Assembly (NCBI GenBank): GCA_026386845.1
Contig: JAPLMW010000063.1
Span: forward strand, 4,315 to 68,314
DNA: 64,000 bases
Reading direction: 5' to 3'
Source of the DNA: Phycisphaerae bacterium
Lineage (GTDB): Bacteria; Planctomycetota; Phycisphaerae; Sedimentisphaerales; UBA12454
The notes beneath the pieces were generated by a model. It saw only the letters and a program-made list of their open reading frames with translations. It was not told the origin of the DNA and ran no database searches. Positions 1-64,000 of this stretch are shown here, in pieces. The position numbers and the translations under genes were made by a program. Position 1 is the first letter of the stretch; every line of letters begins with the position of its first letter.

Positions 1-19
1 CAGTGAACAGTTCACAGTA

Positions 20-388
20 TTATTCCAGCGTTTCAATTAATCTATAAAGCATATTTGTTATTTCTTTGCCTCTGAATCGCATATTTATATAACAATCCTT
101 ATCTATTAATTTCTCATTCAGCAAAATATTAAATACAGAGATACACTCACGTGTTGAATCGAAAGAAATTGAATAATAACGGCTTTTTTCTTTTTTTGAT
201 TTTTTGCCGCTGCCCTCTGCTATATTGTTTGATATCGATGCCCCTGCCCTTACCATATTACTGCCAATTGTATATTTATACTCCGGCGGCAATTTTTTAT
301 ATATCTTAAAAATCTCGTGCATAAAATCGAGAGCTTTTTGATAAACGATTAATTTCTCAAAATCAAATTTAAAATCTTTATCTTCCAT
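20..388 (-). CDS. four-helix-bundle protein (23S rRNA intervening-sequence protein / Avd-like family)
   Basis: 122-aa ORF. The pattern FDFEKLIVYQKALDF...IGSNMVRAGASISNNIAEGSGK...E is typical of this family. Flanked by a 12-bp inverted repeat (1-12 / 413-424). Confidence 0.8.
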   Translation of the reverse strand: MEDKDFKFDFEKLIVYQKALDFMHEIFKIYKKLPPEYKYTIGSNMVRAGASISNNIAEGSGKKSKKEKSRYYSISFDSTRECISVFNILLNEKLIDKDCYINMRFRGKEITNMLYRLIETLE

Positions 389-435
389 ATTTTCTGTTAA
401 CTGTAAGCTGTAAACTGTTCACTGTTAACTTTACA

Positions 436-945
436 CTAAAGGCCGGGTAAATTATTTTTGTCACTTATATCTTTTAGCTGCCTGTATAAATCCCTCATCG
501 ACTGACTTATGACATCCGTATCTGCGCAAACATCCATAAAGTTTGTATCGCCGTCCCATCGCGGCACTATATGAATATGCAGATGTTCCGGCAGTCCGGC
601 TCCTGCGCATCTGCCGAAATTCATACCGACATTAAAGCCGCACGGCTTTATCGCAGCCGTCAAAACCTTCTGCGAGGCGGCAATAAGTTTTGCAAGCTCC
701 AGCAATTCGCCGTCGTTCAATTCTGCAAGCTCGCCTGCGTGTCTTTGCGGAGCTAAAAGCAGATGACCGTTGTTATAAGGAAACCTGTTAAGCATAACAA
801 GACAGTTTCCGGTGCGCCACAGCACAAAATTATCCTCGTCCTGCTCCGGATGTTTTATGTTATCACAAATAAAGCAGTTCTGCTTTTTACCGAGACCCTG
901 AACATATCCAATCCTCCACGGCGCCCAGAGATTGTTTCTTTTCAA
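436..945 (-). CDS. HIT (histidine triad) family nucleotide hydrolase/transferase
   Basis: 169-aa ORF with the histidine triad HLHIHIVPRW and an N-terminal WAPWR motif. Confidence 0.85.
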   Translation of the reverse strand: MKRNNLWAPWRIGYVQGLGKKQNCFICDNIKHPEQDEDNFVLWRTGNCLVMLNRFPYNNGHLLLAPQRHAGELAELNDGELLELAKLIAASQKVLTAAIKPCGFNVGMNFGRCAGAGLPEHLHIHIVPRWDGDTNFMDVCADTDVISQSMRDLYRQLKDISDKNNLPGL

Positions 946-967
946 TTCGGTCTCCTGACAAATTATC

Positions 968-2029
968 TTATTGGGCCAAAGTCATCGTTATGGTCTGATT
1001 GATTTCGATACTCGGCTCAATTGAACCGCTGCCCAGCCCGAAAATAGAGGCGACCGCTTTGACCTTATACTGCTGAGTATCGCTTTTAATAAGTCCTTTT
1101 TCTATATCATAAAGCTGACGTCCGCTGCCTTCTATAGACTGCACGCGATAGTCTCTCAAAAAGCCGAACGTTCCCCGCATATGAAACGAGCCTGTGTAAG
1201 GAAAAGGTGCCGCCGGCATCGACTTGCTCAATTTATAACTGCTTGTTATCTCGGCAAGAGAAACTCCATTGGAGTCAGCAACATCCGTGAATTTGTATTC
1301 TACGTCTCTGCCCGTCCTTGAAACAAAAGGCATCGGCGCCAGAAGTTGCGAGTTCCATTTCTGGTCCTTCTTGAGACCTTTCGACGGATTTTTTATGCTC
1401 GCCACCGAATCCCAGATATACCACTGTGTAGCGATAAAATCCATAATCATATCCTGGCCTTTGATTCTGCCTTTTCCAGAATTTCCGGCAAAGGCCTTTT
1501 CGCCAAGCTCTGCGATCAGCTTCTCCAGAGAACTGTAATCGACGATTTTGCCTGTAGGCGTAATTTTAAGTGTAAAGCTCTTTCCTGCAGCAGATTCAAC
1601 AGCATCGCTCCTGTCCTGCCCTCTCGATGCTCGCGTAACCTTGACGCTATTGCACGTCGCTTCGATTATCGAATATCCGTAGGGAGCTATCTCGACTGGC
1701 TTATACACCATCTCCATTTCGAGTTTCTCTGTGATATTTTGAACACCGCCATCGTTTTTTCCCTCTTTGGAGGACCCGCCAGATGGGTCAAGGTCGAGCG
1801 TAATCTGTCTTTCACAGACAAAATTATACTTCAACGGCACATTAGGCTCAAAATCGACGCTTAAAAGGAGTTTGCCTTTGTGAAAATTACTTGACTTGAT
1901 GGACTTACTCGACTTGCCGGACTTGTCGGACTTGCCTTTCGAGCCGAATAAACCTCCCTTTGCCTCCACTGAAACAAGAAAACAAACTGCTGCCGCTAAA
2001 AGCAGACCTGAAAAAATCCTTTTCTTCAT
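968..2029 (-). CDS. secreted hypothetical protein
   Basis: 353-aa ORF with an N-terminal signal peptide (MKKRIFSGLLLAAAVCFLVSVEA). No family recognised. Confidence 0.55.
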   Translation of the reverse strand: MKKRIFSGLLLAAAVCFLVSVEAKGGLFGSKGKSDKSGKSSKSIKSSNFHKGKLLLSVDFEPNVPLKYNFVCERQITLDLDPSGGSSKEGKNDGGVQNITEKLEMEMVYKPVEIAPYGYSIIEATCNSVKVTRASRGQDRSDAVESAAGKSFTLKITPTGKIVDYSSLEKLIAELGEKAFAGNSGKGRIKGQDMIMDFIATQWYIWDSVASIKNPSKGLKKDQKWNSQLLAPMPFVSRTGRDVEYKFTDVADSNGVSLAEITSSYKLSKSMPAAPFPYTGSFHMRGTFGFLRDYRVQSIEGSGRQLYDIEKGLIKSDTQQYKVKAVASIFGLGSGSIEPSIEINQTITMTLAQ

Positions 2030-2063
2030 AATATTTACCTGCTGAATTAATCCTTTATTATAT

Positions 2064-3026
2064 TTATTTAACTTTTTCTATGCTGAACAGGCTTGAAAAG
2101 CCCATCGTCAGCTGGTCGGGGCCTTTATCGCTTTTCTGCTCCTGCGACGGCTCGACAGCCAGCCATTCGGCTTTGAGGAGTTCCTGATAACTGTCGATTT
2201 CGCCGGTTGTCAGATTGAGAACCATTTTGCCGGTGTAGTTGTCCTTCTCATCGAACATATTCGCGAAAAAGTTCATTTTCTGCTGCTCATCCGCCGGCGT
2301 ATCGGCTGCCCGCTTTGAGCTTGTCGCTGCGCTCATATCTACAACAGCAATACTATCGTTGCCTCGCTTTTTGATGTCCGTCAGCGTATAAACTTTTTCA
2401 AATGATTTCGGCATTAGCATTCCCTCCGGCGCGGCGACTACTGTGCTGTATTTGTCGCCTTTTTTGCTAAGAGTTTTTCCCGTATTCATCAGGGCAAGAA
2501 CCTGATGACGCCTTGCAATTTCCTCATCGCTGAGCAATTTGCCTACAAAAGTTTGGGTGGGACCTTTTTCCTTGATAAGTTCGCGCGCCGCTTTGACGTC
2601 AACTGTCTCAACCTTGCCGTTAGGCATTATCTTTATTTTGTAGCTCTGACCGATAAGCGCCATAAGCGGGTCGGATTTGCTTGTTTCTGCCGCGCTGTCA
2701 AAGTCCATTGCTTTGCCCTGCGGGTCTTCGGACAGGTATTTAAGTTTCTTTATCGTTATACCCGCTATCGCTCCGCCCTGCTGGTCAACGCTTTCAATCT
2801 TCTGCGCGAAAACCATTTCTACACGCCCGACCGTATGGCGTTCTTTTGTCTTATTTATTGAAGGCTGAGAAAACGAGTAATCCTTGCTGGTTTCAAGAAC
2901 TACCTTATAGACCGTTTCACGCTGCGGCGCCAGATTGAGTTTCACTTCCGTAGCCGGCACGCAGCCCGCTAAAATAGATAAAATAACTCCTAATAATACG
3001 ACCGACAACATCATCCGAGCTTTCAT
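2064..3026 (-). CDS. hypothetical lipoprotein
   Basis: 320-aa ORF with a signal peptide and lipobox (LSILAGC). No family recognised. Confidence 0.55.
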   Translation of the reverse strand: MKARMMLSVVLLGVILSILAGCVPATEVKLNLAPQRETVYKVVLETSKDYSFSQPSINKTKERHTVGRVEMVFAQKIESVDQQGGAIAGITIKKLKYLSEDPQGKAMDFDSAAETSKSDPLMALIGQSYKIKIMPNGKVETVDVKAARELIKEKGPTQTFVGKLLSDEEIARRHQVLALMNTGKTLSKKGDKYSTVVAAPEGMLMPKSFEKVYTLTDIKKRGNDSIAVVDMSAATSSKRAADTPADEQQKMNFFANMFDEKDNYTGKMVLNLTTGEIDSYQELLKAEWLAVEPSQEQKSDKGPDQLTMGFSSLFSIEKVK

Positions 3027-3221
3027 ATTTTTCTCCTAAGACCATTCAATTACAATATTTAATTTGTCGTAATACAGACCATGATTATAACAATTAAAAT
3101 CAAATGAGCAATTTTTTTTTATGGATATATGCCGCTTTTTATGTTTTTAGGATTTATTTATTATAATCCTGTGATTATAATCATTATTTCTTAATTGAAA
3201 GTAACTTAGGAGAAAATAGCT

Positions 3222-4889
3222 ATGAAGAGCGATATGATTAAAAAAGGGTTTCAAAGGACTCCGCATAGAGCGTTATTGCGGGCCACAGGCCTGAAAGATG
3301 CCGACATCGGCAAGCCGTTCATCGGCATAGCCAACAGCTTCTGCGAGGTTGTGCCGGGCCATATGCACCTCAACAAGGTGGCGCAAAGGGTCAAAAAAGC
3401 CGTTCGAGCCGCCGGCGGCATACCATTCGAGTTCAATACCATCGCCATCTGCGATGGCATCGCAATGGGGCATACCGGAATGAAATACTCGCTGCCTTCG
3501 CGCGAGATAATCGCCGATTCCGTCGAATCAATGGTTCGCGCCCACTGTTTCGACGGCCTTATTTGCATACCCAACTGCGACAAGATAATACCCGGAATGC
3601 TGATGGCTTCTGTGCGGGTTAACATTCCGACAATTTTCGTCTCAGGCGGCCCGATGGCTGTCGGCAAAGATTCAAAGGGCAATGACGTTGACCTCAGTTC
3701 GGTCTTTGAAGCCGTCGCATCTTACAAGGCAGGCAAAATCGATGATGCCAGACTGTATGAGGTTGAATGCGCCGCCTGCCCTTCGCAGGGAAGCTGCTCA
3801 GGAATGTACACGGCCAATAGTATGAACTGCCTTTGCGAGGCAATCGGAATGGCTCTGCCCGGCAACGGCACTATTCTCGCAATCAGTCCCAAAAGGAATA
3901 AATTATACGCCGCCGCGGGAAAACAGATAATCAAACTCATCGAAATGGATTTAAAACCGCTCGATATTATATCCGCCGAGTCGATTGACAACGCCTTTAT
4001 GCTCGATATGGCTATGGGCGGCTCGACAAATACAGTCCTGCACGCCCTGGCAATCGCAAACGAAGCCGAAATAAAATACGACCTCGAAAGAATAAATAAG
4101 ATAAGCGAAAGATGTCCCAACATCTGCAAGGTTTCGCCTTCGAGCAAATGGCACGTTCAGGATGTTGACGCCTCCGGCGGCGTTAGCGCAATCCTCAAAG
4201 AGATTAGCAAAATGAAGGGCCTGCTTAATCTCAATTGTCCGACCGTTACGGGAAAAACTCTTGGCAAAAACATCGCCAGAGCGAAAATCTCAAATACAGA
4301 TTGTATCCATACACTTGAAAATGCCTATTCCAAAACCGGTGGCCTTTCAATCCTCAGAGGCAATCTTGCCCCTGATGGCTGCGTGGTAAAAACCGCCGGC
4401 GTCGCCGAAAATATGCTCCGCCACAGCGGCCCCGCCGTCATTTTTGAAAGTCAGGAAGATGCCTGCGATGGTATCCTTGCCGGCAAAGTAAAGGCCGGCG
4501 ATGTCGTTATTATCAGAAACGAAGGCCCGAAAGGCGGTCCCGGTATGCAGGAAATGCTTGTGCCGACAAGTTATATTATGGGCGCAGGTCTTGGCGAATC
4601 GGTCGCTCTTGTTACCGATGGCAGATTCAGCGGCGGAACTCGCGGCGCCTGCATCGGCCACGTCAGCCCGGAAGCCTTTGTCGGCGGTCCGATTGGTCTC
4701 TTGAAAAATGGAGATATTGTTGAAATTGATATCCCCGCCAAAAAAATCAGCGTCAGACTCTCTGATGATGAGCTTGCGAAAAGGAAAGCACAATTTGTGC
4801 CGCCAAAGCCTCGGATTACCAAAGGCTGTCTTGCTAAATACGCCGCGATGGCAACTTCCGCCGATACCGGCGCTATATTAAAATGGTAA
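3222..4889 (+). CDS. ilvD: dihydroxy-acid dehydratase
   Basis: 555-aa ORF with full-length IlvD-like sequence ([25 protein letters not shown]). AGGAG lies upstream of the ATG. Confidence 0.95.
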
Positions 4890-5016
4890 AAATGAAGTAA
4901 GGAAATTCGGCAATTCAGTTATCAGTTAAATTCTTACCGATAACTGAGTTTCTGATAACTGATAACTTCGTCCTCCTTATTTCCTTACATCTTTATTTCC
5001 TTACTTCTTAAATTCT

Positions 5017-5973
5017 GTGAAATCTGTGGCTAAAAATAAATGGTATATCGGAGGTTTGCATTTTGCCTGTCAGCAGTGCGGCTCCTGCTGCTGTGGGCCG
5101 GACGAAGGCGTTATCTGGATATCAAGGCCTGAAATCAATATGCTCGCCGAGCATCTCGGCTTAAGCGCATCAGAACTTCGCAAAAAATACCTTAGAAGAA
5201 TAGGCTTTCGTTTCTCAATAAGGGAAAATCCCTGCTCGAAGGATTGTGTCTTTCTGGCAAACCTGAACGGCTTTAAAGGCTGCACGATTTATAACGCCCG
5301 TCCGATGCAGTGCCGAAACTGGCCGTTCTGGCCGGGCAATTTACAAAGCCCCGATGACTGGAACACCGCTGCGAAAAAATGCCCCGGCATAAACAAAGGC
5401 AGATTTTATTCCTTCGATGAAATTGAAAAAATTAAAAACCAAAAACAATGGTGGAATAATACAAACAAAAACAAAAAACAGAGCCCAAGCGATAGCGCAG
5501 GGGGTATAGCTGCCATCGGTACGGCGGCGCTGCAGATTTGCGCCCAGGTCAAACAAATTTACGACTGGTTGGATGAAAATATAAAACCGTTAAACAATAA
5601 ATGTGATGCCTGCGGAAAATGCTGTAATTTTGACTCCTTCGGACACAAATTATTTGTCACAACACCGGAATTGCTTTATTTTTCCAGGAACGTCAAGAAT
5701 TCAAGAAAGATGTCAACACAAACCTGCCCATATCTTGATGATGGCAAATGCGGCGCAAGAAATCATCGTTTCGCAGGCTGTAGGATTTTCTTCTGCAAAT
5801 CCGCTGGGGGATGCCTTACGGCAGAAGATAAGGATTTACAAAACAAACTCAGCGAACAGGCGTCAAAAAAATTTAAGGCAATTTGCGAAAAATATGATTT
5901 ACCTTATCGTTATATCGATTTGCCAACAGCTTTGAGTAATCCTGAAATGTTAAATTTAATTGAATCTCTGTGA
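5017..5973 (+). CDS. YkgJ-family cysteine-cluster protein (two CxxCxxCC modules)
   Basis: 318-aa ORF with CQQCGSCCCGP and CDACGKCCNF clusters. The GTG start lies inside a ctgtggc word repeat, so the start is uncertain. Confidence 0.65.
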   Translation: MKSVAKNKWYIGGLHFACQQCGSCCCGPDEGVIWISRPEINMLAEHLGLSASELRKKYLRRIGFRFSIRENPCSKDCVFLANLNGFKGCTIYNARPMQCRNWPFWPGNLQSPDDWNTAAKKCPGINKGRFYSFDEIEKIKNQKQWWNNTNKNKKQSPSDSAGGIAAIGTAALQICAQVKQIYDWLDENIKPLNNKCDACGKCCNFDSFGHKLFVTTPELLYFSRNVKNSRKMSTQTCPYLDDGKCGARNHRFAGCRIFFCKSAGGCLTAEDKDLQNKLSEQASKKFKAICEKYDLPYRYIDLPTALSNPEMLNLIESL

Positions 5974-6042
5974 ACTCTGTGAGCTCTGTGAGCTCTGTGG
6001 CTTAAAAAGTATTTTATAGATTTCTCTGTGGCTTGAAAATTT

Positions 6043-6741
6043 ATGAATTTATTTTTATTTCTACTTCAGGTTTTCGTTATTTCGCTTTCCGGCGTTCTGG
6101 CGCCGGGGCCTGTAATGGCGGCGACAATCGCGGCAGGAGCAAAATCCCGCCACGCAGGAATATTCATATCAATAGGTCATTCCGCCATTGAGTTACCGCT
6201 GATTGCGGCGATTATACTGGGGCTGGGCTTTGTTTTCGAGCATCCCGCCGCGAAATTCATAATCGGTCTTGCAGGCGGTGCTTTTCTGCTCTGGATGGGC
6301 TTTGGTATGTTTAACAGTTGTTTAGCCCCCACCCCTGTGGTGGGGGGTCAGAGCCGCGACGGCTTGTCCCGCCATAGCCTTGCGACGGCGGATAATGGAG
6401 CGGTCATCGACCGAATTTTTAGAAACAATTCCAATTTCAAAAACGATATTATGACGGGCGTGATATTATCGGCGTCAAATCCGTATTTTTTATTGTGGTG
6501 GGCGACGGTAGGTCTTAATCTCGCAAAGGACGCCGCTGGTTTCGGCTATATCGCCGTTATTCTTTTCGCCTTGGTTCACTCGCTTTGCGATATGGGCTGG
6601 CTGGAAATTCTATCTTTCACAAGCTACAAAGGCACAAAATTTTTAAACGAGAAAAACCAGAAAATTGTGCTTGCCGTCTGCGCGGCTGCGATAATCTTCT
6701 TTGGAATTTACTTTATCGCCAAAAGCCTTTTGACCTTGTAG
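6043..6741 (+). CDS. LysE-family amino-acid exporter with a repeat-derived loop insertion
   Basis: 232-aa multi-TM ORF with a LysE-type N-terminus (SGVLAPGPV). The central loop is encoded by GC-rich hairpin repeats (6321-6391). Confidence 0.7.
   Translation: MNLFLFLLQVFVISLSGVLAPGPVMAATIAAGAKSRHAGIFISIGHSAIELPLIAAIILGLGFVFEHPAAKFIIGLAGGAFLLWMGFGMFNSCLAPTPVVGGQSRDGLSRHSLATADNGAVIDRIFRNNSNFKNDIMTGVILSASNPYFLLWWATVGLNLAKDAAGFGYIAVILFALVHSLCDMGWLEILSFTSYKGTKFLNEKNQKIVLAVCAAAIIFFGIYFIAKSLLTL
6369..6391. repeat. CCGCC..GGCGG hairpin repeat copy inside the LysE CDS
   Basis: ccgccatagccttgcgacggcgg. It is the reverse-complement relative of the copies at 11575-11600 and 11836-11861. Confidence 0.8.
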
Positions 6742-6933
6742 TTTAGCCGTCGCCGGTTTAGCCTTCGTAGCCGCTTCGGCGAAGTAGGCCACGGCGACGA
6801 TATTTAGCCCCCAGTTGCCTGTCCTGAGCGCACCTGTCCTGAGTTACACCGAAGGAGTCGAAGGATACTGGGGGTTTTATATCCGCCGTTTCCCCTTGAT
6901 TATTCGTATGTTATAGAATATACTTATTACCTG

Positions 6934-7548
6934 ATGGAAATCGAGGTTTTAGAAGGCAGCAATATGGGAAGCGATATTAACGAATTAAAAGAAGCTTGGA
7001 ATCGAGCAACAGATTCTGATGTAATAAAAGCAGCTACCAAAGATTGGGGAGAATACTCCCCTGATGCTCAGATAATAATCGAAACTGAAGCAAGAAACAG
7101 GGGTTTATTGGAAGAAGTGCTTGCTTTAAGAGGTGAAAAGACAAGTGAACCAATTTCCAAAGAAGGTATTGTTTCTAATGCCAAGGAAAAAGAAAAGCCA
7201 ATTCTCGACATAGTTGTTCGTATTGGATGTTTTATTATCGGATTTGTCCTTTGGAAATTTCTCGGCCTTGCTCCCTTTATATTGTTACTTGCTTTCATAA
7301 TTGGTGAACCGCTCGCAAAATGGTATTTCGAACGCCAAAAAGTTAATCAAACTTTTATCAAATGGATTGTTTGGTCAAATGTTTTGACTTGGTTCTTACT
7401 ACCACCCCTTGGCATATTGACTGGTTCTATGGCTCTTCAATTTAGTAATCTTGTTGAGCAAGAAAAGAAAAAATATAAAATTTTAGCAATAACTGGTATA
7501 GGATTATCGCTAATAAACGCGATTGCTGGATTTATAATGAGATTGTGA
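6934..7548 (+). CDS. hypothetical membrane protein (low-GC islet)
   Basis: 204-aa ORF with a soluble N-terminus and several TM segments. AT-rich. Confidence 0.45.
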   Translation: MEIEVLEGSNMGSDINELKEAWNRATDSDVIKAATKDWGEYSPDAQIIIETEARNRGLLEEVLALRGEKTSEPISKEGIVSNAKEKEKPILDIVVRIGCFIIGFVLWKFLGLAPFILLLAFIIGEPLAKWYFERQKVNQTFIKWIVWSNVLTWFLLPPLGILTGSMALQFSNLVEQEKKKYKILAITGIGLSLINAIAGFIMRL

Positions 7549-7567
7549 TAAATGATATTGAAGTAAA

Positions 7568-7621
7568 ATTGCCCTCGGTGCGGTGTTGTTGAGAAAAAGT
7601 GGAACCTTTTTGAAAAGGTAG
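7568..7621 (+). repeat. PEP-CTERM-tail-like repeat, copy 1
   Basis: One frame reads IALGAVLLRKS, followed by the hairpin ccttttt-g-aaaagg. Related to 8771-8834 and 60886-60985. Confidence 0.5.
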
Positions 7622-7626
7622 ATATT

Positions 7627-7983
7627 ATGCGAAAGTTATCGCCCAAATGGCCTGTGAGGATGACTATAGTTGCCTTTTTGTCACCGATGCTCTATGTGTT
7701 TTTTCGGATTCCACCGATATTCCATGTGTTTTTTGGTGAGGTTGAAAAGCCTCCAATTATCAGTACCACAGAACTTGCAGAAAAAGTCGTAGGGGCAGTT
7801 GGTATAACGACAATAATTTGGTTAATTTACGGTGTTTCTTGCCTTTGTGCACGAACTTGGGTAAATTGTGAAAAATGCAAGTTTTCAGATGTTACACAAG
7901 ACTCCAAAGAAATGAAGTGCCAATTAAATGGTTACAATTATCCTATAACTTACTCTTGTAAAAAGTCCAGACCGAAGAAATGA
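7627..7983 (+). CDS. hypothetical membrane protein
   Basis: 118-aa ORF with two or three TM segments and a Cys-rich C-terminus. Its stop overlaps the next start (ATGA at 7980). Confidence 0.35.
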   Translation: MRKLSPKWPVRMTIVAFLSPMLYVFFRIPPIFHVFFGEVEKPPIISTTELAEKVVGAVGITTIIWLIYGVSCLCARTWVNCEKCKFSDVTQDSKEMKCQLNGYNYPITYSCKKSRPKK

Positions 7984-8324
7984 GCAAAAGTATATTGACA
8001 AACAGACCACACTTAATACCGTCTTTGCTCGTAGTGGCAATGTTGCTCTTAGCTTTAGCAGATTTGCCTTATGGTTATTATCAACTGCTCAGGTTTGTTG
8101 TTTGTGGTGTCGCAGTATATATAGCTTATATGGCATACACTTGGCAAAAAATGTGGGCTGTGTGGCTGTTTGCTTTTATTGCTATTTTATTTAATCCTTT
8201 GGTGCCAATACATTTTTCGAGAGAACTTTGGCAGGTTTTAGATTTTATTTGTGCAATACTGTTTATCGTTAGTTTGTTTGTCGTCCATTTGCCGACAAAT
8301 AATAAATTGCATAAATCGTCATAG
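7980..8324 (+). CDS. small hypothetical membrane protein
   Basis: 114-aa ORF with four predicted TM helices. Coupled to the upstream ORF. Confidence 0.45.
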   Translation: MSKSILTNRPHLIPSLLVVAMLLLALADLPYGYYQLLRFVVCGVAVYIAYMAYTWQKMWAVWLFAFIAILFNPLVPIHFSRELWQVLDFICAILFIVSLFVVHLPTNNKLHKSS

Positions 8325-8350
8325 AATGGCTTTCATAGGAAAGGAAGTTT

Positions 8351-8764
8351 ATGGATATATCTAAAGAACAGTCGGAGTCAGTTTCCATCTGGCAACTGAC
8401 GGATGAACAGAGGCAACAAATCTATGAAGAGGAAAAACGTTGCATAGAGAAGACTTCGCCGATGTTATCCAAAAGAGCGATATTTTATGTTGCCGTCTAT
8501 TTTTTTGGCTGCCTACTCCTTTACTTTGGTATCCCGCAGGCTTTCATCGATTTTTGTGGAACTCGACAGTGGACGTATCAACCGGAATCGAATATTTTCG
8601 TGTCGCTTCTCAACGCAGCAGTCGAGTTGATTCGTCCATTTTTAGCGGTAGTTATAACATTCTGGGTCGTTGCTGTACCTGCTGGGATTATTTGGGGGGT
8701 TTGGATTTTGGGCAATAATTTCATCAAATTTTTCAAGCGACTGGTCAATAAGGGTAAGAATTAA
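8351..8764 (+). CDS. hypothetical membrane protein
   Basis: 137-aa ORF with GGAAAGGAAG upstream of the ATG and TM helices. Confidence 0.4.
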   Translation: MDISKEQSESVSIWQLTDEQRQQIYEEEKRCIEKTSPMLSKRAIFYVAVYFFGCLLLYFGIPQAFIDFCGTRQWTYQPESNIFVSLLNAAVELIRPFLAVVITFWVVAVPAGIIWGVWILGNNFIKFFKRLVNKGKN

Positions 8765-8770
8765 AGCCAA

Positions 8771-8834
8771 ACTCCTACTGCTCGGCCTTGGTGCGGTGGT
8801 TTTAAGAAAAAGATGCCAAACGTTTTTCAAAGGG
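8771..8834 (+). repeat. PEP-CTERM-tail-like repeat, copy 2
   Basis: One frame reads KLLLLGLGAVVLRKR, a hydrophobic stretch plus a basic cluster. Starts 7 nt after the preceding stop codon. Confidence 0.55.
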
Positions 8835-8887
8835 AAAAAATGAAAACTAAATCTAGTTTTGTACTGCGTTTAATATAGGATTAAGAA

Positions 8888-9691
8888 ATGATATTATGTA
8901 AATACTTGGGTAGTGATGGATGTGTAGATATTATAAAAAACCAGAGGCTTTTGGCTGCAGACCCCACAAATTTAAATGACCCATTTGAAATAAAACCGGG
9001 AGTTATTGGTACTCCTGATAAGGTAAAAACATTGCGGTACTTTTATAATGAATTATTGCCAGAAAGATATTCAGATACCAAAGTAGCATTGCCTATTTTT
9101 AATGATGATGCGGCCTTGAAAAAAATAGAGCAAGACTTGAAACCAGCCATAATTGAGCAGATTGAAAAAAATTTGATATGGGCGTCGAAAACCCTGCGAA
9201 TAATATGTTTTTGCAACCCTATCAAAATAAAAGATGGAGACGATGTATTACTTTGGTCTCATTATAGTGATAAACATAAGGGGATGAGGATTTTTTTTGA
9301 AACAGATGAGATTAAAACGCTCAGCAATAATTTATTTCCGGTCGATTATTCTTTTGAACGGCCGAATTTCGATATAACAGATCCCGCCTCAAAGATTAAA
9401 ATCGAAGATGCACGTCGTATTATTAAAACAAAAAATAAAAGTTGGGAATATGAACAAGAGGTTAGATGGATAATTAGTTTACAAGAATGCATACAGAAAG
9501 ACGGACGATCATATATCCCACTTTCGCCTAAGGCCATTCGGAGAATAGATTTTGGCTGCAAATGTGAGAGCGAAAAAGTTATACCTTTGTTAAAAGATGA
9601 TGATAATGCTTATCAACATGTTAAATTGTATAAGGCATTAGTTCATGAACGTAGGTATTCTTTAAAGTATAAAGAAATTAATAATAAATAA
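8888..9691 (+). CDS. DUF2971-family protein
   Basis: 267-aa ORF. The LLWSHYSDKHKGMRIFF motif and overall layout are typical of DUF2971. Confidence 0.6.
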   Translation: MILCKYLGSDGCVDIIKNQRLLAADPTNLNDPFEIKPGVIGTPDKVKTLRYFYNELLPERYSDTKVALPIFNDDAALKKIEQDLKPAIIEQIEKNLIWASKTLRIICFCNPIKIKDGDDVLLWSHYSDKHKGMRIFFETDEIKTLSNNLFPVDYSFERPNFDITDPASKIKIEDARRIIKTKNKSWEYEQEVRWIISLQECIQKDGRSYIPLSPKAIRRIDFGCKCESEKVIPLLKDDDNAYQHVKLYKALVHERRYSLKYKEINNK

Positions 9692-9868
9692 TAGTGGCCG
9701 CCTGCCCTGCTTGCCCTGTGAGATGGCGCTTCGCCTATCTCACAGGGGTGAAGTGTTTACCCTGTGGGATGTGAAACTATCCCATCGGGGCCTGCCCTGA
9801 GCGCAGTCGAATGGGTTCAGTGTTCAGCATTTTCTGTTAACTGCACACTGCAAACTGTGAACTTCTGA

Positions 9869-9930
9869 CTTATTCTTCCTTCGGTTTATCTACCGGCTGC
9901 GGGGCTTTTTGGAGAATCTCATCAGCAAGG
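9869..9930 (-). repeat. duplicated copy of the clpP 3' end (last ~20 codons plus stop)
   Basis: About 60 nt matching 10235-10296 with 2-3 mismatches. The copy begins exactly at the stop codon. Confidence 0.85.
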
Positions 9931-10077
9931 CTGGTCTTGTCAGCCTGCCCGTTGCGATGCGGTCGCGCCGCGACGAAAGCTGCCGCAGCACGAATGTGCG
10001 AAGGCTCAGGTCTCCCGATTTATCGGGAGACTTAATCAAAAGTCAAATTGCTTAAATTATAAATCTCCAATCTCTCC

Positions 10078-10125
10078 TCACCTTTGCTTGATAGTTATCA
10101 ACTATACGTTTTCAGCCCCAAAATG
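10078..10125. repeat. left arm of an inverted repeat flanking the clpP pair
   Basis: tcacctttgcttgatagttatcaa is a perfect 24-bp reverse complement of 12336-12359. An imperfect extension runs through ccccaaaat. Confidence 0.8.
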
Positions 10126-10234
10126 GTTGTTTTGAGCATTTGAATTTTGGTTATTTGAATTTGTTTAGAATTTAGATATTAGAATTTAGGATTTTCCTCC
10201 TGTCTCCTGTGTTCTGAATTCTTTTCTATTGTTT

Positions 10235-10864
10235 TTATTCTTCCTTCGGTTTATCTACCGGCTGCGGGGCTTTTTGGAGAATTTCATCGGCAATGCCGTA
10301 AGCGATAGCCTCTTTGGCTTCGAGCCACATATTTCTATCGCAGTCGGCGGTGATTTTTTCTAAACTTTTGCCGGTATGGTATGAAAGTATCTCATAGATT
10401 CTGCCGCGGATACGAAGGATTTCTTTGGCTTGTATATCGAGGTCGGTCGCGGGTCCTTCGAGAACGCCGCTGATTAGCGGCTGGTGCAGCAGTATTCTGC
10501 TGTTATTGAGCAGGAATCTTTTGCCTTTTTCGCCTGCGGTAAAGAGTATCGCACCCATACTTGCCGCCTGTCCTATGCAGTATGTCGCAATGGAACATCT
10601 CAGGAATCGCATAGTATCATAAACAGCAAGTCCTGCTGTAACGCTTCCGCCGGGCGAATTGATATAGAAGCTGATATCCGTTTTGCTGTCTTCGTTGCTC
10701 AGGAACAGCATTTGAGCGATGATGAGGCTTGCCGATTCGTCATCGACTTGTCCGCCGAGGAAGATTATTCTGTCCTTCAGCAGTCTTGAATAAATATCAT
10801 AGGCCCGTTCGCCTCGTCCGGTTTTTTCTATAACTATTGGCACAAGATTCTGGTTTAGAGTCAT
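10235..10864 (-). CDS. clpP: ATP-dependent Clp protease proteolytic subunit
   Basis: 209-aa ORF with [14 protein letters not shown], the catalytic context [13 protein letters not shown], and a conserved Asp. Confidence 0.95.
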
Positions 10865-10968
10865 CTTTTTTCCTTGAAATTAATTAACCACGAATTAACA
10901 CGAATAAACACTAGTCTTATTTTAAAAAAATATATCTCTGTGTTCTCTGCGAGTTCTGTGGCTATTAT

Positions 10969-11646
10969 TTACTTTTTATTTTTACCTTTTTTATCGTCTT
11001 CTACTTCGTGGAGGACCTCATCGATTAGGCCGTATTCTTTTGCTTCGTGTGCAGTCATATATCTGTCGCGTTCTGTTTCTGCGGTGATTTTGTCGATTGG
11101 TTGTCCGGTATGTTTCGAAAGGATTTCGTTTATCATTTGTTTTGCCTTGAGTATTTCCTCCGCTTGAATTTTTATATCCGCCGCTTGTCCGTAAACACCG
11201 CCCCAGGGTTGATGGAGCATGATTTTTGCATGGGGCAGAGCATGACGGCGATCCTTAGCGCCGGCGGCGAGAATAATCGCCCCGCCGGATTCCGCACGAC
11301 CAATACAATACGTCGCAACAGGCGAACCAATAAACTGCATCGTGTCATAAATCGCCATCGTATCGTCAACACTTCCGCCGGGCGAATTTATGTAAAGACT
11401 AATCTCACTGCCGCGCTTCTGATTGTCGAGATATAACATCTTCATAATAACGGCGGCAGCCAAGCTGTAAGAGATTTCGCCAATCATAAAAATAATCCGA
11501 TTCTCCAGCAGCATATCATCAAGCGTCATCTCACGCGTCCGCTGATAACTCTGCTGCTGTATTTGCAGCATTGGCCCTCCGTCGCCAAGGCTATGGAGGG
11601 TCTTCGATTCGACTGATTTTATCAGACCTTTTTGCGGTTCAAACAT
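10969..11646 (-). CDS. clpP: ClpP paralog (ClpP2-type)
   Basis: Carries GRAESGGA, MLHQPWGG and a conserved Asp. The ATG at 11646 has AAGGA upstream. Alternative starts are 11670 (GTG) and 11571 (ATG preceded by GGAGGG from a hairpin repeat). Confidence 0.85.
   Translation of the reverse strand: MFEPQKGLIKSVESKTLHSLGDGGPMLQIQQQSYQRTREMTLDDMLLENRIIFMIGEISYSLAAAVIMKMLYLDNQKRGSEISLYINSPGGSVDDTMAIYDTMQFIGSPVATYCIGRAESGGAIILAAGAKDRRHALPHAKIMLHQPWGGVYGQAADIKIQAEEILKAKQMINEILSKHTGQPIDKITAETERDRYMTAHEAKEYGLIDEVLHEVEDDKKGKNKK
11575..11600. repeat. CCCTCC..GGAGGG hairpin repeat at the clpP2 5' end
   Basis: ccctccgtcgccaaggctatggaggg, the same family as 11836-11861 (tccgccgtcgccaagggctatggcgga). Confidence 0.75.
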
Positions 11647-12119
11647 CCTAATTTCCTTAAAGACGACCACTTAAAGCTATTATCGGCTATTTTTTGGTAT
11701 TACTTTTCTCTGGCAAGGTTAATTTTCGGGAAATTCCTCTGGCTGTCAAGAGTTAAAAATAGTCGCTGGTATTTAGTTGATAGTCACTAAGGCACAAAGA
11801 CACGAATTTTTTTAGCCACAGAGTTCTGGAGAACATCCGCCGTCGCCAAGGGCTATGGCGGACAGGCAGAGAATTTTTTTAGACACTGATGAACAAGTTT
11901 GTTTCAACAAGTCCATTTTGCAAATGGCCTTTTACTCAAAGCATTAAGCCGTACTCGAAATACCCCTTCGACTTTGCTCAGGGCTGGATTTCTGCGTTCA
12001 GCTTTTCTGCTTTTCGCTGCGGCACAATAAACTATGCCTCGTTGAAACAAAACACGGATGTCTCACCGCTTTCCTGACTTTGCCTTAAAGCAAGAAGTCG
12101 TCTGTTGTTAGTCGTTTTC

Positions 12120-12159
12120 AACTATGCTTGTATGCAGTATACTGCATACAAGCATAGTT
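12120..12159. repeat. 40-bp perfect palindrome
   Basis: aactatgcttgtatgcagta|tactgcatacaagcatagtt, read directly from the sequence. Confidence 0.95.
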
Positions 12160-12335
12160 CATATGAGTATAGAGATTGGGGAGTTTTATATTGGGGATTT
12201 GAGATTTGAAATTGAAGAAAAAATGCCGGCTAAAGGGCGGTGATTGAACCCTGCCCCCCGCCTCCGATTACTCGAGGGCAGGCTCTACGCGAGGACAAGT
12301 TTTTAATTTGAGGATTTTGGGGCAAAAAATGATGC

Positions 12336-12359
12336 TTGATAACTATCAAGCAAAGGTGA
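12336..12359. repeat. right arm of the inverted repeat flanking the clpP pair
   Basis: ttgataactatcaagcaaaggtga, the reverse complement of 10078-10101. Confidence 0.8.
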
Positions 12360-12553
12360 AAAAAAACGACAGAATTTAAGATTGAAAATTTAAAATTGAA
12401 GATTTGAAATTGAAGAAAAATGCCGCCTAAAAAGGGCGGCCAAACCCCGCCATGGTCCCCCTACGGAGGATTAAAATGATGGCAGGGCTAACCCCCCGCC
12501 GGCCCCCACATTCGCGAGGGTAAACTCCGGTCCGGGGGCTAATCAGATTGGAT

Positions 12554-12582
12554 TTGTATTTTCGACAAAAGCAGTATATAAT
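12554..12582 (+). promoter_or_regulatory. candidate sigma70-type promoter of the STAND-RT operon
   Basis: TTGTAT, a 17-nt spacer, then TATAAT, about 27 nt upstream of the GTG start. Confidence 0.35.
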
Positions 12583-12608
12583 TTTAAGAGAATTTATGAG
12601 GTAAGGAC

Positions 12609-14642
12609 GTGAACGAAAAACTGATATTCGTAGGAAGACAAGAGGAACTTGAGCAGTTCAAAAAAATTCTCCAAGACCCACAAGGACAAGCTGTCTTAGT
12701 CATTGGACAGACAGGTATGGGCAAAACATTTCTTGTCGACAAAATGGCTGAAATTGCAGCGGACCATCCGGATTTTAAATGCTTTGTCTTGCGTTATGAA
12801 GTTACACCAACCGATCCTGCGAATACCATTATGGCTGAGATTATGGATGATGCCGCAGATGCGATTGACTCTGTGATCAACAAGGTAAAAAAATTATTTA
12901 AACGAAACAAGAGTAAACTTGCTGTGGTATTTAATGTCGGAGGATTGATTCCTATTGTGGGCTCACGAGCCAAGGCGGTTAATGATTTGGTTGTTAGTTT
13001 AACAGAACGAGACAAGGCAGGAAATGTTCGCGAGCAGTTTATTGAGATATTGCAAAAGTTGAGCGACAATATGCCGGACAAAAGCAGGGCGATATTCGTA
13101 ATCGACCCGGTAGGGTATATGCAGAAAGAAAGTGATTATGCTTGGGGGCTTGTCATACGTCAACTGCCGCCGAAGATAAAGTTTTTGTTTCCGCAACGGC
13201 CAGAGGATGTTTTGGTTAAGGGGGAAGGATTAACAAAGTGTAATAATATAGTCCGAATTCCCGAAGGCCAACTAAAACGATTCGACGATAAGACTATCGA
13301 AGAGTTGGTGAAAACTCAGTCACAACAAGTGCCAGAACAAGAAAATGAAATGCGAATTGGCACAGGACGATCAGATAAAAGTCCGTATGCCGTGTCAGGA
13401 ATGCTGGAATTGATTGCCAAGACTGGCATAAAACTTGATGATCTGGCGCAATATCTCGGCCAAAGAGAAGTTGCGCGAGCTCAATGGCGTGGAATATGCA
13501 ACAATAGCGAGAATGCTAAGCAATTGTTTGAGGGATATGCAATTTTGGAGGTTGGTGTGCCGGATGAAATAATAGAATATGTAAGCGGATTAAATTCTTA
13601 CCAAATTCAGCATTTATCCGCAGATAATTATCTTAAAGGACTCTTGCGAGAAGAAGGAGAGGGAAAGAGGATTTATCATTCGATATTAACTGAATACATT
13701 CTTGGACAAATGAATGATGCGGAAAAGAAAAAACAGCATTCGCAGGCGGTTAAAATTTATAGGGGGAAATTAAAAAAGGCAAGAGCTGAACAAACCAAGC
13801 CGGATGAATTAGCGGCAACGAGATTACCTGAACACGTTTTGGCAGCTGAAGGGCAGGAGGCTTTTGTAAGTTCATTCATAAATGAATGTTTCAGCCCCTT
13901 GCGTACTCTCGGTGCATTAGATAGCTGCATTAGTCTATCAGAACGAGCCTTACAAATGGTAAAGAAAGGCTCGGAAAGACAAACAATGCTTTTAGGTAAT
14001 TTAGGCCTGATTTACCAGCATCGCGGCGAATTGGAGAAGGCTGAGGAAATGTTAAAAAAGTCGCTGCAAATAAATGAAAAACTCGGCAGGCTCAAAGGGA
14101 TGGCAAATCAGTTTTGCAACTTGGGCAATGCTTACTATATGCGCGGCGATTTGGACAAGGCTGAAGAGATGCAGAAAAAGGCACTAGCGATTGACGAAAA
14201 ACTCGGCAGGCTCGATGGAATGGCAAGTGATTATGGCAACTTGGGCATTGTTTACATGGCGCGCGGCGATTTGGACAAGGCTGAAGAAATGCATAAAAAA
14301 TCGCTGCAAATAGAAGAAAAACTTGGCAGGCTCGAGGGAATAGCAAGTGAATACAGTAATCTCGGCATAATTTACCAGATGCGAGGCGAGTTGGACAAGG
14401 CTGAAGAAATGCATAAGAAGTCATTACGGATAAGTGAAAAACTCGGCCATCAGGAGGGGATAGCGACAAACTATCATAATCTCGGCCTGATTTACCAAAA
14501 ACGCGGGGATATGAAAAAGGCAAAAGAATATTGGGTAAAGGCGCGGGATTTATTTGAAAAAATTGGGATGCCACATAGAATAAAACAAGTGCAGGGGTGG
14601 ATTGATTCCGCCGAAGACAACGGCAAAGGCAGAAAATTATGA
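12609..14642 (+). CDS. STAND-type (AAA_16-like) P-loop NTPase with C-terminal TPR repeats
   Basis: 677-aa ORF with a GTG start and GAGGT 6 nt upstream. Carries FVGRQEELEQF plus Walker A GQTGMGKT (nt 12705-12728) and a Walker B-like AIFVIDP. Has four to five tandem 40-aa TPR units (GDLDKAEEMhKKSL.I.EKLGRL.G.A..Y.NLG). Confidence 0.8.
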   Translation: MNEKLIFVGRQEELEQFKKILQDPQGQAVLVIGQTGMGKTFLVDKMAEIAADHPDFKCFVLRYEVTPTDPANTIMAEIMDDAADAIDSVINKVKKLFKRNKSKLAVVFNVGGLIPIVGSRAKAVNDLVVSLTERDKAGNVREQFIEILQKLSDNMPDKSRAIFVIDPVGYMQKESDYAWGLVIRQLPPKIKFLFPQRPEDVLVKGEGLTKCNNIVRIPEGQLKRFDDKTIEELVKTQSQQVPEQENEMRIGTGRSDKSPYAVSGMLELIAKTGIKLDDLAQYLGQREVARAQWRGICNNSENAKQLFEGYAILEVGVPDEIIEYVSGLNSYQIQHLSADNYLKGLLREEGEGKRIYHSILTEYILGQMNDAEKKKQHSQAVKIYRGKLKKARAEQTKPDELAATRLPEHVLAAEGQEAFVSSFINECFSPLRTLGALDSCISLSERALQMVKKGSERQTMLLGNLGLIYQHRGELEKAEEMLKKSLQINEKLGRLKGMANQFCNLGNAYYMRGDLDKAEEMQKKALAIDEKLGRLDGMASDYGNLGIVYMARGDLDKAEEMHKKSLQIEEKLGRLEGIASEYSNLGIIYQMRGELDKAEEMHKKSLRISEKLGHQEGIATNYHNLGLIYQKRGDMKKAKEYWVKARDLFEKIGMPHRIKQVQGWIDSAEDNGKGRKL

Positions 14643-16240
14643 AATTAGATTTTGGGAAAGCACTAAAGAAAATAGTTATTGAAGATTTAAAAGGGAACAA
14701 CCCTATACCTGATATACTTGGATTTTTGCATCTTAAGGTTTTATTGAAGCCTGATTTCAATTCTAAGTTGAATAAGATTCTCGATGACTATCTGAAAGAT
14801 AAATATAGACCAAAACCTCAATTAACAATAGATGTACCAAAAGCCAATTTTACTATTAGACCTATGGCTAGACCTGTTACAGAGGATTGGATAATATATG
14901 AGGCAATAATTGAATATCTATCGAAAAGAATTTTAAAGAAAGACAAAAAAATATGTGGCAGAAGTTGTAGTATTCTAAATTTCAAAGAGGACGGTTTGAG
15001 TACAAGGGATGCTTGGTTAAAATTTGATAAACACTCTTGGAATTTCTATGAGAAAGGTTATGAGTTTGCCGTTACTACTGACATAACAGGATATTATGAA
15101 AATATTAGTATAGATGAATTAAGAAGAAGAATCATCGATTATCTGGGGCAGGATAATGATGGAAAAAAATTGAATCAAGTTATTGTAAACCAGTTAAAGA
15201 ATTGGAGTGATGAGCGAATATCGGGTTATGGGTTACCCCAAGGGCCTCCGGGATCATCATTTCTTGCAGATATCTTTTTAGATTCTGTAGATAGGGCGAT
15301 GGAAAAGTATAGGGGATACTTTAGATATATGGATGATATTAGGATTTTTTGTAAGGATGCAATCGAGGCGAAGTTGGCGCTAAAAGAATTAACAATAGCA
15401 TTAAGAGCACTTAAACTTAACATCAATGCAAAAAAAACAGATATACTCCAAGAAAGGGAAATAGAGGAAAATCTGTTTGATCCTCAAAAGTCTCTTATGA
15501 ATGTGATAGAAAAATCCATTAAATCTGGCAATCAGAGAATAATAAAAGAAATTGTTCCTGAATTACTAAAACTTGTAGAAATTGCATTTTTAGAGGATCC
15601 TTTTGAGAAACGGCATTTAAATTTTGGTCTGTATCGCCTAGGCGTTCTGTATAACAGCGGATTCCAATTTAACAAAGAACGAATTATTGGGAAAATCGAA
15701 AAAAATTTCGTCAGCAAGCCTCACCATACTGGATTGTTTTGCGACTTTTTGTCAATGTTTCCAGATGATGAAAATGTTCCTAAATTCCTAATAAAGTTTT
15801 TGAAGTCTCCCGATAATATTTATGAGGGACAGGAACTAAAAGTACTGCGGAGCCTTCTACGGTTTAATTTTCAATCATCTCGCCAAGATGTTGATTTCTT
15901 TTTAAAGTCTGCTCAAGATTCAAATAAGCATTATGCTATTCGCGCGTTTTATTTTATGTTGCTCGGAAAACACGGAAACAATAGGGATCGAAACTTGATA
16001 ATCGAATGCTATAATAGTTTATCTGAGGTTTATACTAAAATTACAGTGATTCTATCTGTTCAAGAATTAGGTTTACCAAATAGGAATGATTTTTACGCAC
16101 GAGTCAAAAGAAAAGAAAGCAATAATGATATTAACGAATTTATAGATTATGTAAAATCTTTGTCTAAACCCACTTATTTCTTAACAGTAGAAAGACCTAG
16201 AATAAAAACTTATGAAGAGTACGAAGGAAACTTCTATTGA
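14639..16240 (+). CDS. reverse transcriptase, stand-alone UG/Abi/DRT-like, with a helical C-terminal region
   Basis: 533-aa ORF whose ATG overlaps the upstream stop (ATGA). RT motifs present: RPMARP, TTDITGYYENI, GLPQGPPGSSFLADIFL, FRYMDDIRIF (YMDD at nt 15326-15337) and LKLNINAKKT. No maturase or endonuclease domain recognised. Confidence 0.85.
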   Translation: MKLDFGKALKKIVIEDLKGNNPIPDILGFLHLKVLLKPDFNSKLNKILDDYLKDKYRPKPQLTIDVPKANFTIRPMARPVTEDWIIYEAIIEYLSKRILKKDKKICGRSCSILNFKEDGLSTRDAWLKFDKHSWNFYEKGYEFAVTTDITGYYENISIDELRRRIIDYLGQDNDGKKLNQVIVNQLKNWSDERISGYGLPQGPPGSSFLADIFLDSVDRAMEKYRGYFRYMDDIRIFCKDAIEAKLALKELTIALRALKLNINAKKTDILQEREIEENLFDPQKSLMNVIEKSIKSGNQRIIKEIVPELLKLVEIAFLEDPFEKRHLNFGLYRLGVLYNSGFQFNKERIIGKIEKNFVSKPHHTGLFCDFLSMFPDDENVPKFLIKFLKSPDNIYEGQELKVLRSLLRFNFQSSRQDVDFFLKSAQDSNKHYAIRAFYFMLLGKHGNNRDRNLIIECYNSLSEVYTKITVILSVQELGLPNRNDFYARVKRKESNNDINEFIDYVKSLSKPTYFLTVERPRIKTYEEYEGNFY

Positions 16241-16585
16241 TATATGTTTTTAGATGAATGAATGTTGCCTCAGACAAAAAGAAAGTAATATAAATGCCGG
16301 ATAGAGATGTAAAATGATTAAGGATTTTGAGAAAAAGGAACCCCGCACCGAAGCCCCGGTGAGAAGCCCCGATGGGATAAGCCCAGTTAGATAGCCTTAG
16401 AGGAAATTCAAGAAGAGAAGTTCAAAGGCCACCCCGCTGAGATAGCCGAAGCGGACCCCGATGAGGTAGTCTTAAGATACTTCGATGAAGCAGCATAAAG
16501 ACACCTCACAGGGTAAACTCCGAAAGTGGAGCAGGTGAGAAAGGTGTGAAAAGTGTGAAGGGTGTGAAAGGTGTAAAACAAAAAA

Positions 16586-16616
16586 CCCCCAGTAAAACTG
16601 GGGGCTAAATATTTTT
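16586..16616. terminator. stem-loop terminator between the convergent RT and tig genes
   Basis: cccccag-taaaa-ctggggg, with a T6 run on the minus-strand side (tig) and a weaker T5 run on the plus side. Confidence 0.6.
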
Positions 16617-16718
16617 GAATGACGGACCCCGCACCTATTTTTTATAACGGCAAATGTGAAAACTAGCGTTTATTTTTTCCCTGTAGCAGTACCAAAGCAG
16701 CAGCACTCGGGAATGACA

Positions 16719-18272
16719 TTACTTTTTCTTCGGTGAAGGTTTTTTAACGGTTTTTGTTTCCTTCTTTTCTTTGGTTTTTTCTTCTTTCTTTGGGGTCTTT
16801 TCTTCTTTCTTTTCTTTTTGTTTTTCAGCCTTTTTTTCGGTCTTCTCTTCTTTTTTATGCGCAACCTTCTTTACAGGTTTGGCTTCTGCTTTGGCGTGCT
16901 TTTCCGCAATCTTCTTCGGTTCTACTTCTGTAATCTTCGCTGATTCGAGAATTTTGTCAATGCACTTAATTTCCCGTATCTCAATCGCCGCCTGCGCAAG
17001 CGAACCATCGCGCGACATCTGCTCCCGCAGCTTTTCCGGCCGAACCTGCCTGTACATCGCCACCTGCGCGATATAGCCGTTGATTTCCTCTTCGGTAGTC
17101 TGGATATCAAGCTTCTTCGCAATGGCATCCATCACAAAAAAGGTTTTAAGCTGCTCATTTGCCTGCTCGTCGCTTGCAGATTTTAACTGCTCCATCTGCT
17201 TTTGAATTTCTTCTGTTTTGACGCCCTGCATAAGAAGCCTTGTATATTGCCGCTGAAGGAGCTGCTGCGACTGGTCGGCAACGATGTTTGCCGGCAGGTC
17301 GAAATTGACTTTTTCGAGCAGATAGTTTCTAACCGACTGACGCATCGCATCTTTCTGGTGTCTTTCAACGTCCGCTTCGCTCCGCTGGCGTATCATTTTG
17401 ACGAGTTCCTCTTTATTGGCTGCGCCGAATCTCTTGAAGAAATTCTCGTCGAGCTGCGCAGGCTGGAGCTCCTTTACATCGTTGATTTTAATTTCGACGT
17501 CAACTTTTTTGCCGCGATATTTTTCGTCAAAAAATGTGGTCTGCACTTCGACCGCAGTTGTTTTTACATCGCCTGCTTTTGCGCCAACCAGAAGCTCATC
17601 GAGCTTGTCAACCGGCACTTTGCCGACAAGGCCGCGATGATGGGCGTAAATTTCGGTATTTTCGATTTTTTCCTTTTCGCCGCCTTCGGGTTTCAAAACG
17701 ACATCAGCAATAACCTGGTCGTCTGCGGCGATTTTGCCGTCCTTTGGCTTCCATGTTCCCACTCTTTTCTGAAGTTCGGCTATTTCCTGCTCGACGGCAT
17801 CATCGGTAACTTCAAGCTTTGGCTTTTCAACAGGAATGCCTTCGAGGGCCGGCAATTCAAATTCCGGGCGGACTTCAACTTCAAACTCAAATTTCAGCGA
17901 GCCTTGTGCCGGCAGTTCGATTTTTTCGTGGTCGATATCCGGGTCGCCCAGGACATTAAGACCGCTATCCTTTATCGCAGTTTCGCTGGCACTGGAAAGC
18001 AATTTGAGTTTTGTCTGCTCGCCGATTTCTTTTCCGAACCGTTTTTCGAGCAGCCTCCGGGGGGCCCTGCCTTTGCGAAAACCGGGAACAATAGCGTCCC
18101 TGCCAAGGTCTTTGTACTGCTCATCGAAGACCTTAGTGATTTTTTCAGCTGGGACTTCTATGCTGATTTTCTTTTTGCAGGGTCCTGCATCGGTGATATT
18201 CACGATGTTTTTTATTTCATCTTTGGTTTCGGTTTGAGCCTCAGCAGTGTCCTTTTCCTTTGCCATTTGCAA
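16719..18272 (-). CDS. tig: trigger factor with a Lys/Glu-rich C-terminal tail
   Basis: 517-aa ORF. The N-terminal ribosome-binding region (GFRKGRAPRRLLEKRFG), the FKBP-like middle and the C-terminal domain are all recognisable. It has an extra K/E-rich tail of about 65 aa. Confidence 0.95.
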   Translation of the reverse strand: MQMAKEKDTAEAQTETKDEIKNIVNITDAGPCKKKISIEVPAEKITKVFDEQYKDLGRDAIVPGFRKGRAPRRLLEKRFGKEIGEQTKLKLLSSASETAIKDSGLNVLGDPDIDHEKIELPAQGSLKFEFEVEVRPEFELPALEGIPVEKPKLEVTDDAVEQEIAELQKRVGTWKPKDGKIAADDQVIADVVLKPEGGEKEKIENTEIYAHHRGLVGKVPVDKLDELLVGAKAGDVKTTAVEVQTTFFDEKYRGKKVDVEIKINDVKELQPAQLDENFFKRFGAANKEELVKMIRQRSEADVERHQKDAMRQSVRNYLLEKVNFDLPANIVADQSQQLLQRQYTRLLMQGVKTEEIQKQMEQLKSASDEQANEQLKTFFVMDAIAKKLDIQTTEEEINGYIAQVAMYRQVRPEKLREQMSRDGSLAQAAIEIREIKCIDKILESAKITEVEPKKIAEKHAKAEAKPVKKVAHKKEEKTEKKAEKQKEKKEEKTPKKEEKTKEKKETKTVKKPSPKKK

Positions 18273-18571
18273 CTCCTAAGATTCTTAATATTCTTTGAAC
18301 CCCTCGGCATCCTTCGTTGCGCTCAGGATTAAGGCCGAGGGGCTAATTACTAAATATAAAATAAAAAAGCTTCAGGTCCAATATGTCCCGAAGCCTATTA
18401 AAGCTTTTCTGACATATCAGCGACCACCGCCTGGCTAACAAATTAGCCGATACCTCACTGATAATTTTTTAGTCGTTAGTTGATAGTCGCTAGTGAAAAG
18501 TTTACACCAAGCTGTTTTCGGCAACAATGAATAAACTACTCACTATTCACTAAAAACTATACTCTAACTAA

Positions 18572-18643
18572 AGCGGGTGATGAGGCTCGAACTCACGACA
18601 TTCACGTTGGCAACGTGACGCTCTACCACTGAGCTACACCCGC
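18572..18643 (-). tRNA. tRNA-Gly (anticodon GCC)
   Basis: The hand-folded cloverleaf is GCGGGTG/TA/GCTC-AGTGGTA-GAGC/G/TCACG-TTGCCAA-CGTGA/ATGTC/GTGAG-TTCGAGC-CTCAT/CACCCGC-T. CCA is not encoded. Confidence 0.9.
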
Positions 18644-19317
18644 GATTTTAAGGTAAATAGCAGTATATACAAGTTTTTAAGTGCTTTCAAGAGGTTTTTC
18701 TCTGGTTTTTGGGGAACAAGGGGGCCGAAGATGTCGCGGTTAAGGACAGCAAATTGGCCGCACAAAGCCTTGGCGGCGTTGTCGTAAGCAATGGCGGCTT
18801 CAATCTCCGTATCAAATGAACCAAGATTTATCTCTTTGCCGTTATGCCTTATGCGCGCATACCATTTGCCGGTGCGTTTATCGAGCCTGACGCCTTTATA
18901 TTTCGAAGCGCCGTTGTAAAAGCCCCTTTCGCTGTTCCAGCAATTCTGCATATTGTTAACAATCCGCAGATTCGTCCTGCGATTGTCGAGGCCGTTGCGG
19001 TTAATGTGGTCAACGATAGCGCCTTGAGGAGCATTCATAATACGCCTGTGCATAAAGATATTTCTGCGGCCTTCGGTGCGGACCGCATAAAAGTTATTTT
19101 TGTTCTTATTCTCGAAAAGATACCATTTATCCTTGTTCAATTTTTCGAAATCCTCAACATCGACAATGGCGTATTTGCCCTGCGTGAGCCTGATACGCCT
19201 GAATTCATAGCCATAGCGGATTTTTCGATAGCGCAGCAAAAGTGTTATGCAAAGGCGAATTAAAATAGCCGGCATATAATAAGGAACAGGCGGAATTTGA
19301 ATGTGAAGAATAGGCAT
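18634..19317 (-). CDS. HNH endonuclease / AP2-domain protein
   Basis: 227-aa ORF with an HNH_3-like IVDHINRNGLDNRRTNLR and an AP2-like YKGVRLDKRTGKWYARIRHNGKEINLGSFDTEIEAAIAYD. Paralog of 58418-59065. Its 3' end overlaps the tRNA by 10 nt. Confidence 0.75.
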   Translation of the reverse strand: MPILHIQIPPVPYYMPAILIRLCITLLLRYRKIRYGYEFRRIRLTQGKYAIVDVEDFEKLNKDKWYLFENKNKNNFYAVRTEGRRNIFMHRRIMNAPQGAIVDHINRNGLDNRRTNLRIVNNMQNCWNSERGFYNGASKYKGVRLDKRTGKWYARIRHNGKEINLGSFDTEIEAAIAYDNAAKALCGQFAVLNRDIFGPLVPQKPEKNLLKALKNLYILLFTLKSRV

Positions 19318-19594
19318 AGGGACTCCAGGAAAAAGTGAAAAGTGAAAAACTAAAAGTGAAAAGTTTTAGAATCCCGATAAATCGGGATGTAAGTTTTAAA
19401 TTTTTAGTCAAGGAAGCTATATAAATCAAGATGTTTTTTGCGGCAAATATTAACTTTTTATCTAACGATATGGGTATTTTATCAAATTGCCTAACAAAAG
19501 TCAAGGAGAAAATGTGAATTAGCCACTAAGTCATTAAGTCGCTAAGTCATTAAGGAACAAAGGGTTATAATTATCAAAAAAGCGATTTGCTCAT

Positions 19595-20251
19595 TTATAT
19601 TAGAGGCTCTGGACCTTGCAGAACTTTGTGTTCGGTACCGGACAGGAGACGTTTTATATTGGCGCGGTGGAGAAATATCACGAGCGAACATAAAATTGCG
19701 GCGGCTAAAATTAACGGCCAAAGGACATTAAAATACCAATCCTTTAAAACCGCCGTCAAAGCAATCATTATGAATGGAAAAACTGCGGCGGCGATGACTG
19801 AGCCAAGCGAAATATACCGCCAGATGAGAACAATGGCCGACCATAAGACAAAAGCGATAAGGCCGGGGATTGTATAATAAGGCCAAATGCCGAGAACCAC
19901 GCCGAAACTTGTGGCGACACCTTTGCCGCCTTTGAATTTAAGATAAAACGGAAAGATATGGCCGAGGATAGCCGCGACACCTACGGCCAGCCAGATGGCA
20001 AGAGTCGCACTATCAGCAGTTCCTGAAACGATAAAAAATTTGGCAACGAAGCTCGGCACAAAGCCTTTAAGAACATCGAGCAAAAAGCAGAGATACGCCC
20101 ATTTTTTGCCGCAGGCACGGGATAGATTTGTCGCGCCGAGATTTCCTGAGCCGATTGCGCGAAGGTCTACGCCGTGAGCCTTTGCGATAATAAGAGCAAA
20201 AGAAATCGAGCCAATTAAGTATGAAATAAAAATTAATAACAGAAATTTCAC
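19595..20251 (-). CDS. plsY: glycerol-3-phosphate acyltransferase PlsY
   Basis: 218-aa membrane ORF with IGSGNLGATN and FKGGKGVAT motifs. Confidence 0.9.
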   Translation of the reverse strand: MKFLLLIFISYLIGSISFALIIAKAHGVDLRAIGSGNLGATNLSRACGKKWAYLCFLLDVLKGFVPSFVAKFFIVSGTADSATLAIWLAVGVAAILGHIFPFYLKFKGGKGVATSFGVVLGIWPYYTIPGLIAFVLWSAIVLIWRYISLGSVIAAAVFPFIMIALTAVLKDWYFNVLWPLILAAAILCSLVIFLHRANIKRLLSGTEHKVLQGPEPLI

Positions 20252-21426
20252 TTTTCAGCCTTTTTTTTGATTATCGCATCATATAAAGTGAGAAGTTTTC
20301 TGCAATGGTTTTCAATAGAAACCTTCGATTTAATATCGTCATCTTCGATTGCCTTTTTCGCGGCGGTGAGATTTTCGGTTGTGCAGTAAAATCGAATCGC
20401 CTCGGCAAGAGAACCGATATCATCGGGCGAATCGAAGACTTTGCCGTGCCTGTCTGCTGTGAATAAATCGACCGCGCCATTAAATTTTGTAGTTATGACA
20501 GGTTTACCCGCCGCGAGGGCTTCAAGAATAAATCTGCTCGAAGGGTCATAATAAGTCGGCAGAACGGCAACATCGGCAATGTCCAGTAAATCGTTTAAAT
20601 TGGTCGCGGGGCCGAAAAAGAGTATCCTGTTGTTTACATTCAGTCTTTTGGCAAGCCGGTGATATTTTCCGGTCTGTCCCCTGCCGACAATAATCAGAAA
20701 GGCAGGACGCTTTGTAAGCCTATTGTTCAAAACGGCAAATGCCTTTATCAGGCTTGCGAGACCCTTGAGCCTGAAATTGTGCGCGGCGAAAAGGAAAAAT
20801 ACAGGTTCATCGGCCTGTTTTATATTCAGTTTCGCGAGAATTTGAGCCTGCAATTTGTCGGCCTTGCTTATTTTCTCCAGCGACGGCAGATGGATGCCGT
20901 TGGGGCAAATATAAATTCTTTCGTCGGGCAGATTATAATGTTTTTTAAACTGCGATTTGACATATTCACTCAGCGCGGCAACGACGGGGCCGGTTTCAGA
21001 TTTGCAAAGTTTCCTTTCAGCCCGTGCGAGCAGTGTTCTTCTGAAATTAGCGAAAATTGTCAGGAGCTTGTAAATTCTTAAAATACCCGTTTTATAGCTT
21101 GCGGCATTGCGAGCCGCCGCTTCGGGGTAAGAGCCGCCCCTAGGCTGATAGACATCGGCAAAATCAAAGGGCAGTGTGCTGTGGATTATATCGTAATGGT
21201 TTTCCTTAAAGTGCTGCAATAGTGATTCTTTAAAGTCTTTCAAAGCGACGCGCCGATCAGAACCGCTGCACAGAACCTTAACCCTTTGCGACTGCGCAGC
21301 ACCCGTCGCGGCGAGGATTTTTACATCGACGCCGAGCAAGGCCATTTTTGCGGCAAGCTCAAAGACGCTTTTTTCCGCCCCGCCGAGGGTTATGCTGGCT
21401 CGTTCTGTAATTATCGCAAGTTTCAT
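20248..21426 (-). CDS. glycosyltransferase family 4 (LPS core-type)
   Basis: 392-aa ORF with a GT-B fold signature (GGAEKSV, the EALAAGKPVI E-x7-E region). Overlaps plsY by 4 nt. Confidence 0.8.
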   Translation of the reverse strand: MKLAIITERASITLGGAEKSVFELAAKMALLGVDVKILAATGAAQSQRVKVLCSGSDRRVALKDFKESLLQHFKENHYDIIHSTLPFDFADVYQPRGGSYPEAAARNAASYKTGILRIYKLLTIFANFRRTLLARAERKLCKSETGPVVAALSEYVKSQFKKHYNLPDERIYICPNGIHLPSLEKISKADKLQAQILAKLNIKQADEPVFFLFAAHNFRLKGLASLIKAFAVLNNRLTKRPAFLIIVGRGQTGKYHRLAKRLNVNNRILFFGPATNLNDLLDIADVAVLPTYYDPSSRFILEALAAGKPVITTKFNGAVDLFTADRHGKVFDSPDDIGSLAEAIRFYCTTENLTAAKKAIEDDDIKSKVSIENHCRKLLTLYDAIIKKKAEK

Positions 21427-21475
21427 AATTAGTTGATAGTCGCTAGTTTTTAGTCGCTAGTAATAGTCGATAGAA

Positions 21476-22300
21476 TCATTTCTCAAATGGCGGCGTTCTG
21501 CTATGTCTTTTATCGTGTTTTGCCATTCGCTGCGATTTTGATTTAATCTTCTTTATAACGATTTTATCTTTTTTTGAAAGTTTAGTTTTTCGCATATAGG
21601 CTAAAAAGAAACGCAGGCGGTCTGTTTTTGTAAAAATTTTGCCCGGCGCCGAATAATAAAGCTGGGCAAGGTCTTTTACAAGATACTTTTGAGAAAAAAC
21701 AATAGGTTTGAATACCCTGTTTAAGTCAATCAGCGTAAATTGACCCTGCGAATTGCAAAATATATGACAAAGATATAAATCACGATGGCGGAAGCCGGTG
21801 TCGTGAAATTTCCGAACAAAAGCAGCAAGACTTTCGATAAAGTTTTTTCTGTCGCGATAGAAACTATCCGGCAGTTTTTCCTCAAGGCTGGCGGAATCAG
21901 GAATTTTTTCGGTTATTATAAAGCTTCGCTTTTCAAATAATCCACCCCACTCCTGGCCGAAGGCAATTACCTCAGGTGTGTTTATGCCAAGCTTTCTTAA
22001 ATTTTCGGCAGGCTGAAGGTCGCAGGCCATTGTTGATATTATTTTTCCTCTGGTCAGCCAGTTTTTTAATTGCACCGACTTTGGGATATTCTGATACCGC
22101 TTTAAAAACAAAGTTGTTCGGGGATTGTCCGTATTGAACATAATTCTTTGGCGAAAAGACGCGAGATTGTCTTTGGTCAGGTTTTTTCCGCCGCTGAACG
22201 AAAAAATATCATCCATACTTTTAAGGCCAAGTTTGCCGAAGCAATCGACAAAATCGTTGCGGAGGTGGAAACCTGGAGCAATTTTTATAAATTCATCCAT
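21476..22300 (-). CDS. lipopolysaccharide kinase (Kdo/WaaP) family protein
   Basis: 274-aa ORF with the catalytic-loop context HDTGFRHRDLYLCHIF. Lies within the LPS core cluster. Confidence 0.7.
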   Translation of the reverse strand: MDEFIKIAPGFHLRNDFVDCFGKLGLKSMDDIFSFSGGKNLTKDNLASFRQRIMFNTDNPRTTLFLKRYQNIPKSVQLKNWLTRGKIISTMACDLQPAENLRKLGINTPEVIAFGQEWGGLFEKRSFIITEKIPDSASLEEKLPDSFYRDRKNFIESLAAFVRKFHDTGFRHRDLYLCHIFCNSQGQFTLIDLNRVFKPIVFSQKYLVKDLAQLYYSAPGKIFTKTDRLRFFLAYMRKTKLSKKDKIVIKKIKSKSQRMAKHDKRHSRTPPFEK

Positions 22301-22303
22301 AAA

Positions 22304-23347
22304 TTATCCGGCAAGAACTTTCTGGGCGGCTTTACAAACAGCGTCAACAGTTATTGATTCCATACAGTAAAGCCTGTCTTTTTTGCAGACAGGCCTATCG
22401 CACGGAGCACAAGGCACATTAGCGATAATTTTCATTTCACCGGGATAACCATTTCCAGTTCGGAGAGGATTATTAGGTCCAAAAAGGGTTATAACTTTGC
22501 GATTAAGCGCGATTGCAATATGCCGCGGGCCTGTATCGTTGGTAATTACAAGATTTGCAAAAGAAAAAAGAGCCTTTAGCTGACCCAATGTTAGCGGATT
22601 TTCAGCAAGATTAACAATCGGGCGTTTTGCCCGCGCATAGATTCTTGCTGCGATCTGCTTTTCCATCTCATCAGGGCTTACAGAGATAAAAACATTGGCT
22701 GAAAATTTCTCGGTCAGAAAATCGGCGACTCTCGCAAACCTGTCCTGCGGCCAGATTTTGCTTGCTCCAAACGTACCGCCGGGCACAAGAATAACAACAG
22801 GTTTTTTGCCGTTCAAACATACGCCGAATTTTTCAAGAACTGCTTTCCGGTCGCTTTCGTCAATTTCAAGCTGAGTCTTTTTGCCGGTTATATCACAGCC
22901 AAGCTGTGAAGCGATGGCAAGATAATAGTCAACAGCAGGAAGCGGTTTATATTTAAACAGTGAATTTTTAGCAGGATAAAGTTTCACAGTCAGGAAAATA
23001 CCCCGACCATCCCTTGCGTAACCGATGCGATTTTTTATGCCGGCAAGAAATACCGCAACGGCCGAAGCGAAAGAATTTTTTAAAAGAATTACTGTATCTA
23101 AATTATATTTTTTCAGTTCGGCGGCGATAGCGAAAGGATTGCTTCTTTCGAGAACTATCCAGCCGTCAGTGAACCGGCAGGGTTTGAGAACTTCGACAAC
23201 AGTTTTGTTGGCACAAAAGAAAATTTTATCTTTTTCAAAGAATTTTCTGAAGGCGGCAAGAGCAGGCGTTGCCATTAAGCAATCGCCCATCGGCGAGGGC
23301 AGCCAGATTAATATATTTCGACAGTTCATAGTGTGATATTCCATCAC
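22304..23347 (-). CDS. ADP-heptose:LPS heptosyltransferase (GT9)
   Basis: 347-aa ORF with a GT9 signature (PSPMGDCLMATPAL, NDTGPRHIA). Confidence 0.85.
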   Translation of the reverse strand: MMEYHTMNCRNILIWLPSPMGDCLMATPALAAFRKFFEKDKIFFCANKTVVEVLKPCRFTDGWIVLERSNPFAIAAELKKYNLDTVILLKNSFASAVAVFLAGIKNRIGYARDGRGIFLTVKLYPAKNSLFKYKPLPAVDYYLAIASQLGCDITGKKTQLEIDESDRKAVLEKFGVCLNGKKPVVILVPGGTFGASKIWPQDRFARVADFLTEKFSANVFISVSPDEMEKQIAARIYARAKRPIVNLAENPLTLGQLKALFSFANLVITNDTGPRHIAIALNRKVITLFGPNNPLRTGNGYPGEMKIIANVPCAPCDRPVCKKDRLYCMESITVDAVCKAAQKVLAG

Positions 23348-24408
23348 TTGTCATTGTGCATTACATAAAGCGTCAGGGCTATGAGCTGAAAAATTATCGC
23401 GAAACCAAGAGCCGTAAATACGGCGCTGTCTTTGTCTATCGGCGACATTTTGTACCAAAGCGCTATGACAAGGCAGAATGGAACAACTATCTGCAGGATG
23501 CCAGCAATCAGCTTAAAAGATGAAAATTCGCTATACTGTTCCTGGCGATGACGGCTTTTGAGCAAAAGCTTAATCTCCTCAAGCAGCTGTTCGGTTCTTG
23601 GCCCCGGATTATCAGAAACGCCAGAAGCCGAAGGGACAGATTGCTTTATTTTTTGTTTTGTTATTTCAATCTCTTCGGTTTTTTGTTCCTGCCGGCGAGG
23701 CTGAACTTCGTTATTCTGTATTATTTGCGGCTGAGGTTCTACAGCGACAGGCTGCGGCGGCTCTATAACTGATTTTGCGGGTTCGACACTTCGACTAAGC
23801 TCAGTGCCGGCAAGTTCACTACGGGCAGGTTCGATATTCTGTTTTGGCATAATTTCCCTCTTTACTATATTGACGGTTTCCCTGAGATTTATCGCCTCGA
23901 AATCGGCATCAGGGTCATTAAGCTGTTTGACAGGCACATTGGTATGCGATTTTACAATAATGGTTTGACAGCCCGCGGCCTTTCCGGCAGTAATATCCCT
24001 GTAGTCATCGCCGATCATCCACGAAGCAGCTAAATCAATATCCATTTCCTTAGCGGCAGCAAACAGCATTCCGGGTTTTGGTTTTCGCCAGTCGCTGTCT
24101 TTGCGGAATTTCGGGATAACACCGTCGGGATGATAAGGACAATAATAAATCCTGTCAATGTAAGCGGTTTGCTCCGCCAGAAGCTGTTTGAGCCTTTCGT
24201 GAATCTGCGCCAGCGCCTGTTCAGTAATAATGCCGCGGGCAATGCCGGACTGATTTGTGACAATAATAATTTTATAGCCCATTTTCCGCAGGTCGGCAAG
24301 GGCGGCTGCCGCGCCGGGTATGAGCCTGACCTGCGCGGGATTATTAATATAACCCGGGTCTTCTATGATTGTCTTGTCCCTGTCAAGAAATACGGCTTTG
24401 GAACTCAT
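23344..24408 (-). CDS. gmhB: D-glycero-D-manno-heptose 1,7-bisphosphate phosphatase (HAD-IIIA) fused to a C-terminal membrane-anchored extension
   Basis: HAD motifs are present (AVFLDRDKTII, VTNQSGIARG, GDDYRDI). The ATG at 24408 has GGAG upstream. The C-terminal ~170 aa are a P/Q/E-rich linker plus two TM helices. Confidence 0.8.
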   Translation of the reverse strand: MSSKAVFLDRDKTIIEDPGYINNPAQVRLIPGAAAALADLRKMGYKIIIVTNQSGIARGIITEQALAQIHERLKQLLAEQTAYIDRIYYCPYHPDGVIPKFRKDSDWRKPKPGMLFAAAKEMDIDLAASWMIGDDYRDITAGKAAGCQTIIVKSHTNVPVKQLNDPDADFEAINLRETVNIVKREIMPKQNIEPARSELAGTELSRSVEPAKSVIEPPQPVAVEPQPQIIQNNEVQPRRQEQKTEEIEITKQKIKQSVPSASGVSDNPGPRTEQLLEEIKLLLKSRHRQEQYSEFSSFKLIAGILQIVVPFCLVIALWYKMSPIDKDSAVFTALGFAIIFQLIALTLYVMHNDK

Positions 24409-24409
24409 A

Positions 24410-25009
24410 TTATTTTCTCCGCGCAAAATGCGCCTCGACAAGACCGCAGATTATATGATAGGCAAGCTGGTGCATTTCCTGAACAGCAAAGGTTTTTTCG
24501 TTTTCGCAGCAGAGACACACATCCGCAATTTTTTCAAGCCGGCTGTTTTTTCTGCCTGTAAAGGCGATTATTTTTGCGCCGCGTTTCCTGGCGAGTCCAG
24601 AGGCCTTTATGACATTGGGGCTGCTGCCGCTGGTTGACAGCGCCCAGAGACAGTCGCCCTTCCTGACAAGCCCTTCGACCTGCCTTGCAAAGATATTTTC
24701 AAAGCCAAAATCGTTGGCTATAGAAGTCATAACGGAAGTATCTGTTGAAAGCGCGACGGCCGGCAGCGACTTTCTGTTCTTCAGAAATCTGCCGATAAGC
24801 TCTCCGGCAATATGCTGAGCATCGGCGGCAGAGCCGCCGTTGCCGCAAATATAGATTATCCCGCCTTTTTCAATGCAATTGATAATCACTTTTGCGGTTT
24901 TTTCGATTATTCTGACACTGTCAATCTCGAATTTGTCGAGCATTTTTCTATGCATCACGATTGTCTGGTTTATTTGCTTCTTCATCCCGTTAGAAATCAA
25001 TTTTTCCAT
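24410..25009 (-). CDS. gmhA: phosphoheptose isomerase (SIS domain)
   Basis: 199-aa ORF with GNGGSAADAQH and STSGSSPNV motifs. Confidence 0.9.
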   Translation of the reverse strand: MEKLISNGMKKQINQTIVMHRKMLDKFEIDSVRIIEKTAKVIINCIEKGGIIYICGNGGSAADAQHIAGELIGRFLKNRKSLPAVALSTDTSVMTSIANDFGFENIFARQVEGLVRKGDCLWALSTSGSSPNVIKASGLARKRGAKIIAFTGRKNSRLEKIADVCLCCENEKTFAVQEMHQLAYHIICGLVEAHFARRK

Positions 25010-25085
25010 AAGTTTTCACATTTCAATATTTTGAAACATTGTCCCGTTAAAAATCTTCTTTTCCATTTTGTATTTCTAACGGGAT

Positions 25086-26573
25086 TCATTTGCCGGATTT
25101 CCATAATGTCTTTACTTTTTCTATAATGCCTGTAGTGCTTTTTCCTTCGACAAGAGGAGCAAGAACGACTTTTCCACCGCTTGACTCGACAAATTCCCTG
25201 CCGATAACACCTTTATCTTTCCAATCAACCCCTTTGACAAGCACATCCGGCCTAACTTTTTTGATAGTTTCGAGCGGGTCAGGTTCATCGAAAATCACAA
25301 TATAGTCAACACTCTCAAGGGCGGAAAGAACGGCAGCCCTGTCAAGCTGGTTATTCAGAGGTCTATCCGGGCCTTTAATTATTTTGACGCTCTTGTCGCT
25401 GTTAAGGGCCAGAACAACAATATCACCCTGCTTTTTGCAGAAGCCGAGAAATTCAATATGGCCTCTGTGCAAAACATCAAAGCAGCCGTTGGTAAAGACT
25501 ATTTTCTGATTGTTTGCCCTGTGCCATTTGAGCTGCTGGACGAGCTGGTCGATGCTTTTGATTTTCGAGCCGCTCTTTTGCTTTCGGCTCATCAATTCGT
25601 TTACTATTTCCTCGATTGAAACTGCGGCAGTGCCGAACTTTTCAACTTCGATACCTCCCGCCACATTACATATTTCGACAGCCATTTTGTAATCAACCCC
25701 TGCCGCCAGCGTCGCGGCAATCGCAGCAAGAACCATATCGCCGGCGCCTGAAACATCATAAACTTTTCTGGCAACAGTCGGTATATGCTCATCGAGCCGG
25801 CTGGTTCTCAGATATGCCCCTTCCTTATCGAGAGTTATTATAACCGCTTCGAGATTGAGCCTATCAGCAAGGATTTTCGCGGCCTTTGCGGCATCAGCGA
25901 TTGTTTTAATATCAACGCCTGAGGCAATCGAGGCTTCCATACGGTTCGGCGTAATAACTGAAGCGTGCGAATACTTTGCAAAATCCGCTTTCGGAGCGGG
26001 GTCTATCAGGACTTTCTTGCCGGCAGAGGCGGCAAGTTTAATCAGAGATTTGCAGAAATTCTCCTCAAAAAACCCTTTGTTATAATCCTGAAGACAGACA
26101 ATATCGACCTGCGAAAGTCTCTTTTTGTACAGGTCGAGAAACTTTTGATAAAGCAGGTCACTCAAAGGTGCATCTTTTTCCTCATCAACTCTCAAGAGCT
26201 GCTGAGGATGAATATGCTGAGCAAGGCCGACGAATCTTTGTTTCGTTATTGTAGGTCTGTCGTCAATCTCTATAAGACCTGAAATATCTGCGCCTGTTTC
26301 TTCGAGCAATTTGCGAAGAGTTTCGGCATTTAAGTCTTTTCCGACAGTGCCGAGACAGAAAACTTTTGCGCCCAGAGCGGCAAGGTCAGCCGCGACGGAT
26401 GCCGCTCCGCCGGGGCGGAACTCCCTGTTAACAACTTTCAGAACCGGCACGGGAGCTTCAGGACTTATTCTCAAGGCGTCGCCGTAAACGTAAATATCCA
26501 GCAGAAAGTCCCCTGCCAGCAGCACCTTCGGTGAGCCGAGATTCTGAATAATATCTATAAGTTTATCATACAT
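25086..26573 (-). CDS. hldE: bifunctional D-beta-D-heptose 7-phosphate kinase / heptose 1-phosphate adenylyltransferase
   Basis: An N-terminal ribokinase-like domain (GAGD) plus a C-terminal cytidylyltransferase domain (FTNGCFDVLHRGH). The preferred start is ATG 26573 (MYDK), preceded by AGAAGGTG. Confidence 0.9.
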   Translation of the reverse strand: MYDKLIDIIQNLGSPKVLLAGDFLLDIYVYGDALRISPEAPVPVLKVVNREFRPGGAASVAADLAALGAKVFCLGTVGKDLNAETLRKLLEETGADISGLIEIDDRPTITKQRFVGLAQHIHPQQLLRVDEEKDAPLSDLLYQKFLDLYKKRLSQVDIVCLQDYNKGFFEENFCKSLIKLAASAGKKVLIDPAPKADFAKYSHASVITPNRMEASIASGVDIKTIADAAKAAKILADRLNLEAVIITLDKEGAYLRTSRLDEHIPTVARKVYDVSGAGDMVLAAIAATLAAGVDYKMAVEICNVAGGIEVEKFGTAAVSIEEIVNELMSRKQKSGSKIKSIDQLVQQLKWHRANNQKIVFTNGCFDVLHRGHIEFLGFCKKQGDIVVLALNSDKSVKIIKGPDRPLNNQLDRAAVLSALESVDYIVIFDEPDPLETIKKVRPDVLVKGVDWKDKGVIGREFVESSGGKVVLAPLVEGKSTTGIIEKVKTLWKSGK

Positions 26574-26681
26574 CCCGCACCTTCTCTTCATTCAATTTTT
26601 TTAAATCTATTTTAATTATACAACCTTTCGATTCTTAAAAGAATATTCATAATTCACCTGAATATTTAGAAGGTGCGGGAT
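26572..26681 (-). promoter_or_regulatory. SD/start-sequestering long-range hairpin upstream of hldE
   Basis: The 14-nt perfect complement atcccgcaccttct (26572-26585) pairs with agaaggtgcgggat (26668-26681). One arm covers the SD and start of hldE, the other the last codons of lpxK. Confidence 0.35.
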
Positions 26682-27811
26682 ACATACTTTTTTATCGCAT
26701 TCTCAACAAGAGCTACAATATCCTGCTGACCATCAATAAATTCAAGCTCGACAGCCAGATACGCGATTGGAATATCAAATTTTTCGATGCACAGCAGAGC
26801 CGCTTTTATCCAATCCTTTTGCGTAGTAATTATCATCTCTGCCTGTTTGTATCTGCAGTCCTGGCAGATTTCCACAATGTCAGACTCGGTATACCTATGG
26901 TGGTCATTATACACCCTTTTGCCGACAATGTTAAGCGCCAGTTCCGACAGCGTCTGAAAGAATGCGCCGGGGTTGCCGATGCCGCAAAAGGCGTATAATC
27001 TTTTGCCCGCAAGCTCATCCAGCGTTATTTGCTTATCTTTTATGAGTCTGGCACAAATCGGCTTGTGGATGGCGGAGGCAAAAACGATTTTTGGATTTAT
27101 CCGGGATACTCTTTCTTTGATTTCTTCAATTTTTTCCGGTGCCGTGAGGCATCCCCCAGCGGACTGGGTCTGGTTGATGCGCGTTATTACAACAGCATCG
27201 GCTCTTTTCAGCGAACTGAGCGGTTCTCTCAAAAATCCCGCCGGCAGAAGTTTCCCCCGGCCGAAAGGTTCGGTTGCATCTATAGCAACGATATCTACAT
27301 CTCTGGCGAGTTTTCTGTGCTGAAAACCATCGTCCATAATTAAAAATTTCGCGTTGTATTTGGTTATCGCTTTTTTCGCGCCTTCTACCCTGTCGGGGTT
27401 AATTATTATCTGGGCTTTCGGACAGGCCTTGGCGAGTATCGCAGGCTCATCCGCAAAATCAGAGTTTCCCTTATATCCTCTCGTCAGGACAGCGATAGTA
27501 ATATTTTCCGCGGTGAAGTAATTGCAAAGCCAGGCGACCAGCGGAGTTTTGCCTGTGCCGCCGGTAGTAATGTTGCCGATGCTCACCACGGCAGCATCAA
27601 CTTTTGTCCTTTTGAAAATTGAAAAATCAAAAAGAAGATTCCGCAAAGCAACCGCGATACGATAGAAAAATGAAAAAATCAGCAGAATTGAGCGCAGCAG
27701 TCTATAGCCGAAAGACGGATTCTCGCAAGTAACTATTTTTCGCCAGAAAATCCTGTTCAAACAATCCCCCCTATTCTTGCTTTCGCCGCAAGAAAGCATA
27801 GGGGGCTCCAC
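26666..27811 (-). CDS. lpxK: tetraacyldisaccharide 4'-kinase
   Basis: 381-aa ORF with the P-loop GNITTGGTGKTP and an LpxK-type N-terminal helix. The start codon is uncertain. Confidence 0.85.
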   Translation of the reverse strand: MEPPMLSCGESKNRGDCLNRIFWRKIVTCENPSFGYRLLRSILLIFSFFYRIAVALRNLLFDFSIFKRTKVDAAVVSIGNITTGGTGKTPLVAWLCNYFTAENITIAVLTRGYKGNSDFADEPAILAKACPKAQIIINPDRVEGAKKAITKYNAKFLIMDDGFQHRKLARDVDIVAIDATEPFGRGKLLPAGFLREPLSSLKRADAVVITRINQTQSAGGCLTAPEKIEEIKERVSRINPKIVFASAIHKPICARLIKDKQITLDELAGKRLYAFCGIGNPGAFFQTLSELALNIVGKRVYNDHHRYTESDIVEICQDCRYKQAEMIITTQKDWIKAALLCIEKFDIPIAYLAVELEFIDGQQDIVALVENAIKKYVSRTF

Positions 27812-27831
27812 AAATCTTCAATCTTAAATCT

Positions 27832-28911
27832 TCAATTTTCAATTCTTTTTATAATGGCGTCGGCCATTTCGCTTGTGCCAACAGCAGTCGGGTCGTCTCT
27901 GTCCGGTTTCATATCATAAGTAACATACTTACCTTCAGCTATCACATCCGCGACAGCCTTTTCAAGTTTATCCGCCTCTTTAATTTTTTCCAGGTGCCGA
28001 AGCATCAGAACGCCGGAGAGAATCAGTGCACAGGGATTAACCTTGTTTTGTCCCGCATATTTCGGAGCGCTGCCGTGAGTGGCTTCGAAGATTGCACCCT
28101 TATCGCCGATGTTCGCGCCGGGGGCTACGCCCAGGCCGCCGACTAATCCTGCGCATAAATCGCTGAGTATATCGCCGTAAAGATTCGGCAGAACCAGCAC
28201 ATCATAAAGCTCCGGCTTTTGAATAAGCTGCATACACATATTGTCAACGATGCGGTCCTCGAACTCGATGTCAGGATAATTTTTCGCAACCTGTCTGCTT
28301 GTTTCGAGCCACAGGCCGTCGGTATATTTCATAATGTTGGCCTTGTGAACACTCGTTACTTTTTCCCTTTTGTATTTTCTGGCGTATTCGAATGCGAAAC
28401 GGACTATCTTCTGCGTCGCTTTAACAGAAATTGGTTTTATGCTTATTCCTGCATCATTGCCGATTTGTCTTTTGCTGTGCTTGTTGAGCCAGTTGATAAG
28501 CTCTGCGGTATCATCCTTTCCCTTTTCAAATTCGATGCCTGCGTAGAGGTCTTCCGTATTTTCACGGACGATAACAAGGTCTATATTTTCATATCTGCTT
28601 CGGACGCCTTTGTAGCTTTTGCAGGGACGAAGGCAGGCGTAAAGTTCAAGTTCCTGTCTTAAGAAAACATTTATGCTCCGAAAACCCGTGCCTACCGGCG
28701 TAGTAATGGGAGCTTTTAAACCGATGCCGTTTTTTCTGAGCGAATCGATAGTCGCCTGCGGCAGCGGCGTGCCGGTTTTAGCCATAATATCGACGCCGGC
28801 CTCTGCCAATTCCCATTTTATGTCGGCTCCGGTCGCGTCAATACATCTTTTTGCCGCCTCGGCAATTTCGGGTCCTATGCCGTCGCCGGTAATTAAAGTA
28901 ACTGTCGTCAT
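27832..28911 (-). CDS. isocitrate dehydrogenase, NAD-type (isocitrate/isopropylmalate dehydrogenase family)
   Basis: 359-aa ORF with [18 protein letters not shown] and NLYGDILSD motifs. Confidence 0.8.
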
Positions 28912-29005
28912 TTAGCAAATCTCCGGAATTAAATTAGAAACATAGTATGTTAAGGCAAAAGGTAGGTATTGTCAATAACGACCTGCGGCGCAATGGTGTG
29001 ATGCT

Positions 29006-30241
29006 TTACACGAGGATTGGCGCGGCTCTTTCGGCATCTATAAGTTTTCTGACCTGCAGGAAATCGTCGTGTCTTGCGATGAACGCATCGACGATAATAG
29101 GGTCAAAGTGTTTGCCCCGCTCCTGGCATATCATCACATAGGCTATTTCAGGCCGAAAGGCCGGCTTGTAAACTCTCGAGCTTGTAAGGGCATCATAGAC
29201 ATCGGCAATGGCCACAATCCTTGCCGCAAGCGGTATCTGGTTTCCCTTCAAACCTTCGGGGTAGCCGGTGCCGTCAAATCTTTCATGATGGTATTGCGCG
29301 ATATCGACAGCCATTTCAAGGAAACCTGCGCTGACAACGTTTCTTATAGCCCTTCCGAGCGCTTCAGAGCCGATGAGCGAGTGCTGCTTCATAACTTCGA
29401 ATTCATCGTCTGTGAGGCTGCCGGGCTTGAGAAGCACACAGTCCGGTATTCCGATTTTTCCGATGTCGTGCAGCGGACTTGAACGGTAGAGGTCTTCTAT
29501 AAACTTATCGTTTATCTGCTCGCCATAAGAGCCGTCGTTTCGCAGTTCCTCGGCGAGTATATGACAATAACTGCGGATTCTTTCGAGATGTTCGCCTGTT
29601 TCCGGGTCGCGCGATTCAGCGAGCGACGCGAGCACAAACATTGCCACATCACGGGTGTCGGCAATCTGAGCGGTTCTTTCCTGCACAAGACTGTCAAGGT
29701 GGTTTAAAAGCTCCCATTTTTCCGTCAGCGCGACAGCCAACTGGCAGACCTCGATGTTATCGAACGGCTTTTTCAGGATTAACAGTTTTTCAGTTGTTCC
29801 AAGTCTATCGGCAATATCCGTCCAGGAATAATCCGAATACGCAGTGCAGATGACAATCTGAAGCTGCGGCTGGACCTTCCAGAGATGCTCAATTGTTTCT
29901 ATTCCGTCCCAGTCGGATTCCATTCGAAGGTCAACAAACGCCATCGCGTAAGGCCTGCCCTGCCGCTGGGCGTCAATAATCTTTTCCAGACCGTCGTGCC
30001 CGCTGAAAGCACAATCCACCTCAAAACCGACGGAAACGTTTTGATTACCTGCTGCCCCCACTCTTGCTTTCGCCGCAAGAAAGCGTGGGGGCATGTCAGA
30101 ACCGAAAACCGCGGCTCTGGCAGCGTCAAGCGACGTATTAACCGGGCCTTCGGAGAGTATCTGCCTGAAATCCTCGTGTATTGATTCCTTGTCGTCGATT
30201 ACGAGAATTCTTCGGTTTTTTACTTCAACTATACTTTCCAT
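29006..30241 (-). CDS. response regulator with an HD-GYP domain (c-di-GMP phosphodiesterase type)
   Basis: 411-aa ORF with an N-terminal receiver domain and a C-terminal HD...HHERFDGTGYP. Confidence 0.85.
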   Translation of the reverse strand: MESIVEVKNRRILVIDDKESIHEDFRQILSEGPVNTSLDAARAAVFGSDMPPRFLAAKARVGAAGNQNVSVGFEVDCAFSGHDGLEKIIDAQRQGRPYAMAFVDLRMESDWDGIETIEHLWKVQPQLQIVICTAYSDYSWTDIADRLGTTEKLLILKKPFDNIEVCQLAVALTEKWELLNHLDSLVQERTAQIADTRDVAMFVLASLAESRDPETGEHLERIRSYCHILAEELRNDGSYGEQINDKFIEDLYRSSPLHDIGKIGIPDCVLLKPGSLTDDEFEVMKQHSLIGSEALGRAIRNVVSAGFLEMAVDIAQYHHERFDGTGYPEGLKGNQIPLAARIVAIADVYDALTSSRVYKPAFRPEIAYVMICQERGKHFDPIIVDAFIARHDDFLQVRKLIDAERAAPILV

Positions 30242-31931
30242 TTTTTACCTCCGCTTTTTTTAATGGAAGCTCAAGAATAAACGTCGCCCCCTGATTTTGA
30301 CCTCCGCTTTTAGCGGTCAGCGTTGCCTGCATATCTCTTGCGGCAAGCAGGCAGCTATGCAGTCCAAATCCGTGACCGGCCCGTTTGGTCGTGTAGCCGT
30401 TCTCAAATACCGCATCAAGGTCGGCAGGATTTATCCCGATACCATTGTCTATAATCTCAATTCTCACCTTTGAGTCATTCGTTTTTGCAGTTCTGATTCT
30501 CAGCAGCTTCGGCTCTCTATCGCTTTTTGACAGCGAATGTTCGGCATTATCAATCAGATTTACGAGTATCTGCAGTGTTCTCTGCCTGTCGATAAGGATA
30601 CTGCCGATATCATCGTATTCGCGGACAATTTCGATATTATACCTTTCGAGTCCGGCATTATTGATTTCTACCGCATTTTCAATAAGTTCGTTCAGCAATA
30701 CGCTGTCACGCTGCGCACCTGTTCCGGCATACAACTGCTGCATCTGAACGATGTTTTTGACATGCTCGACATTTTTCATAAGAGAGCGCAGTTTCTCGAC
30801 CGTTTCGGCCTGCTGCTGTACAAGATGACTGCTGACCTCCGCAAGATAAGTCGGGATATGTTTCCCCTGCGGGTCATTTGTGAAAAATTCCGCCAGGTCG
30901 GCGCTGTTCTCTCTGAGCAGTTCGGCCAGTTTAGTCAGGTTGGAGATTTCCGAATTCGTTATTTTCTCAGTAACAATCGCGGCTGAAACGTTTATGCTGT
31001 TAAGGGCATTGCCGACATTGTGCAGGACATTGGCCGCGACTTCGGCCATTCCGGCGCTGTGCGAGGTTTCCATAAGTTTCTTGTAAGTGATTTCGAGCTG
31101 AAGATTGAGCTTTTCAAGCTTGGCCTGCGACTCCTGGGCTTTTTCCTTGGCAATTCTCATCTGCTCTTCGGCGTTCTTCATCTCAGTTATATCCTTAAGA
31201 AGACAATCGTAAGAAACCTGCGAGTCATTTTTGCTAAGCTGCCGGACGACAGTGCTTTTTACCCACCGCAGAGCGCCGTCTTTGCGAATTATTCTGTATT
31301 CGACAGATTCGGCCGCTTCTCCCATAGCGCATCTGTTTAACTGCTGCGAAACCCTCTGCTTGTCGTCCTTATGAACCATTTCGAACCACAGCGAATGATT
31401 TTCGTTAAGCTCCTGCGCACTGTAACCCGTAACAGCAATGCTCAAATCGCTGTGGAGAATTTCTGTTATGCGGCCGGCAGAAATTTTTATGGTAAATATA
31501 TAATCCGTAATACTGTTGGTAATCCGTTGGTATCTTTCCTCGCTTTTTTGCAGCTCGTTTTCATAATTGATTGTTCTTGCTCCAACCGCCATTCTGCTTT
31601 TCAGCACTTTTTTGTCGAATGGCTTGCACAGGTAATCATCTGCGCCGGTATCGAGAGCAGTAACAACATCTTCATTTTCCATCTTCGAGGTCAGAAAGAT
31701 TATAAAAGTGTATTTGCGGTTCTGGGCGGAGCGAATTTTTTTGCAAAGCTCAAGCCCGTCCATTGCCGGCATCATCCAGTCAATAAGAACAATTTCAGGC
31801 TGCTGGTCCTGTATAATTTGCCAGGCTTCGCTGCCATTCTGCGCAGAGAGAACTTCATACCCCCAGTCTTTGAGGTGTTTTTCGAGTATAATTCTCGATG
31901 CAGTATCGTCTTCTGCGATAAGCACTTTCAT
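30225..31931 (-). CDS. hybrid sensor: receiver + PAS + histidine kinase
   Basis: Receiver (MKVLIAEDD...DWMMP...K), a PAS region, an H-box-like LHNVGNALNS, and HATPase motifs (DNGIGI, GHGFGLH). Overlaps the downstream regulator by 17 nt. Confidence 0.8.
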   Translation of the reverse strand: MKVLIAEDDTASRIILEKHLKDWGYEVLSAQNGSEAWQIIQDQQPEIVLIDWMMPAMDGLELCKKIRSAQNRKYTFIIFLTSKMENEDVVTALDTGADDYLCKPFDKKVLKSRMAVGARTINYENELQKSEERYQRITNSITDYIFTIKISAGRITEILHSDLSIAVTGYSAQELNENHSLWFEMVHKDDKQRVSQQLNRCAMGEAAESVEYRIIRKDGALRWVKSTVVRQLSKNDSQVSYDCLLKDITEMKNAEEQMRIAKEKAQESQAKLEKLNLQLEITYKKLMETSHSAGMAEVAANVLHNVGNALNSINVSAAIVTEKITNSEISNLTKLAELLRENSADLAEFFTNDPQGKHIPTYLAEVSSHLVQQQAETVEKLRSLMKNVEHVKNIVQMQQLYAGTGAQRDSVLLNELIENAVEINNAGLERYNIEIVREYDDIGSILIDRQRTLQILVNLIDNAEHSLSKSDREPKLLRIRTAKTNDSKVRIEIIDNGIGINPADLDAVFENGYTTKRAGHGFGLHSCLLAARDMQATLTAKSGGQNQGATFILELPLKKAEVKNGKYS

Positions 31932-32234
31932 ATCAATCCCATAAAAATGTTTTTTGTCTATAAAGGTTTCTATTAAATCGGCACAATAAAGAACCGACTT
32001 TTTTTGCAATTTTTTCGGGATTTGGAGAGAAAATACGCGATTATTTCCTCCAAAGCCGGTTTTTATCGGAATTTGAGGGCGGGTATGGTTTTCAAGGCTT
32101 GTTTTAGGCCTGTGCTATATAAAAAATACCGCAAATTTTGTCGATATTGGCGGTTTTTAACTCATAAATTCAAGAAATTCCGCTAAAAAGTCCGAAAATA
32201 TAGTAGTCTGAAATCTTTTTGATGGAACAAACTA

Positions 32235-33275
32235 ATGGAGCAACAAAACAGCCTGCAAAAGCTGAATGAACCGATTTTCAGCAGGAAAAAATCTCTATTA
32301 ACGGTCAGCCAATACGCAGCCCGGCAGGGAGTCTCCACCGGCGTTGTGCAGGAATGCGCCAAGCTCGGCGTAGTGCAGGTCAGAAAACACAGGGATAAAA
32401 CCTTCATAGTTGACCTGCCGCTCGATACATACAAAATCATCAAACAGCAGGATTCACTTTCCCCAGAAACAATTGACTCTACATTGTCTGCAAATAAAAT
32501 TACCGAGCTTGTAAACAGGATTTTCAAACAGGACAGTGAAACAAAAGTCTTGCCTGCTGAAACCAAAAAAAACGAAAGCAGAAAAAACACCCGCTGCCTC
32601 GACTTGCCCCCTCAGCTTCTTGCGAAGCAAGAGAGGGGACAGAGGCAAGGCAAAACTGACTTAGCTGAAATAAAACCTGCTTCTGCTGAATCGCCGTTTT
32701 CGCAGCCGCAGCATAAAGAGCCGGACACAATACCCGATTTGCAGTTGTTTGCCGACCCCCCTCTGCTTCTTGCCCGCCGCCCCGACTCGCGTCGGGAGAC
32801 GCGGGGGCAGGCGAAGCAAGAGAGGGGGCAGCCCGCCAGATTTCGTATCCCGCTTTTGCGAGGTCTTACTGAATCCATAAAATCTGTTTCGGTCTGGAAA
32901 CTGGCGTCTGTTGTCGCAGCAGCGGCATTCGTCATAAGCTTATGTGCCTATTCGTGGGTAAGTATCGACAGGAAAATCCAGAAGCAGAAACTTCAACAGG
33001 CTTATGAAAGCATTAACAAACTCGTAACCAAATACGAAGAGACAAGACAACAGGCCAGATTATATGAATTCGATATGATGAGCTGGCGTTCGGAAGCGGA
33101 ACAATCGAAAAGGGCGCTGCTTAGCACTGAATCAGAGCTCCAGAATGCAAGAAAGAATCTTTCCGAAACCAGAAAAGACCTGGATAATATGCAGCAGTAC
33201 AATAACGAGACACTTAAAGACCTTAACGAGCAGATAACCAAAATCAGATCACGCATCCCAATCGCCGGCGAATAA
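32235..33275 (+). CDS. hypothetical protein (HTH-like N-terminus, repeat-derived middle, TM segment plus coiled coil)
   Basis: 346-aa ORF. The middle third is encoded by GC-rich dispersed repeats (32616-32648 and 32756-32831). Confidence 0.5.
   Translation: MEQQNSLQKLNEPIFSRKKSLLTVSQYAARQGVSTGVVQECAKLGVVQVRKHRDKTFIVDLPLDTYKIIKQQDSLSPETIDSTLSANKITELVNRIFKQDSETKVLPAETKKNESRKNTRCLDLPPQLLAKQERGQRQGKTDLAEIKPASAESPFSQPQHKEPDTIPDLQLFADPPLLLARRPDSRRETRGQAKQERGQPARFRIPLLRGLTESIKSVSVWKLASVVAAAAFVISLCAYSWVSIDRKIQKQKLQQAYESINKLVTKYEETRQQARLYEFDMMSWRSEAEQSKRALLSTESELQNARKNLSETRKDLDNMQQYNNETLKDLNEQITKIRSRIPIAGE
32756..32831 (+). repeat. ~80-bp nested-hairpin dispersed repeat inside a CDS
   Basis: ccccctctgcttcttgcccgccgccccgactcgcgtcgggagacgcgggggcaggcgaagcaagagagggggcag. 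About 90% identical by eye to the reverse complement of 54347-54427. Confidence 0.8.
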
Positions 33276-33384
33276 CCAACGCAATAAACCGGCTTCATAT
33301 CTTTTTCTTGCCATACCCGACTATCCCGGCTATAGTAAGCGTTTGTTCCTTCGACAGGCTCAGGACAAGTTTTTTGGAGTTTTT

Positions 33385-34350
33385 ATGGCGCATATTTTTA
33401 TAAATCAGATTCAGCCGGGCCAGCAAATAAATGATATTTACCTGATAAGCCAGCCCATACTGCGAAGCACAACCCGCGGCGATTTGTATATCGCTATGTT
33501 TGTAAGCGACAAGACCGGCAGACTAAACTGCAGAGTCTGGCAGGCGACAGAGGAGCTTTTTAATTCGCTGCCAAAGGAAGGATTTGTTCATATAAAAGGC
33601 AGAAGCGAGCTGTATCAGAACACGCTGCAGATTGTCGCCGACCAGTTAATGGCTGTTCCGCCTGAAAAAATAAAAGTTGACGATTATCTGCCGAGAACAC
33701 AGAAAGATATCCGGCAGATGTTCGAAGAGATAACAAAAATTCTGGCCGTTATAAAAAACCCGTTTGTAAAAGCTCTTGTTGACGAATTTCTCAAGGATAA
33801 GGACCTGATGAAGAAATTCTGCACGGCGCCGGCGGCAACACAGAACCATCACAGCTATATCGGCGGTCTTCTTGAGCATACGCATAATATGATGAATGTG
33901 GCAAAGGCTGTGATGCCTTACTATCCCCAGCTTCAGAGCGACCTCGTCCTTGCGGGAATATTTCTGCATGATATGGGCAAGACCGATGAGCTTTCCTACG
34001 ATATGGCTTTCAGCTATACCGACAGCGGCCAATTGCTCGGCCATATTGTTCAGACTACATTTATGGTCAACGATAAAGCAGCGATTTTAAAACAGGCAGG
34101 TATCGAAACTGACAAACAGATTCTCGACAGTATTATGCACATAATAGTTTCGCATCACGGCCAATATGAGTTCGGCTCACCTCGCCTTCCGATGACCGCT
34201 GAAGCCTATCTGGTCAGCCTGCTCGACAATATCGACGCCAAAATCAATCAGGTTACAGATAAGATTGAAAACGAGCCGGGCGAGGCAAACTGGACCGCCT
34301 ACGTAAAGGCTCTGGAAGCAAAACTTTACAGAAAAAGAGTTGTAGAATAA
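33385..34350 (+). CDS. OB-fold + HD-domain 3'-5' exoribonuclease (YhaM-like)
   Basis: An OB-fold N-terminus followed by an HD domain (HHSYIGGLLEHT, LHDMGK, SHHG). The preferred start is MAHIF. Confidence 0.7.
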   Translation: MAHIFINQIQPGQQINDIYLISQPILRSTTRGDLYIAMFVSDKTGRLNCRVWQATEELFNSLPKEGFVHIKGRSELYQNTLQIVADQLMAVPPEKIKVDDYLPRTQKDIRQMFEEITKILAVIKNPFVKALVDEFLKDKDLMKKFCTAPAATQNHHSYIGGLLEHTHNMMNVAKAVMPYYPQLQSDLVLAGIFLHDMGKTDELSYDMAFSYTDSGQLLGHIVQTTFMVNDKAAILKQAGIETDKQILDSIMHIIVSHHGQYEFGSPRLPMTAEAYLVSLLDNIDAKINQVTDKIENEPGEANWTAYVKALEAKLYRKRVVE

Positions 34351-34544
34351 GGTTTTGAGTTCCCCAAATCCCCTATCCTCGGCGAAGTCTTCAACTTGCT
34401 TACTTATTTTATCAGCATTATTGAGTGAGTTTTTTAGATAAATGTCCGGATAGTGCCAACTGTACGGCACTTGCAGCGGAAATTAATTGATGGTTATAAT
34501 AGAATCGCTGACTACACTGATTAAAAGGAAGTAAAAAAGCTGAT

Positions 34545-35243
34545 TTAGTCTTTTTTCTCGCCGATGACTCCCAGTTCTATAAGTGCGTTGTAAGCGGCCA
34601 TTTGCTGAGCTTCTTTTTTTGTATTGCCCCATGCGCTGGGATACCTTTTTTTATCAATAATAACCGAGCTTTCGAAGCATTTATTATGGTCAGGTCCCTT
34701 TTCGTCGAGGATTTCATAGCTTACCGAGTGATTTAAATTCTGCTGGGCGTACTGCTGAAGAAGTGATTTGTAGTTTTCCTGATGCTCGGCGGCATCGGCC
34801 TGGTCAATCAACGGGGCGAAGAGCCTGAGAATAAACTCCCTTGCCGCCTCAAATCCGCCGTCGATAAATATCGCCGCTATTACCGCCTCCAGCGTCGCAG
34901 CAGCGATAGAACCCTTCAGCGCCCTGCTTTTCTGCATACCCGGCCCTAAACTCAGCATAGATTCGAGATTGAGCTGGCCGGCGATAAGCGAACAGGTTTT
35001 TCGTGAGACGAGCCTGCTTTTGATTTTTGTAAGGTCGCCTTCGAGATAACCCGGAAATTTTTCATACAGTGCCTGACAGATAATTAATCCGAGGATTGAA
35101 TCGCCGAGGAATTCGAGTCTTTCATTGCTTTCGAGTTTCTGTGCTGATGATGAATGAGTGAGCGATTTTTTCAGGAGCGAGCGGTTAGTAAAATGATATT
35201 GAAGCACCTTTTCGAACTGCTCTGCGAATTCATCCGCTTTCAT
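34545..35243 (-). CDS. rnc: ribonuclease III
   Basis: 232-aa ORF with the signature NERLEFLGDS and a C-terminal dsRBD. Confidence 0.95.
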   Translation of the reverse strand: MKADEFAEQFEKVLQYHFTNRSLLKKSLTHSSSAQKLESNERLEFLGDSILGLIICQALYEKFPGYLEGDLTKIKSRLVSRKTCSLIAGQLNLESMLSLGPGMQKSRALKGSIAAATLEAVIAAIFIDGGFEAAREFILRLFAPLIDQADAAEHQENYKSLLQQYAQQNLNHSVSYEILDEKGPDHNKCFESSVIIDKKRYPSAWGNTKKEAQQMAAYNALIELGVIGEKKD

Positions 35244-35399
35244 AATGATTCCTTTGAGTTATGAACCGCAGATTACAGGGATTACACAGATAACAACAGA
35301 CATCTGTGAATCCGCAAAATCTATGGTTAATTATTAAAAAATATCGCTATTATGTTAACACTTTATATTTAAAATGTCAACTCTTTGCGTTAAAAAGCT

Positions 35400-35735
35400 T
35401 TATTTGGTAAGCTGCATCCCGGCCAAAGCCGTGAATTTGTCCTCGACAAACTCAAAGACCTTGTTTAAACCGGTAACCTCGAAGATGCCTTTTGTCCTTG
35501 AACATGCACCACAAAAAATCAGGTGCTGATTGTGGTCATCGAGAATCTTCTGAAGCCGCAGCAGCTGAGCAAGACTTGAACTTGTTACAAGCTCAGCATC
35601 GGAAAAATCGATAACCACGCTGCAATTGTCCCGCTGTTGAATGATTTCCGTTACGGTCTTTAGCTCATCGTTCAAATCGGGTTCCGGCGCTATCGTTACA
35701 AGCAAACAATTGTCCGACCAGTCCTGAATTCCCAT
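35400..35735 (-). CDS. STAS-domain protein (anti-sigma-factor antagonist-like)
   Basis: 111-aa ORF whose size and pattern (DFSDAELVTSSSLAQLL) fit the STAS domain. Confidence 0.7.
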   Translation of the reverse strand: MGIQDWSDNCLLVTIAPEPDLNDELKTVTEIIQQRDNCSVVIDFSDAELVTSSSLAQLLRLQKILDDHNQHLIFCGACSRTKGIFEVTGLNKVFEFVEDKFTALAGMQLTK

Positions 35736-35950
35736 TTTTCAACTCTCCAAAAATATTGAGTTTAACCCATATCAAATATCGGCATATAGTTATAGCCGAT
35801 TAACCTGAAAAACGATTTGGGACTCACTTATAAAACAAAAACCTTGTTTTTTAACTTTTAAACTCTATTTTATGAGATGCAATACAATCAACAATTGATA
35901 GCGAAAAAACGCTGATATTTTTTATATAACTCTTTTAAGTAAAAGAAGTT

Positions 35951-36613
35951 ATGCCAAAAGTCGCAATAGAAAGTGTCTTGGCTGATATAAAAACCGCCGC
36001 CGTAATCGTTGCTCATCCGGATGATGAGACCCTTTGGGCGGGTGGGACTATATTGCTAAACCCCCAAATCGGCTGGACCATTCTAAGCCTTTGCCGAAAG
36101 TCCGACCCTGACAGGGCGCCAAAGTTTTTCAGGGTAATAGACCAATTCGGGGCCAAAGGCTCTATGACAGACCTCGACGACGGCCCGGACCAGAAACCTC
36201 TGAAACAAACAGATATACAAAAAACTATTTTAAGTGCGCTGTCCGAAAAGAGTTTTGATATAATCCTTACCCACAATCCTAAAGGCGAATATACTCGGCA
36301 TCTTCGACACGAAGAAACATCACTGGCGGTTTTGAGCCTCTGGAAACAGGGTGAATTAAAAGCAAAACGTCTTTTGCTTTTTGCCTACGAAGACGGACTT
36401 CGGCGAGCTCAGTCGAGCCGCGGGAAAAAATATCTGCCTCGGCCGCAAAAAGATGCGGATATTGTGGTTGATTTGCCAAAAAATATTTATCAAAGAAAAA
36501 AAGATATTATAATTAACAGTTATGGTTTTTCGCCCGACAGTTTCGAGGCAAAAGCTGTCTCGAATGTCGAGGCGTTTAGGCTTATAAAAACACCAAAGGA
36601 TACTATTATATGA
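35951..36613 (+). CDS. PIG-L/LmbE-family deacetylase
   Basis: 220-aa ORF with the VAHPDDETLWAGG motif. Confidence 0.8.
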   Translation: MPKVAIESVLADIKTAAVIVAHPDDETLWAGGTILLNPQIGWTILSLCRKSDPDRAPKFFRVIDQFGAKGSMTDLDDGPDQKPLKQTDIQKTILSALSEKSFDIILTHNPKGEYTRHLRHEETSLAVLSLWKQGELKAKRLLLFAYEDGLRRAQSSRGKKYLPRPQKDADIVVDLPKNIYQRKKDIIINSYGFSPDSFEAKAVSNVEAFRLIKTPKDTII

Positions 36614-37752
36614 AAGTTCTTGTTCTCTACGACTATCCGCCTTCGCCGGGCGGGCTGGCAACTCAGGGCGATTTGCTTTACAAGGCTCTGAGAGAAATAG
36701 GCGTTAACGCCTGGCCGGTAAATTCCGAATCGGCACAGGAAAAAGAATGGTATTATAACTGGTTCAAGCCGGATATCACCATAGGCATAGGTTATTGGGG
36801 TCATACTCCCGACCTTGTTATCCATTCGCAGAAACACGGTATAATAGCCGTTCCCTGGCTTGTCGCCGATGGTTTCTTAGCCAATTATAAGAAAGTCCTC
36901 GAAGATTTGCCTTTGATACTTGTAACTTCCGAATGGGTCAAGCAGGTTTATGTCCGCGATGGTTTAAGCGGCAAAAATATCGAGGTTCTGCCTGTCGGCT
37001 GCGATACGGATTCATTTTGTCCCCGCGGCAAAAACGACCCTAAAGTCGCCTGTATCCGCCATTCGCTCGGCGTGGCCGACAATGAAATTATGATACTCAC
37101 CGTCGGCGGTGATGCCGCATCTAAAGGTGCACAGGAAGTTATGCAGGCCCTTGCGACTATAAACAAAAAAGTCCCAGCCTGGAAATATGTCTGTAAGGTC
37201 TGGCCTCAGCCGAGAACCGAGCAGCAGAATCTGCTGGATTTTCAGCTTGCCGAAAGTCTGGGCATCAGGGATAAAATTGTTTATACCACCAACAAGATTT
37301 CGAGAAATTTTATGCCGTATTTAATGGCATCCTGCGATATTTACGCTGCGCCGAGCCGACTGGAAGGTTTCGGAATGATTCAGGTCGAGGCTAATGCCTG
37401 CGGAAAACCTGTCATAGGCATAAAAGCTATGGGTCTGCTCGATACAATGATTCATGGTCAGACCGCATATCTGGCTGAAATCGGGCAGAAAATCGTTCTT
37501 AAGGAAACTATTCTCGGCCGCGAGTCCGGCTATGAGCCAAATACAAAGATTGTATTCGACCAGCCGCGGGTCGTTGACTACCGTGCCAGCGTCGGCGACA
37601 TTGCGAAATATCTGCTGGAGCTTATGAACAATCCTGACTTATGCAAAAAGATGGGCGAAGCGGGGCGAAAAAGAATCGTTGAGAATTTTGATTATAGAGT
37701 TGTTGCCAAAAAATTTGTGAAGATAATCTCCGAAAGGTTCGGAATTAATTAA
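36610..37752 (+). CDS. glycosyltransferase family 4
   Basis: 380-aa ORF with a GT-B C-terminal signature (EGFGMIQVEANACGKPVI). ATGA overlap with the upstream gene. Confidence 0.8.
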   Translation: MKVLVLYDYPPSPGGLATQGDLLYKALREIGVNAWPVNSESAQEKEWYYNWFKPDITIGIGYWGHTPDLVIHSQKHGIIAVPWLVADGFLANYKKVLEDLPLILVTSEWVKQVYVRDGLSGKNIEVLPVGCDTDSFCPRGKNDPKVACIRHSLGVADNEIMILTVGGDAASKGAQEVMQALATINKKVPAWKYVCKVWPQPRTEQQNLLDFQLAESLGIRDKIVYTTNKISRNFMPYLMASCDIYAAPSRLEGFGMIQVEANACGKPVIGIKAMGLLDTMIHGQTAYLAEIGQKIVLKETILGRESGYEPNTKIVFDQPRVVDYRASVGDIAKYLLELMNNPDLCKKMGEAGRKRIVENFDYRVVAKKFVKIISERFGIN

Positions 37753-38948
37753 TGGAAAGAACAGATGAAAAATTGATAGCTCTGGCCAAAGAAGCGGCAC
37801 TAAAAGTTTTGCTGCACAATAATCACGGCCCTTATCGCGGTCTGCCGCGAACCGCCGGCTGGGGTTATCCGGAGCCTTATACACGCGATTTGATGATTTC
37901 TTCGCTGGGTGTTCTGGCATCGGGAGAAGAAAAACTTTTAAAGACCCTCAGACGCGTTCTTGAAACGCTTGCGAAAAATCAAACGCGCCTGGGCCACATG
38001 CCGTCGCTGGTTAACGACAAAGAGGACCGCGGCTCAAGCGACGCTACTCCTCTGTTTCTTATGGCGGTTGGTTTATACCGCAAGGCAACCGGTGAAAATA
38101 ATTTTCTCAAGGAAGCCGTTGCGAAATCGCTGCAATGGATGGAATACCAGAGTCCCTCCGACCGCATAATGGTTGCGCAGCTTCCGACGAGCGACTGGCG
38201 AGATGAGCAGTGGGTTATAGGTTATGGGCTTTTCATCAATACGATTGTTTATACTTATTTGCGGCTCTTTGGTCTGAATGAAAAGGCAAACGACCTTCAG
38301 GAAGCAATGGACAGATTTGCGATTGTCGGCGAGCGTCAGCAGCGGCACGTTCACGAAGGTCTTGTTCTCAAATACAAACCTTATTACGCACTATGGTCAT
38401 ACAAGGTTTATAAAAGCGAACGATTCGACCTGCTGGGAAACAGCCTGGCAATTTTGACAGGTATAGCATCGAAAAGTCGTGCCAAAGAAATTGTTACGTG
38501 GATAGAAACAGAGTGCAAAAATTTGAGGGCTAACGAAGACCTCGCGGTCAATTTGCCGCCGTGCCTGTTTCCTTATATGAGGCCGGGCGAGCCGGACTGG
38601 ATGAGCCGTTATGCAAAATACAATCAGCCGGGCGAATATCATAACGGCGGAATCTGGCCGTTCATCTGCGGCTTTTACATTGCCGCTCTTGTCGCAGCCG
38701 GCAGATACAGACTCGCTGAGGAAAAGTTAATCGCTCTTACGCATTTAATACAGCGAAGCAGAGCAGCCGCTGTAGATTTTGGCTTTAACGAATGGCACAG
38801 GGCGCAGGACGGCAAACCCTGCGGTGAAGACTGGCAAAGCTGGTCGGCGGCAATGTATCTTTACGCCGTCTGTTGTGTCGAACAAAAGAAAACCCGGTTC
38901 TTTGATGAAATAAGAAGGATGCACCCCCACACCAATGTCCTGGTGTGA
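37752..38948 (+). CDS. six-hairpin glycosidase-like protein (amylo-alpha-1,6-glucosidase / GDE_C-like)
   Basis: 398-aa ORF resembling the GDE_C/GH100-type (alpha/alpha)6 family (GWGYPEPYTRD, YHNGGIWP). 1-nt overlap with the upstream gene. Confidence 0.55.
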   Translation: MERTDEKLIALAKEAALKVLLHNNHGPYRGLPRTAGWGYPEPYTRDLMISSLGVLASGEEKLLKTLRRVLETLAKNQTRLGHMPSLVNDKEDRGSSDATPLFLMAVGLYRKATGENNFLKEAVAKSLQWMEYQSPSDRIMVAQLPTSDWRDEQWVIGYGLFINTIVYTYLRLFGLNEKANDLQEAMDRFAIVGERQQRHVHEGLVLKYKPYYALWSYKVYKSERFDLLGNSLAILTGIASKSRAKEIVTWIETECKNLRANEDLAVNLPPCLFPYMRPGEPDWMSRYAKYNQPGEYHNGGIWPFICGFYIAALVAAGRYRLAEEKLIALTHLIQRSRAAAVDFGFNEWHRAQDGKPCGEDWQSWSAAMYLYAVCCVEQKKTRFFDEIRRMHPHTNVLV

Positions 38949-39037
38949 GGAAAACTTATGAGGTAAAAAAATGGAAACGATATTTTTATTAAAAAAAACA
39001 GAGTTCAAAATTTGTTACATTGGTATGGGGGTAAATC

Positions 39038-40447
39038 ATGCCATATAATATCAGAATAGTCAGCACGTATCCGCCGCGAAGGTGCGGTATCGGAACATTC
39101 AGCAGAGATCTCGCGAATTCCCTTGAGCATTTCACCGGCGAAATAGGTTATATCAGGATTGCTGCGATTGACAAAGATAATCTGCCTTATCATATACCGG
39201 TCGATTTGATTATAGAACAGTACAATCCGCAATCGTGGCAATCCGCGACAAAGAATATTATCGTCCGTGCCGGCGAAAGCAAAAATAAAACAGTTGTGCT
39301 TCTTCAGCACGAATACGGCCTGGACCCCGATGACTCCGGCAAAGACGGCGAAGGCATAAATTACGTCAATATGGCAAAGGCTTTTTCAGAAAAAGGATTG
39401 ACAACACTTGTCTATCTCCACACCGTTTTGGACAATCCCGACCAGCACCAAAAACAAGCGATACAGGACCTTGCCCGTTACAGTCAGGGCATTATTGTTA
39501 CAACCGAAAGCGCAATTCAGATTCTCACATCGCCCCTTTACGAAATTGAGCGGGACAGGATAAAACACATCGACCACGGCATCCGGATGCATCATCCTTC
39601 TCATTTCGACCGTCTTTCGATAAAAGAAAAATTCGGCCTCAAAGACCATTTCCTTGTAGCAACCATAGGTTTGCTTTCGCCGGACAAGGGGATACAGTTC
39701 AGCATAAGAGGTTTTGGAAGATTTCTCGCCGAATCCTGCACTGCCTCCCAGCGGAATTCAATTATTTACCTGATTGCCGGCCAATACCATCCTGAGTTTG
39801 TCAAATCCGGCAACGGCCAAGCCTATCAGGAATTTCAGAAAATGCTGAACCAGTCGCTCAAGGAAGCGAAAATCAGGTGGTGTAAAGTAACTTCATTGCA
39901 GGATGTCGAATTCAATAAGTTCGATGTGGTCTTCCTTGATGCTTTCATCGAAGAAAAAATGCTTCTTGAACTTTACGGCGCAGCTAATGTCGCGATTCTG
40001 CCGTATCTTAATATGCAGCAGATTTCCAGCGGTATTCTGGCTGATACTTTAGGTTCCGGCAGAGTCGCGATAGCGACGAAGTTTCGTTATGCGCTTGAGC
40101 TTATTCATTCAAACCAGAAGTGTCCGCCCGGTCTTGTTATGGGCAGGCACGCAAGAGGAATCCTGATAGACCCCGGCGAGCCCAGCGTCGAACAGATTGC
40201 CGAGGCTCTCGATTATCTTGTTTTCAATCAGCAAAAAAGACTGCTTATGGAAAAACAGGCGCACCAGAGAGGTTATCAAATGTGCTGGGAAAATACTGCC
40301 TGGGCACTGCTGCAGCATATTGACTTCTTAACCGAAGAAGACCAGATTCGAACAGGCAGAGGTCTTAAATTCAAAAGAGAAAAAAACTCAATTTATCAGC
40401 GGGATAAAAGCAGCCATTCTGATTTTGCCGGCAGCGGAAACCTATGA
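39038..40447 (+). CDS. glycosyltransferase (GT-B, GT4-like)
   Basis: 469-aa ORF with an N-terminus (VSTYPPRRCGIGTFS) typical of GT4 enzymes. Confidence 0.6.
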   Translation: MPYNIRIVSTYPPRRCGIGTFSRDLANSLEHFTGEIGYIRIAAIDKDNLPYHIPVDLIIEQYNPQSWQSATKNIIVRAGESKNKTVVLLQHEYGLDPDDSGKDGEGINYVNMAKAFSEKGLTTLVYLHTVLDNPDQHQKQAIQDLARYSQGIIVTTESAIQILTSPLYEIERDRIKHIDHGIRMHHPSHFDRLSIKEKFGLKDHFLVATIGLLSPDKGIQFSIRGFGRFLAESCTASQRNSIIYLIAGQYHPEFVKSGNGQAYQEFQKMLNQSLKEAKIRWCKVTSLQDVEFNKFDVVFLDAFIEEKMLLELYGAANVAILPYLNMQQISSGILADTLGSGRVAIATKFRYALELIHSNQKCPPGLVMGRHARGILIDPGEPSVEQIAEALDYLVFNQQKRLLMEKQAHQRGYQMCWENTAWALLQHIDFLTEEDQIRTGRGLKFKREKNSIYQRDKSSHSDFAGSGNL

Positions 40448-40503
40448 TAAAAAACTTCTTCTTCCTCATATTGTAATAATTCTTTATCTCCGGAGTAAAA
40501 TCC

Positions 40504-40833
40504 ATGAAAACAATTATCCTCCTGACGATTTCCAATATTTTTATGACATTTGCGTGGTACGGCCATTTGAAGTTTAAGGATAAACCGCTCGTATGGGTAA
40601 TTCTCATAAGCTGGCTGATAGCGTTTGCGGAATATTGTTTTCAGGTGCCTGCCAACAGAATCGGCCATTATCAGTTTACCGCTGCGCAATTAAAGACGAT
40701 TCAGGAAGTAATAACGCTTGTTGTTTTTTCCGTTTTTTCGCTTCTTTATCTACGTGAGCCAATGAAATGGAATTATGCGATAGGATTTTTGTTGATAATC
40801 TTTGCCGTTTTTATAATCTTTAAGAAATGGTGA
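40504..40833 (+). CDS. DMT-superfamily small membrane protein (DUF486-like)
   Basis: 109-aa ORF with four TM segments and the N-terminus ISNIFMTFAWYGHLKF. Confidence 0.7.
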   Translation: MKTIILLTISNIFMTFAWYGHLKFKDKPLVWVILISWLIAFAEYCFQVPANRIGHYQFTAAQLKTIQEVITLVVFSVFSLLYLREPMKWNYAIGFLLIIFAVFIIFKKW

Positions 40834-40836
40834 ACT

Positions 40837-41601
40837 ATGTTCTGGCTTAGGAAATGGCGGCGAAACCGGATTGCCGCTCGGCAGTTTCCAGACCGATGGC
40901 TGCAAATCATCGAAAAGAATGTGCTGCTTTATAACCGCCTGCCTGCCGAAGACAAAGCTGAGCTGCAAAAGCATATTCTCATCTTCATCGCTGAAAAGCG
41001 GTTTGAAGGCTGCGGCGGACTCGAGATAACCGACGAAATAAAAATTGTCATCGCCGCCCAGGCCTGTATGCTTCTTCTTCACCGGAAAACCGATTATTAC
41101 CCCGGCCTCTCTTCAATACTTGTTTATCCTCACGCTTTTATAGTTCATCGGGCGCAGCATTTGGCCGATGGCGTAGTGGCCGAAGGTCCGCAGGTCCTCA
41201 GCGGAGAGTCCTGGCGAACTGGTTCGGTTGTTCTTTCGTGGGATAATGTCAAACACGGCTGTGCCGACATTCACGACGGGCAGAATGTTGTGTTTCACGA
41301 ATTTGCGCACCAAATCGACAGTTCAGGCGGCAAAGGCGACAGATCCGGCGTTCTTAAAAGCACTTCCAGTTATATTACCTGGGCCCGCGTATTGCAGAAA
41401 GATTACCAAAGACTCAGGGAGGCGGCTCAACAGAATCGCCCTGCTTTTTTGGACAAATACGGCGCGACCGACCCCGCTGAGTTTTTCGCCGTCGCCACCG
41501 AATTCTTTTTTGAAAAACCTCAGGAACTGAAGCAAATCCATCCCGATTTATACAACGAACTGAAACGTTTTTACCACCAGGACCCCGCCGGTTTTAAATA
41601 A
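40837..41601 (+). CDS. mtfA: MtfA-like zinc metallopeptidase (M90)
   Basis: 254-aa ORF with HEFAHQID and AEFFAVATEFFFE. Confidence 0.8.
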   Translation: MFWLRKWRRNRIAARQFPDRWLQIIEKNVLLYNRLPAEDKAELQKHILIFIAEKRFEGCGGLEITDEIKIVIAAQACMLLLHRKTDYYPGLSSILVYPHAFIVHRAQHLADGVVAEGPQVLSGESWRTGSVVLSWDNVKHGCADIHDGQNVVFHEFAHQIDSSGGKGDRSGVLKSTSSYITWARVLQKDYQRLREAAQQNRPAFLDKYGATDPAEFFAVATEFFFEKPQELKQIHPDLYNELKRFYHQDPAGFK

Positions 41602-41635
41602 TATCCAGTCTGGCAAAATTTTTTTCAAAAACTGT

Positions 41636-43570
41636 TTGTTTAATGTCATCAAGATGTTAATATATTCCACAATTATGAAACCCGGTTCGAATACTTCGTC
41701 ATTTTTGTCACAATATTTTGCACTGTCATATTTATTGCTTTTGATTAATGCCTCCGTATTTCTTGGCCAGATTAATTATATTAATTTTACAACATATTTT
41801 TTTGCAGGAGTTGTTTATTTTACTTATTGTTTTCTATATCTCCTTCCATTTGCGATTGTTTTAGGACTTTTGCGAAAGATTCTCAATTATAAACGTTCAC
41901 CTGTGTTTTTGAAATCTCCTTATTTTCTCGGCAGCCTGGCAGTTATAGCTTTAACCGCACTTCAACTGCTGATTTATATGGACAGTTTTATATTTAGGAT
42001 GTTCGGGTTCCATTTCAACAGCTTTGTCTGGAATCTTATCTTTACAAAAGGCGGCGTTGAGTCAATGGGCAGCAGCCAGTCAACTGTGCGAAGTTTCATC
42101 GTGATAGTGCTGGTTTTCTTTGTCGCGCAGGCGGCAATTTTATTACTGTTGATGATGGTTCCAAAAGTAAAAAACTTCTGCGCCAATTTCCTGACCCGCC
42201 GCAAACTTGCTATAGCCCTGATTACACTATTGGCAATGGCTGGTTTACAAAGTTTAGTCTATGGTTTCGGTTCCTTCTATAACTACAGACCGATTCTTAC
42301 GGTATCGCGGGCATTTCCATTTTATATGCCGGTTACGTTCCGCAGGTTCGCTAAATCTCTTGGACTGAAGCAGCCGCAAGAATCATCCTTCGCTATAAAA
42401 TTCAGGGAAATTAACCTGAAATATCCTCTGAATCCGATTAATCAGCAGGCCGACCATAATAATTACAATATAGTTATTCTTATGGCCGAATCTCTTCGTG
42501 CCGACATGCTTGACCCTCAAATAATGCCGAAAACGTGGGCATTCTCGCAAAAAGCGGTCCGTTTCAATCAGCATTACAGCGGGGGCAACGGCACACGAAT
42601 GGCTATATTTTCAGCATTCTACGGCCTGTATGGGAATTACTGGTTTAAATTTCTTGAGGAGCACAGGGGGCCTGTGCTGATGGATTTGCTGATTGATAAT
42701 AACTACCAGATTGATGTGTTCAGCAGCGCGAAATTTTCTTATCCTGAGTTTGATAAAACTGTTTTTGCGCGATTGCCGCAAAACCAGCTGCATGATTCGA
42801 GAGAGCTTGAGTCGGGTATGCTGGAATGGAAACTGGACAGGCAAAATGTCGGTCTTATGCTCGATTTTTTCAAAAACCGCGACAAGTCGCGATCCTTTAT
42901 GACTTTTATGTTTTTTGAGTCGCCGCATGCCCCTTATCATTTCCCGCCCGAAAATGAAATACGGACCCCCTGGCTTGAGGAGTTTAATTACGCCACTGTT
43001 GACCTGAAAAAAGATATCTCTCTGATAAAGAATCGGTATATCAACTCCTGCAATCACCTCGATAGTCAGTTCGAGCGGATATTGAAATATCTCGAGGAAA
43101 ATTCACTGCTTGATTCCACGATTGTTATACTCACCGGAGACCATGGCGAAGAGTTTATGGAGCACGGCCGATGGGGGCACAACTCCAATTACAGCGATGT
43201 GCAAACGCTTGTTCCAATGGTTCTTTGGGCGCCGGGCGTTAAACCGCATCGGGTGGACAGCATAACAAGCCATCTCGATATTCCGGCAACTATATGCAAA
43301 TTATTAGGCGTTACAAATCCGCCGCAGGATTATTCAGAGGGAATCGACCTGCTCGGCACTGAAAAACATCAATTTACCGTGATTAGTGATTGGGATACGA
43401 TAGCTTACGTTGATAATGAGCATAAAGCCATATTCCCCACGACTATTCTCGGCTTGAATACAGTTACAACGAAAACAAATGTCGAAATAACCGATAGAAC
43501 CACTTTCTATAAGGCACACCAGCCGGACCTGGTCCGGGTTATGAAGGACCTATCTCGTTTCAGCAAATGA
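41636..43570 (+). CDS. membrane-anchored sulfatase-like hydrolase/transferase (YejM/DUF3413-like)
   Basis: An N-terminal multi-TM domain plus an alkaline-phosphatase-superfamily domain (ESLRAD, TGDHGEEF). The start codon is uncertain (TTG 41636, ATG 41654 or 41675). Confidence 0.65.
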   Translation: MFNVIKMLIYSTIMKPGSNTSSFLSQYFALSYLLLLINASVFLGQINYINFTTYFFAGVVYFTYCFLYLLPFAIVLGLLRKILNYKRSPVFLKSPYFLGSLAVIALTALQLLIYMDSFIFRMFGFHFNSFVWNLIFTKGGVESMGSSQSTVRSFIVIVLVFFVAQAAILLLLMMVPKVKNFCANFLTRRKLAIALITLLAMAGLQSLVYGFGSFYNYRPILTVSRAFPFYMPVTFRRFAKSLGLKQPQESSFAIKFREINLKYPLNPINQQADHNNYNIVILMAESLRADMLDPQIMPKTWAFSQKAVRFNQHYSGGNGTRMAIFSAFYGLYGNYWFKFLEEHRGPVLMDLLIDNNYQIDVFSSAKFSYPEFDKTVFARLPQNQLHDSRELESGMLEWKLDRQNVGLMLDFFKNRDKSRSFMTFMFFESPHAPYHFPPENEIRTPWLEEFNYATVDLKKDISLIKNRYINSCNHLDSQFERILKYLEENSLLDSTIVILTGDHGEEFMEHGRWGHNSNYSDVQTLVPMVLWAPGVKPHRVDSITSHLDIPATICKLLGVTNPPQDYSEGIDLLGTEKHQFTVISDWDTIAYVDNEHKAIFPTTILGLNTVTTKTNVEITDRTTFYKAHQPDLVRVMKDLSRFSK

Positions 43571-43574
43571 TAAT

Positions 43575-45101
43575 TTATAGCGCCCTGTCTAATCTCCTGT
43601 AACTTACTCCTTCTGCGATATGTTCTGCGTTTATATTCTCTTTATTCTCCAAATCGGCAATCGTTCTTGCAACTTTGCAGATTTTATCATGTGCCCTTGC
43701 GGACAAGCCAAATTCCGTCATAGCGTTTTTCAAAACCATTTCCGCAGACTCATTCAAATCGCAGAATTTGCCTACCTGCCTGTGCGTCATCGTGGCATTT
43801 GTGGTGGTCTTCTTTTCGCCGAATCTCTGTCTCTGGATTTCTCTGGCGGCTATGACTTCCTCTCGTATTGCCGCTGAATCATTAGAATCCTGTTTCGAGC
43901 GTAGTTTGCTGAAGGTTACGCTTGGCACATCAATATGAATATCAATCCTGTCCAGCATAGGGCCGGAAATCCGAGCCATATATCGTTCAATCTGGTTCGG
44001 CGTACATTTGCATCGCTTCTGGTACGAGCCGAAATAGCCGCAGGGACAGGGATTCGTCGCAGCAACGAGCATAAAATTTGCCGGGAATGTAATCGAGCCT
44101 TTCGCTCGTGAAACTGTAACCTTTTTATCCTCCAATGGCTGGCGAATCATCTCAAGAACGTGCCGCGGAAACTCGGCAAATTCATCTAAAAACAATATTC
44201 CGTTATGCGCAAGCGACAATTCTCCACATCGCGGATTTGTTCCGCCGCCGACAAGTGCCGCTCCTGTCGCCGTATGATGAGGCATTCTTACAGGTCTTGT
44301 CGCCATTAACGCCTTGTTATCGAGCAGGCCGACAGATGAATAAACCCGCGTCGTTTCCAATGATTCAGTCAATGTCAGTGTCGGCAAAATGGTTGCCAAT
44401 CGCTGAGCCAGCATTGTTTTTCCCGCTCCCGGCGGGCCTATCATCAAAATATTATGCCCGCCTGCCGCGGCAATCGTCAAAGCACGTTTGACTGACTCCT
44501 GCCCTTTGACATCCGCAAAATCAACATCGTAAACAGCCGCGTGCTCGAATAATTGTTCAATATCGACATAAGAAGCCTCCAGAACCAATTGCCCTGCCAG
44601 AAAAACCGCTGCCTGCGAGAGCGAGCTGACTCCGAAAACTTCCAAATCCTCTACAACGGCAGCTTCGCGGACATTTTCCAGCGGCACAATCATTTGCTTA
44701 AAACCTTTTTCCGCCGCCGCCATTGCCATACTCAAAACGCCGTTGACAGGTCTTACACGACCGTCCAGCGCAAGTTCGCCGACGATGACAAAATCCTTAA
44801 CACAATCGCTCTGAACCGCTTTAGAACCGAGCAGGATTCCTAAAGCTATCGGCAAATCGAACGCAGGCCCGGCCTTTTTGACATCGGCAGGCGCAAGATT
44901 GATTACGCTTTTTGTCTTCGGGTAATTGTAGCCCGAATTTGTTATCGCCGATTGAACACGTTCGATGCTTTCTTTTACAGCAGTATCCGGCAGACCGACA
45001 ATAAGCGATTTTTCAAACCCGCTGCGTTTTATATGCACTTCGACTTCGCAGATTATTCCTTCTATTCCTTCGAGTGTTACACTGAACAGTTTGCTGAGCA
45101 T
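43575..45101 (-). CDS. comM: YifB/ComM-family Mg-chelatase-like AAA ATPase
   Basis: 508-aa ORF with GPPGAGKTMLA, the GILFLDEF Walker B, and a C-terminal ChlI-like domain. Confidence 0.9.
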   Translation of the reverse strand: MLSKLFSVTLEGIEGIICEVEVHIKRSGFEKSLIVGLPDTAVKESIERVQSAITNSGYNYPKTKSVINLAPADVKKAGPAFDLPIALGILLGSKAVQSDCVKDFVIVGELALDGRVRPVNGVLSMAMAAAEKGFKQMIVPLENVREAAVVEDLEVFGVSSLSQAAVFLAGQLVLEASYVDIEQLFEHAAVYDVDFADVKGQESVKRALTIAAAGGHNILMIGPPGAGKTMLAQRLATILPTLTLTESLETTRVYSSVGLLDNKALMATRPVRMPHHTATGAALVGGGTNPRCGELSLAHNGILFLDEFAEFPRHVLEMIRQPLEDKKVTVSRAKGSITFPANFMLVAATNPCPCGYFGSYQKRCKCTPNQIERYMARISGPMLDRIDIHIDVPSVTFSKLRSKQDSNDSAAIREEVIAAREIQRQRFGEKKTTTNATMTHRQVGKFCDLNESAEMVLKNAMTEFGLSARAHDKICKVARTIADLENKENINAEHIAEGVSYRRLDRAL

Positions 45102-45126
45102 ATTCTCTCCTGTGAAAATAAACTTA

Positions 45127-45600
45127 TTAATTAAACATACATATCGCGGCGTTTAGAACAGCTGCGAAGCTGACCCATATTATATATGGAATAAGCAGAA
45201 TCGCAGATAACTTATTTATCCTATGAAAGCAGATAATGGTTGCGGCTATCGCCAGCCACAGCAGAACAATATCTCCAAACGCAATCAACGGCTGTTTTGC
45301 ACCGAAAAAAATCGGCGTCCAAAGTGCGTTAAATACTAATTGAAGAATAAAGCAGGACAATGCAACTTTTACTGCCGCATTCGCTGGTTCTTTTCGCCAC
45401 ACTAAAAAGGCGGATATTCCCATCAGCAGATAAAGCACTGTCCAGACCGGCGCAAATACCCAGCCCGGCGGATTAAAGGCAGGCTTGGCAAGTGTTTGAT
45501 ACCAGTCCATTGAGTTTGCAGTAAAAAACGAGCCTGCGAAACCAATAGCCAATGGTACGCTGCAGCATATTATTAGCTTTACAACCTCAGCACGTTTCAT
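45127..45600 (-). CDS. tspO: TspO/MBR tryptophan-rich sensory protein
   Basis: 157-aa ORF with five TM segments and PPGWVFAPVWTVLY. Confidence 0.85.
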   Translation of the reverse strand: MKRAEVVKLIICCSVPLAIGFAGSFFTANSMDWYQTLAKPAFNPPGWVFAPVWTVLYLLMGISAFLVWRKEPANAAVKVALSCFILQLVFNALWTPIFFGAKQPLIAFGDIVLLWLAIAATIICFHRINKLSAILLIPYIIWVSFAAVLNAAICMFN

Positions 45601-45755
45601 AATATTACACAGTATTCTAACCGCAGATAAATTAAATAAAATAAAAATATATCCGCTTTATAAATTCTATAAAATACCGGCTTTTACTGTAATATATCAC
45701 CTAAGTTCTTTAGGATAAAGCACTTAAAATTTTTTAAAAATCTCTGAAAAACCCC

Positions 45756-45783
45756 TTGCAAAAAGTGGACTTGGTGGTATAAT
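45756..45783 (+). promoter_or_regulatory. strong sigma70-type promoter with an extended -10
   Basis: TTGCAA (45756-45761), a 16-nt spacer, then TGgTATAAT (45775-45783). Confidence 0.5.
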
Positions 45784-45789
45784 AGATAA

Positions 45790-45928
45790 TGTATTAATGC
45801 TCTTTTTTTCTTATATAAGGTTTTGGTTTCGCTGAAGCGAAATATTTACTTTATAACCCAATAGTTCTATATTAATTACGAAGGGTTTTGCTTCAGTAAG
45901 GCTCAGGCTAACCTGAGCCTTTTTTATT
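45790..45928 (+). ncRNA. candidate small RNA (~140 nt), family unknown
   Basis: Bounded by the promoter above and an intrinsic terminator (aaggctcagg-ctaa-cctgagcctt plus TTTTTATT, 45898-45928). No ORF longer than 12 codons. Confidence 0.4.
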
Positions 45929-46081
45929 GCGCTAAAGTCGCCACAAAAATATCCAAATTTTATTTAGACACACAAAGACCACCCTGCTATGCGGCATCTA
46001 AACGTCGAAACAAGAGGCTATTTTATCCGCTTGCAAAAACTCGCTTAAGCTTTAAAATGGCTGCAGAAAGGCAGGTTGTTT

Positions 46082-46765
46082 ATGACCACTCACAAAATCG
46101 GATTCTGGAAGAAAATAAAAAATAATCTCCGCAACCATATTTTTGCGGGGGTACTGCTGATTATGCCGTTTGGGGTTACCCTTCTGGTAATGCAGTGGCT
46201 GTTTGGCTGGATGGCGGGTATTCTGCGACCGACATTCCTGAAAGCTGCCTCGCTGCTGCTGAACAATCCGGCTATATTGACCGAACCCCAACATTATGTG
46301 AGCTTTGCCGTGTCTGTTTTGTCGATTCTGACACTGCTTGCGATCGTATATCTGGTGGGCGTCATCGGACATTATGTATTGGGCAAAAAACTTATCGCGG
46401 TCGGCGAGCTGCTGGTCTCAAAAATTCCATTCGTAGGAACTATATATACCGCAACAAAGCAGGTAATGAGCGCCATTTCGCTTCCCGACAAAGCCGCCTT
46501 CAAATCGGTGGTACTCGTTGACTTTCCACGCACAGGCGTAAAGGCTGTCGGCTTTTTTACGGGCTATATTCAATATTCGACCGGAGAAAAATACTGCAAA
46601 GTCTTTATACCGACCACGCCAAACCCTACGACAGGTTTTTTTGAAATTTTTCCAATTAACGAGGTCACACAAACAAACATCAGTATTGAAGACGCTTTCA
46701 AAATGATTATCTCGGGCGGAATACTTTCGCCGGATATTCTGACACCGACAAAGACTAATCCGTAA
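46082..46765 (+). CDS. DUF502-family membrane protein
   Basis: Two TM helices followed by IPFVGTIY and FIPTTPNPTTGF motifs. Preceded by TTGCAA-N16-TAAAAT. Confidence 0.75.
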   Translation: MTTHKIGFWKKIKNNLRNHIFAGVLLIMPFGVTLLVMQWLFGWMAGILRPTFLKAASLLLNNPAILTEPQHYVSFAVSVLSILTLLAIVYLVGVIGHYVLGKKLIAVGELLVSKIPFVGTIYTATKQVMSAISLPDKAAFKSVVLVDFPRTGVKAVGFFTGYIQYSTGEKYCKVFIPTTPNPTTGFFEIFPINEVTQTNISIEDAFKMIISGGILSPDILTPTKTNP

Positions 46766-46875
46766 AAAAATTCAGAATACAAAAAACAGCCGTAAAGGCA
46801 CTATGACAATTTCGAATTGATGAACCGCCTTCGGCGGAATTATGCTTTTTAAATATTCACCTGTTCAACTTACTA

Positions 46876-48159
46876 CTATTTTGACGCCGCCGGGCCCCAT
46901 ACAAACCAGAGGAATATATAAGCTGCACTTACCGCGGCAAGCGTAAACGGCAGTCCTATTTTTACAAAATCCCCGAACTTCACCTGATAGCCCTCTTTCT
47001 TGAGCATCCCGCAGCCGACAACATTGGCCGAGGCACCTATCGGCGTGATATTGCCGCCAAGACTTGCTCCTATCAGCAAGCCGAACAAAAACAGCGATGG
47101 GTCAACGCCGAGTTTTGTTGAAAGCGAAATAGTAACAGGCAGCATTGCTGCAAGAAAAGGAATGTTATCAATAAAGGCGCTTAACGCCACGGATACAAAA
47201 ACTATAAGTGTATAACCAAAAAAGATATTATTTCCGACAACCCTCGCAAGATTCTCGGCGGCAATTTCTATCCAGCCGGTAACCGTCAGACTGCCCACCA
47301 GTATAAATATACCCATAAGGAAAAACGCTGTGTTCCAGTCGAAAGTTTTGAATGTCTGGCGAATTGAACTGCCGTTGGCCAGCTTGTTGTAGATTATCGA
47401 AACTACGCCGAAACTTATGCAAATCGCGCCGGCACGCCAGGAAGAACCGAATCTCAGAAAAGAAGCCATCGCAAGAGACAATACCATACAGACCAGTAAT
47501 ATCGTCGGCGTCCAGGATTTGACTTTTTCCTGCGATACGGGAGGGTGTTTTTGGGTATGTTTTCTGAAAAACAGGTAAAGGACCACAAATGCGAATACGG
47601 CGCCAATTTCAACAGCGAAAAATATGCTCGGCTTGCCTTTATAAAAGAAGAAATCCCAGAAATTCATTTTCGCAAAGCCCGCAAGCAGCATACTGGGTGA
47701 GTCGCCAATCATCGTAGCCGTGCCCTGCAGGTTGCTCGAAATCGCAACGCCGATAATTACCTTAACGGGACTGAAGTTGAGTTTTTTCGCAATTGCCAGC
47801 GCGATAGGCGCCATAATCATCACCGTCGCGACATTCTCAACAAATGAGGATATGAAACCTGTAAATATACAAACTAAAAGTATCGCCCACGAAGCGCTTT
47901 TCGTCCGGTTGACGATAACCTCCGCCAGCCATGCAGGCACCCTGCTTTCCATAAATATATCCGCGACTATCAGTGTGCCGGTAAATATACCCATCACGTT
48001 CCAGTTTATGGCAAAAAGAGTCTGTTTGAGTGTCATAACTCCGCTGACGATTATCAGCAGACTCGCTATAACACCTATAGCCGTCCTTTTTGCCGGAAGA
48101 AAGATAAAAAGGATATACGCTATAATAAAAAGAGATATTGCTATTGTCTGATGGTTCAT
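46876..48159 (-). CDS. ArsB/NhaD-superfamily anion permease
   Basis: 427-aa polytopic membrane ORF with a duplicated-half architecture. Confidence 0.6.
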   Translation of the reverse strand: MNHQTIAISLFIIAYILFIFLPAKRTAIGVIASLLIIVSGVMTLKQTLFAINWNVMGIFTGTLIVADIFMESRVPAWLAEVIVNRTKSASWAILLVCIFTGFISSFVENVATVMIMAPIALAIAKKLNFSPVKVIIGVAISSNLQGTATMIGDSPSMLLAGFAKMNFWDFFFYKGKPSIFFAVEIGAVFAFVVLYLFFRKHTQKHPPVSQEKVKSWTPTILLVCMVLSLAMASFLRFGSSWRAGAICISFGVVSIIYNKLANGSSIRQTFKTFDWNTAFFLMGIFILVGSLTVTGWIEIAAENLARVVGNNIFFGYTLIVFVSVALSAFIDNIPFLAAMLPVTISLSTKLGVDPSLFLFGLLIGASLGGNITPIGASANVVGCGMLKKEGYQVKFGDFVKIGLPFTLAAVSAAYIFLWFVWGPAASK

Positions 48160-48215
48160 AATAGGCGTAATTTTAGCGGGCCGGAAATTTTACGCAAGAA
48201 AATTCGCAGGCGGAA

Positions 48216-48971
48216 TTACTCTTTCAATTCTCCCGCTAATCGCTTGATAAAACCCTGGTCCTGAATCGCGGCTTTTGCAACCGATACCGCTCCTGCACCG
48301 GCAGCCAATACTTCCTTTGCGCCGTCGAGGCCGGTGATTCCGCCGCCTGCGATTACAAAATCAAATATCTGCGACAGTTTCCTGACAGTTTCAAGCCCCT
48401 GCGGCTCGAAGGCAAGACCGAGATTGGCGTGTATAATCGGAACACCGAGCTGGGCGGCAATTTGGACGCTTTCAATTATATAATCATGCCATACGGAGCC
48501 GGGCTTGAGTATTAAAGGCTTCGTTGTTGCCGACAAAATTTCGCTTACCCATTTTTTAAGGTTATCCCTGTTTTCCGGCATACAGAGTTTGTAGCCAAGG
48601 CTCTGTTTTGTGAAAAATTCCATAGCCGAGTGCACACAAAGAGAAACAAAATCCGCGCCTGCCTCCTCGGCGGCAGCGAGAAAATCCGCCACACTCCTGA
48701 TTTCAGAGCCTATAACGCTTACCGCGACCTTTGCCCCGCTTTGTTTTGCTTTTTCGATATGTTCGTTAAGATATGCCTGATAATTTTTCTTTCCGGGCTT
48801 GAAAATAAACTCCGGCGGATAGTAAATATTCTCGGCGGAATCGACTATATAAGTGCCCATTATGACTATCACAGCGCCCTTGCCGTATCGAGCGCAGAAG
48901 TCTCCGTTGCCATATCCGCCCAACTCGGCAAGAACTACGCCGTTTCGTAAATCCTCAAAAGACTGTTTCAT
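48216..48971 (-). CDS. TIM-barrel protein (NifR3/Dus/DHODH-like), function unknown
   Basis: 251-aa ORF with an alternating beta/alpha pattern and a C-terminal GGGI..G..A...L.AGA phosphate-binding-like motif. Confidence 0.4.
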   Translation of the reverse strand: MKQSFEDLRNGVVLAELGGYGNGDFCARYGKGAVIVIMGTYIVDSAENIYYPPEFIFKPGKKNYQAYLNEHIEKAKQSGAKVAVSVIGSEIRSVADFLAAAEEAGADFVSLCVHSAMEFFTKQSLGYKLCMPENRDNLKKWVSEILSATTKPLILKPGSVWHDYIIESVQIAAQLGVPIIHANLGLAFEPQGLETVRKLSQIFDFVIAGGGITGLDGAKEVLAAGAGAVSVAKAAIQDQGFIKRLAGELKE

Positions 48972-49036
48972 AAGTTCAGTTTAATAACACAAAATCCCTT
49001 TGTCCAGAAAATAAGGCGTGTTCTTTTTATGCTGCA

Positions 49037-49267
49037 CTAATCGGTTTTTTCTAATTTATTTGCCATTGCGGCAAAGAGGATATGTCTGAGACGCTCAACC
49101 GTCAGCCCCCTGAGGTAATCGTCTGTGAAATCGAGCCTGAATGTGCCTTTGAAATTTCTGATTCCTCTTTCTACCTCGCTCCTGCCGAGCGATGCTATAT
49201 GACTTGCCAGCTTTTCAAGGTTTCTTTCCATGTCCGTTTGCCTTTTTCCCTGAAATACCTTTGTCAC
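49037..49267 (-). CDS. small hypothetical protein
   Basis: 76-aa ORF in an otherwise empty gap. No family recognised. Confidence 0.3.
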   Translation of the reverse strand: MTKVFQGKRQTDMERNLEKLASHIASLGRSEVERGIRNFKGTFRLDFTDDYLRGLTVERLRHILFAAMANKLEKTD

Positions 49268-49418
49268 CTTTTATCGGATTTAATGGCCGGCAACTGCCTT
49301 TGAGAAAAATGTTTATAAAAAAAATGCCCGCTGCCGCAAAGAAAACAAATAATTTTTTTTTGTCATTTTCCCAAACGTCTGATAATTTATCTATACTTTA
49401 TAGTGAGTCTGTAGAACT

Positions 49419-50468
49419 ATGGAAATCGAAAAGCTTAATTACCATCTGCCGCCGGAGCTTATTGCTCAAAAGCCCGCGCCAAAACGGGACGGCAGCAGAC
49501 TGCTCGTGCTGAACCGCTCGGCCGGGGCTGTAATAGACGATAATTTCAGTAATATATGCGGCTATCTGCGTAAAGGCGACTGTCTCGTCATAAATAACAC
49601 AAAAGTCCTGCCGGCAAAGTTCTTTGCGCAAAAAACCAGCGGCGCTGAAATCGAAGGTCTTTTCCTTTCGCAAAATACGCCGGATACATGGCTCGTTCTG
49701 CTGAAAAACTCGTCACGTATAAAAGAAGGCCAAACTTTACATCTGCTCGACAGGAATAAAAAACCTTTTTGTCCTGCTCATATAGAAAAAAAACTTTCCG
49801 AAGGCCAATGGCTTTTGAAGCCTGACAGTTCCTCTGCCGCCGAAGAAATTTTAGGCGATATCGGTTTCGCCCCCCTGCCGCCCTACATAAAAAGACCTGC
49901 GCCGCAAACCGAACATAAAACTGATTCAGAACGTTATCAGACGGTATATGCAAGTCTTAACGGTGCTATCGCCGCTCCGACCGCAGGCCTCCATTTCACT
50001 GAAAAACTTCTCGAACAAATCAGGGCAAAAGGTGTTTCAATCGCTCAGCTTACCCTCCACGTGGGCGTCGGCACTTTCCTGCCTGTTAAAACTGAAACTC
50101 TCGAAGAACACAAAATCCACAGTGAATGGTTTTCGCTCGATAAGGAAAACGCGGATATTATCAACAAAACTATCCAGGCCGGCGGCCGCATTATCGCCGT
50201 CGGCACTACAACTGTCAGAACCCTTGAAACTATCGCAATCGGCAGAAGCGTAAAACCCGCAAGCGGACAAACAAATCTTTTTATAACCCCCGGCTTTGAA
50301 TTTAAAATTACAGATTGCGTCATTACTAATTTTCATCTGCCCAAATCAACCCTGCTCGCTCTTGTGGCGGCCTTCGCGGGGCTGGACAAAATCCTCGCTG
50401 CTTACAGATATGCAATCGAACAAAAATACCGTTTCTATTCCTACGGCGACTGTATGCTGATTGCTTAA
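49419..50468 (+). CDS. queA: S-adenosylmethionine:tRNA ribosyltransferase-isomerase
   Basis: 349-aa ORF with YHLPPELIAQ, the PTAGLHFT motif and GTTTVRTLE. Confidence 0.95.
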   Translation: MEIEKLNYHLPPELIAQKPAPKRDGSRLLVLNRSAGAVIDDNFSNICGYLRKGDCLVINNTKVLPAKFFAQKTSGAEIEGLFLSQNTPDTWLVLLKNSSRIKEGQTLHLLDRNKKPFCPAHIEKKLSEGQWLLKPDSSSAAEEILGDIGFAPLPPYIKRPAPQTEHKTDSERYQTVYASLNGAIAAPTAGLHFTEKLLEQIRAKGVSIAQLTLHVGVGTFLPVKTETLEEHKIHSEWFSLDKENADIINKTIQAGGRIIAVGTTTVRTLETIAIGRSVKPASGQTNLFITPGFEFKITDCVITNFHLPKSTLLALVAAFAGLDKILAAYRYAIEQKYRFYSYGDCMLIA

Positions 50469-50635
50469 ATACTGCAAAATCCTATAATATAAGCGTTTAT
50501 AGCAAAATATCCGCCTGTGCGATTAACATACCTAATTTTTTATCTGGAATTAAAAGTTATTGCTTCAACAATAAAGGCCGATATAATAAGCGACTTATAA
50601 ATTTTAATTTTTCATTTTATAAGGCTGCTTAATAT

Positions 50636-51094
50636 ATGGTGCTTACTCAGATACTTGAATTGCAATGCGTAAAAGTTCCGCTCGAGGGCAAGGATAAGGA
50701 ATCGGCAATAACGGAACTGGTGGATCTTCTCGACGCCGGCAAACTGCTCACGGATAAAAATGATGTGCTGCAGGCTGTATTGAGCAGAGAGAGCACAAGA
50801 AGCACCGGCATCGGCTCCGGCATTGCGATACCTCATGGCAAATGCAAAGGCATCAAGGACCTTGTGATGGCTATCGGCATTTCACGTCAGGGTATTGACT
50901 TTCAGAGTATTGATGGTAAGCCGGTACACATAATTGTGCTTCTCGTTTCGCCGATTGACAGAACCGGCCCGCACATTCAGGCACTTGCGAGAATCAGCAG
51001 ATTGATGCTTGACGAGGATTTTAAAAATAAACTGCAGAACTCCAAATCATCTCAGGAACTTTACGATTTAATTAACGACAAAGAAGCGGAATAA
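50636..51094 (+). CDS. ptsN: PTS EIIA(Ntr)-type protein
   Basis: 152-aa ORF with GIAIPHGK containing the phosphorylatable His. Confidence 0.8.
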   Translation: MVLTQILELQCVKVPLEGKDKESAITELVDLLDAGKLLTDKNDVLQAVLSRESTRSTGIGSGIAIPHGKCKGIKDLVMAIGISRQGIDFQSIDGKPVHIIVLLVSPIDRTGPHIQALARISRLMLDEDFKNKLQNSKSSQELYDLINDKEAE

Positions 51095-51149
51095 ACCGCT
51101 GTAGTCAAAAAAACAACCGCCGCGATACAACTTATAAAAATTCTGTTCA

Positions 51150-51716
51150 TTATTGAACTTTCTTTAAAGCAACCTTTGGCGCATAGTTGAATTTCTGGCC
51201 GCCCAGCGATGCGTCAACCATTACACCTGCCTCTGTCATAATAAATACAGCCATGCCGTCCTTATAATCCGCTTTCGCGGCCGCACCCCAGACAATAGCC
51301 ACACCCGTTACCTGTGCGGCAAACGTATATTCGTCAGTCTTGAACTTGTCCAAATCTTGCTTGTCTCTGAAAAAGATTATCTCACGGAAAAATTCGCCGC
51401 CGACCGACAGTCCGCCGCTTAGCTGTGTTATATCGCAGTAGCCGACCATTGTTCCCTGCTCATAGACTTCGCCTTTGCCGTAAGCTCCGCCCGCCAAAAG
51501 AGCAACCTTAAAAATCTTAGGCAGCACCGCGTATCCGTAGGATTTATCAAAGAATTTCTGGATGCTCTTGTCCTTTGCCTTCATAACAGCGATTGCTTTA
51601 TCCACATCTGATGACAATACCGCCTTGTCTTCCGGCTTCTTCGGCTCAACAGCGCATCCGCAGGCCATCAACATTACAACAAAAAAACACATTAAACCAA
51701 TTTTTGCCGTTTTCAT
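51150..51716 (-). CDS. SYLF (DUF500/YSC84-like) lipid-binding lipoprotein
   Basis: 188-aa ORF with a lipobox (LMACGC) and the SYLF pattern (GGAYGKGEV...GGLSVGG). Confidence 0.7.
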   Translation of the reverse strand: MKTAKIGLMCFFVVMLMACGCAVEPKKPEDKAVLSSDVDKAIAVMKAKDKSIQKFFDKSYGYAVLPKIFKVALLAGGAYGKGEVYEQGTMVGYCDITQLSGGLSVGGEFFREIIFFRDKQDLDKFKTDEYTFAAQVTGVAIVWGAAAKADYKDGMAVFIMTEAGVMVDASLGGQKFNYAPKVALKKVQ

Positions 51717-51827
51717 CCCGCACCTTCTTTCTTATTCAATTTATTTTGAATCTGATTAAATTATTATTCGACTATTCTGCAAAGCCCGCATCTTTTCGAA
51801 ATTTGAGATTTCAGAGAAGATGCGGGA
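51714..51827 (-). promoter_or_regulatory. three-element SD / decoy / anti-SD leader
   Basis: On the minus-strand mRNA, tcccgcatcttct (complement of 51815-51827) can pair with either aagatgcggg (51785-51794) or the SD-start block agaaggtgcgggatg (51714-51728). Confidence 0.35.
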
Positions 51828-51914
51828 TTCATTTTTTGTCCCCTTACCAAAAAGATTCTTTTAATAATATACTTTAGTAATAATATCGCAATATTATTAT
51901 ATTATTCGGCTGAT

Positions 51915-52367
51915 TCAAAACTTATTTATGCCGTTCTTTTTCAAACGCCTGCATGAATACAACAATATAAGGGCTAAAGAATATAATGCCATCCAATGCC
52001 CTGAAAAACCACGAAAATTATTGCTCGCTATGGCTGAGCTGGTAAAATACTTCCTGGAAATAAAAAAAATAAAGCCAGCAAAGGCATACATAATAAAAAA
52101 ACCTGTCATAACTGACATCCATCGGGGGCAAACACCTAACATGGTATTCTTGAAATCAGTTGTACTGATTCCGCTCCGCATCTTATAGGAGATAATACAC
52201 GCAGGATAAATTACAACTAAAATACCTATATAAATCAGAGTAATTACTTCTTTTGAAGGACTATAAATGTTAAAGAGCGAACAAAGATGAATAACAAAAC
52301 TTAGTGCTACCCCTGCTGCAGAAATAAAAATTAATAACAACAACCCAATATCTCCAAGAATAACCAT
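51915..52367 (-). CDS. hypothetical membrane protein
   Basis: 150-aa ORF with four TM helices. Confidence 0.4.
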   Translation of the reverse strand: MVILGDIGLLLLIFISAAGVALSFVIHLCSLFNIYSPSKEVITLIYIGILVVIYPACIISYKMRSGISTTDFKNTMLGVCPRWMSVMTGFFIMYAFAGFIFFISRKYFTSSAIASNNFRGFSGHWMALYSLALILLYSCRRLKKNGINKF

Positions 52368-52405
52368 AGATAGCCACCTGATTTTTAAATTTTTAGCTTT
52401 TAGCT

Positions 52406-53368
52406 TTAACTTTTAAGTTTTTGTGTCATTGCCTTTATATGGGCAGGCGTAGTTCCGCAACAGCCGCCGATTAGTGTCGCCCCTGCGTTATGAATCTTAT
52501 CAAGCCAGTCGGCGAAATCCTTATCGGAAAGTTTATATACCGCTTTTCCATCAACCAATTCCGGCTTTCCGCCGTTGGGTTTTGCTAAAAGCGCGATATG
52601 TTTAGCTGTCGCCGGCACGGCGACGTCGGACAACAATTTAGCGAACTTCTCTGTCAAAGCAAAATACTGTTCCATCTTTAATGTGCCGCAGTTAAAACCA
52701 ATTGCGCTAGCGCCCAGAGCCGAAAATTCAGATACAACCGTTTCGACACTTACACCCATCATTGTTCTAAAATCGCTGCCAGCCTGTGGTGAGCCTGCCT
52801 GCACTGAGCTTTGTCGGGGTGCCGAACCCACCGCATCGAAAGCAAGTGATACAAACACCGGAAGACTGCAAACCGATTTAACGGCCTCTGCGGCGACCTT
52901 AGCCTCGTCAAGTGCCATAAATGTTTCAACTATAAAACCATCCACACCGGCCTCACAAAGGGCTTTTGCCTGTCTGGCGTAAGCGTTTTTAAGGACATCC
53001 GGCTCAAGAGCCCCCAGCGGCTTTAAAAAATCTCCGCTCGGCCCTATATCGCCTATAACGTATTTATCTTTGCCTGTCGCCTGTTTTGCAATCTTTACTG
53101 CAGCAGCGTTTATTTGTTCGACCTTATCGGCTAATCCGTGCCGGGCCAGTGTAATTTCATTTGCGCCGAACGTATTTGTATAAACCGCATCGCTGCCGGC
53201 CTGAATATATGAGCGGTGAATATCCAATATAATCTGCGGCGATTCGATATTGAGCATCTCATTGCATTTACCTGATTCAATCCCGCGAGCCATTAACTGC
53301 GTGCCCATTGCGCCATCGAGGAATAAAAGTCCTTCTGTGAGTTTTTGCTTGAGACTTTTTTTCGCCAT
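52406..53368 (-). CDS. homocysteine S-methyltransferase-domain protein
   Basis: 320-aa ORF with LDGAMGTQL and GGCCGTTP motifs. Contains a repeat-derived insert (52781-52834). Confidence 0.85.
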   Translation of the reverse strand: MAKKSLKQKLTEGLLFLDGAMGTQLMARGIESGKCNEMLNIESPQIILDIHRSYIQAGSDAVYTNTFGANEITLARHGLADKVEQINAAAVKIAKQATGKDKYVIGDIGPSGDFLKPLGALEPDVLKNAYARQAKALCEAGVDGFIVETFMALDEAKVAAEAVKSVCSLPVFVSLAFDAVGSAPRQSSVQAGSPQAGSDFRTMMGVSVETVVSEFSALGASAIGFNCGTLKMEQYFALTEKFAKLLSDVAVPATAKHIALLAKPNGGKPELVDGKAVYKLSDKDFADWLDKIHNAGATLIGGCCGTTPAHIKAMTQKLKS

Positions 53369-54276
53369 TATTTTGCCTCCTTTTTGATGTTATTTGCGTC
53401 AGGCGGACTGAACAACGCCTTTAACTGCTCAGGATTTGCCTGCCACAACTTAACAGAGTCAAGTTTTATCTGCATAAGGTTGCTGCGATTTTGTCCGTCA
53501 AAATGCCTGTAAACCAGCTTGTGCGGAAAAGAAAAACCTGCTTGCGCCACAGTTTTATATTCATCCAGTTCGGCAGTAAGAACCAGATTGCCGGAGCAGT
53601 TCAGATATTCTACTTTTTTTACAAAATGCCCGCAGCAGTCTATAAAAATTTTCTTAGCCTTGCAGAGGCCGCTGTCCCTGCAAACCAATATATTACAGCT
53701 GCCGTAAGGCATCCCCAAGCGGACTTTTTCAGACTTGTCCGCCATAGCCGGTTCCTTCGTAACCTTGTGAAGTAGGATGGCGTCGGCGGAATCCGCCATA
53801 TACAGGCTGTTACAGTCAGCACTGACCGGCTCTAAAAAATCAACCAAAACGAGCGGATTGGAAAAATAATCATCGGCTGCTGTATTAATTTGGCCTTTGA
53901 TATACATCCCGAATGGTTTAGCGTAAGTCCAGTATTCATTGCCCGTTACAGCAAAACACACTCCCCTGGGGTCGAACATTACATCGCCGTAAAGGCAGAA
54001 TTTCCTGCTCGTTTGGAACCAGATTCTTACCGGAAACGATTGCGCGAATTTCTCTCCTTTTTCATTCGTGTAGCTCAGCATGCAGTTGCCGGTAGCTTTT
54101 AGCGGTTTTAGATTGGCTGAATACTCTTTTAAAACCGCCGTTGCCTCGTCTGCCGTTGCCAATGGCGGACAGCTTCGCTTCTGAGCCGCGCAGCCGGCCA
54201 GAAAAATCGAGCAGAGAAATAAAAAAAATAATCCGCCAATAGCCTGCCGGAGCAGGGATGTTTTATTCATTAACAC
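53368..54276 (-). CDS. hypothetical lipoprotein
   Basis: 302-aa ORF with a signal peptide and lipobox (FLAGC). 1-nt overlap with the downstream gene. Confidence 0.5.
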   Translation of the reverse strand: MLMNKTSLLRQAIGGLFFLFLCSIFLAGCAAQKRSCPPLATADEATAVLKEYSANLKPLKATGNCMLSYTNEKGEKFAQSFPVRIWFQTSRKFCLYGDVMFDPRGVCFAVTGNEYWTYAKPFGMYIKGQINTAADDYFSNPLVLVDFLEPVSADCNSLYMADSADAILLHKVTKEPAMADKSEKVRLGMPYGSCNILVCRDSGLCKAKKIFIDCCGHFVKKVEYLNCSGNLVLTAELDEYKTVAQAGFSFPHKLVYRHFDGQNRSNLMQIKLDSVKLWQANPEQLKALFSPPDANNIKKEAK

Positions 54277-54346
54277 AAATTAACCGACTTGTAACTTTAA
54301 GGGTATATAAATTCATTTCATATATATTAAAACAATTATCGACAAT

Positions 54347-54427
54347 CCCCCCTGTCCCCCTCTCTTGTTTGGCCTGCCCCCGCATCTCCCGATGCGAATC
54401 GGGGCGGCGGGCAAGAAGCAGAGGGGG
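54347..54427 (-). repeat. ~80-bp nested-hairpin dispersed repeat, intergenic copy
   Basis: The reverse complement matches 32756-32831. Confidence 0.8.
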
Positions 54428-54499
54428 CTGCAGAGGATGGAAGCCGACTTCATAAAACTAACGGCTAACAACTAAATCTATAGGCAGCCGGTTTTCTTT

Positions 54500-55195
54500 C
54501 TAATAGCGTTTTTTCCTTAATTCCTCAATATACTTTGCCGCGGCATCTTTACCGCCTAATCCGAACGCAAGAGCCAAAGCAAAGACAATGCCGCCAAGGA
54601 TAATATTGAAGGTCGCGGACACCAGAAGCGGTGCAATACCAAGCTGTTCCAGTGCAATAGTTACTGCGAAAATTATAATCGCCCATCGGCTTATGCCGGC
54701 AAATATCCCCGGCTTAGGCAAATTGGCATTGGCTGCTGCCGTGCGAACTATTCCTGACACAAAGCTGGCCAAAAACATAGCAACTATCAGAACAAGCAGG
54801 GCCGCTATGACATTCGGGACGTAAGCAAATAAACTTGTAAGAACATCGGAAGCCTTGGGCAAACCTAATGCATCAACTGTCATCACCAAAACCATAATCA
54901 TAATCAGCCAATAAACTATGCTGCTTACCACCTCTCTGGCGGAAGTTTTCAAATCGCCCTTCTTGAGAATTTCCGATATGCCCGCCTTATCCGCCAGCGC
55001 ATCGAAACGTATTAACTTAAGCAGCCAGTCAACTAATCGTTTGATTGCCTTGGCCACAATCCAGCCTACTATCAGAATAATCAACGCGCCAAGCAGGACA
55101 GGAAGATAGGCTAATATCCTGGTCAACATTTGGCGAACCGGCTCAACAATAAGATTTCCCCATTCGATTACAGCTAACATTTTTAGTACCTCCAC
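54500..55195 (-). CDS. membrane protein with conserved TM-helix repeats (mechanosensitive-channel N-terminal-like)
   Basis: 231-aa ORF with repeated TM hairpins and G/A-rich motifs. Confidence 0.5.
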   Translation of the reverse strand: MEVLKMLAVIEWGNLIVEPVRQMLTRILAYLPVLLGALIILIVGWIVAKAIKRLVDWLLKLIRFDALADKAGISEILKKGDLKTSAREVVSSIVYWLIMIMVLVMTVDALGLPKASDVLTSLFAYVPNVIAALLVLIVAMFLASFVSGIVRTAAANANLPKPGIFAGISRWAIIIFAVTIALEQLGIAPLLVSATFNIILGGIVFALALAFGLGGKDAAAKYIEELRKKRY

Positions 55196-55385
55196 AATAA
55201 ATTGTCAATATTGAACGCTTGTATTTTCACTTCTCAACCTCTTCTCGCTCTTCTTGCTCTTCCCCTAAAAATCAATTTGCATTAATTATCTAACTAACAT
55301 ACGAAGGCCGATATGTCAATCCCGTTTTTTTGTGTTTTTATCAAAAAAACATCCTTCACTTTTCGAACAAAAATGCGGCCTGCCG

Positions 55386-55931
55386 CTAACGGCTATTAAA
55401 TTCCACCTGCAGTATCTGTCTCAACTGTTCGGACAGCTGCTCAATTTTATCCTCGGTAAGATTCGGATTTACAACCTGAGCTTTTTCGTCCCGGCCGGTA
55501 ATTTTGACTGTCCATATTTCTTTACCGTCGATTTTCTCCGAAGAATCGTATTTGACAAGTCTTTTGCGCATCAGGACGAGCGTCAGCACAAAACGGAAGT
55601 TTATTTTTTCCTCATCGGTTTCGGCAGCCAGTCTTTCAAAAAACGACATCAGCATATCGTCATCAACAAAGATTTTCTTCTTCTTATCGTCCTTCGGCAT
55701 TACGCTTTTCCAGTAGCAGTAAACCGCAGGTCTGTTCGCCATCCAATATTCGGCGCTGTAATCCCTGCGTTCGAATCCGCCTGCGGTGAGCTTGCCTGCA
55801 CTGAGCTTCGTCGAAGTGTCGAATCCGCCGGTAATTTCCACCAAAGCAGCGATAAATTCCTCGTCCGGCTCTATCGCCCTGCCGCTGCCGGCACATACGC
55901 CCAGCGGTTTATGTATATCCCATTCCGCCAT
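55386..55931 (-). CDS. hypothetical protein
   Basis: 181-aa ORF coupled to comEA upstream by a 1-nt overlap. Contains a repeat-derived insert (55771-55831). Confidence 0.45.
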   Translation of the reverse strand: MAEWDIHKPLGVCAGSGRAIEPDEEFIAALVEITGGFDTSTKLSAGKLTAGGFERRDYSAEYWMANRPAVYCYWKSVMPKDDKKKKIFVDDDMLMSFFERLAAETDEEKINFRFVLTLVLMRKRLVKYDSSEKIDGKEIWTVKITGRDEKAQVVNPNLTEDKIEQLSEQLRQILQVEFNSR

Positions 55932-56275
55932 TAATCGTTTACCTGTTCAAAATTAAGCCACGGTTTTATTTTTTCAGCAGTTTTTTCGCCAATGCCTTTA
56001 ACTTTATCAAGGTCGCCTGTATTTTTAAATGCTTTTTCCCTGCCCTGACGGTATTCGACGATTGCCTTTGCCTTGGCAGGACCTATGCCCGGCAGTTCGG
56101 CAAGTTCGCTGACAGAGGCAATATTAGGGTTGATTTTTCCGGTCTGAGCAAAAACTGTATTTTCACAATGCCGCAGAGCCGGCAAAGCAAAACAAAGATT
56201 TAAAATAACGCCCGCGAAAAAAACCGCCGCAAGAATTCTTATCTGCCGCTTATTTTCATCATTCGAATAATTCAT
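55931..56275 (-). CDS. comEA: ComEA-family helix-hairpin-helix DNA-binding protein
   Basis: 114-aa ORF with a TM anchor plus INPNIASVSELAELPGIGPAKAKAIVEYR. Confidence 0.8.
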   Translation of the reverse strand: MNYSNDENKRQIRILAAVFFAGVILNLCFALPALRHCENTVFAQTGKINPNIASVSELAELPGIGPAKAKAIVEYRQGREKAFKNTGDLDKVKGIGEKTAEKIKPWLNFEQVND

Positions 56276-56293
56276 AGGCCGGCCGAATAACTA

Positions 56294-57781
56294 TCATCCT
56301 TTTTGCAGAATTTTACGCTGCAGTTTTACCATTGTCATAAACGCCTTTTTGGGCTGGAACTTGTCCGTCAGCAGTCCTCCTCCCGCAAGGACATTTTCAT
56401 TTCCATCCGCGAGAGCCGAGTAGGTTACGGTATTAACAAAGGTTTTGCTGAACGCGATTTTGCAGAATTCTTCTATCCATTTTGCCTGCTGGGCCTGATC
56501 CCAAGGTTTATACCACATTCCCGCCTGCTGCTGCCCCTGACCTTCCGCATCGTTGGTATCCGGCACGCCGAAGGAAGTTATATGCAGAGGTTTTGGAATT
56601 GGCGCGAACCGGTCAAGCATAGCAGAAATCTGCATCATATCGCGGACTTGCATTCCCGGCACATTTTTGCCGAAGACCATTTGAACACCGAGGGCATCGT
56701 AGTTTATGCCCGCCTGCGTTACCATATCAATATAAACCAGCGGCGGTATGGTATCCTGATTATGCGCGTAATATTCGCCCCACGGACAGACTATTTCAAT
56801 CATCTTGAGGCTTCTGTTGTCGGCCTCTCTTGCGGCAAGACAGGCTGTTCTGGTAATTTCCAGAACCTTCTCGAAGGTGAACGCAAAATGGTTATAGGCG
56901 TTCAGGCCGCCCAGCACAAGCCAGATGTGAACATATTTTGCGTATCGGGTTACGACCTTTGAAACAAATTCATAACTGGCCTCGCGGATAATTTCAAAAT
57001 CGGTCTGCCCCCTAAGCCATTCAGGCAAAGACTTTTCCTCGAAGCATAACAGCGGCCCTGCGCAAATAAGCATTCTTTTTTTGCCCAGAATTTCAATGCA
57101 TTTGTCCAGTTCTGTAAAATCATACTCGCCTTTAACGGCTTCGATTTTGGACCATTCGACAGGTATTGAAATATGAGCGAAAAGCTCGAATACGGCCTTG
57201 AGGTAATTTTTGTTTTCAAGCTTTTTCGGGTCAACTATACAGCCCAGACTTGAACGCGCAAAACTGCGGCTTTTGAGTCTCGTCTCAAAAATAACCTCGG
57301 AGTATTTCAAGGCAAGCTGTTCGGAATATTTCAAGGCCTTTACAAGACAACCATCGGCCAATACAGACGCCTTGCCCGGCTCATTGATATTCTCGAGCAT
57401 CTGTATGAAAAGCCATTGAATCTCTTCGGCTTGTTCGCCGAGATAGCTCTTCTGGTCAAAAATCGACCAATCCTCGCGTTTAAAGGTTATTTCCATCAGC
57501 TTCGCGCGGGCCAGCTCGACATTTAAAATATAAGGCTGTTCCCTTTCCGGAAGGCGCGTCGTACAAAGCGATATGCTGCCAAAACCCTCAACAGGCCATA
57601 GCAGCGACAGTCCGGCCGGCTCGGAAGCGCTTCTTTCTTTGCAGTCTATTATTCCATCCTGAAAAGTTACGAACTTGGTGCTGCGAAACGGTATCCTATC
57701 CATGCCGAATAACGTAACGCCGGTAAGTATAAAGTCTTTGGCTATCTCGCCTTTTCTGAATACCTGAAATTTCACTGTCAA
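56294..57781 (-). CDS. putative TIM-barrel glycoside-hydrolase-like protein
   Basis: 495-aa ORF. The segment VEWSKIEAVKGEYDFTELDKCIEIL resembles the GH10/clan-A pattern. Catalytic residues were not verified. Confidence 0.35.
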   Translation of the reverse strand: MTVKFQVFRKGEIAKDFILTGVTLFGMDRIPFRSTKFVTFQDGIIDCKERSASEPAGLSLLWPVEGFGSISLCTTRLPEREQPYILNVELARAKLMEITFKREDWSIFDQKSYLGEQAEEIQWLFIQMLENINEPGKASVLADGCLVKALKYSEQLALKYSEVIFETRLKSRSFARSSLGCIVDPKKLENKNYLKAVFELFAHISIPVEWSKIEAVKGEYDFTELDKCIEILGKKRMLICAGPLLCFEEKSLPEWLRGQTDFEIIREASYEFVSKVVTRYAKYVHIWLVLGGLNAYNHFAFTFEKVLEITRTACLAAREADNRSLKMIEIVCPWGEYYAHNQDTIPPLVYIDMVTQAGINYDALGVQMVFGKNVPGMQVRDMMQISAMLDRFAPIPKPLHITSFGVPDTNDAEGQGQQQAGMWYKPWDQAQQAKWIEEFCKIAFSKTFVNTVTYSALADGNENVLAGGGLLTDKFQPKKAFMTMVKLQRKILQKG

Positions 57782-57888
57782 ATCCTAAAAGCTATACGAA
57801 AAGCGAGATTATAGCACTAAACAGCTCTAAATCAATTAATTTCGGGAGGCTTGTCCGCCGGCGGCGGAACAGGAAGATATAAGCAGGG

Positions 57889-58350
57889 TTAATTTACGCT
57901 GGTAAGAACGGGCATTTCTCCGCTATGGGATGCCTTACGGCAGAAAATGGTTTTCTCGATTTCGCCGGATTCTCTCAACTGCTGATTTTCCTCAATTAAG
58001 CCTGCTATCGTGGAGAACTGCTCAAGTATGATTTCGATAAAGTCAACAGACCCGAACGATTCAGCCGGCAAAAGCATTACAGCATAACCAATACCTTCTC
58101 GTCGCGATGCGCCGCAGCAGGAAAGACCTGAAGCGGCAATGAAATAGCTGTCAATCTGCGAAAATAACGGCTCCTGGCCGTCATCGACCCTTCTGCAAAG
58201 CTCATCCAACAGCCGCTGGTCGGCAAAGACCCGCTCGAAAATGTCCAGCTTGTTCGAGACATAACTGCCGTTGTGATTGAGAATCGCAAGAACAATATCG
58301 GTATCAGCGAAACTGCCGAAAACTGACTGTGCTATTTGATTAATTGTCAT
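57889..58350 (-). CDS. hypothetical protein
   Basis: I chose the ATG at 58350 (MTINQ). The longer 207-aa version would overlap the upstream AP2-HNH gene by 95 nt. Confidence 0.35.
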   Translation of the reverse strand: MTINQIAQSVFGSFADTDIVLAILNHNGSYVSNKLDIFERVFADQRLLDELCRRVDDGQEPLFSQIDSYFIAASGLSCCGASRREGIGYAVMLLPAESFGSVDFIEIILEQFSTIAGLIEENQQLRESGEIEKTIFCRKASHSGEMPVLTSVN

Positions 58351-58417
58351 AGCGATAGTTTCGTCAAATAAAAGCAGGCGTTTAATCAAAAATATATAAA
58401 CATCGGGAAAATAATAA

Positions 58418-59065
58418 TTATAGGACGTGTTTTGGCTGATGGCCGTTAACATTTGACATCTGAAAATTAAGCGAAGCAAACCTGCCATGATATATTTGCG
58501 CCGCTTTATCATAAGCCTTTGCCGCTTCTACCTCGGTGTCAAAATAACCGAGAAAAATCACCCTTCTGTTTATGCCGATAGCGGCACGCCATTTTTTATG
58601 ACATTCATCCCACGTTACGCCCTTATATATTGAAGTTCCGCGATTAATTGTCTTTTTGCGATTATAGTTGTTCTCCGCGATTGTCGCTTCTCTTAAATTA
58701 CAGCGTCTGTTATCAAGGCCGTTATGGTTTTCATGGTCGATGCACTTATTTTTGGGAGGATTCATAATCTGGCGATGCATTAAAATATTTCTCCTCCTGC
58801 CGTTCTCAACTGATATTCGGTCGGCATAGAAAGTTTCGAAACTTTTCTTGGCATACCATTTGAAATCTTTGAGATGAATAAAGTCTTTGGCATCGACTAT
58901 CGCAAACCGGCCTTGCGTAAGTTTTATGCGCATAAAGGAATAGCCGAATTTGAATTTCCTGTAAAGCAATATAGGAGTTAAAGCTAATACAGCAGCAAAA
59001 TCCGGAATAGGGATGTAAAAGGGAATTTTGACCATAGGGACCTCATTTAAAATTTTTTCATTCAA
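58418..59065 (-). CDS. HNH endonuclease / AP2-domain protein (paralog of 18634-19317)
   Basis: 215-aa ORF with CIDHENHNGLDNRRCNLR and YKGVTWDECHKKWRAAIGINRRVIFLGYFDTEVEAAKAYD. Shares an N-terminal block (F.RI.LTQG..AIVD..DF) with the paralog. Confidence 0.75.
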   Translation of the reverse strand: MNEKILNEVPMVKIPFYIPIPDFAAVLALTPILLYRKFKFGYSFMRIKLTQGRFAIVDAKDFIHLKDFKWYAKKSFETFYADRISVENGRRRNILMHRQIMNPPKNKCIDHENHNGLDNRRCNLREATIAENNYNRKKTINRGTSIYKGVTWDECHKKWRAAIGINRRVIFLGYFDTEVEAAKAYDKAAQIYHGRFASLNFQMSNVNGHQPKHVL

Positions 59066-59454
59066 TCTTCAACGTTCAAGACGTTTCGCCGTCGTACCAA
59101 CGACGGCGAAATACCCCCGGCACAGGTCCGGGGGCTAATCACGTCCCTCCATATTACCTGAGAAGTTGCGCGTTTTTGTCGAAATTTGATCAAGAAAATT
59201 TTGTCCGCAATTCGTAAGTGTTTGTTAAATAAGGATATAAATTTTTTTATTTTTTCAAAGCGCGCAACTTTTTTGTTGCGCATTTTTGCTTATGTGGACA
59301 TAGCAAGTCGTTAGTTTCACGCCTGAGGCGGATAAATTTAGTCGATAGTCGTTAGTTATAGGAACGGCTTCGCCGTATTTTTCTTTGTTTTCCGCCGGTT
59401 TTAAGGCTATAATTATTACCTAATAAAAATCGAGGTTTCTTAAAGGCAAAGAAA

Positions 59455-60885
59455 ATGAGAAAACTAATTCTCGTATTGGCTTGTGCGATAATTTTTGGTT
59501 CTACTATCGCAAATGCTGACGAGAAACTCGTAGATTTAGTTAAAAAGGTAAAGCCAAGCGTTGTTCTTATAGAAACCTTCGGCAAGGACAACAAGCCAAT
59601 CGGTCAGGGAAGCGGATTCTTCATAGATAATAAAGGCAGCCTTATCACGAACCATCACGTTATCGAAGGCGCTTATTCAGCAACTATTAAAACCTCGACA
59701 GGCAAAGAATATCCGGTGCAGGGCATCGTTGCCAAAGACACCGAAGCCGATATTGTCAAACTTGTCGTGAACCTGCCGGACGCCAATATGACATTCTTAA
59801 ACCTCAGCGTAAATGTGCCTTCTGAAGGTGAGGACATTTTTGTTATAGGTAATCCCCTCGGCCTTGAATCAACCGTATCAACCGGCATCGTATCGGCAGT
59901 CCGGGATATTCCCGCCTTTGGCAAAATACTTCAAATAACTGCCCCTATTTCGCACGGCTCAAGCGGAAGTCCGGTTATAAATAGCAAAGGTGAGGTAATA
60001 GGCATTGCGACCCTTATCGTAACAGAAGGTCAGAATCTCAATTTTGCGATTCCCAGCGACAAAATCATTGCCCTCAAAGAAACATCAAAAACGCCAATAT
60101 TTGAAGCATACGCCTCGCTGACAGTCGATGCGAACGATGCCCAATCGCTTTTTGAAAAAGGTGTAAAGGAATTATGGCAGGAAAACTGGTCTGCCGCACT
60201 TACTTATTTCCGAAAGGCAACAGAAAAGAACTCGCAAGACGCCGGTGCGTGGATTCTTGCTGGTTATTGTTACGACAAGCTTGGCCGTTATCAGGAGGCG
60301 ATAGAGGCCTATAAGCAGGCCATTAGAATCAAGCCGGATTTTGCCGAGGCGTATCTTTGTCTTGGCGCTACCTACGGCAAACTTGGCCGCTACCAAGATG
60401 AGATAGAATCCTATAAACAAGCTATCAGGATCAAGCCGGATTACGCCGATGCACATTATAATCTTGGCGTTTCCTATGGCGAACTTGGCCGCTATCAAGA
60501 TGAGATAGAATCCTATAAACAAGCTATCAGGATCAAGCCGGACTATGCCGAGGCTCACGGTAATCTTGGCGTTGCCTACAAAAATTTGGGCCGTTACCAG
60601 GAGGCGATAGAAGCCTTAAAACAGGCAATTAGAATCAAACCGGATTTAGCAGAGGCACACTATAATCTTGGCGTTACCTACGACAGACTCGGCCGTTACC
60701 AGGAGGCGATAGAAGCCTATAAGCAGGCCATCAGAATCAAGCCTGATTTTGCCGAGGCACACTATAATCTTGGTATTACCTATTTAATAATTGGCAACAA
60801 AGGTTCTGCGTTGGAGGAGTATAAAATCCTCAAAACTTTAGATGCAGAAAGAGCCAACAAACTTTTTAATCTGATTTACAAATAG
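59455..60885 (+). CDS. secreted trypsin-like (S1C) serine protease fused to TPR repeats
   Basis: 476-aa ORF with a signal peptide, the catalytic contexts TNHHV, DIVKL and GSSGSPV, and about seven 34-aa TPR units. Confidence 0.8.
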   Translation: MRKLILVLACAIIFGSTIANADEKLVDLVKKVKPSVVLIETFGKDNKPIGQGSGFFIDNKGSLITNHHVIEGAYSATIKTSTGKEYPVQGIVAKDTEADIVKLVVNLPDANMTFLNLSVNVPSEGEDIFVIGNPLGLESTVSTGIVSAVRDIPAFGKILQITAPISHGSSGSPVINSKGEVIGIATLIVTEGQNLNFAIPSDKIIALKETSKTPIFEAYASLTVDANDAQSLFEKGVKELWQENWSAALTYFRKATEKNSQDAGAWILAGYCYDKLGRYQEAIEAYKQAIRIKPDFAEAYLCLGATYGKLGRYQDEIESYKQAIRIKPDYADAHYNLGVSYGELGRYQDEIESYKQAIRIKPDYAEAHGNLGVAYKNLGRYQEAIEALKQAIRIKPDLAEAHYNLGVTYDRLGRYQEAIEAYKQAIRIKPDFAEAHYNLGITYLIIGNKGSALEEYKILKTLDAERANKLFNLIYK

Positions 60886-60985
60886 AATTCTCGAACCCAC
60901 CCACTCTTTTACTGCTCGGCCTCAGTGCGGTGATGCTGAATTGAATTAAAAGACTTGGTTGCGTAGCCAAGCGTTTAATATGGGA
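60886..60985 (+). repeat. PEP-CTERM-tail-like repeat, copy 3 (frameshifted remnant)
   Basis: One frame reads ILEP and the adjacent frame PTLLLLGLSAVMLN*. Starts directly after the protease stop codon and is followed by the hairpin cttgg-ttgcgtag-ccaag. Confidence 0.55.
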
Positions 60986-61014
60986 AATGGCGATTAAACT
61001 ATCTGGAGATTGAA

Positions 61015-61557
61015 ATGGGAAATGCTATCTTTACTCTAATTGGTGCTATTTTGGGTTATGTGGCCGGTGTTATAAAAGATGTAATAAACAATAAACACGA
61101 GTTAAATAAAATACGTTTTACTAAACTTCACGAAAAGCAGGCATATGTTGTAGCGGAATTATATTCAAGGATTGTCGAGGTTAATGAAAAAGCTATGGCT
61201 TATTTCTCTCCCGTTGGCACTATGAAACCTGACGAAAGACTACCATTAGCAGATGCCCTTGGAGATGCGATAGTAGAATTCTTGAAATTTTATCGACCAA
61301 ATGAAATATATCTAAGCGATTCAACATGCAATTTAATTAACAAATTATCAAACTCTTTAATAAGTGTCGCAGGAACATATTCAATATACTTACGTTTTCA
61401 CCAAGACGCTATCAATGGGAATGAAAGAAAAGAAGTGGCACACAAAGAACTTGAAGCTTGGGAAGATGGATATTACTCTATCCAAAAAAATGGCACACTT
61501 TCCAACATATTAAAAGAACTCAAAGCAGAACTAAGAAATTTAATAGGTGTAAAATAA
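61015..61557 (+). CDS. hypothetical protein (low-GC)
   Basis: 180-aa ORF with GGAGATTGAA upstream of the ATG. Very AT-rich, no family recognised. Confidence 0.4.
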   Translation: MGNAIFTLIGAILGYVAGVIKDVINNKHELNKIRFTKLHEKQAYVVAELYSRIVEVNEKAMAYFSPVGTMKPDERLPLADALGDAIVEFLKFYRPNEIYLSDSTCNLINKLSNSLISVAGTYSIYLRFHQDAINGNERKEVAHKELEAWEDGYYSIQKNGTLSNILKELKAELRNLIGVK

Positions 61558-61852
61558 ATCCTTCCTCAAGAATAAAAAACTCTTGCTTGGTCAGGAATAA
61601 TAGGGGCCGTTGGGGCTGTTGAAAAAACCTGAAAAATAAAACCCCGCCTGAGACGAACAAGTCGGGGGCAAATCTAAATGCTGCCGGCGGAAAGATAATT
61701 ATCCGATTTTAAATAATTCTGCACATAATCCTTTACGGCGTCCGTCTTCGCTAAGAGCTACGACGCGATGCAATCCGTCTTCCATCCTTCGTCCGCCAAG
61801 ACGGACTACGGAGGACAGGTCGCCAAGGCTTCGGACGGACAGGAGGGCAGGG

Positions 61853-62836
61853 CTAAATATTATTGGAAGATAAATAACTGTCTGTCTGCAGGTAGTTTTG
61901 GACGTAGTCTTTAACAGCAATTTCGAGAGTAGTCGGCTGCTTGTCGCAGCCTGCCTTTCGCAATTTTGTGATGTCAGCCTGTGTGAAATACTGATATTTA
62001 TCGCGAATCGCAGACGGGGTATCTATAAACTCTATATTCGGGTCAACGCCCACCGCGGCAAATAAGGCGTTAGCCAAATCGAGCCAGGTGCGGGGTGTGC
62101 CTGCGCCGATATTGAAAATGCCGGCGGACTTTTTGTTATCAAGGAAAAACAGCGTCATATCGACAGCATCTTTTACATAAAGAAAATCTCTCATCTGAGC
62201 GCCATCTTTATAGGCGGGATTATGCGACTTGAAAAGCCGAACCTTGCCCGTCTGCTTTATCTGCTGGAAACCTTTTAAGACGAAGCTGGCCATATCGGCT
62301 TTGTGATATTCATTCGGGCCAAAGACGTTGAAATATTTTAAGCCGACAATTTTTTTCAGCATTCCGTTACTGATAACCCAGAGGTCAAACATCTGTTTTG
62401 ACCAGCCATACATATTTAAAGGCTGAAGCTGGCTTAATTTTGATTCATCATCGCTGAAGCCTTTTGCGCCGTCGCCGTAGGTGGCTGCGCTTGAGGCGTA
62501 AATCAGGCGTGCCTTTTTATCGAGTGCAAAGGCGGCAACGGCCTTTGAATACTCGAAATTGTTCCTGATTAGAAATGAGGCGTCGGTTTCTGTTGTCGAG
62601 GAACAGGCACCCAGATGAAATACCGTATCGACGGGCAAAGCGAACCGGCCGGCGGTAATTATATCGAGAAAATCATCGGCTTCGAGATAATCGGCGAAAG
62701 AGAGATTACGCAGATTCTTCCACTTCTCATCCTTACCAAGGATATCGACAATTAGAATATCTGATACGCCTTTTGCGTTAAGGCCTGCAATTAGAGCCGA
62801 ACCTATAAAACCAGAACCGCCAGTTACAATAATCAT
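61853..62836 (-). CDS. hldD: ADP-L-glycero-D-manno-heptose 6-epimerase
   Basis: 327-aa ORF with the Rossmann motif VTGGSGFIGS and the YGWSK catalytic context. Confidence 0.9.
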   Translation of the reverse strand: MIIVTGGSGFIGSALIAGLNAKGVSDILIVDILGKDEKWKNLRNLSFADYLEADDFLDIITAGRFALPVDTVFHLGACSSTTETDASFLIRNNFEYSKAVAAFALDKKARLIYASSAATYGDGAKGFSDDESKLSQLQPLNMYGWSKQMFDLWVISNGMLKKIVGLKYFNVFGPNEYHKADMASFVLKGFQQIKQTGKVRLFKSHNPAYKDGAQMRDFLYVKDAVDMTLFFLDNKKSAGIFNIGAGTPRTWLDLANALFAAVGVDPNIEFIDTPSAIRDKYQYFTQADITKLRKAGCDKQPTTLEIAVKDYVQNYLQTDSYLSSNNI

Positions 62837-62903
62837 AATTTCTCCAAAGATTAGATTAAAAGGGTATGAAAAAGAGGGGGTTTTGTCAATTAGAAATCCT
62901 GGC

Positions 62904-62935
62904 GTAAAAAATTGGCCGACTTCTGAGGGTCGGCC
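62904..62935 (-). terminator. intrinsic terminator
   Basis: On the minus strand, GGCCGAC-cctcagaa-GTCGGCC is followed by aaTTTTTT. Confidence 0.6.
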
Positions 62936-62983
62936 GTCTCCAATATCCCAAATGAGATTATCACCAGGCGCAACTGCGCGTTA

Positions 62984-63088
62984 TCAGCATAATGCGAGAT
63001 AACTTGCTATCGCAAGAATCAAAATCCGCTTCTTATTGAAAGTAAACGGAAGCCAAATCGTGTAATAAAAACTTCTAATTTTTGCCAT
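62984..63088 (-). CDS. possible 34-aa hydrophobic micro-protein
   Basis: MAKIRSFYYTIWLPFTFNKKRILILAIASYLALC, with AAGGTG 8 nt upstream and a terminator downstream. Too short for the ORF track. Confidence 0.25.
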   Translation of the reverse strand: MAKIRSFYYTIWLPFTFNKKRILILAIASYLALC

Positions 63089-63213
63089 TCTAAAACACCT
63101 TTTCCTGATTTAAGCGCATTATAACAAATAAAAAGGCAAAAGGCAAATATTACAGGGCATTTAAATTGTAACCTCTTGCAAACAAAGGAGTTGTATAAGC
63201 CTGATTTTGTCCG

Positions 63214-64000
63214 TTAATCAAACAATGCTTCGACAAATGTCTCGGGGTCGAACTCGGCAATATCCTGGGGCTTTTCGCCAAGACCTACAAACTTGACCGG
63301 AATATCTAATTGATCCTTAATCGCAATAACGATTCCGCCGCGCGCCGTGCCGTCAAGCTTTGCGAGAAATATGCCGGTAACTTTGATGGCCTCGGTGAAC
63401 ATTTTTGCCTGTGCGATGGCATTCTGGCCTGTCGTGGCATCGAGAACCAGCAGAACCTCGTGCGGCGATGTCGGTATCTGCTTTGCCACGACATCACGAA
63501 TTTTCGTAAGCTCCTTCATAAGATTTTTCTGGGTATGAAGTCTGCCTGCCGTATCGAGAATGAGATATTGCGCACCTCTTGCAGTCGCCGCGGAACAGGC
63601 GTCAAAAGCAACGGCTGCAGGGTCCGAACCTGACGGCTGCTTGATAATATCAACGCCGATTCGCTCTGCCCAGATTGTAAGCTGCTCAACGGCCGCTGCG
63701 CGAAACGTATCACAGGCGGCGACAATAACCTTTTCGCCGCTGCGGCTTAAAGTATAAGCGAGCTTGGCAATACTCGTGGTTTTGCCTGAGCCGTTGACGC
63801 CGGCGACGAGAATAACTGTTGGACCCGCTGAAGATTTGTTCAACTGCCGGCTCTGAACCGGCCAGTAATTCTTGATATGCTCCTTCAGAAACGGGATAAT
63901 ATCATCGGTTTTTACGATTTTCCTTGAGCGGTAAGCCTCCCTGAGGTCTGAAACCAATTTGTCCGTCATTTCAACACCGATATCATCACTTATCAGCGTT
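63214..64000 (-). CDS. ftsY: signal recognition particle receptor FtsY (5' end beyond the window)
   Basis: NG domain with [14 protein letters not shown] and the TKLDG-like [10 protein letters not shown]. The reading frame stays open to position 64000. Confidence 0.9.

Follow-up and report, generated by a model that had tools for sequence, protein, structure and literature searches.

Whether a STAND-type NTPase gene and a reverse transcriptase (RT) gene that overlap by four nucleotides form a new two-gene immune system is the question raised by this locus, found in a Phycisphaerae bacterium. The window analysed is a stretch of 64,000 nucleotides of this genome. An earlier note on this DNA had proposed that the pair constitutes an undescribed RT-based defence-type system, the STAND protein acting as sensor and the RT as effector. 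The analysis described here gives a different picture: the genes appear to be adjacent passengers of a small inserted island, not a new two-gene immune system.

The island between tig and clpP1

ORF calling confirmed two long ORFs on the + strand, overlapping by ATGA as had been noted (Table 1); ORF1 has a GTG start and ORF2 an ATG start. An identical ATGA junction is carried by two other assemblies (L135 and L136), both of which are other sequencing runs of the same strain, and the ORF1-RT pair is stable in the three assemblies of this strain.

Table 1. Features of the locus, with positions in the window
Feature	Position	Strand	Basis or detail
~5-kb insertion separating tig from clpP1, lineage-specific	11699..16779 (approximate)	.	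Homology to relatives
Left non-coding part of island, 938 nt	11671..12608	.	BLAST, alignment A3, repeats
ORF1, effector-less STAND-type NTPase, 677 aa	12609..14642	+	ORF, Pfam, AF2 model, homologues
ORF1 domains			NTPase ~1-200, helical and winged-helix ~227-356, arm ~358-434, TPR ~437-673
Walker A GQTGMGKT, residues 33-40	12705..12728	+	G33, G36, G38, K39 and T40 invariant in 36 family members
Walker B IFVID(166), then PVG	13092..13115	+	Printed alignment columns
Sensor-like TPR domain: some five clear units of 40 aa, others degenerate	13917..14627	+	Pfam, DNA periodicity, model
ATGA, ORF2 start codon over ORF1 stop codon	14639..14642	+	Sequence 'AAA TTA TGA' / 'ATG AAA TTA'
ORF2, UG21-group Class 1 UG/Abi RT, 533 aa	14639..16240	+	PADLOC, Pfam, AF2 model, fold matches, alignment
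ORF2 parts			N-terminal helices 1-~60, fingers/palm/thumb ~60-283, alpha-repeat ~284-507, conserved tail
Catalytic YMDD, residues 230-233	15326..15337	+	D232 and D233 invariant, M231 nearly so, in 38 homologues
Spacer, RT stop to tig stop, 478 nt	16241..16718	.	Hairpin, repeat and structure searches

Two relatives, L149 and L150, whose tig is 81-82% identical, keep the outer synteny of the window and have the gene order tig, 16 nt, clpP, clpP. Because tig and clpP lie only 16 nt apart in these relatives, the block holding ORF1 and the RT is identified as a lineage-specific insertion. Homology of tig to the relatives ends at 16779/16780 and resumes at 11708; BLAST matched 11671-11708 to the tig-clpP junction of L149/L150, and a relic of the ancestral tig 3' end (~11687-11745), complete with a TAG stop and the 16-nt tig-clpP spacer, is found next to clpP1. 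Judged from these alignments, the island is inserted into the extreme 3' end of tig and splits the otherwise contiguous tig-clpP-clpP cluster of this Phycisphaerae MAG. A closer relative (L148, tig 94% identical) carries different cargo at the same place, and ~90 nt (16540-16630) are common to the window and to this differently loaded island. The tig-clpP junction is a variable, cargo-swapping hotspot in this Phycisphaerae lineage, and as such offers a way into the accessory genes of a phylum that has been little studied.

In the left non-coding part of the island, positions 12120-12159 form a perfect 40-nt palindrome and local repeats occupy 12196-12444. Between the RT and tig, the DNA at 16300-16500 is G+C-rich and structured; a 9-nt tandem repeat (GGTGTGAAA x4, 16523-16576) and a bidirectional terminator-like hairpin (16584-16606) were also identified there. 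A second defence-type gene, PDC-S31, is located nearby.

The G+C content and GC3 of the RT gene (0.324 and 0.275) are the lowest of the 28 long ORFs in the window (median 0.466 and 0.50), agreeing with the low G+C relative to tig (0.469) remarked on earlier, and composition shifts sharply at both ends of the RT ORF; GC3 of ORF1 is 0.41. Among RT orthologues, G+C is below that of the flanks at 35 of 36 loci: low G+C is therefore a trait of the family, and the junction is not dated by RT composition. Orthologues are typically preceded by a spacer of ~100-450 nt (median ~130), whereas the window copy has none of its own. Since the ATGA overlap leaves no such spacer, expression of the RT would depend on the ORF1 transcript, unless a predicted promoter-like site within ORF1 (14554-14581) is real.

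The STAND-type NTPase and the reverse transcriptase

Pfam analysis of ORF1 identified AAA_16 at residues 7-168 (E 1e-9) and TPR_12/TPR_1/TPR_10 in four to five stretches at 440-655. A match to TPR_MalT was also obtained, while that to NACHT scored 17.5 bits against a cut-off of 26.7. In the AlphaFold (AF2) model (pLDDT 78.8 overall, with a low-confidence NTPase core at pLDDT 45-70), the NTPase is followed by a helical domain, a winged helix with its beta hairpin at 346-355, an arm and five to six helix pairs; the paired helices at 437-673 have pLDDT >90. The TPR units are visible in the DNA as a 120-nt periodic repeat (13995-14594). The best full-length PDB match of the model is a STAND-TPR protein, Pyrococcus PH0952 (6MFV; 702 columns, E 1.5e-13). 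ORF1 thus possesses the P-loop GxxGxGKT, hhhhD, helical domain, winged helix and repeat sensor by which STAND NTPases are recognised, and the NTPase-arm-sensor layout first read from its Walker A, Walker B and TPR stretches is upheld by both Pfam and the model.

ORF1 shares with PH0952 and MalT-type proteins the order of P-loop NTPase, helical domain, winged helix, arm and TPR, as well as family variants with an HTH output, but identity to PH0952/MalT-type proteins is 17% and a DNA-binding domain is absent from ORF1. In general logic, a STAND NTPase followed by a sensor made of C-terminal repeats, ORF1 also resembles Avs and bNACHT proteins. Unlike these, ORF1 has no N-terminal effector domain (in Pfam or in the model, the NTPase beginning at residue 7) and matches no Avs or bNACHT defence profile in PADLOC, where only generic TPR models and weak N-terminal matches to PDC-S27 (2e-5), mad8 (2e-5) and PDC-M16A (3e-4) were returned. 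This absence leaves room for a separately encoded effector.

At least 257 homologues of ORF1 were found, mostly in Sedimentisphaerales/Phycisphaerae. The family is large and native to this group, its members elsewhere being solitary and of varied context; neighbours include the housekeeping genes V-ATPase, leuA and sigma-54, and in other proteins this NTPase module carries a sigma-70 region 4 HTH at its C-terminal side (P0148) or lacks a C-terminal domain altogether. Walker B falls in family-invariant columns of the alignment and is followed by Glu and Lys, within (I/V)DPEK, in 35/35 aligned homologues; ORF1 alone lacks Glu168/Lys169 (E168V/K169G). An identical protein, this loss included, is encoded in two other assemblies. 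On the alignment, the loss could be the mark of a change of function after arrival of the RT.

ORF2 matches Pfam RVT_1 at residues 118-274 (2e-17). It contains FRYMDDIRIF, with D148, D232 and D233 invariant across 38 homologues, and every catalytic and family-invariant residue is kept in an intact ORF. In the AF2 model (pLDDT 91.6, pTM 0.90), ~60 helical N-terminal residues precede the RT and residues ~284-507 form an all-helical repeat domain (pLDDT >90), followed by a conserved tail with invariant K506 and Y513. The stand-alone RT with complete palm motifs, N-terminal extension and alpha-repeat-like C-terminal region described in the earlier note is therefore sound. The RT, which that note had not placed in a UG class, can be assigned to an existing one by a full-length match to PADLOC RT_UG21 (2e-75, 252.5 bits), in which residues 40-497 align with positions 36-493 of the 503 in the model. 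The runner-up model, UG9_small (8e-55), is 20 orders of magnitude poorer, and scores for the DRT4 and DRT6 profiles are likewise well under that of UG21. On this margin between profile scores, ORF2 is classed as UG21, a Class 1 UG/Abi RT (RT + alpha-repeat).

UG21 has been described as a Class 1 group without a partner gene, a HEAT-like C-terminus being stated for UG20/21/23, and its defence association was called 'inconclusive' in the survey of Mestre et al. 2022 (PMC9226505). ORF2 agrees with this description in its full-length match, HEAT-like alpha-repeat C-terminus, size (~530 aa) and rarity. Nothing differs in the protein itself; what is new here is that the host belongs to the Phycisphaerae, that a STAND gene overlaps the RT gene, and that orthologues are associated with restriction-modification (R-M) genes (see below). 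Full-length fold matches were obtained to DRT6 (UG12; 9wy8, the best, TMq 0.57), DRT4 (UG15; 9vdo, 9vdv; TMq 0.49), AbiK and Abi-P2. DRT6 and DRT4 (PMC12783706) share the RT + alpha-repeat architecture over ~500 columns and are single-gene anti-phage systems, like the loci of the RT orthologues, although they belong to other UG groups and are only 14-16% identical to ORF2. The Class 1 fold and helical repeat are also shared with the abortive-infection polymerases AbiK, Abi-P2 and AbiA (7r06-7r08, 8oz7; TMq up to 0.55) at 12-16% identity, AbiA possessing a HEPN domain that ORF2 lacks. Tyr227, Tyr395 and Tyr513 are invariant in the RT family and are candidate priming tyrosines; among Abi/DRT Class 1 families, priming residues are not conserved in position (PMC12783706).

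Distribution of the pairing and of the RT family

No relative of ORF1 was found near the RT in any of 40 distinct lineages (38 dereplicated, P0002 and P0015), and a phmmer search with the ORF1 NTPase region at E<=10 returned nothing in 130 RT loci. Conversely, none of six ORF1 homologues (P0122, P0125, P0126, P0128, P0130 and P0132) has an RT nearby. Fusions were likewise not seen: RVT_1 is absent from the 120 ORF1 homologues listed, and the longest RT homologue is <=824 aa. The only other occurrences of the pairing are those in L135 and L136. The proposed sensor-effector couple accordingly finds no comparative support, and conservation of the two genes as neighbours, put forward by the earlier note as a check, is not seen outside one strain. 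The note had also named what would count against it, and this was found in part, as no other lineage has the two genes side by side and a defence model already described covers the RT. Its RT-type and domain calls stand, as does its 'defence-type' label, UG21 being an already named class of that kind; novelty and the two-gene system do not. The pairing itself is probably of little weight, because the reading as a new system rests on one strain.

The RT family is rare (59 representatives at E<=1e-30) and is conserved at 42-76% identity across phyla, implying selection. No non-coding flank is conserved among the orthologues compared. Of the 24 lineages whose flanks reach >=3 kb, 7 have type I R-M genes near the RT; with P0015 this becomes 8/25 (~30%), spanning Actinomycetota, Nitrospirae, Saccharibacteria and others. 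Integrases are near the RT in three lineages. Some orthologues are located between hsdM and hsdS, or just after hsdR-YgjP. In one lineage (L007) the start codon of the RT shares 4 nt with the end of hsdS, and in another the RT lies 9 nt after hsdM (L096). Since tight or overlapping junctions with unrelated upstream genes thus occur elsewhere, as with hsdS, the ATGA overlap is probably no sign of a co-evolved pair. Accessory defence genes can be embedded in type I R-M operons, an example being the anticodon nuclease PrrC of the prr locus. RT orthologues share this type of embedding, whereas the window copy lies outside any R-M operon. The RT is a persistently AT-rich single-gene cassette moving between phyla. 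For UG21, the R-M association together with AT-richness above that of the host is what a defence gene typically shows, so that the group is a reasonable single-gene candidate both for phage defence and for the catalogue of untemplated DNA-writing enzymes.

Explanations for the locus

The locus is probably best read as an independent UG21 RT and ORF1, of separate histories, sharing one ~5-kb accessory island. The RT cassette would have landed directly behind an expressed gene, ORF1, giving rise to the 4-nt overlap and, by virtue of that position, to co-transcription. The RT most likely acts on its own, by analogy with its closest characterised structural relatives, DRT6, DRT4, AbiK and Abi-P2. 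Extrapolating from these relatives, with ~15% sequence identity, the alpha-repeat domain would assemble the RT into an oligomer producing untemplated, protein-primed single-stranded DNA joined to a tyrosine; a phage factor may then stabilise this product, which would become toxic or sequestering and abort infection. Untemplated, protein-primed synthesis by Class 1 enzymes has been described (PMC12783706, PMC13174585), and no ncRNA family was found at the locus in Rfam. Counted against this reading are the missing RT spacer, the effector-less ORF1, its Glu168/Lys169 loss and the small number, six, of ORF1-family contexts compared.

Some of these points also favour an unlikely alternative, a recently formed, lineage-specific two-component system. 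It would have arisen by capture of the RT cassette downstream of a STAND gene without effector, whose STAND-TPR product would detect either a phage cue or the DNA made by the RT and gate the RT as its effector. The shared strand, the ATGA overlap without an RT-specific spacer, an NTPase starting at residue 7, the unique E168V/K169G in an otherwise invariant DPEK motif, the common island, the nearby PDC-S31 and the stability of the pair in three assemblies all fit such a system; were it real, the locus would illustrate the gain of a new effector by an NLR-like sensor. It is countered by its restriction to a single lineage (0/40 and 0/6), the lack of fusions, RT contexts without any STAND gene, the hsdS overlap, a GC3 of 0.41 against 0.275, which argues for different origins, and the lack of an Avs/bNACHT-type PADLOC match. 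That a newly born immune module is already at work, ORF1 without Glu168/Lys169 gating untemplated DNA synthesis by the RT or answering its product, is slightly less probable again; if true, an NLR-like sensor would for the first time have been seen joined to an effector that synthesises DNA, and at the moment of its origin. An RT of another class, from a retron, a group II intron or a DGR mutagenising the TPR domain of ORF1, is very improbable, in keeping with the earlier view. RTs of the retron clade are ~300-400 aa with adjacent msr/msd RNA; ORF2, of 533 aa with an alpha-repeat, scores 35 bits with retron_St85_RT (cut-off 235) and no RNA family matched. Its group II score (TIGR04416) is 88 bits against a cut-off of 300, with no intron RNA in Rfam at E<=1 and no maturase/En domain; these weak scores compare with 252 bits for UG21. 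There are precedents for DGR RTs that diversify STAND sensors (PMC10907252), but no TR/VR repeat pair was found between the 3' end of ORF1 and the non-coding DNA near the RT, which is UG21. Equally doubtful as the newly born module is a non-immune locus, where ORF1 is a MalT-like signal-transduction ATPase (regulator or scaffold) and the RT gene, selfish or decaying, hitch-hikes without benefit to the host. The sigma-70 region 4 HTH and domain-less variants of the NTPase module, as in MalT/LAL-type regulators, the housekeeping neighbours of ORF1 homologues and the 'inconclusive' defence prediction for UG21 (PMC9226505) are consistent with it. Against it, the RT reading frame is unbroken and keeps every catalytic and family-invariant residue, its identity across phyla implies selection, ~30% of RT lineages lie in or beside type I R-M operons, and the characterised Class 1 relatives are all anti-phage.

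Identity of the two proteins

The locus holds a reverse transcriptase (RT) of UG21, a Class 1 UG/Abi group, beside a STAND-TPR gene, both on a small island at a tig-clpP hotspot. The two plus-strand ORFs of the earlier note, together with the short overlap that joins them, were confirmed in the sequence. ORF2 is an RT with palm motifs as had been described, with a Pfam RVT_1 match, the motif FRYMDDIRIF and catalytic aspartates (D148, D232 and D233) that are invariant in 38 homologues. PADLOC analysis gave an end-to-end match to the RT_UG21 model (E 2e-75; residues 40-497 of the protein on 36-493 of the model's 503), the next models (UG9_small, UG19 and UG23) being worse by twenty orders of magnitude; the RT can thus be classified. 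Readings of the RT as a retron, group II intron or DGR enzyme were rejected, in agreement with the note: scores fell far under the cut-offs of the NCBIfam group II, retron and Drt2-5 models, and neither an Rfam RNA nor TR/VR repeats were found.

UG21 has been listed among the rare classes of RT (PMC8934634). Passages of the 2022 UG/Abi survey assign it to Class 1, in which the RT is fused to a HEAT-like alpha-repeat domain, and give it no named partner gene and an 'inconclusive' defence status (PMC9226505). The AlphaFold model of the RT, for which 38 homologues were used, is of high confidence (pLDDT 91.6, pTM 0.90): helices at the N-terminus precede a fingers-palm-thumb core, and residues 284-507 form a repeat domain that is helical throughout. 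Over the full length it is matched best in the PDB by hexameric DRT6 (TMq 0.57), DRT4, AbiK, UG15, Abi-P2, DRT9 and AbiA.

ORF1 had been read as a STAND NTPase with TPR units. Pfam matches place AAA_16 at residues 7-168 and TPR families in series at residues 440-655, and the alike TPR units give rise to a 120-nt periodicity in the DNA (13995-14594). Walker A (GQTGMGKT) and Walker B (IFVID166) are invariant columns in a 36-member alignment. As a PDB sequence search with the NTPase region gave marginal AAA+ matches only, a fold search was needed. Over 702 columns this ranked 6MFV first, a STAND protein whose crystal structure includes a TPR domain; the reading is therefore correct. The winged-helix, arm and TPR parts of the ORF1 model are good and its NTPase core is weak. 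ORF1 has no N-terminal effector domain, the NTPase beginning at residue 7, and it matches neither an Avs nor a NACHT-type defence profile in Pfam or PADLOC. The family of ORF1 is large and found in Sedimentisphaerales/Phycisphaerae; its NTPase module (~48% identity) is also seen with a sigma-70 region 4 HTH at the C-terminus instead of TPR, or without a C-terminal domain (homologues P0148, P0145 and P0239). This resembles the MalT-like signal-transduction ATPases and suggests a modular signal-transduction family.

Features of the locus and of two comparison contigs (window positions unless a contig is named)
Feature	Position	Strand	Details
DUF2971 gene	8888-9691	+	267 aa, G+C 0.33; PADLOC PDC-S31 full-length match, 1.7e-38
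Relic of ancestral tig 3' end	11687-11745		beside clpP1; TAG stop and 16-nt spacer kept
Perfect palindrome	12120-12159		40 nt (20-nt arms, no spacer); long leader upstream of ORF1
Duplicated ~50-nt motifs	12196-12444		GATTTGAAATTGAAGAAAAATGCCGsCTAAA..GGGCGG; leader upstream of ORF1
ORF1	12609-14642	+	GTG start, 677 aa
Walker B and following residues	13092-13115		ORF1 residues 162-169; IDPVG here, (I/V)DPEK in 35/35 aligned homologues
Sigma-70-like promoter match	14554-14581	+	TTGAAA-16-TAGAAT, 10 of 12; within ORF1 3' end, 58 nt upstream of RT start
ATGA overlap, ORF1 stop/RT start			4 nt; AAA-TTA-TGA / ATG-AAA-TTA
ORF2 (RT)	14639-16240	+	ATG start, 533 aa
HNH_3 + AP2 domain gene	18572-19317	-	adjoins tRNA-Gly(GCC)
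Cargo after tig, L148	1910-4518		255-aa protein (weak DUF5887 match), 279-aa protein, 89-aa protein
Neighbourhood of ORF1 homologue P0126, L140	6001-9410		4-nt-overlapping downstream gene encodes 479-aa TPR-only protein

An island at the tig-clpP junction

Two relatives of the source organism (L149 and L150, trigger factor 81-82% identical) share the order plsY-(HNH-AP2)-tig-clpP-clpP with the window, but in these relatives 16 nt separate tig from clpP. Homology between the window and these relatives ends at 16779/16780, within the 3' end of tig, and restarts at 11708; the 38 nt adjoining clpP1 are a relic of the 3' end of the ancestral tig that keeps its TAG stop and the 16-nt spacer, and the present tig carries a different Lys-rich tail of ~20 codons (16718-16779). 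From the spacing in the relatives, the homology break and the relic it follows that ~5 kb was inserted: ORF1 and the RT, with 938 nt of non-coding DNA on one side and a 478-nt spacer on the other. The block of ORF1 and RT is not bracketed by long repeats, direct or inverted, that could serve as att sites, and the island holds no integrase. Over an imperfect, A-rich ~27 nt the end of the present tig resembles the relic, which is suggestive of an att-like duplication but may be chance at low complexity.

In a further relative (L148, tig 94% identical) different, opposite-strand genes occupy the island position; PADLOC gave no match for the three proteins. Approximately 90 nt of the tig-proximal end of the island (compared with window 16540-16720) are common to both, comprising a terminator-like hairpin (16584-16606), the loop differing by a 60-nt insertion, and tandem repeats of the 9-nt unit GGTGTGAAA. 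With other cargo behind a shared island end, the junction is therefore a cargo-swapping hotspot. A low-G+C islet (7000-9700) with the DUF2971 gene, DUF6804 and an unknown ORF lies just beyond clpP2, where L149 and L150 have other genes (a HepT/MNT toxin-antitoxin pair, a kinase); PDC-S31 is a candidate single-gene defence family of PADLOC. Genes similar to the HNH-AP2 gene were seen at the syntenic position in L150 (4905-5504) and near an ORF1 homologue in L133 (12974-13588), and it may be a multi-copy homing-endonuclease-like element of the clade.

The low G+C noted earlier for the RT proved sharper than estimated: at 0.324 and 0.275 its G+C and GC3 rank below those of all other long ORFs of the window (28 in total; medians 0.466 and 0.50), the values for ORF1 are 0.425 and 0.414, and the composition break falls at both ends of the RT ORF. 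RT G+C is likewise under that of the flanks in 35/36 orthologue loci (median 0.306 vs 0.361). The spacer after the RT (16241-16583, 343 nt) folds better than shuffles (z -3.0 on the plus and -4.9 on the minus strand) and contains GGTGTGAAA x4 (16523-16576) and G+C-rich hairpins. As a candidate ncRNA or RT template it was rejected, having no counterpart near any RT orthologue and no Rfam match. Upstream, pieces of the ORF1 leader (33-35 nt, 88-94% identity) recur beside ORF1 homologues of other genomes (L137-L139, L141-L145).

Pairing of the STAND-TPR gene with the RT

Approximately 147 RT homologues were detectable, and 130 loci with relatives were examined. A phmmer search with the ORF1 NTPase region over the 52 loci with close RT orthologues (42-70% identity) gave no match even at E<=10. 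Dereplication reduced these loci to 38 lineages, to which P0002 and P0015 were added, and an ORF1 relative beside the RT was found in 0/40. P0002, the nearest RT homologue (76% identity), has a trypsin-like protease gene upstream. P0122, the closest ORF1 homologue (61% identity, full length), is followed by 436 nt of non-coding DNA, and neither here nor at five further homologues does an RT adjoin; downstream of those five are V-ATPase genes, a TPR-only protein, unknown genes, Fic or nothing notable. As for fusions, RVT_1 occurs in none of 120 ORF1 homologues among the matches listed, and in a library of 1.84 billion proteins the best 150 representatives include no RT homologue above 824 aa. 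Elsewhere the pair occurs only in L135 and L136, which are assemblies of this strain from sister sequencing runs; both carry the RT, so that no polymorphism with and without it was seen. On present data ORF1 and the RT are not a system, and of the earlier interpretation the domain calls and the defence-type character stand, while 'undescribed' and 'a system' do not.

That ORF1 and the RT nevertheless act as a functional pair, as first proposed, is unlikely given these counts. The RT here lacks an upstream spacer of its own, unlike most orthologues, and ORF1 has no effector domain; both would suit a pair. ORF1 is also alone among 36 family members in having DPVG in place of the invariant DPEK after Walker B, so that the catalytic glutamate may be lost; elsewhere the protein is conserved to the same degree as its relatives (6 departures from >=90% consensus). 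The substitution could reflect a changed function after capture of the RT or mere drift, between which one lineage cannot tell. The tight junction itself is not special to ORF1: same-strand gaps upstream of RT orthologues run from -4 to 461 nt, and in L007 the GTG start of the RT overlaps the TGA stop of hsdS by 4 nt in the same manner. Having landed directly behind ORF1, the RT cassette is presumably co-transcribed with it. The promoter-like site within the ORF1 3' end is the region's best match, to a sigma-70 consensus that may not apply in Planctomycetota.

A variable-partner arrangement for the ORF1 family was rejected: only P0126 has a 4-nt-overlapping downstream gene, for another TPR protein, and the downstream genes of other homologues are unrelated or distant. 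A 23S_rRNA_IVP family gene (four-helix-bundle) lies just downstream of the P0126 pair.

Genomic contexts and probable action of UG21 RTs

The RT is probably an autonomous Class 1 enzyme, the best-supported reading, and each mechanistic step is inferred by analogy with DRT4/DRT6 and AbiK/Abi-P2 (PMC12783706; overview in PMC13213688; also passages of PMC13174585). It would oligomerise through its alpha-repeat domain and synthesise untemplated, tyrosine-primed ssDNA; a phage DNA-binding protein would shield this ssDNA from host exonuclease, and its accumulation would abort infection. Rfam gave no family match in 11000-19500 apart from tRNA, and no non-coding flank is conserved among RT orthologues, which is consistent with an untemplated RT. 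The enzyme offers a specific single-gene candidate to join the immune enzymes that synthesise DNA without a template, a set that is still expanding.

Clustering of flanking ORFs in orthologue loci, confirmed by Pfam, revealed a recurrent arrangement, hsdM-(Fic)-RT-hsdS-hsdR-YgjP. Type I restriction-modification (R-M) genes adjoin the RT in 7 of the 24 lineages whose flank reaches 3 kb or more, and P0015 is an eighth case, its RT lying 254 nt after hsdS-hsdR-YgjP. R-M-embedded or R-M-adjacent loci come from several phyla (L077, L078, L013, L088 with L005, L081 and L083, L007, L052, L090, L068, L096, L151). The association, of which the text of the 2022 survey makes no mention (PMC9226505), strengthens the defence prediction for this group and is, together with the single-gene candidate itself, the main value of the locus. 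Integrases adjoin the RT in three lineages, and orthologue hosts include Actinomycetota, Nitrospirae, Saccharibacteria, Clostridia, Dadabacteria and one Asgard archaeon bin. No relative was found in IMG/VR, and nothing above 31% identity in PLSDB. These contexts and the AT-richness are the profile of a defence cassette that consists of one gene and is horizontally mobile.

The trypsin-like serine protease fragment 90 nt upstream of P0002 (L131, 2-673) has weak PADLOC matches (E ~5e-6) to LmuA and to the protease portion of the retron type XI RT-protease models, and recalls the protease-fused variant UG9-large.
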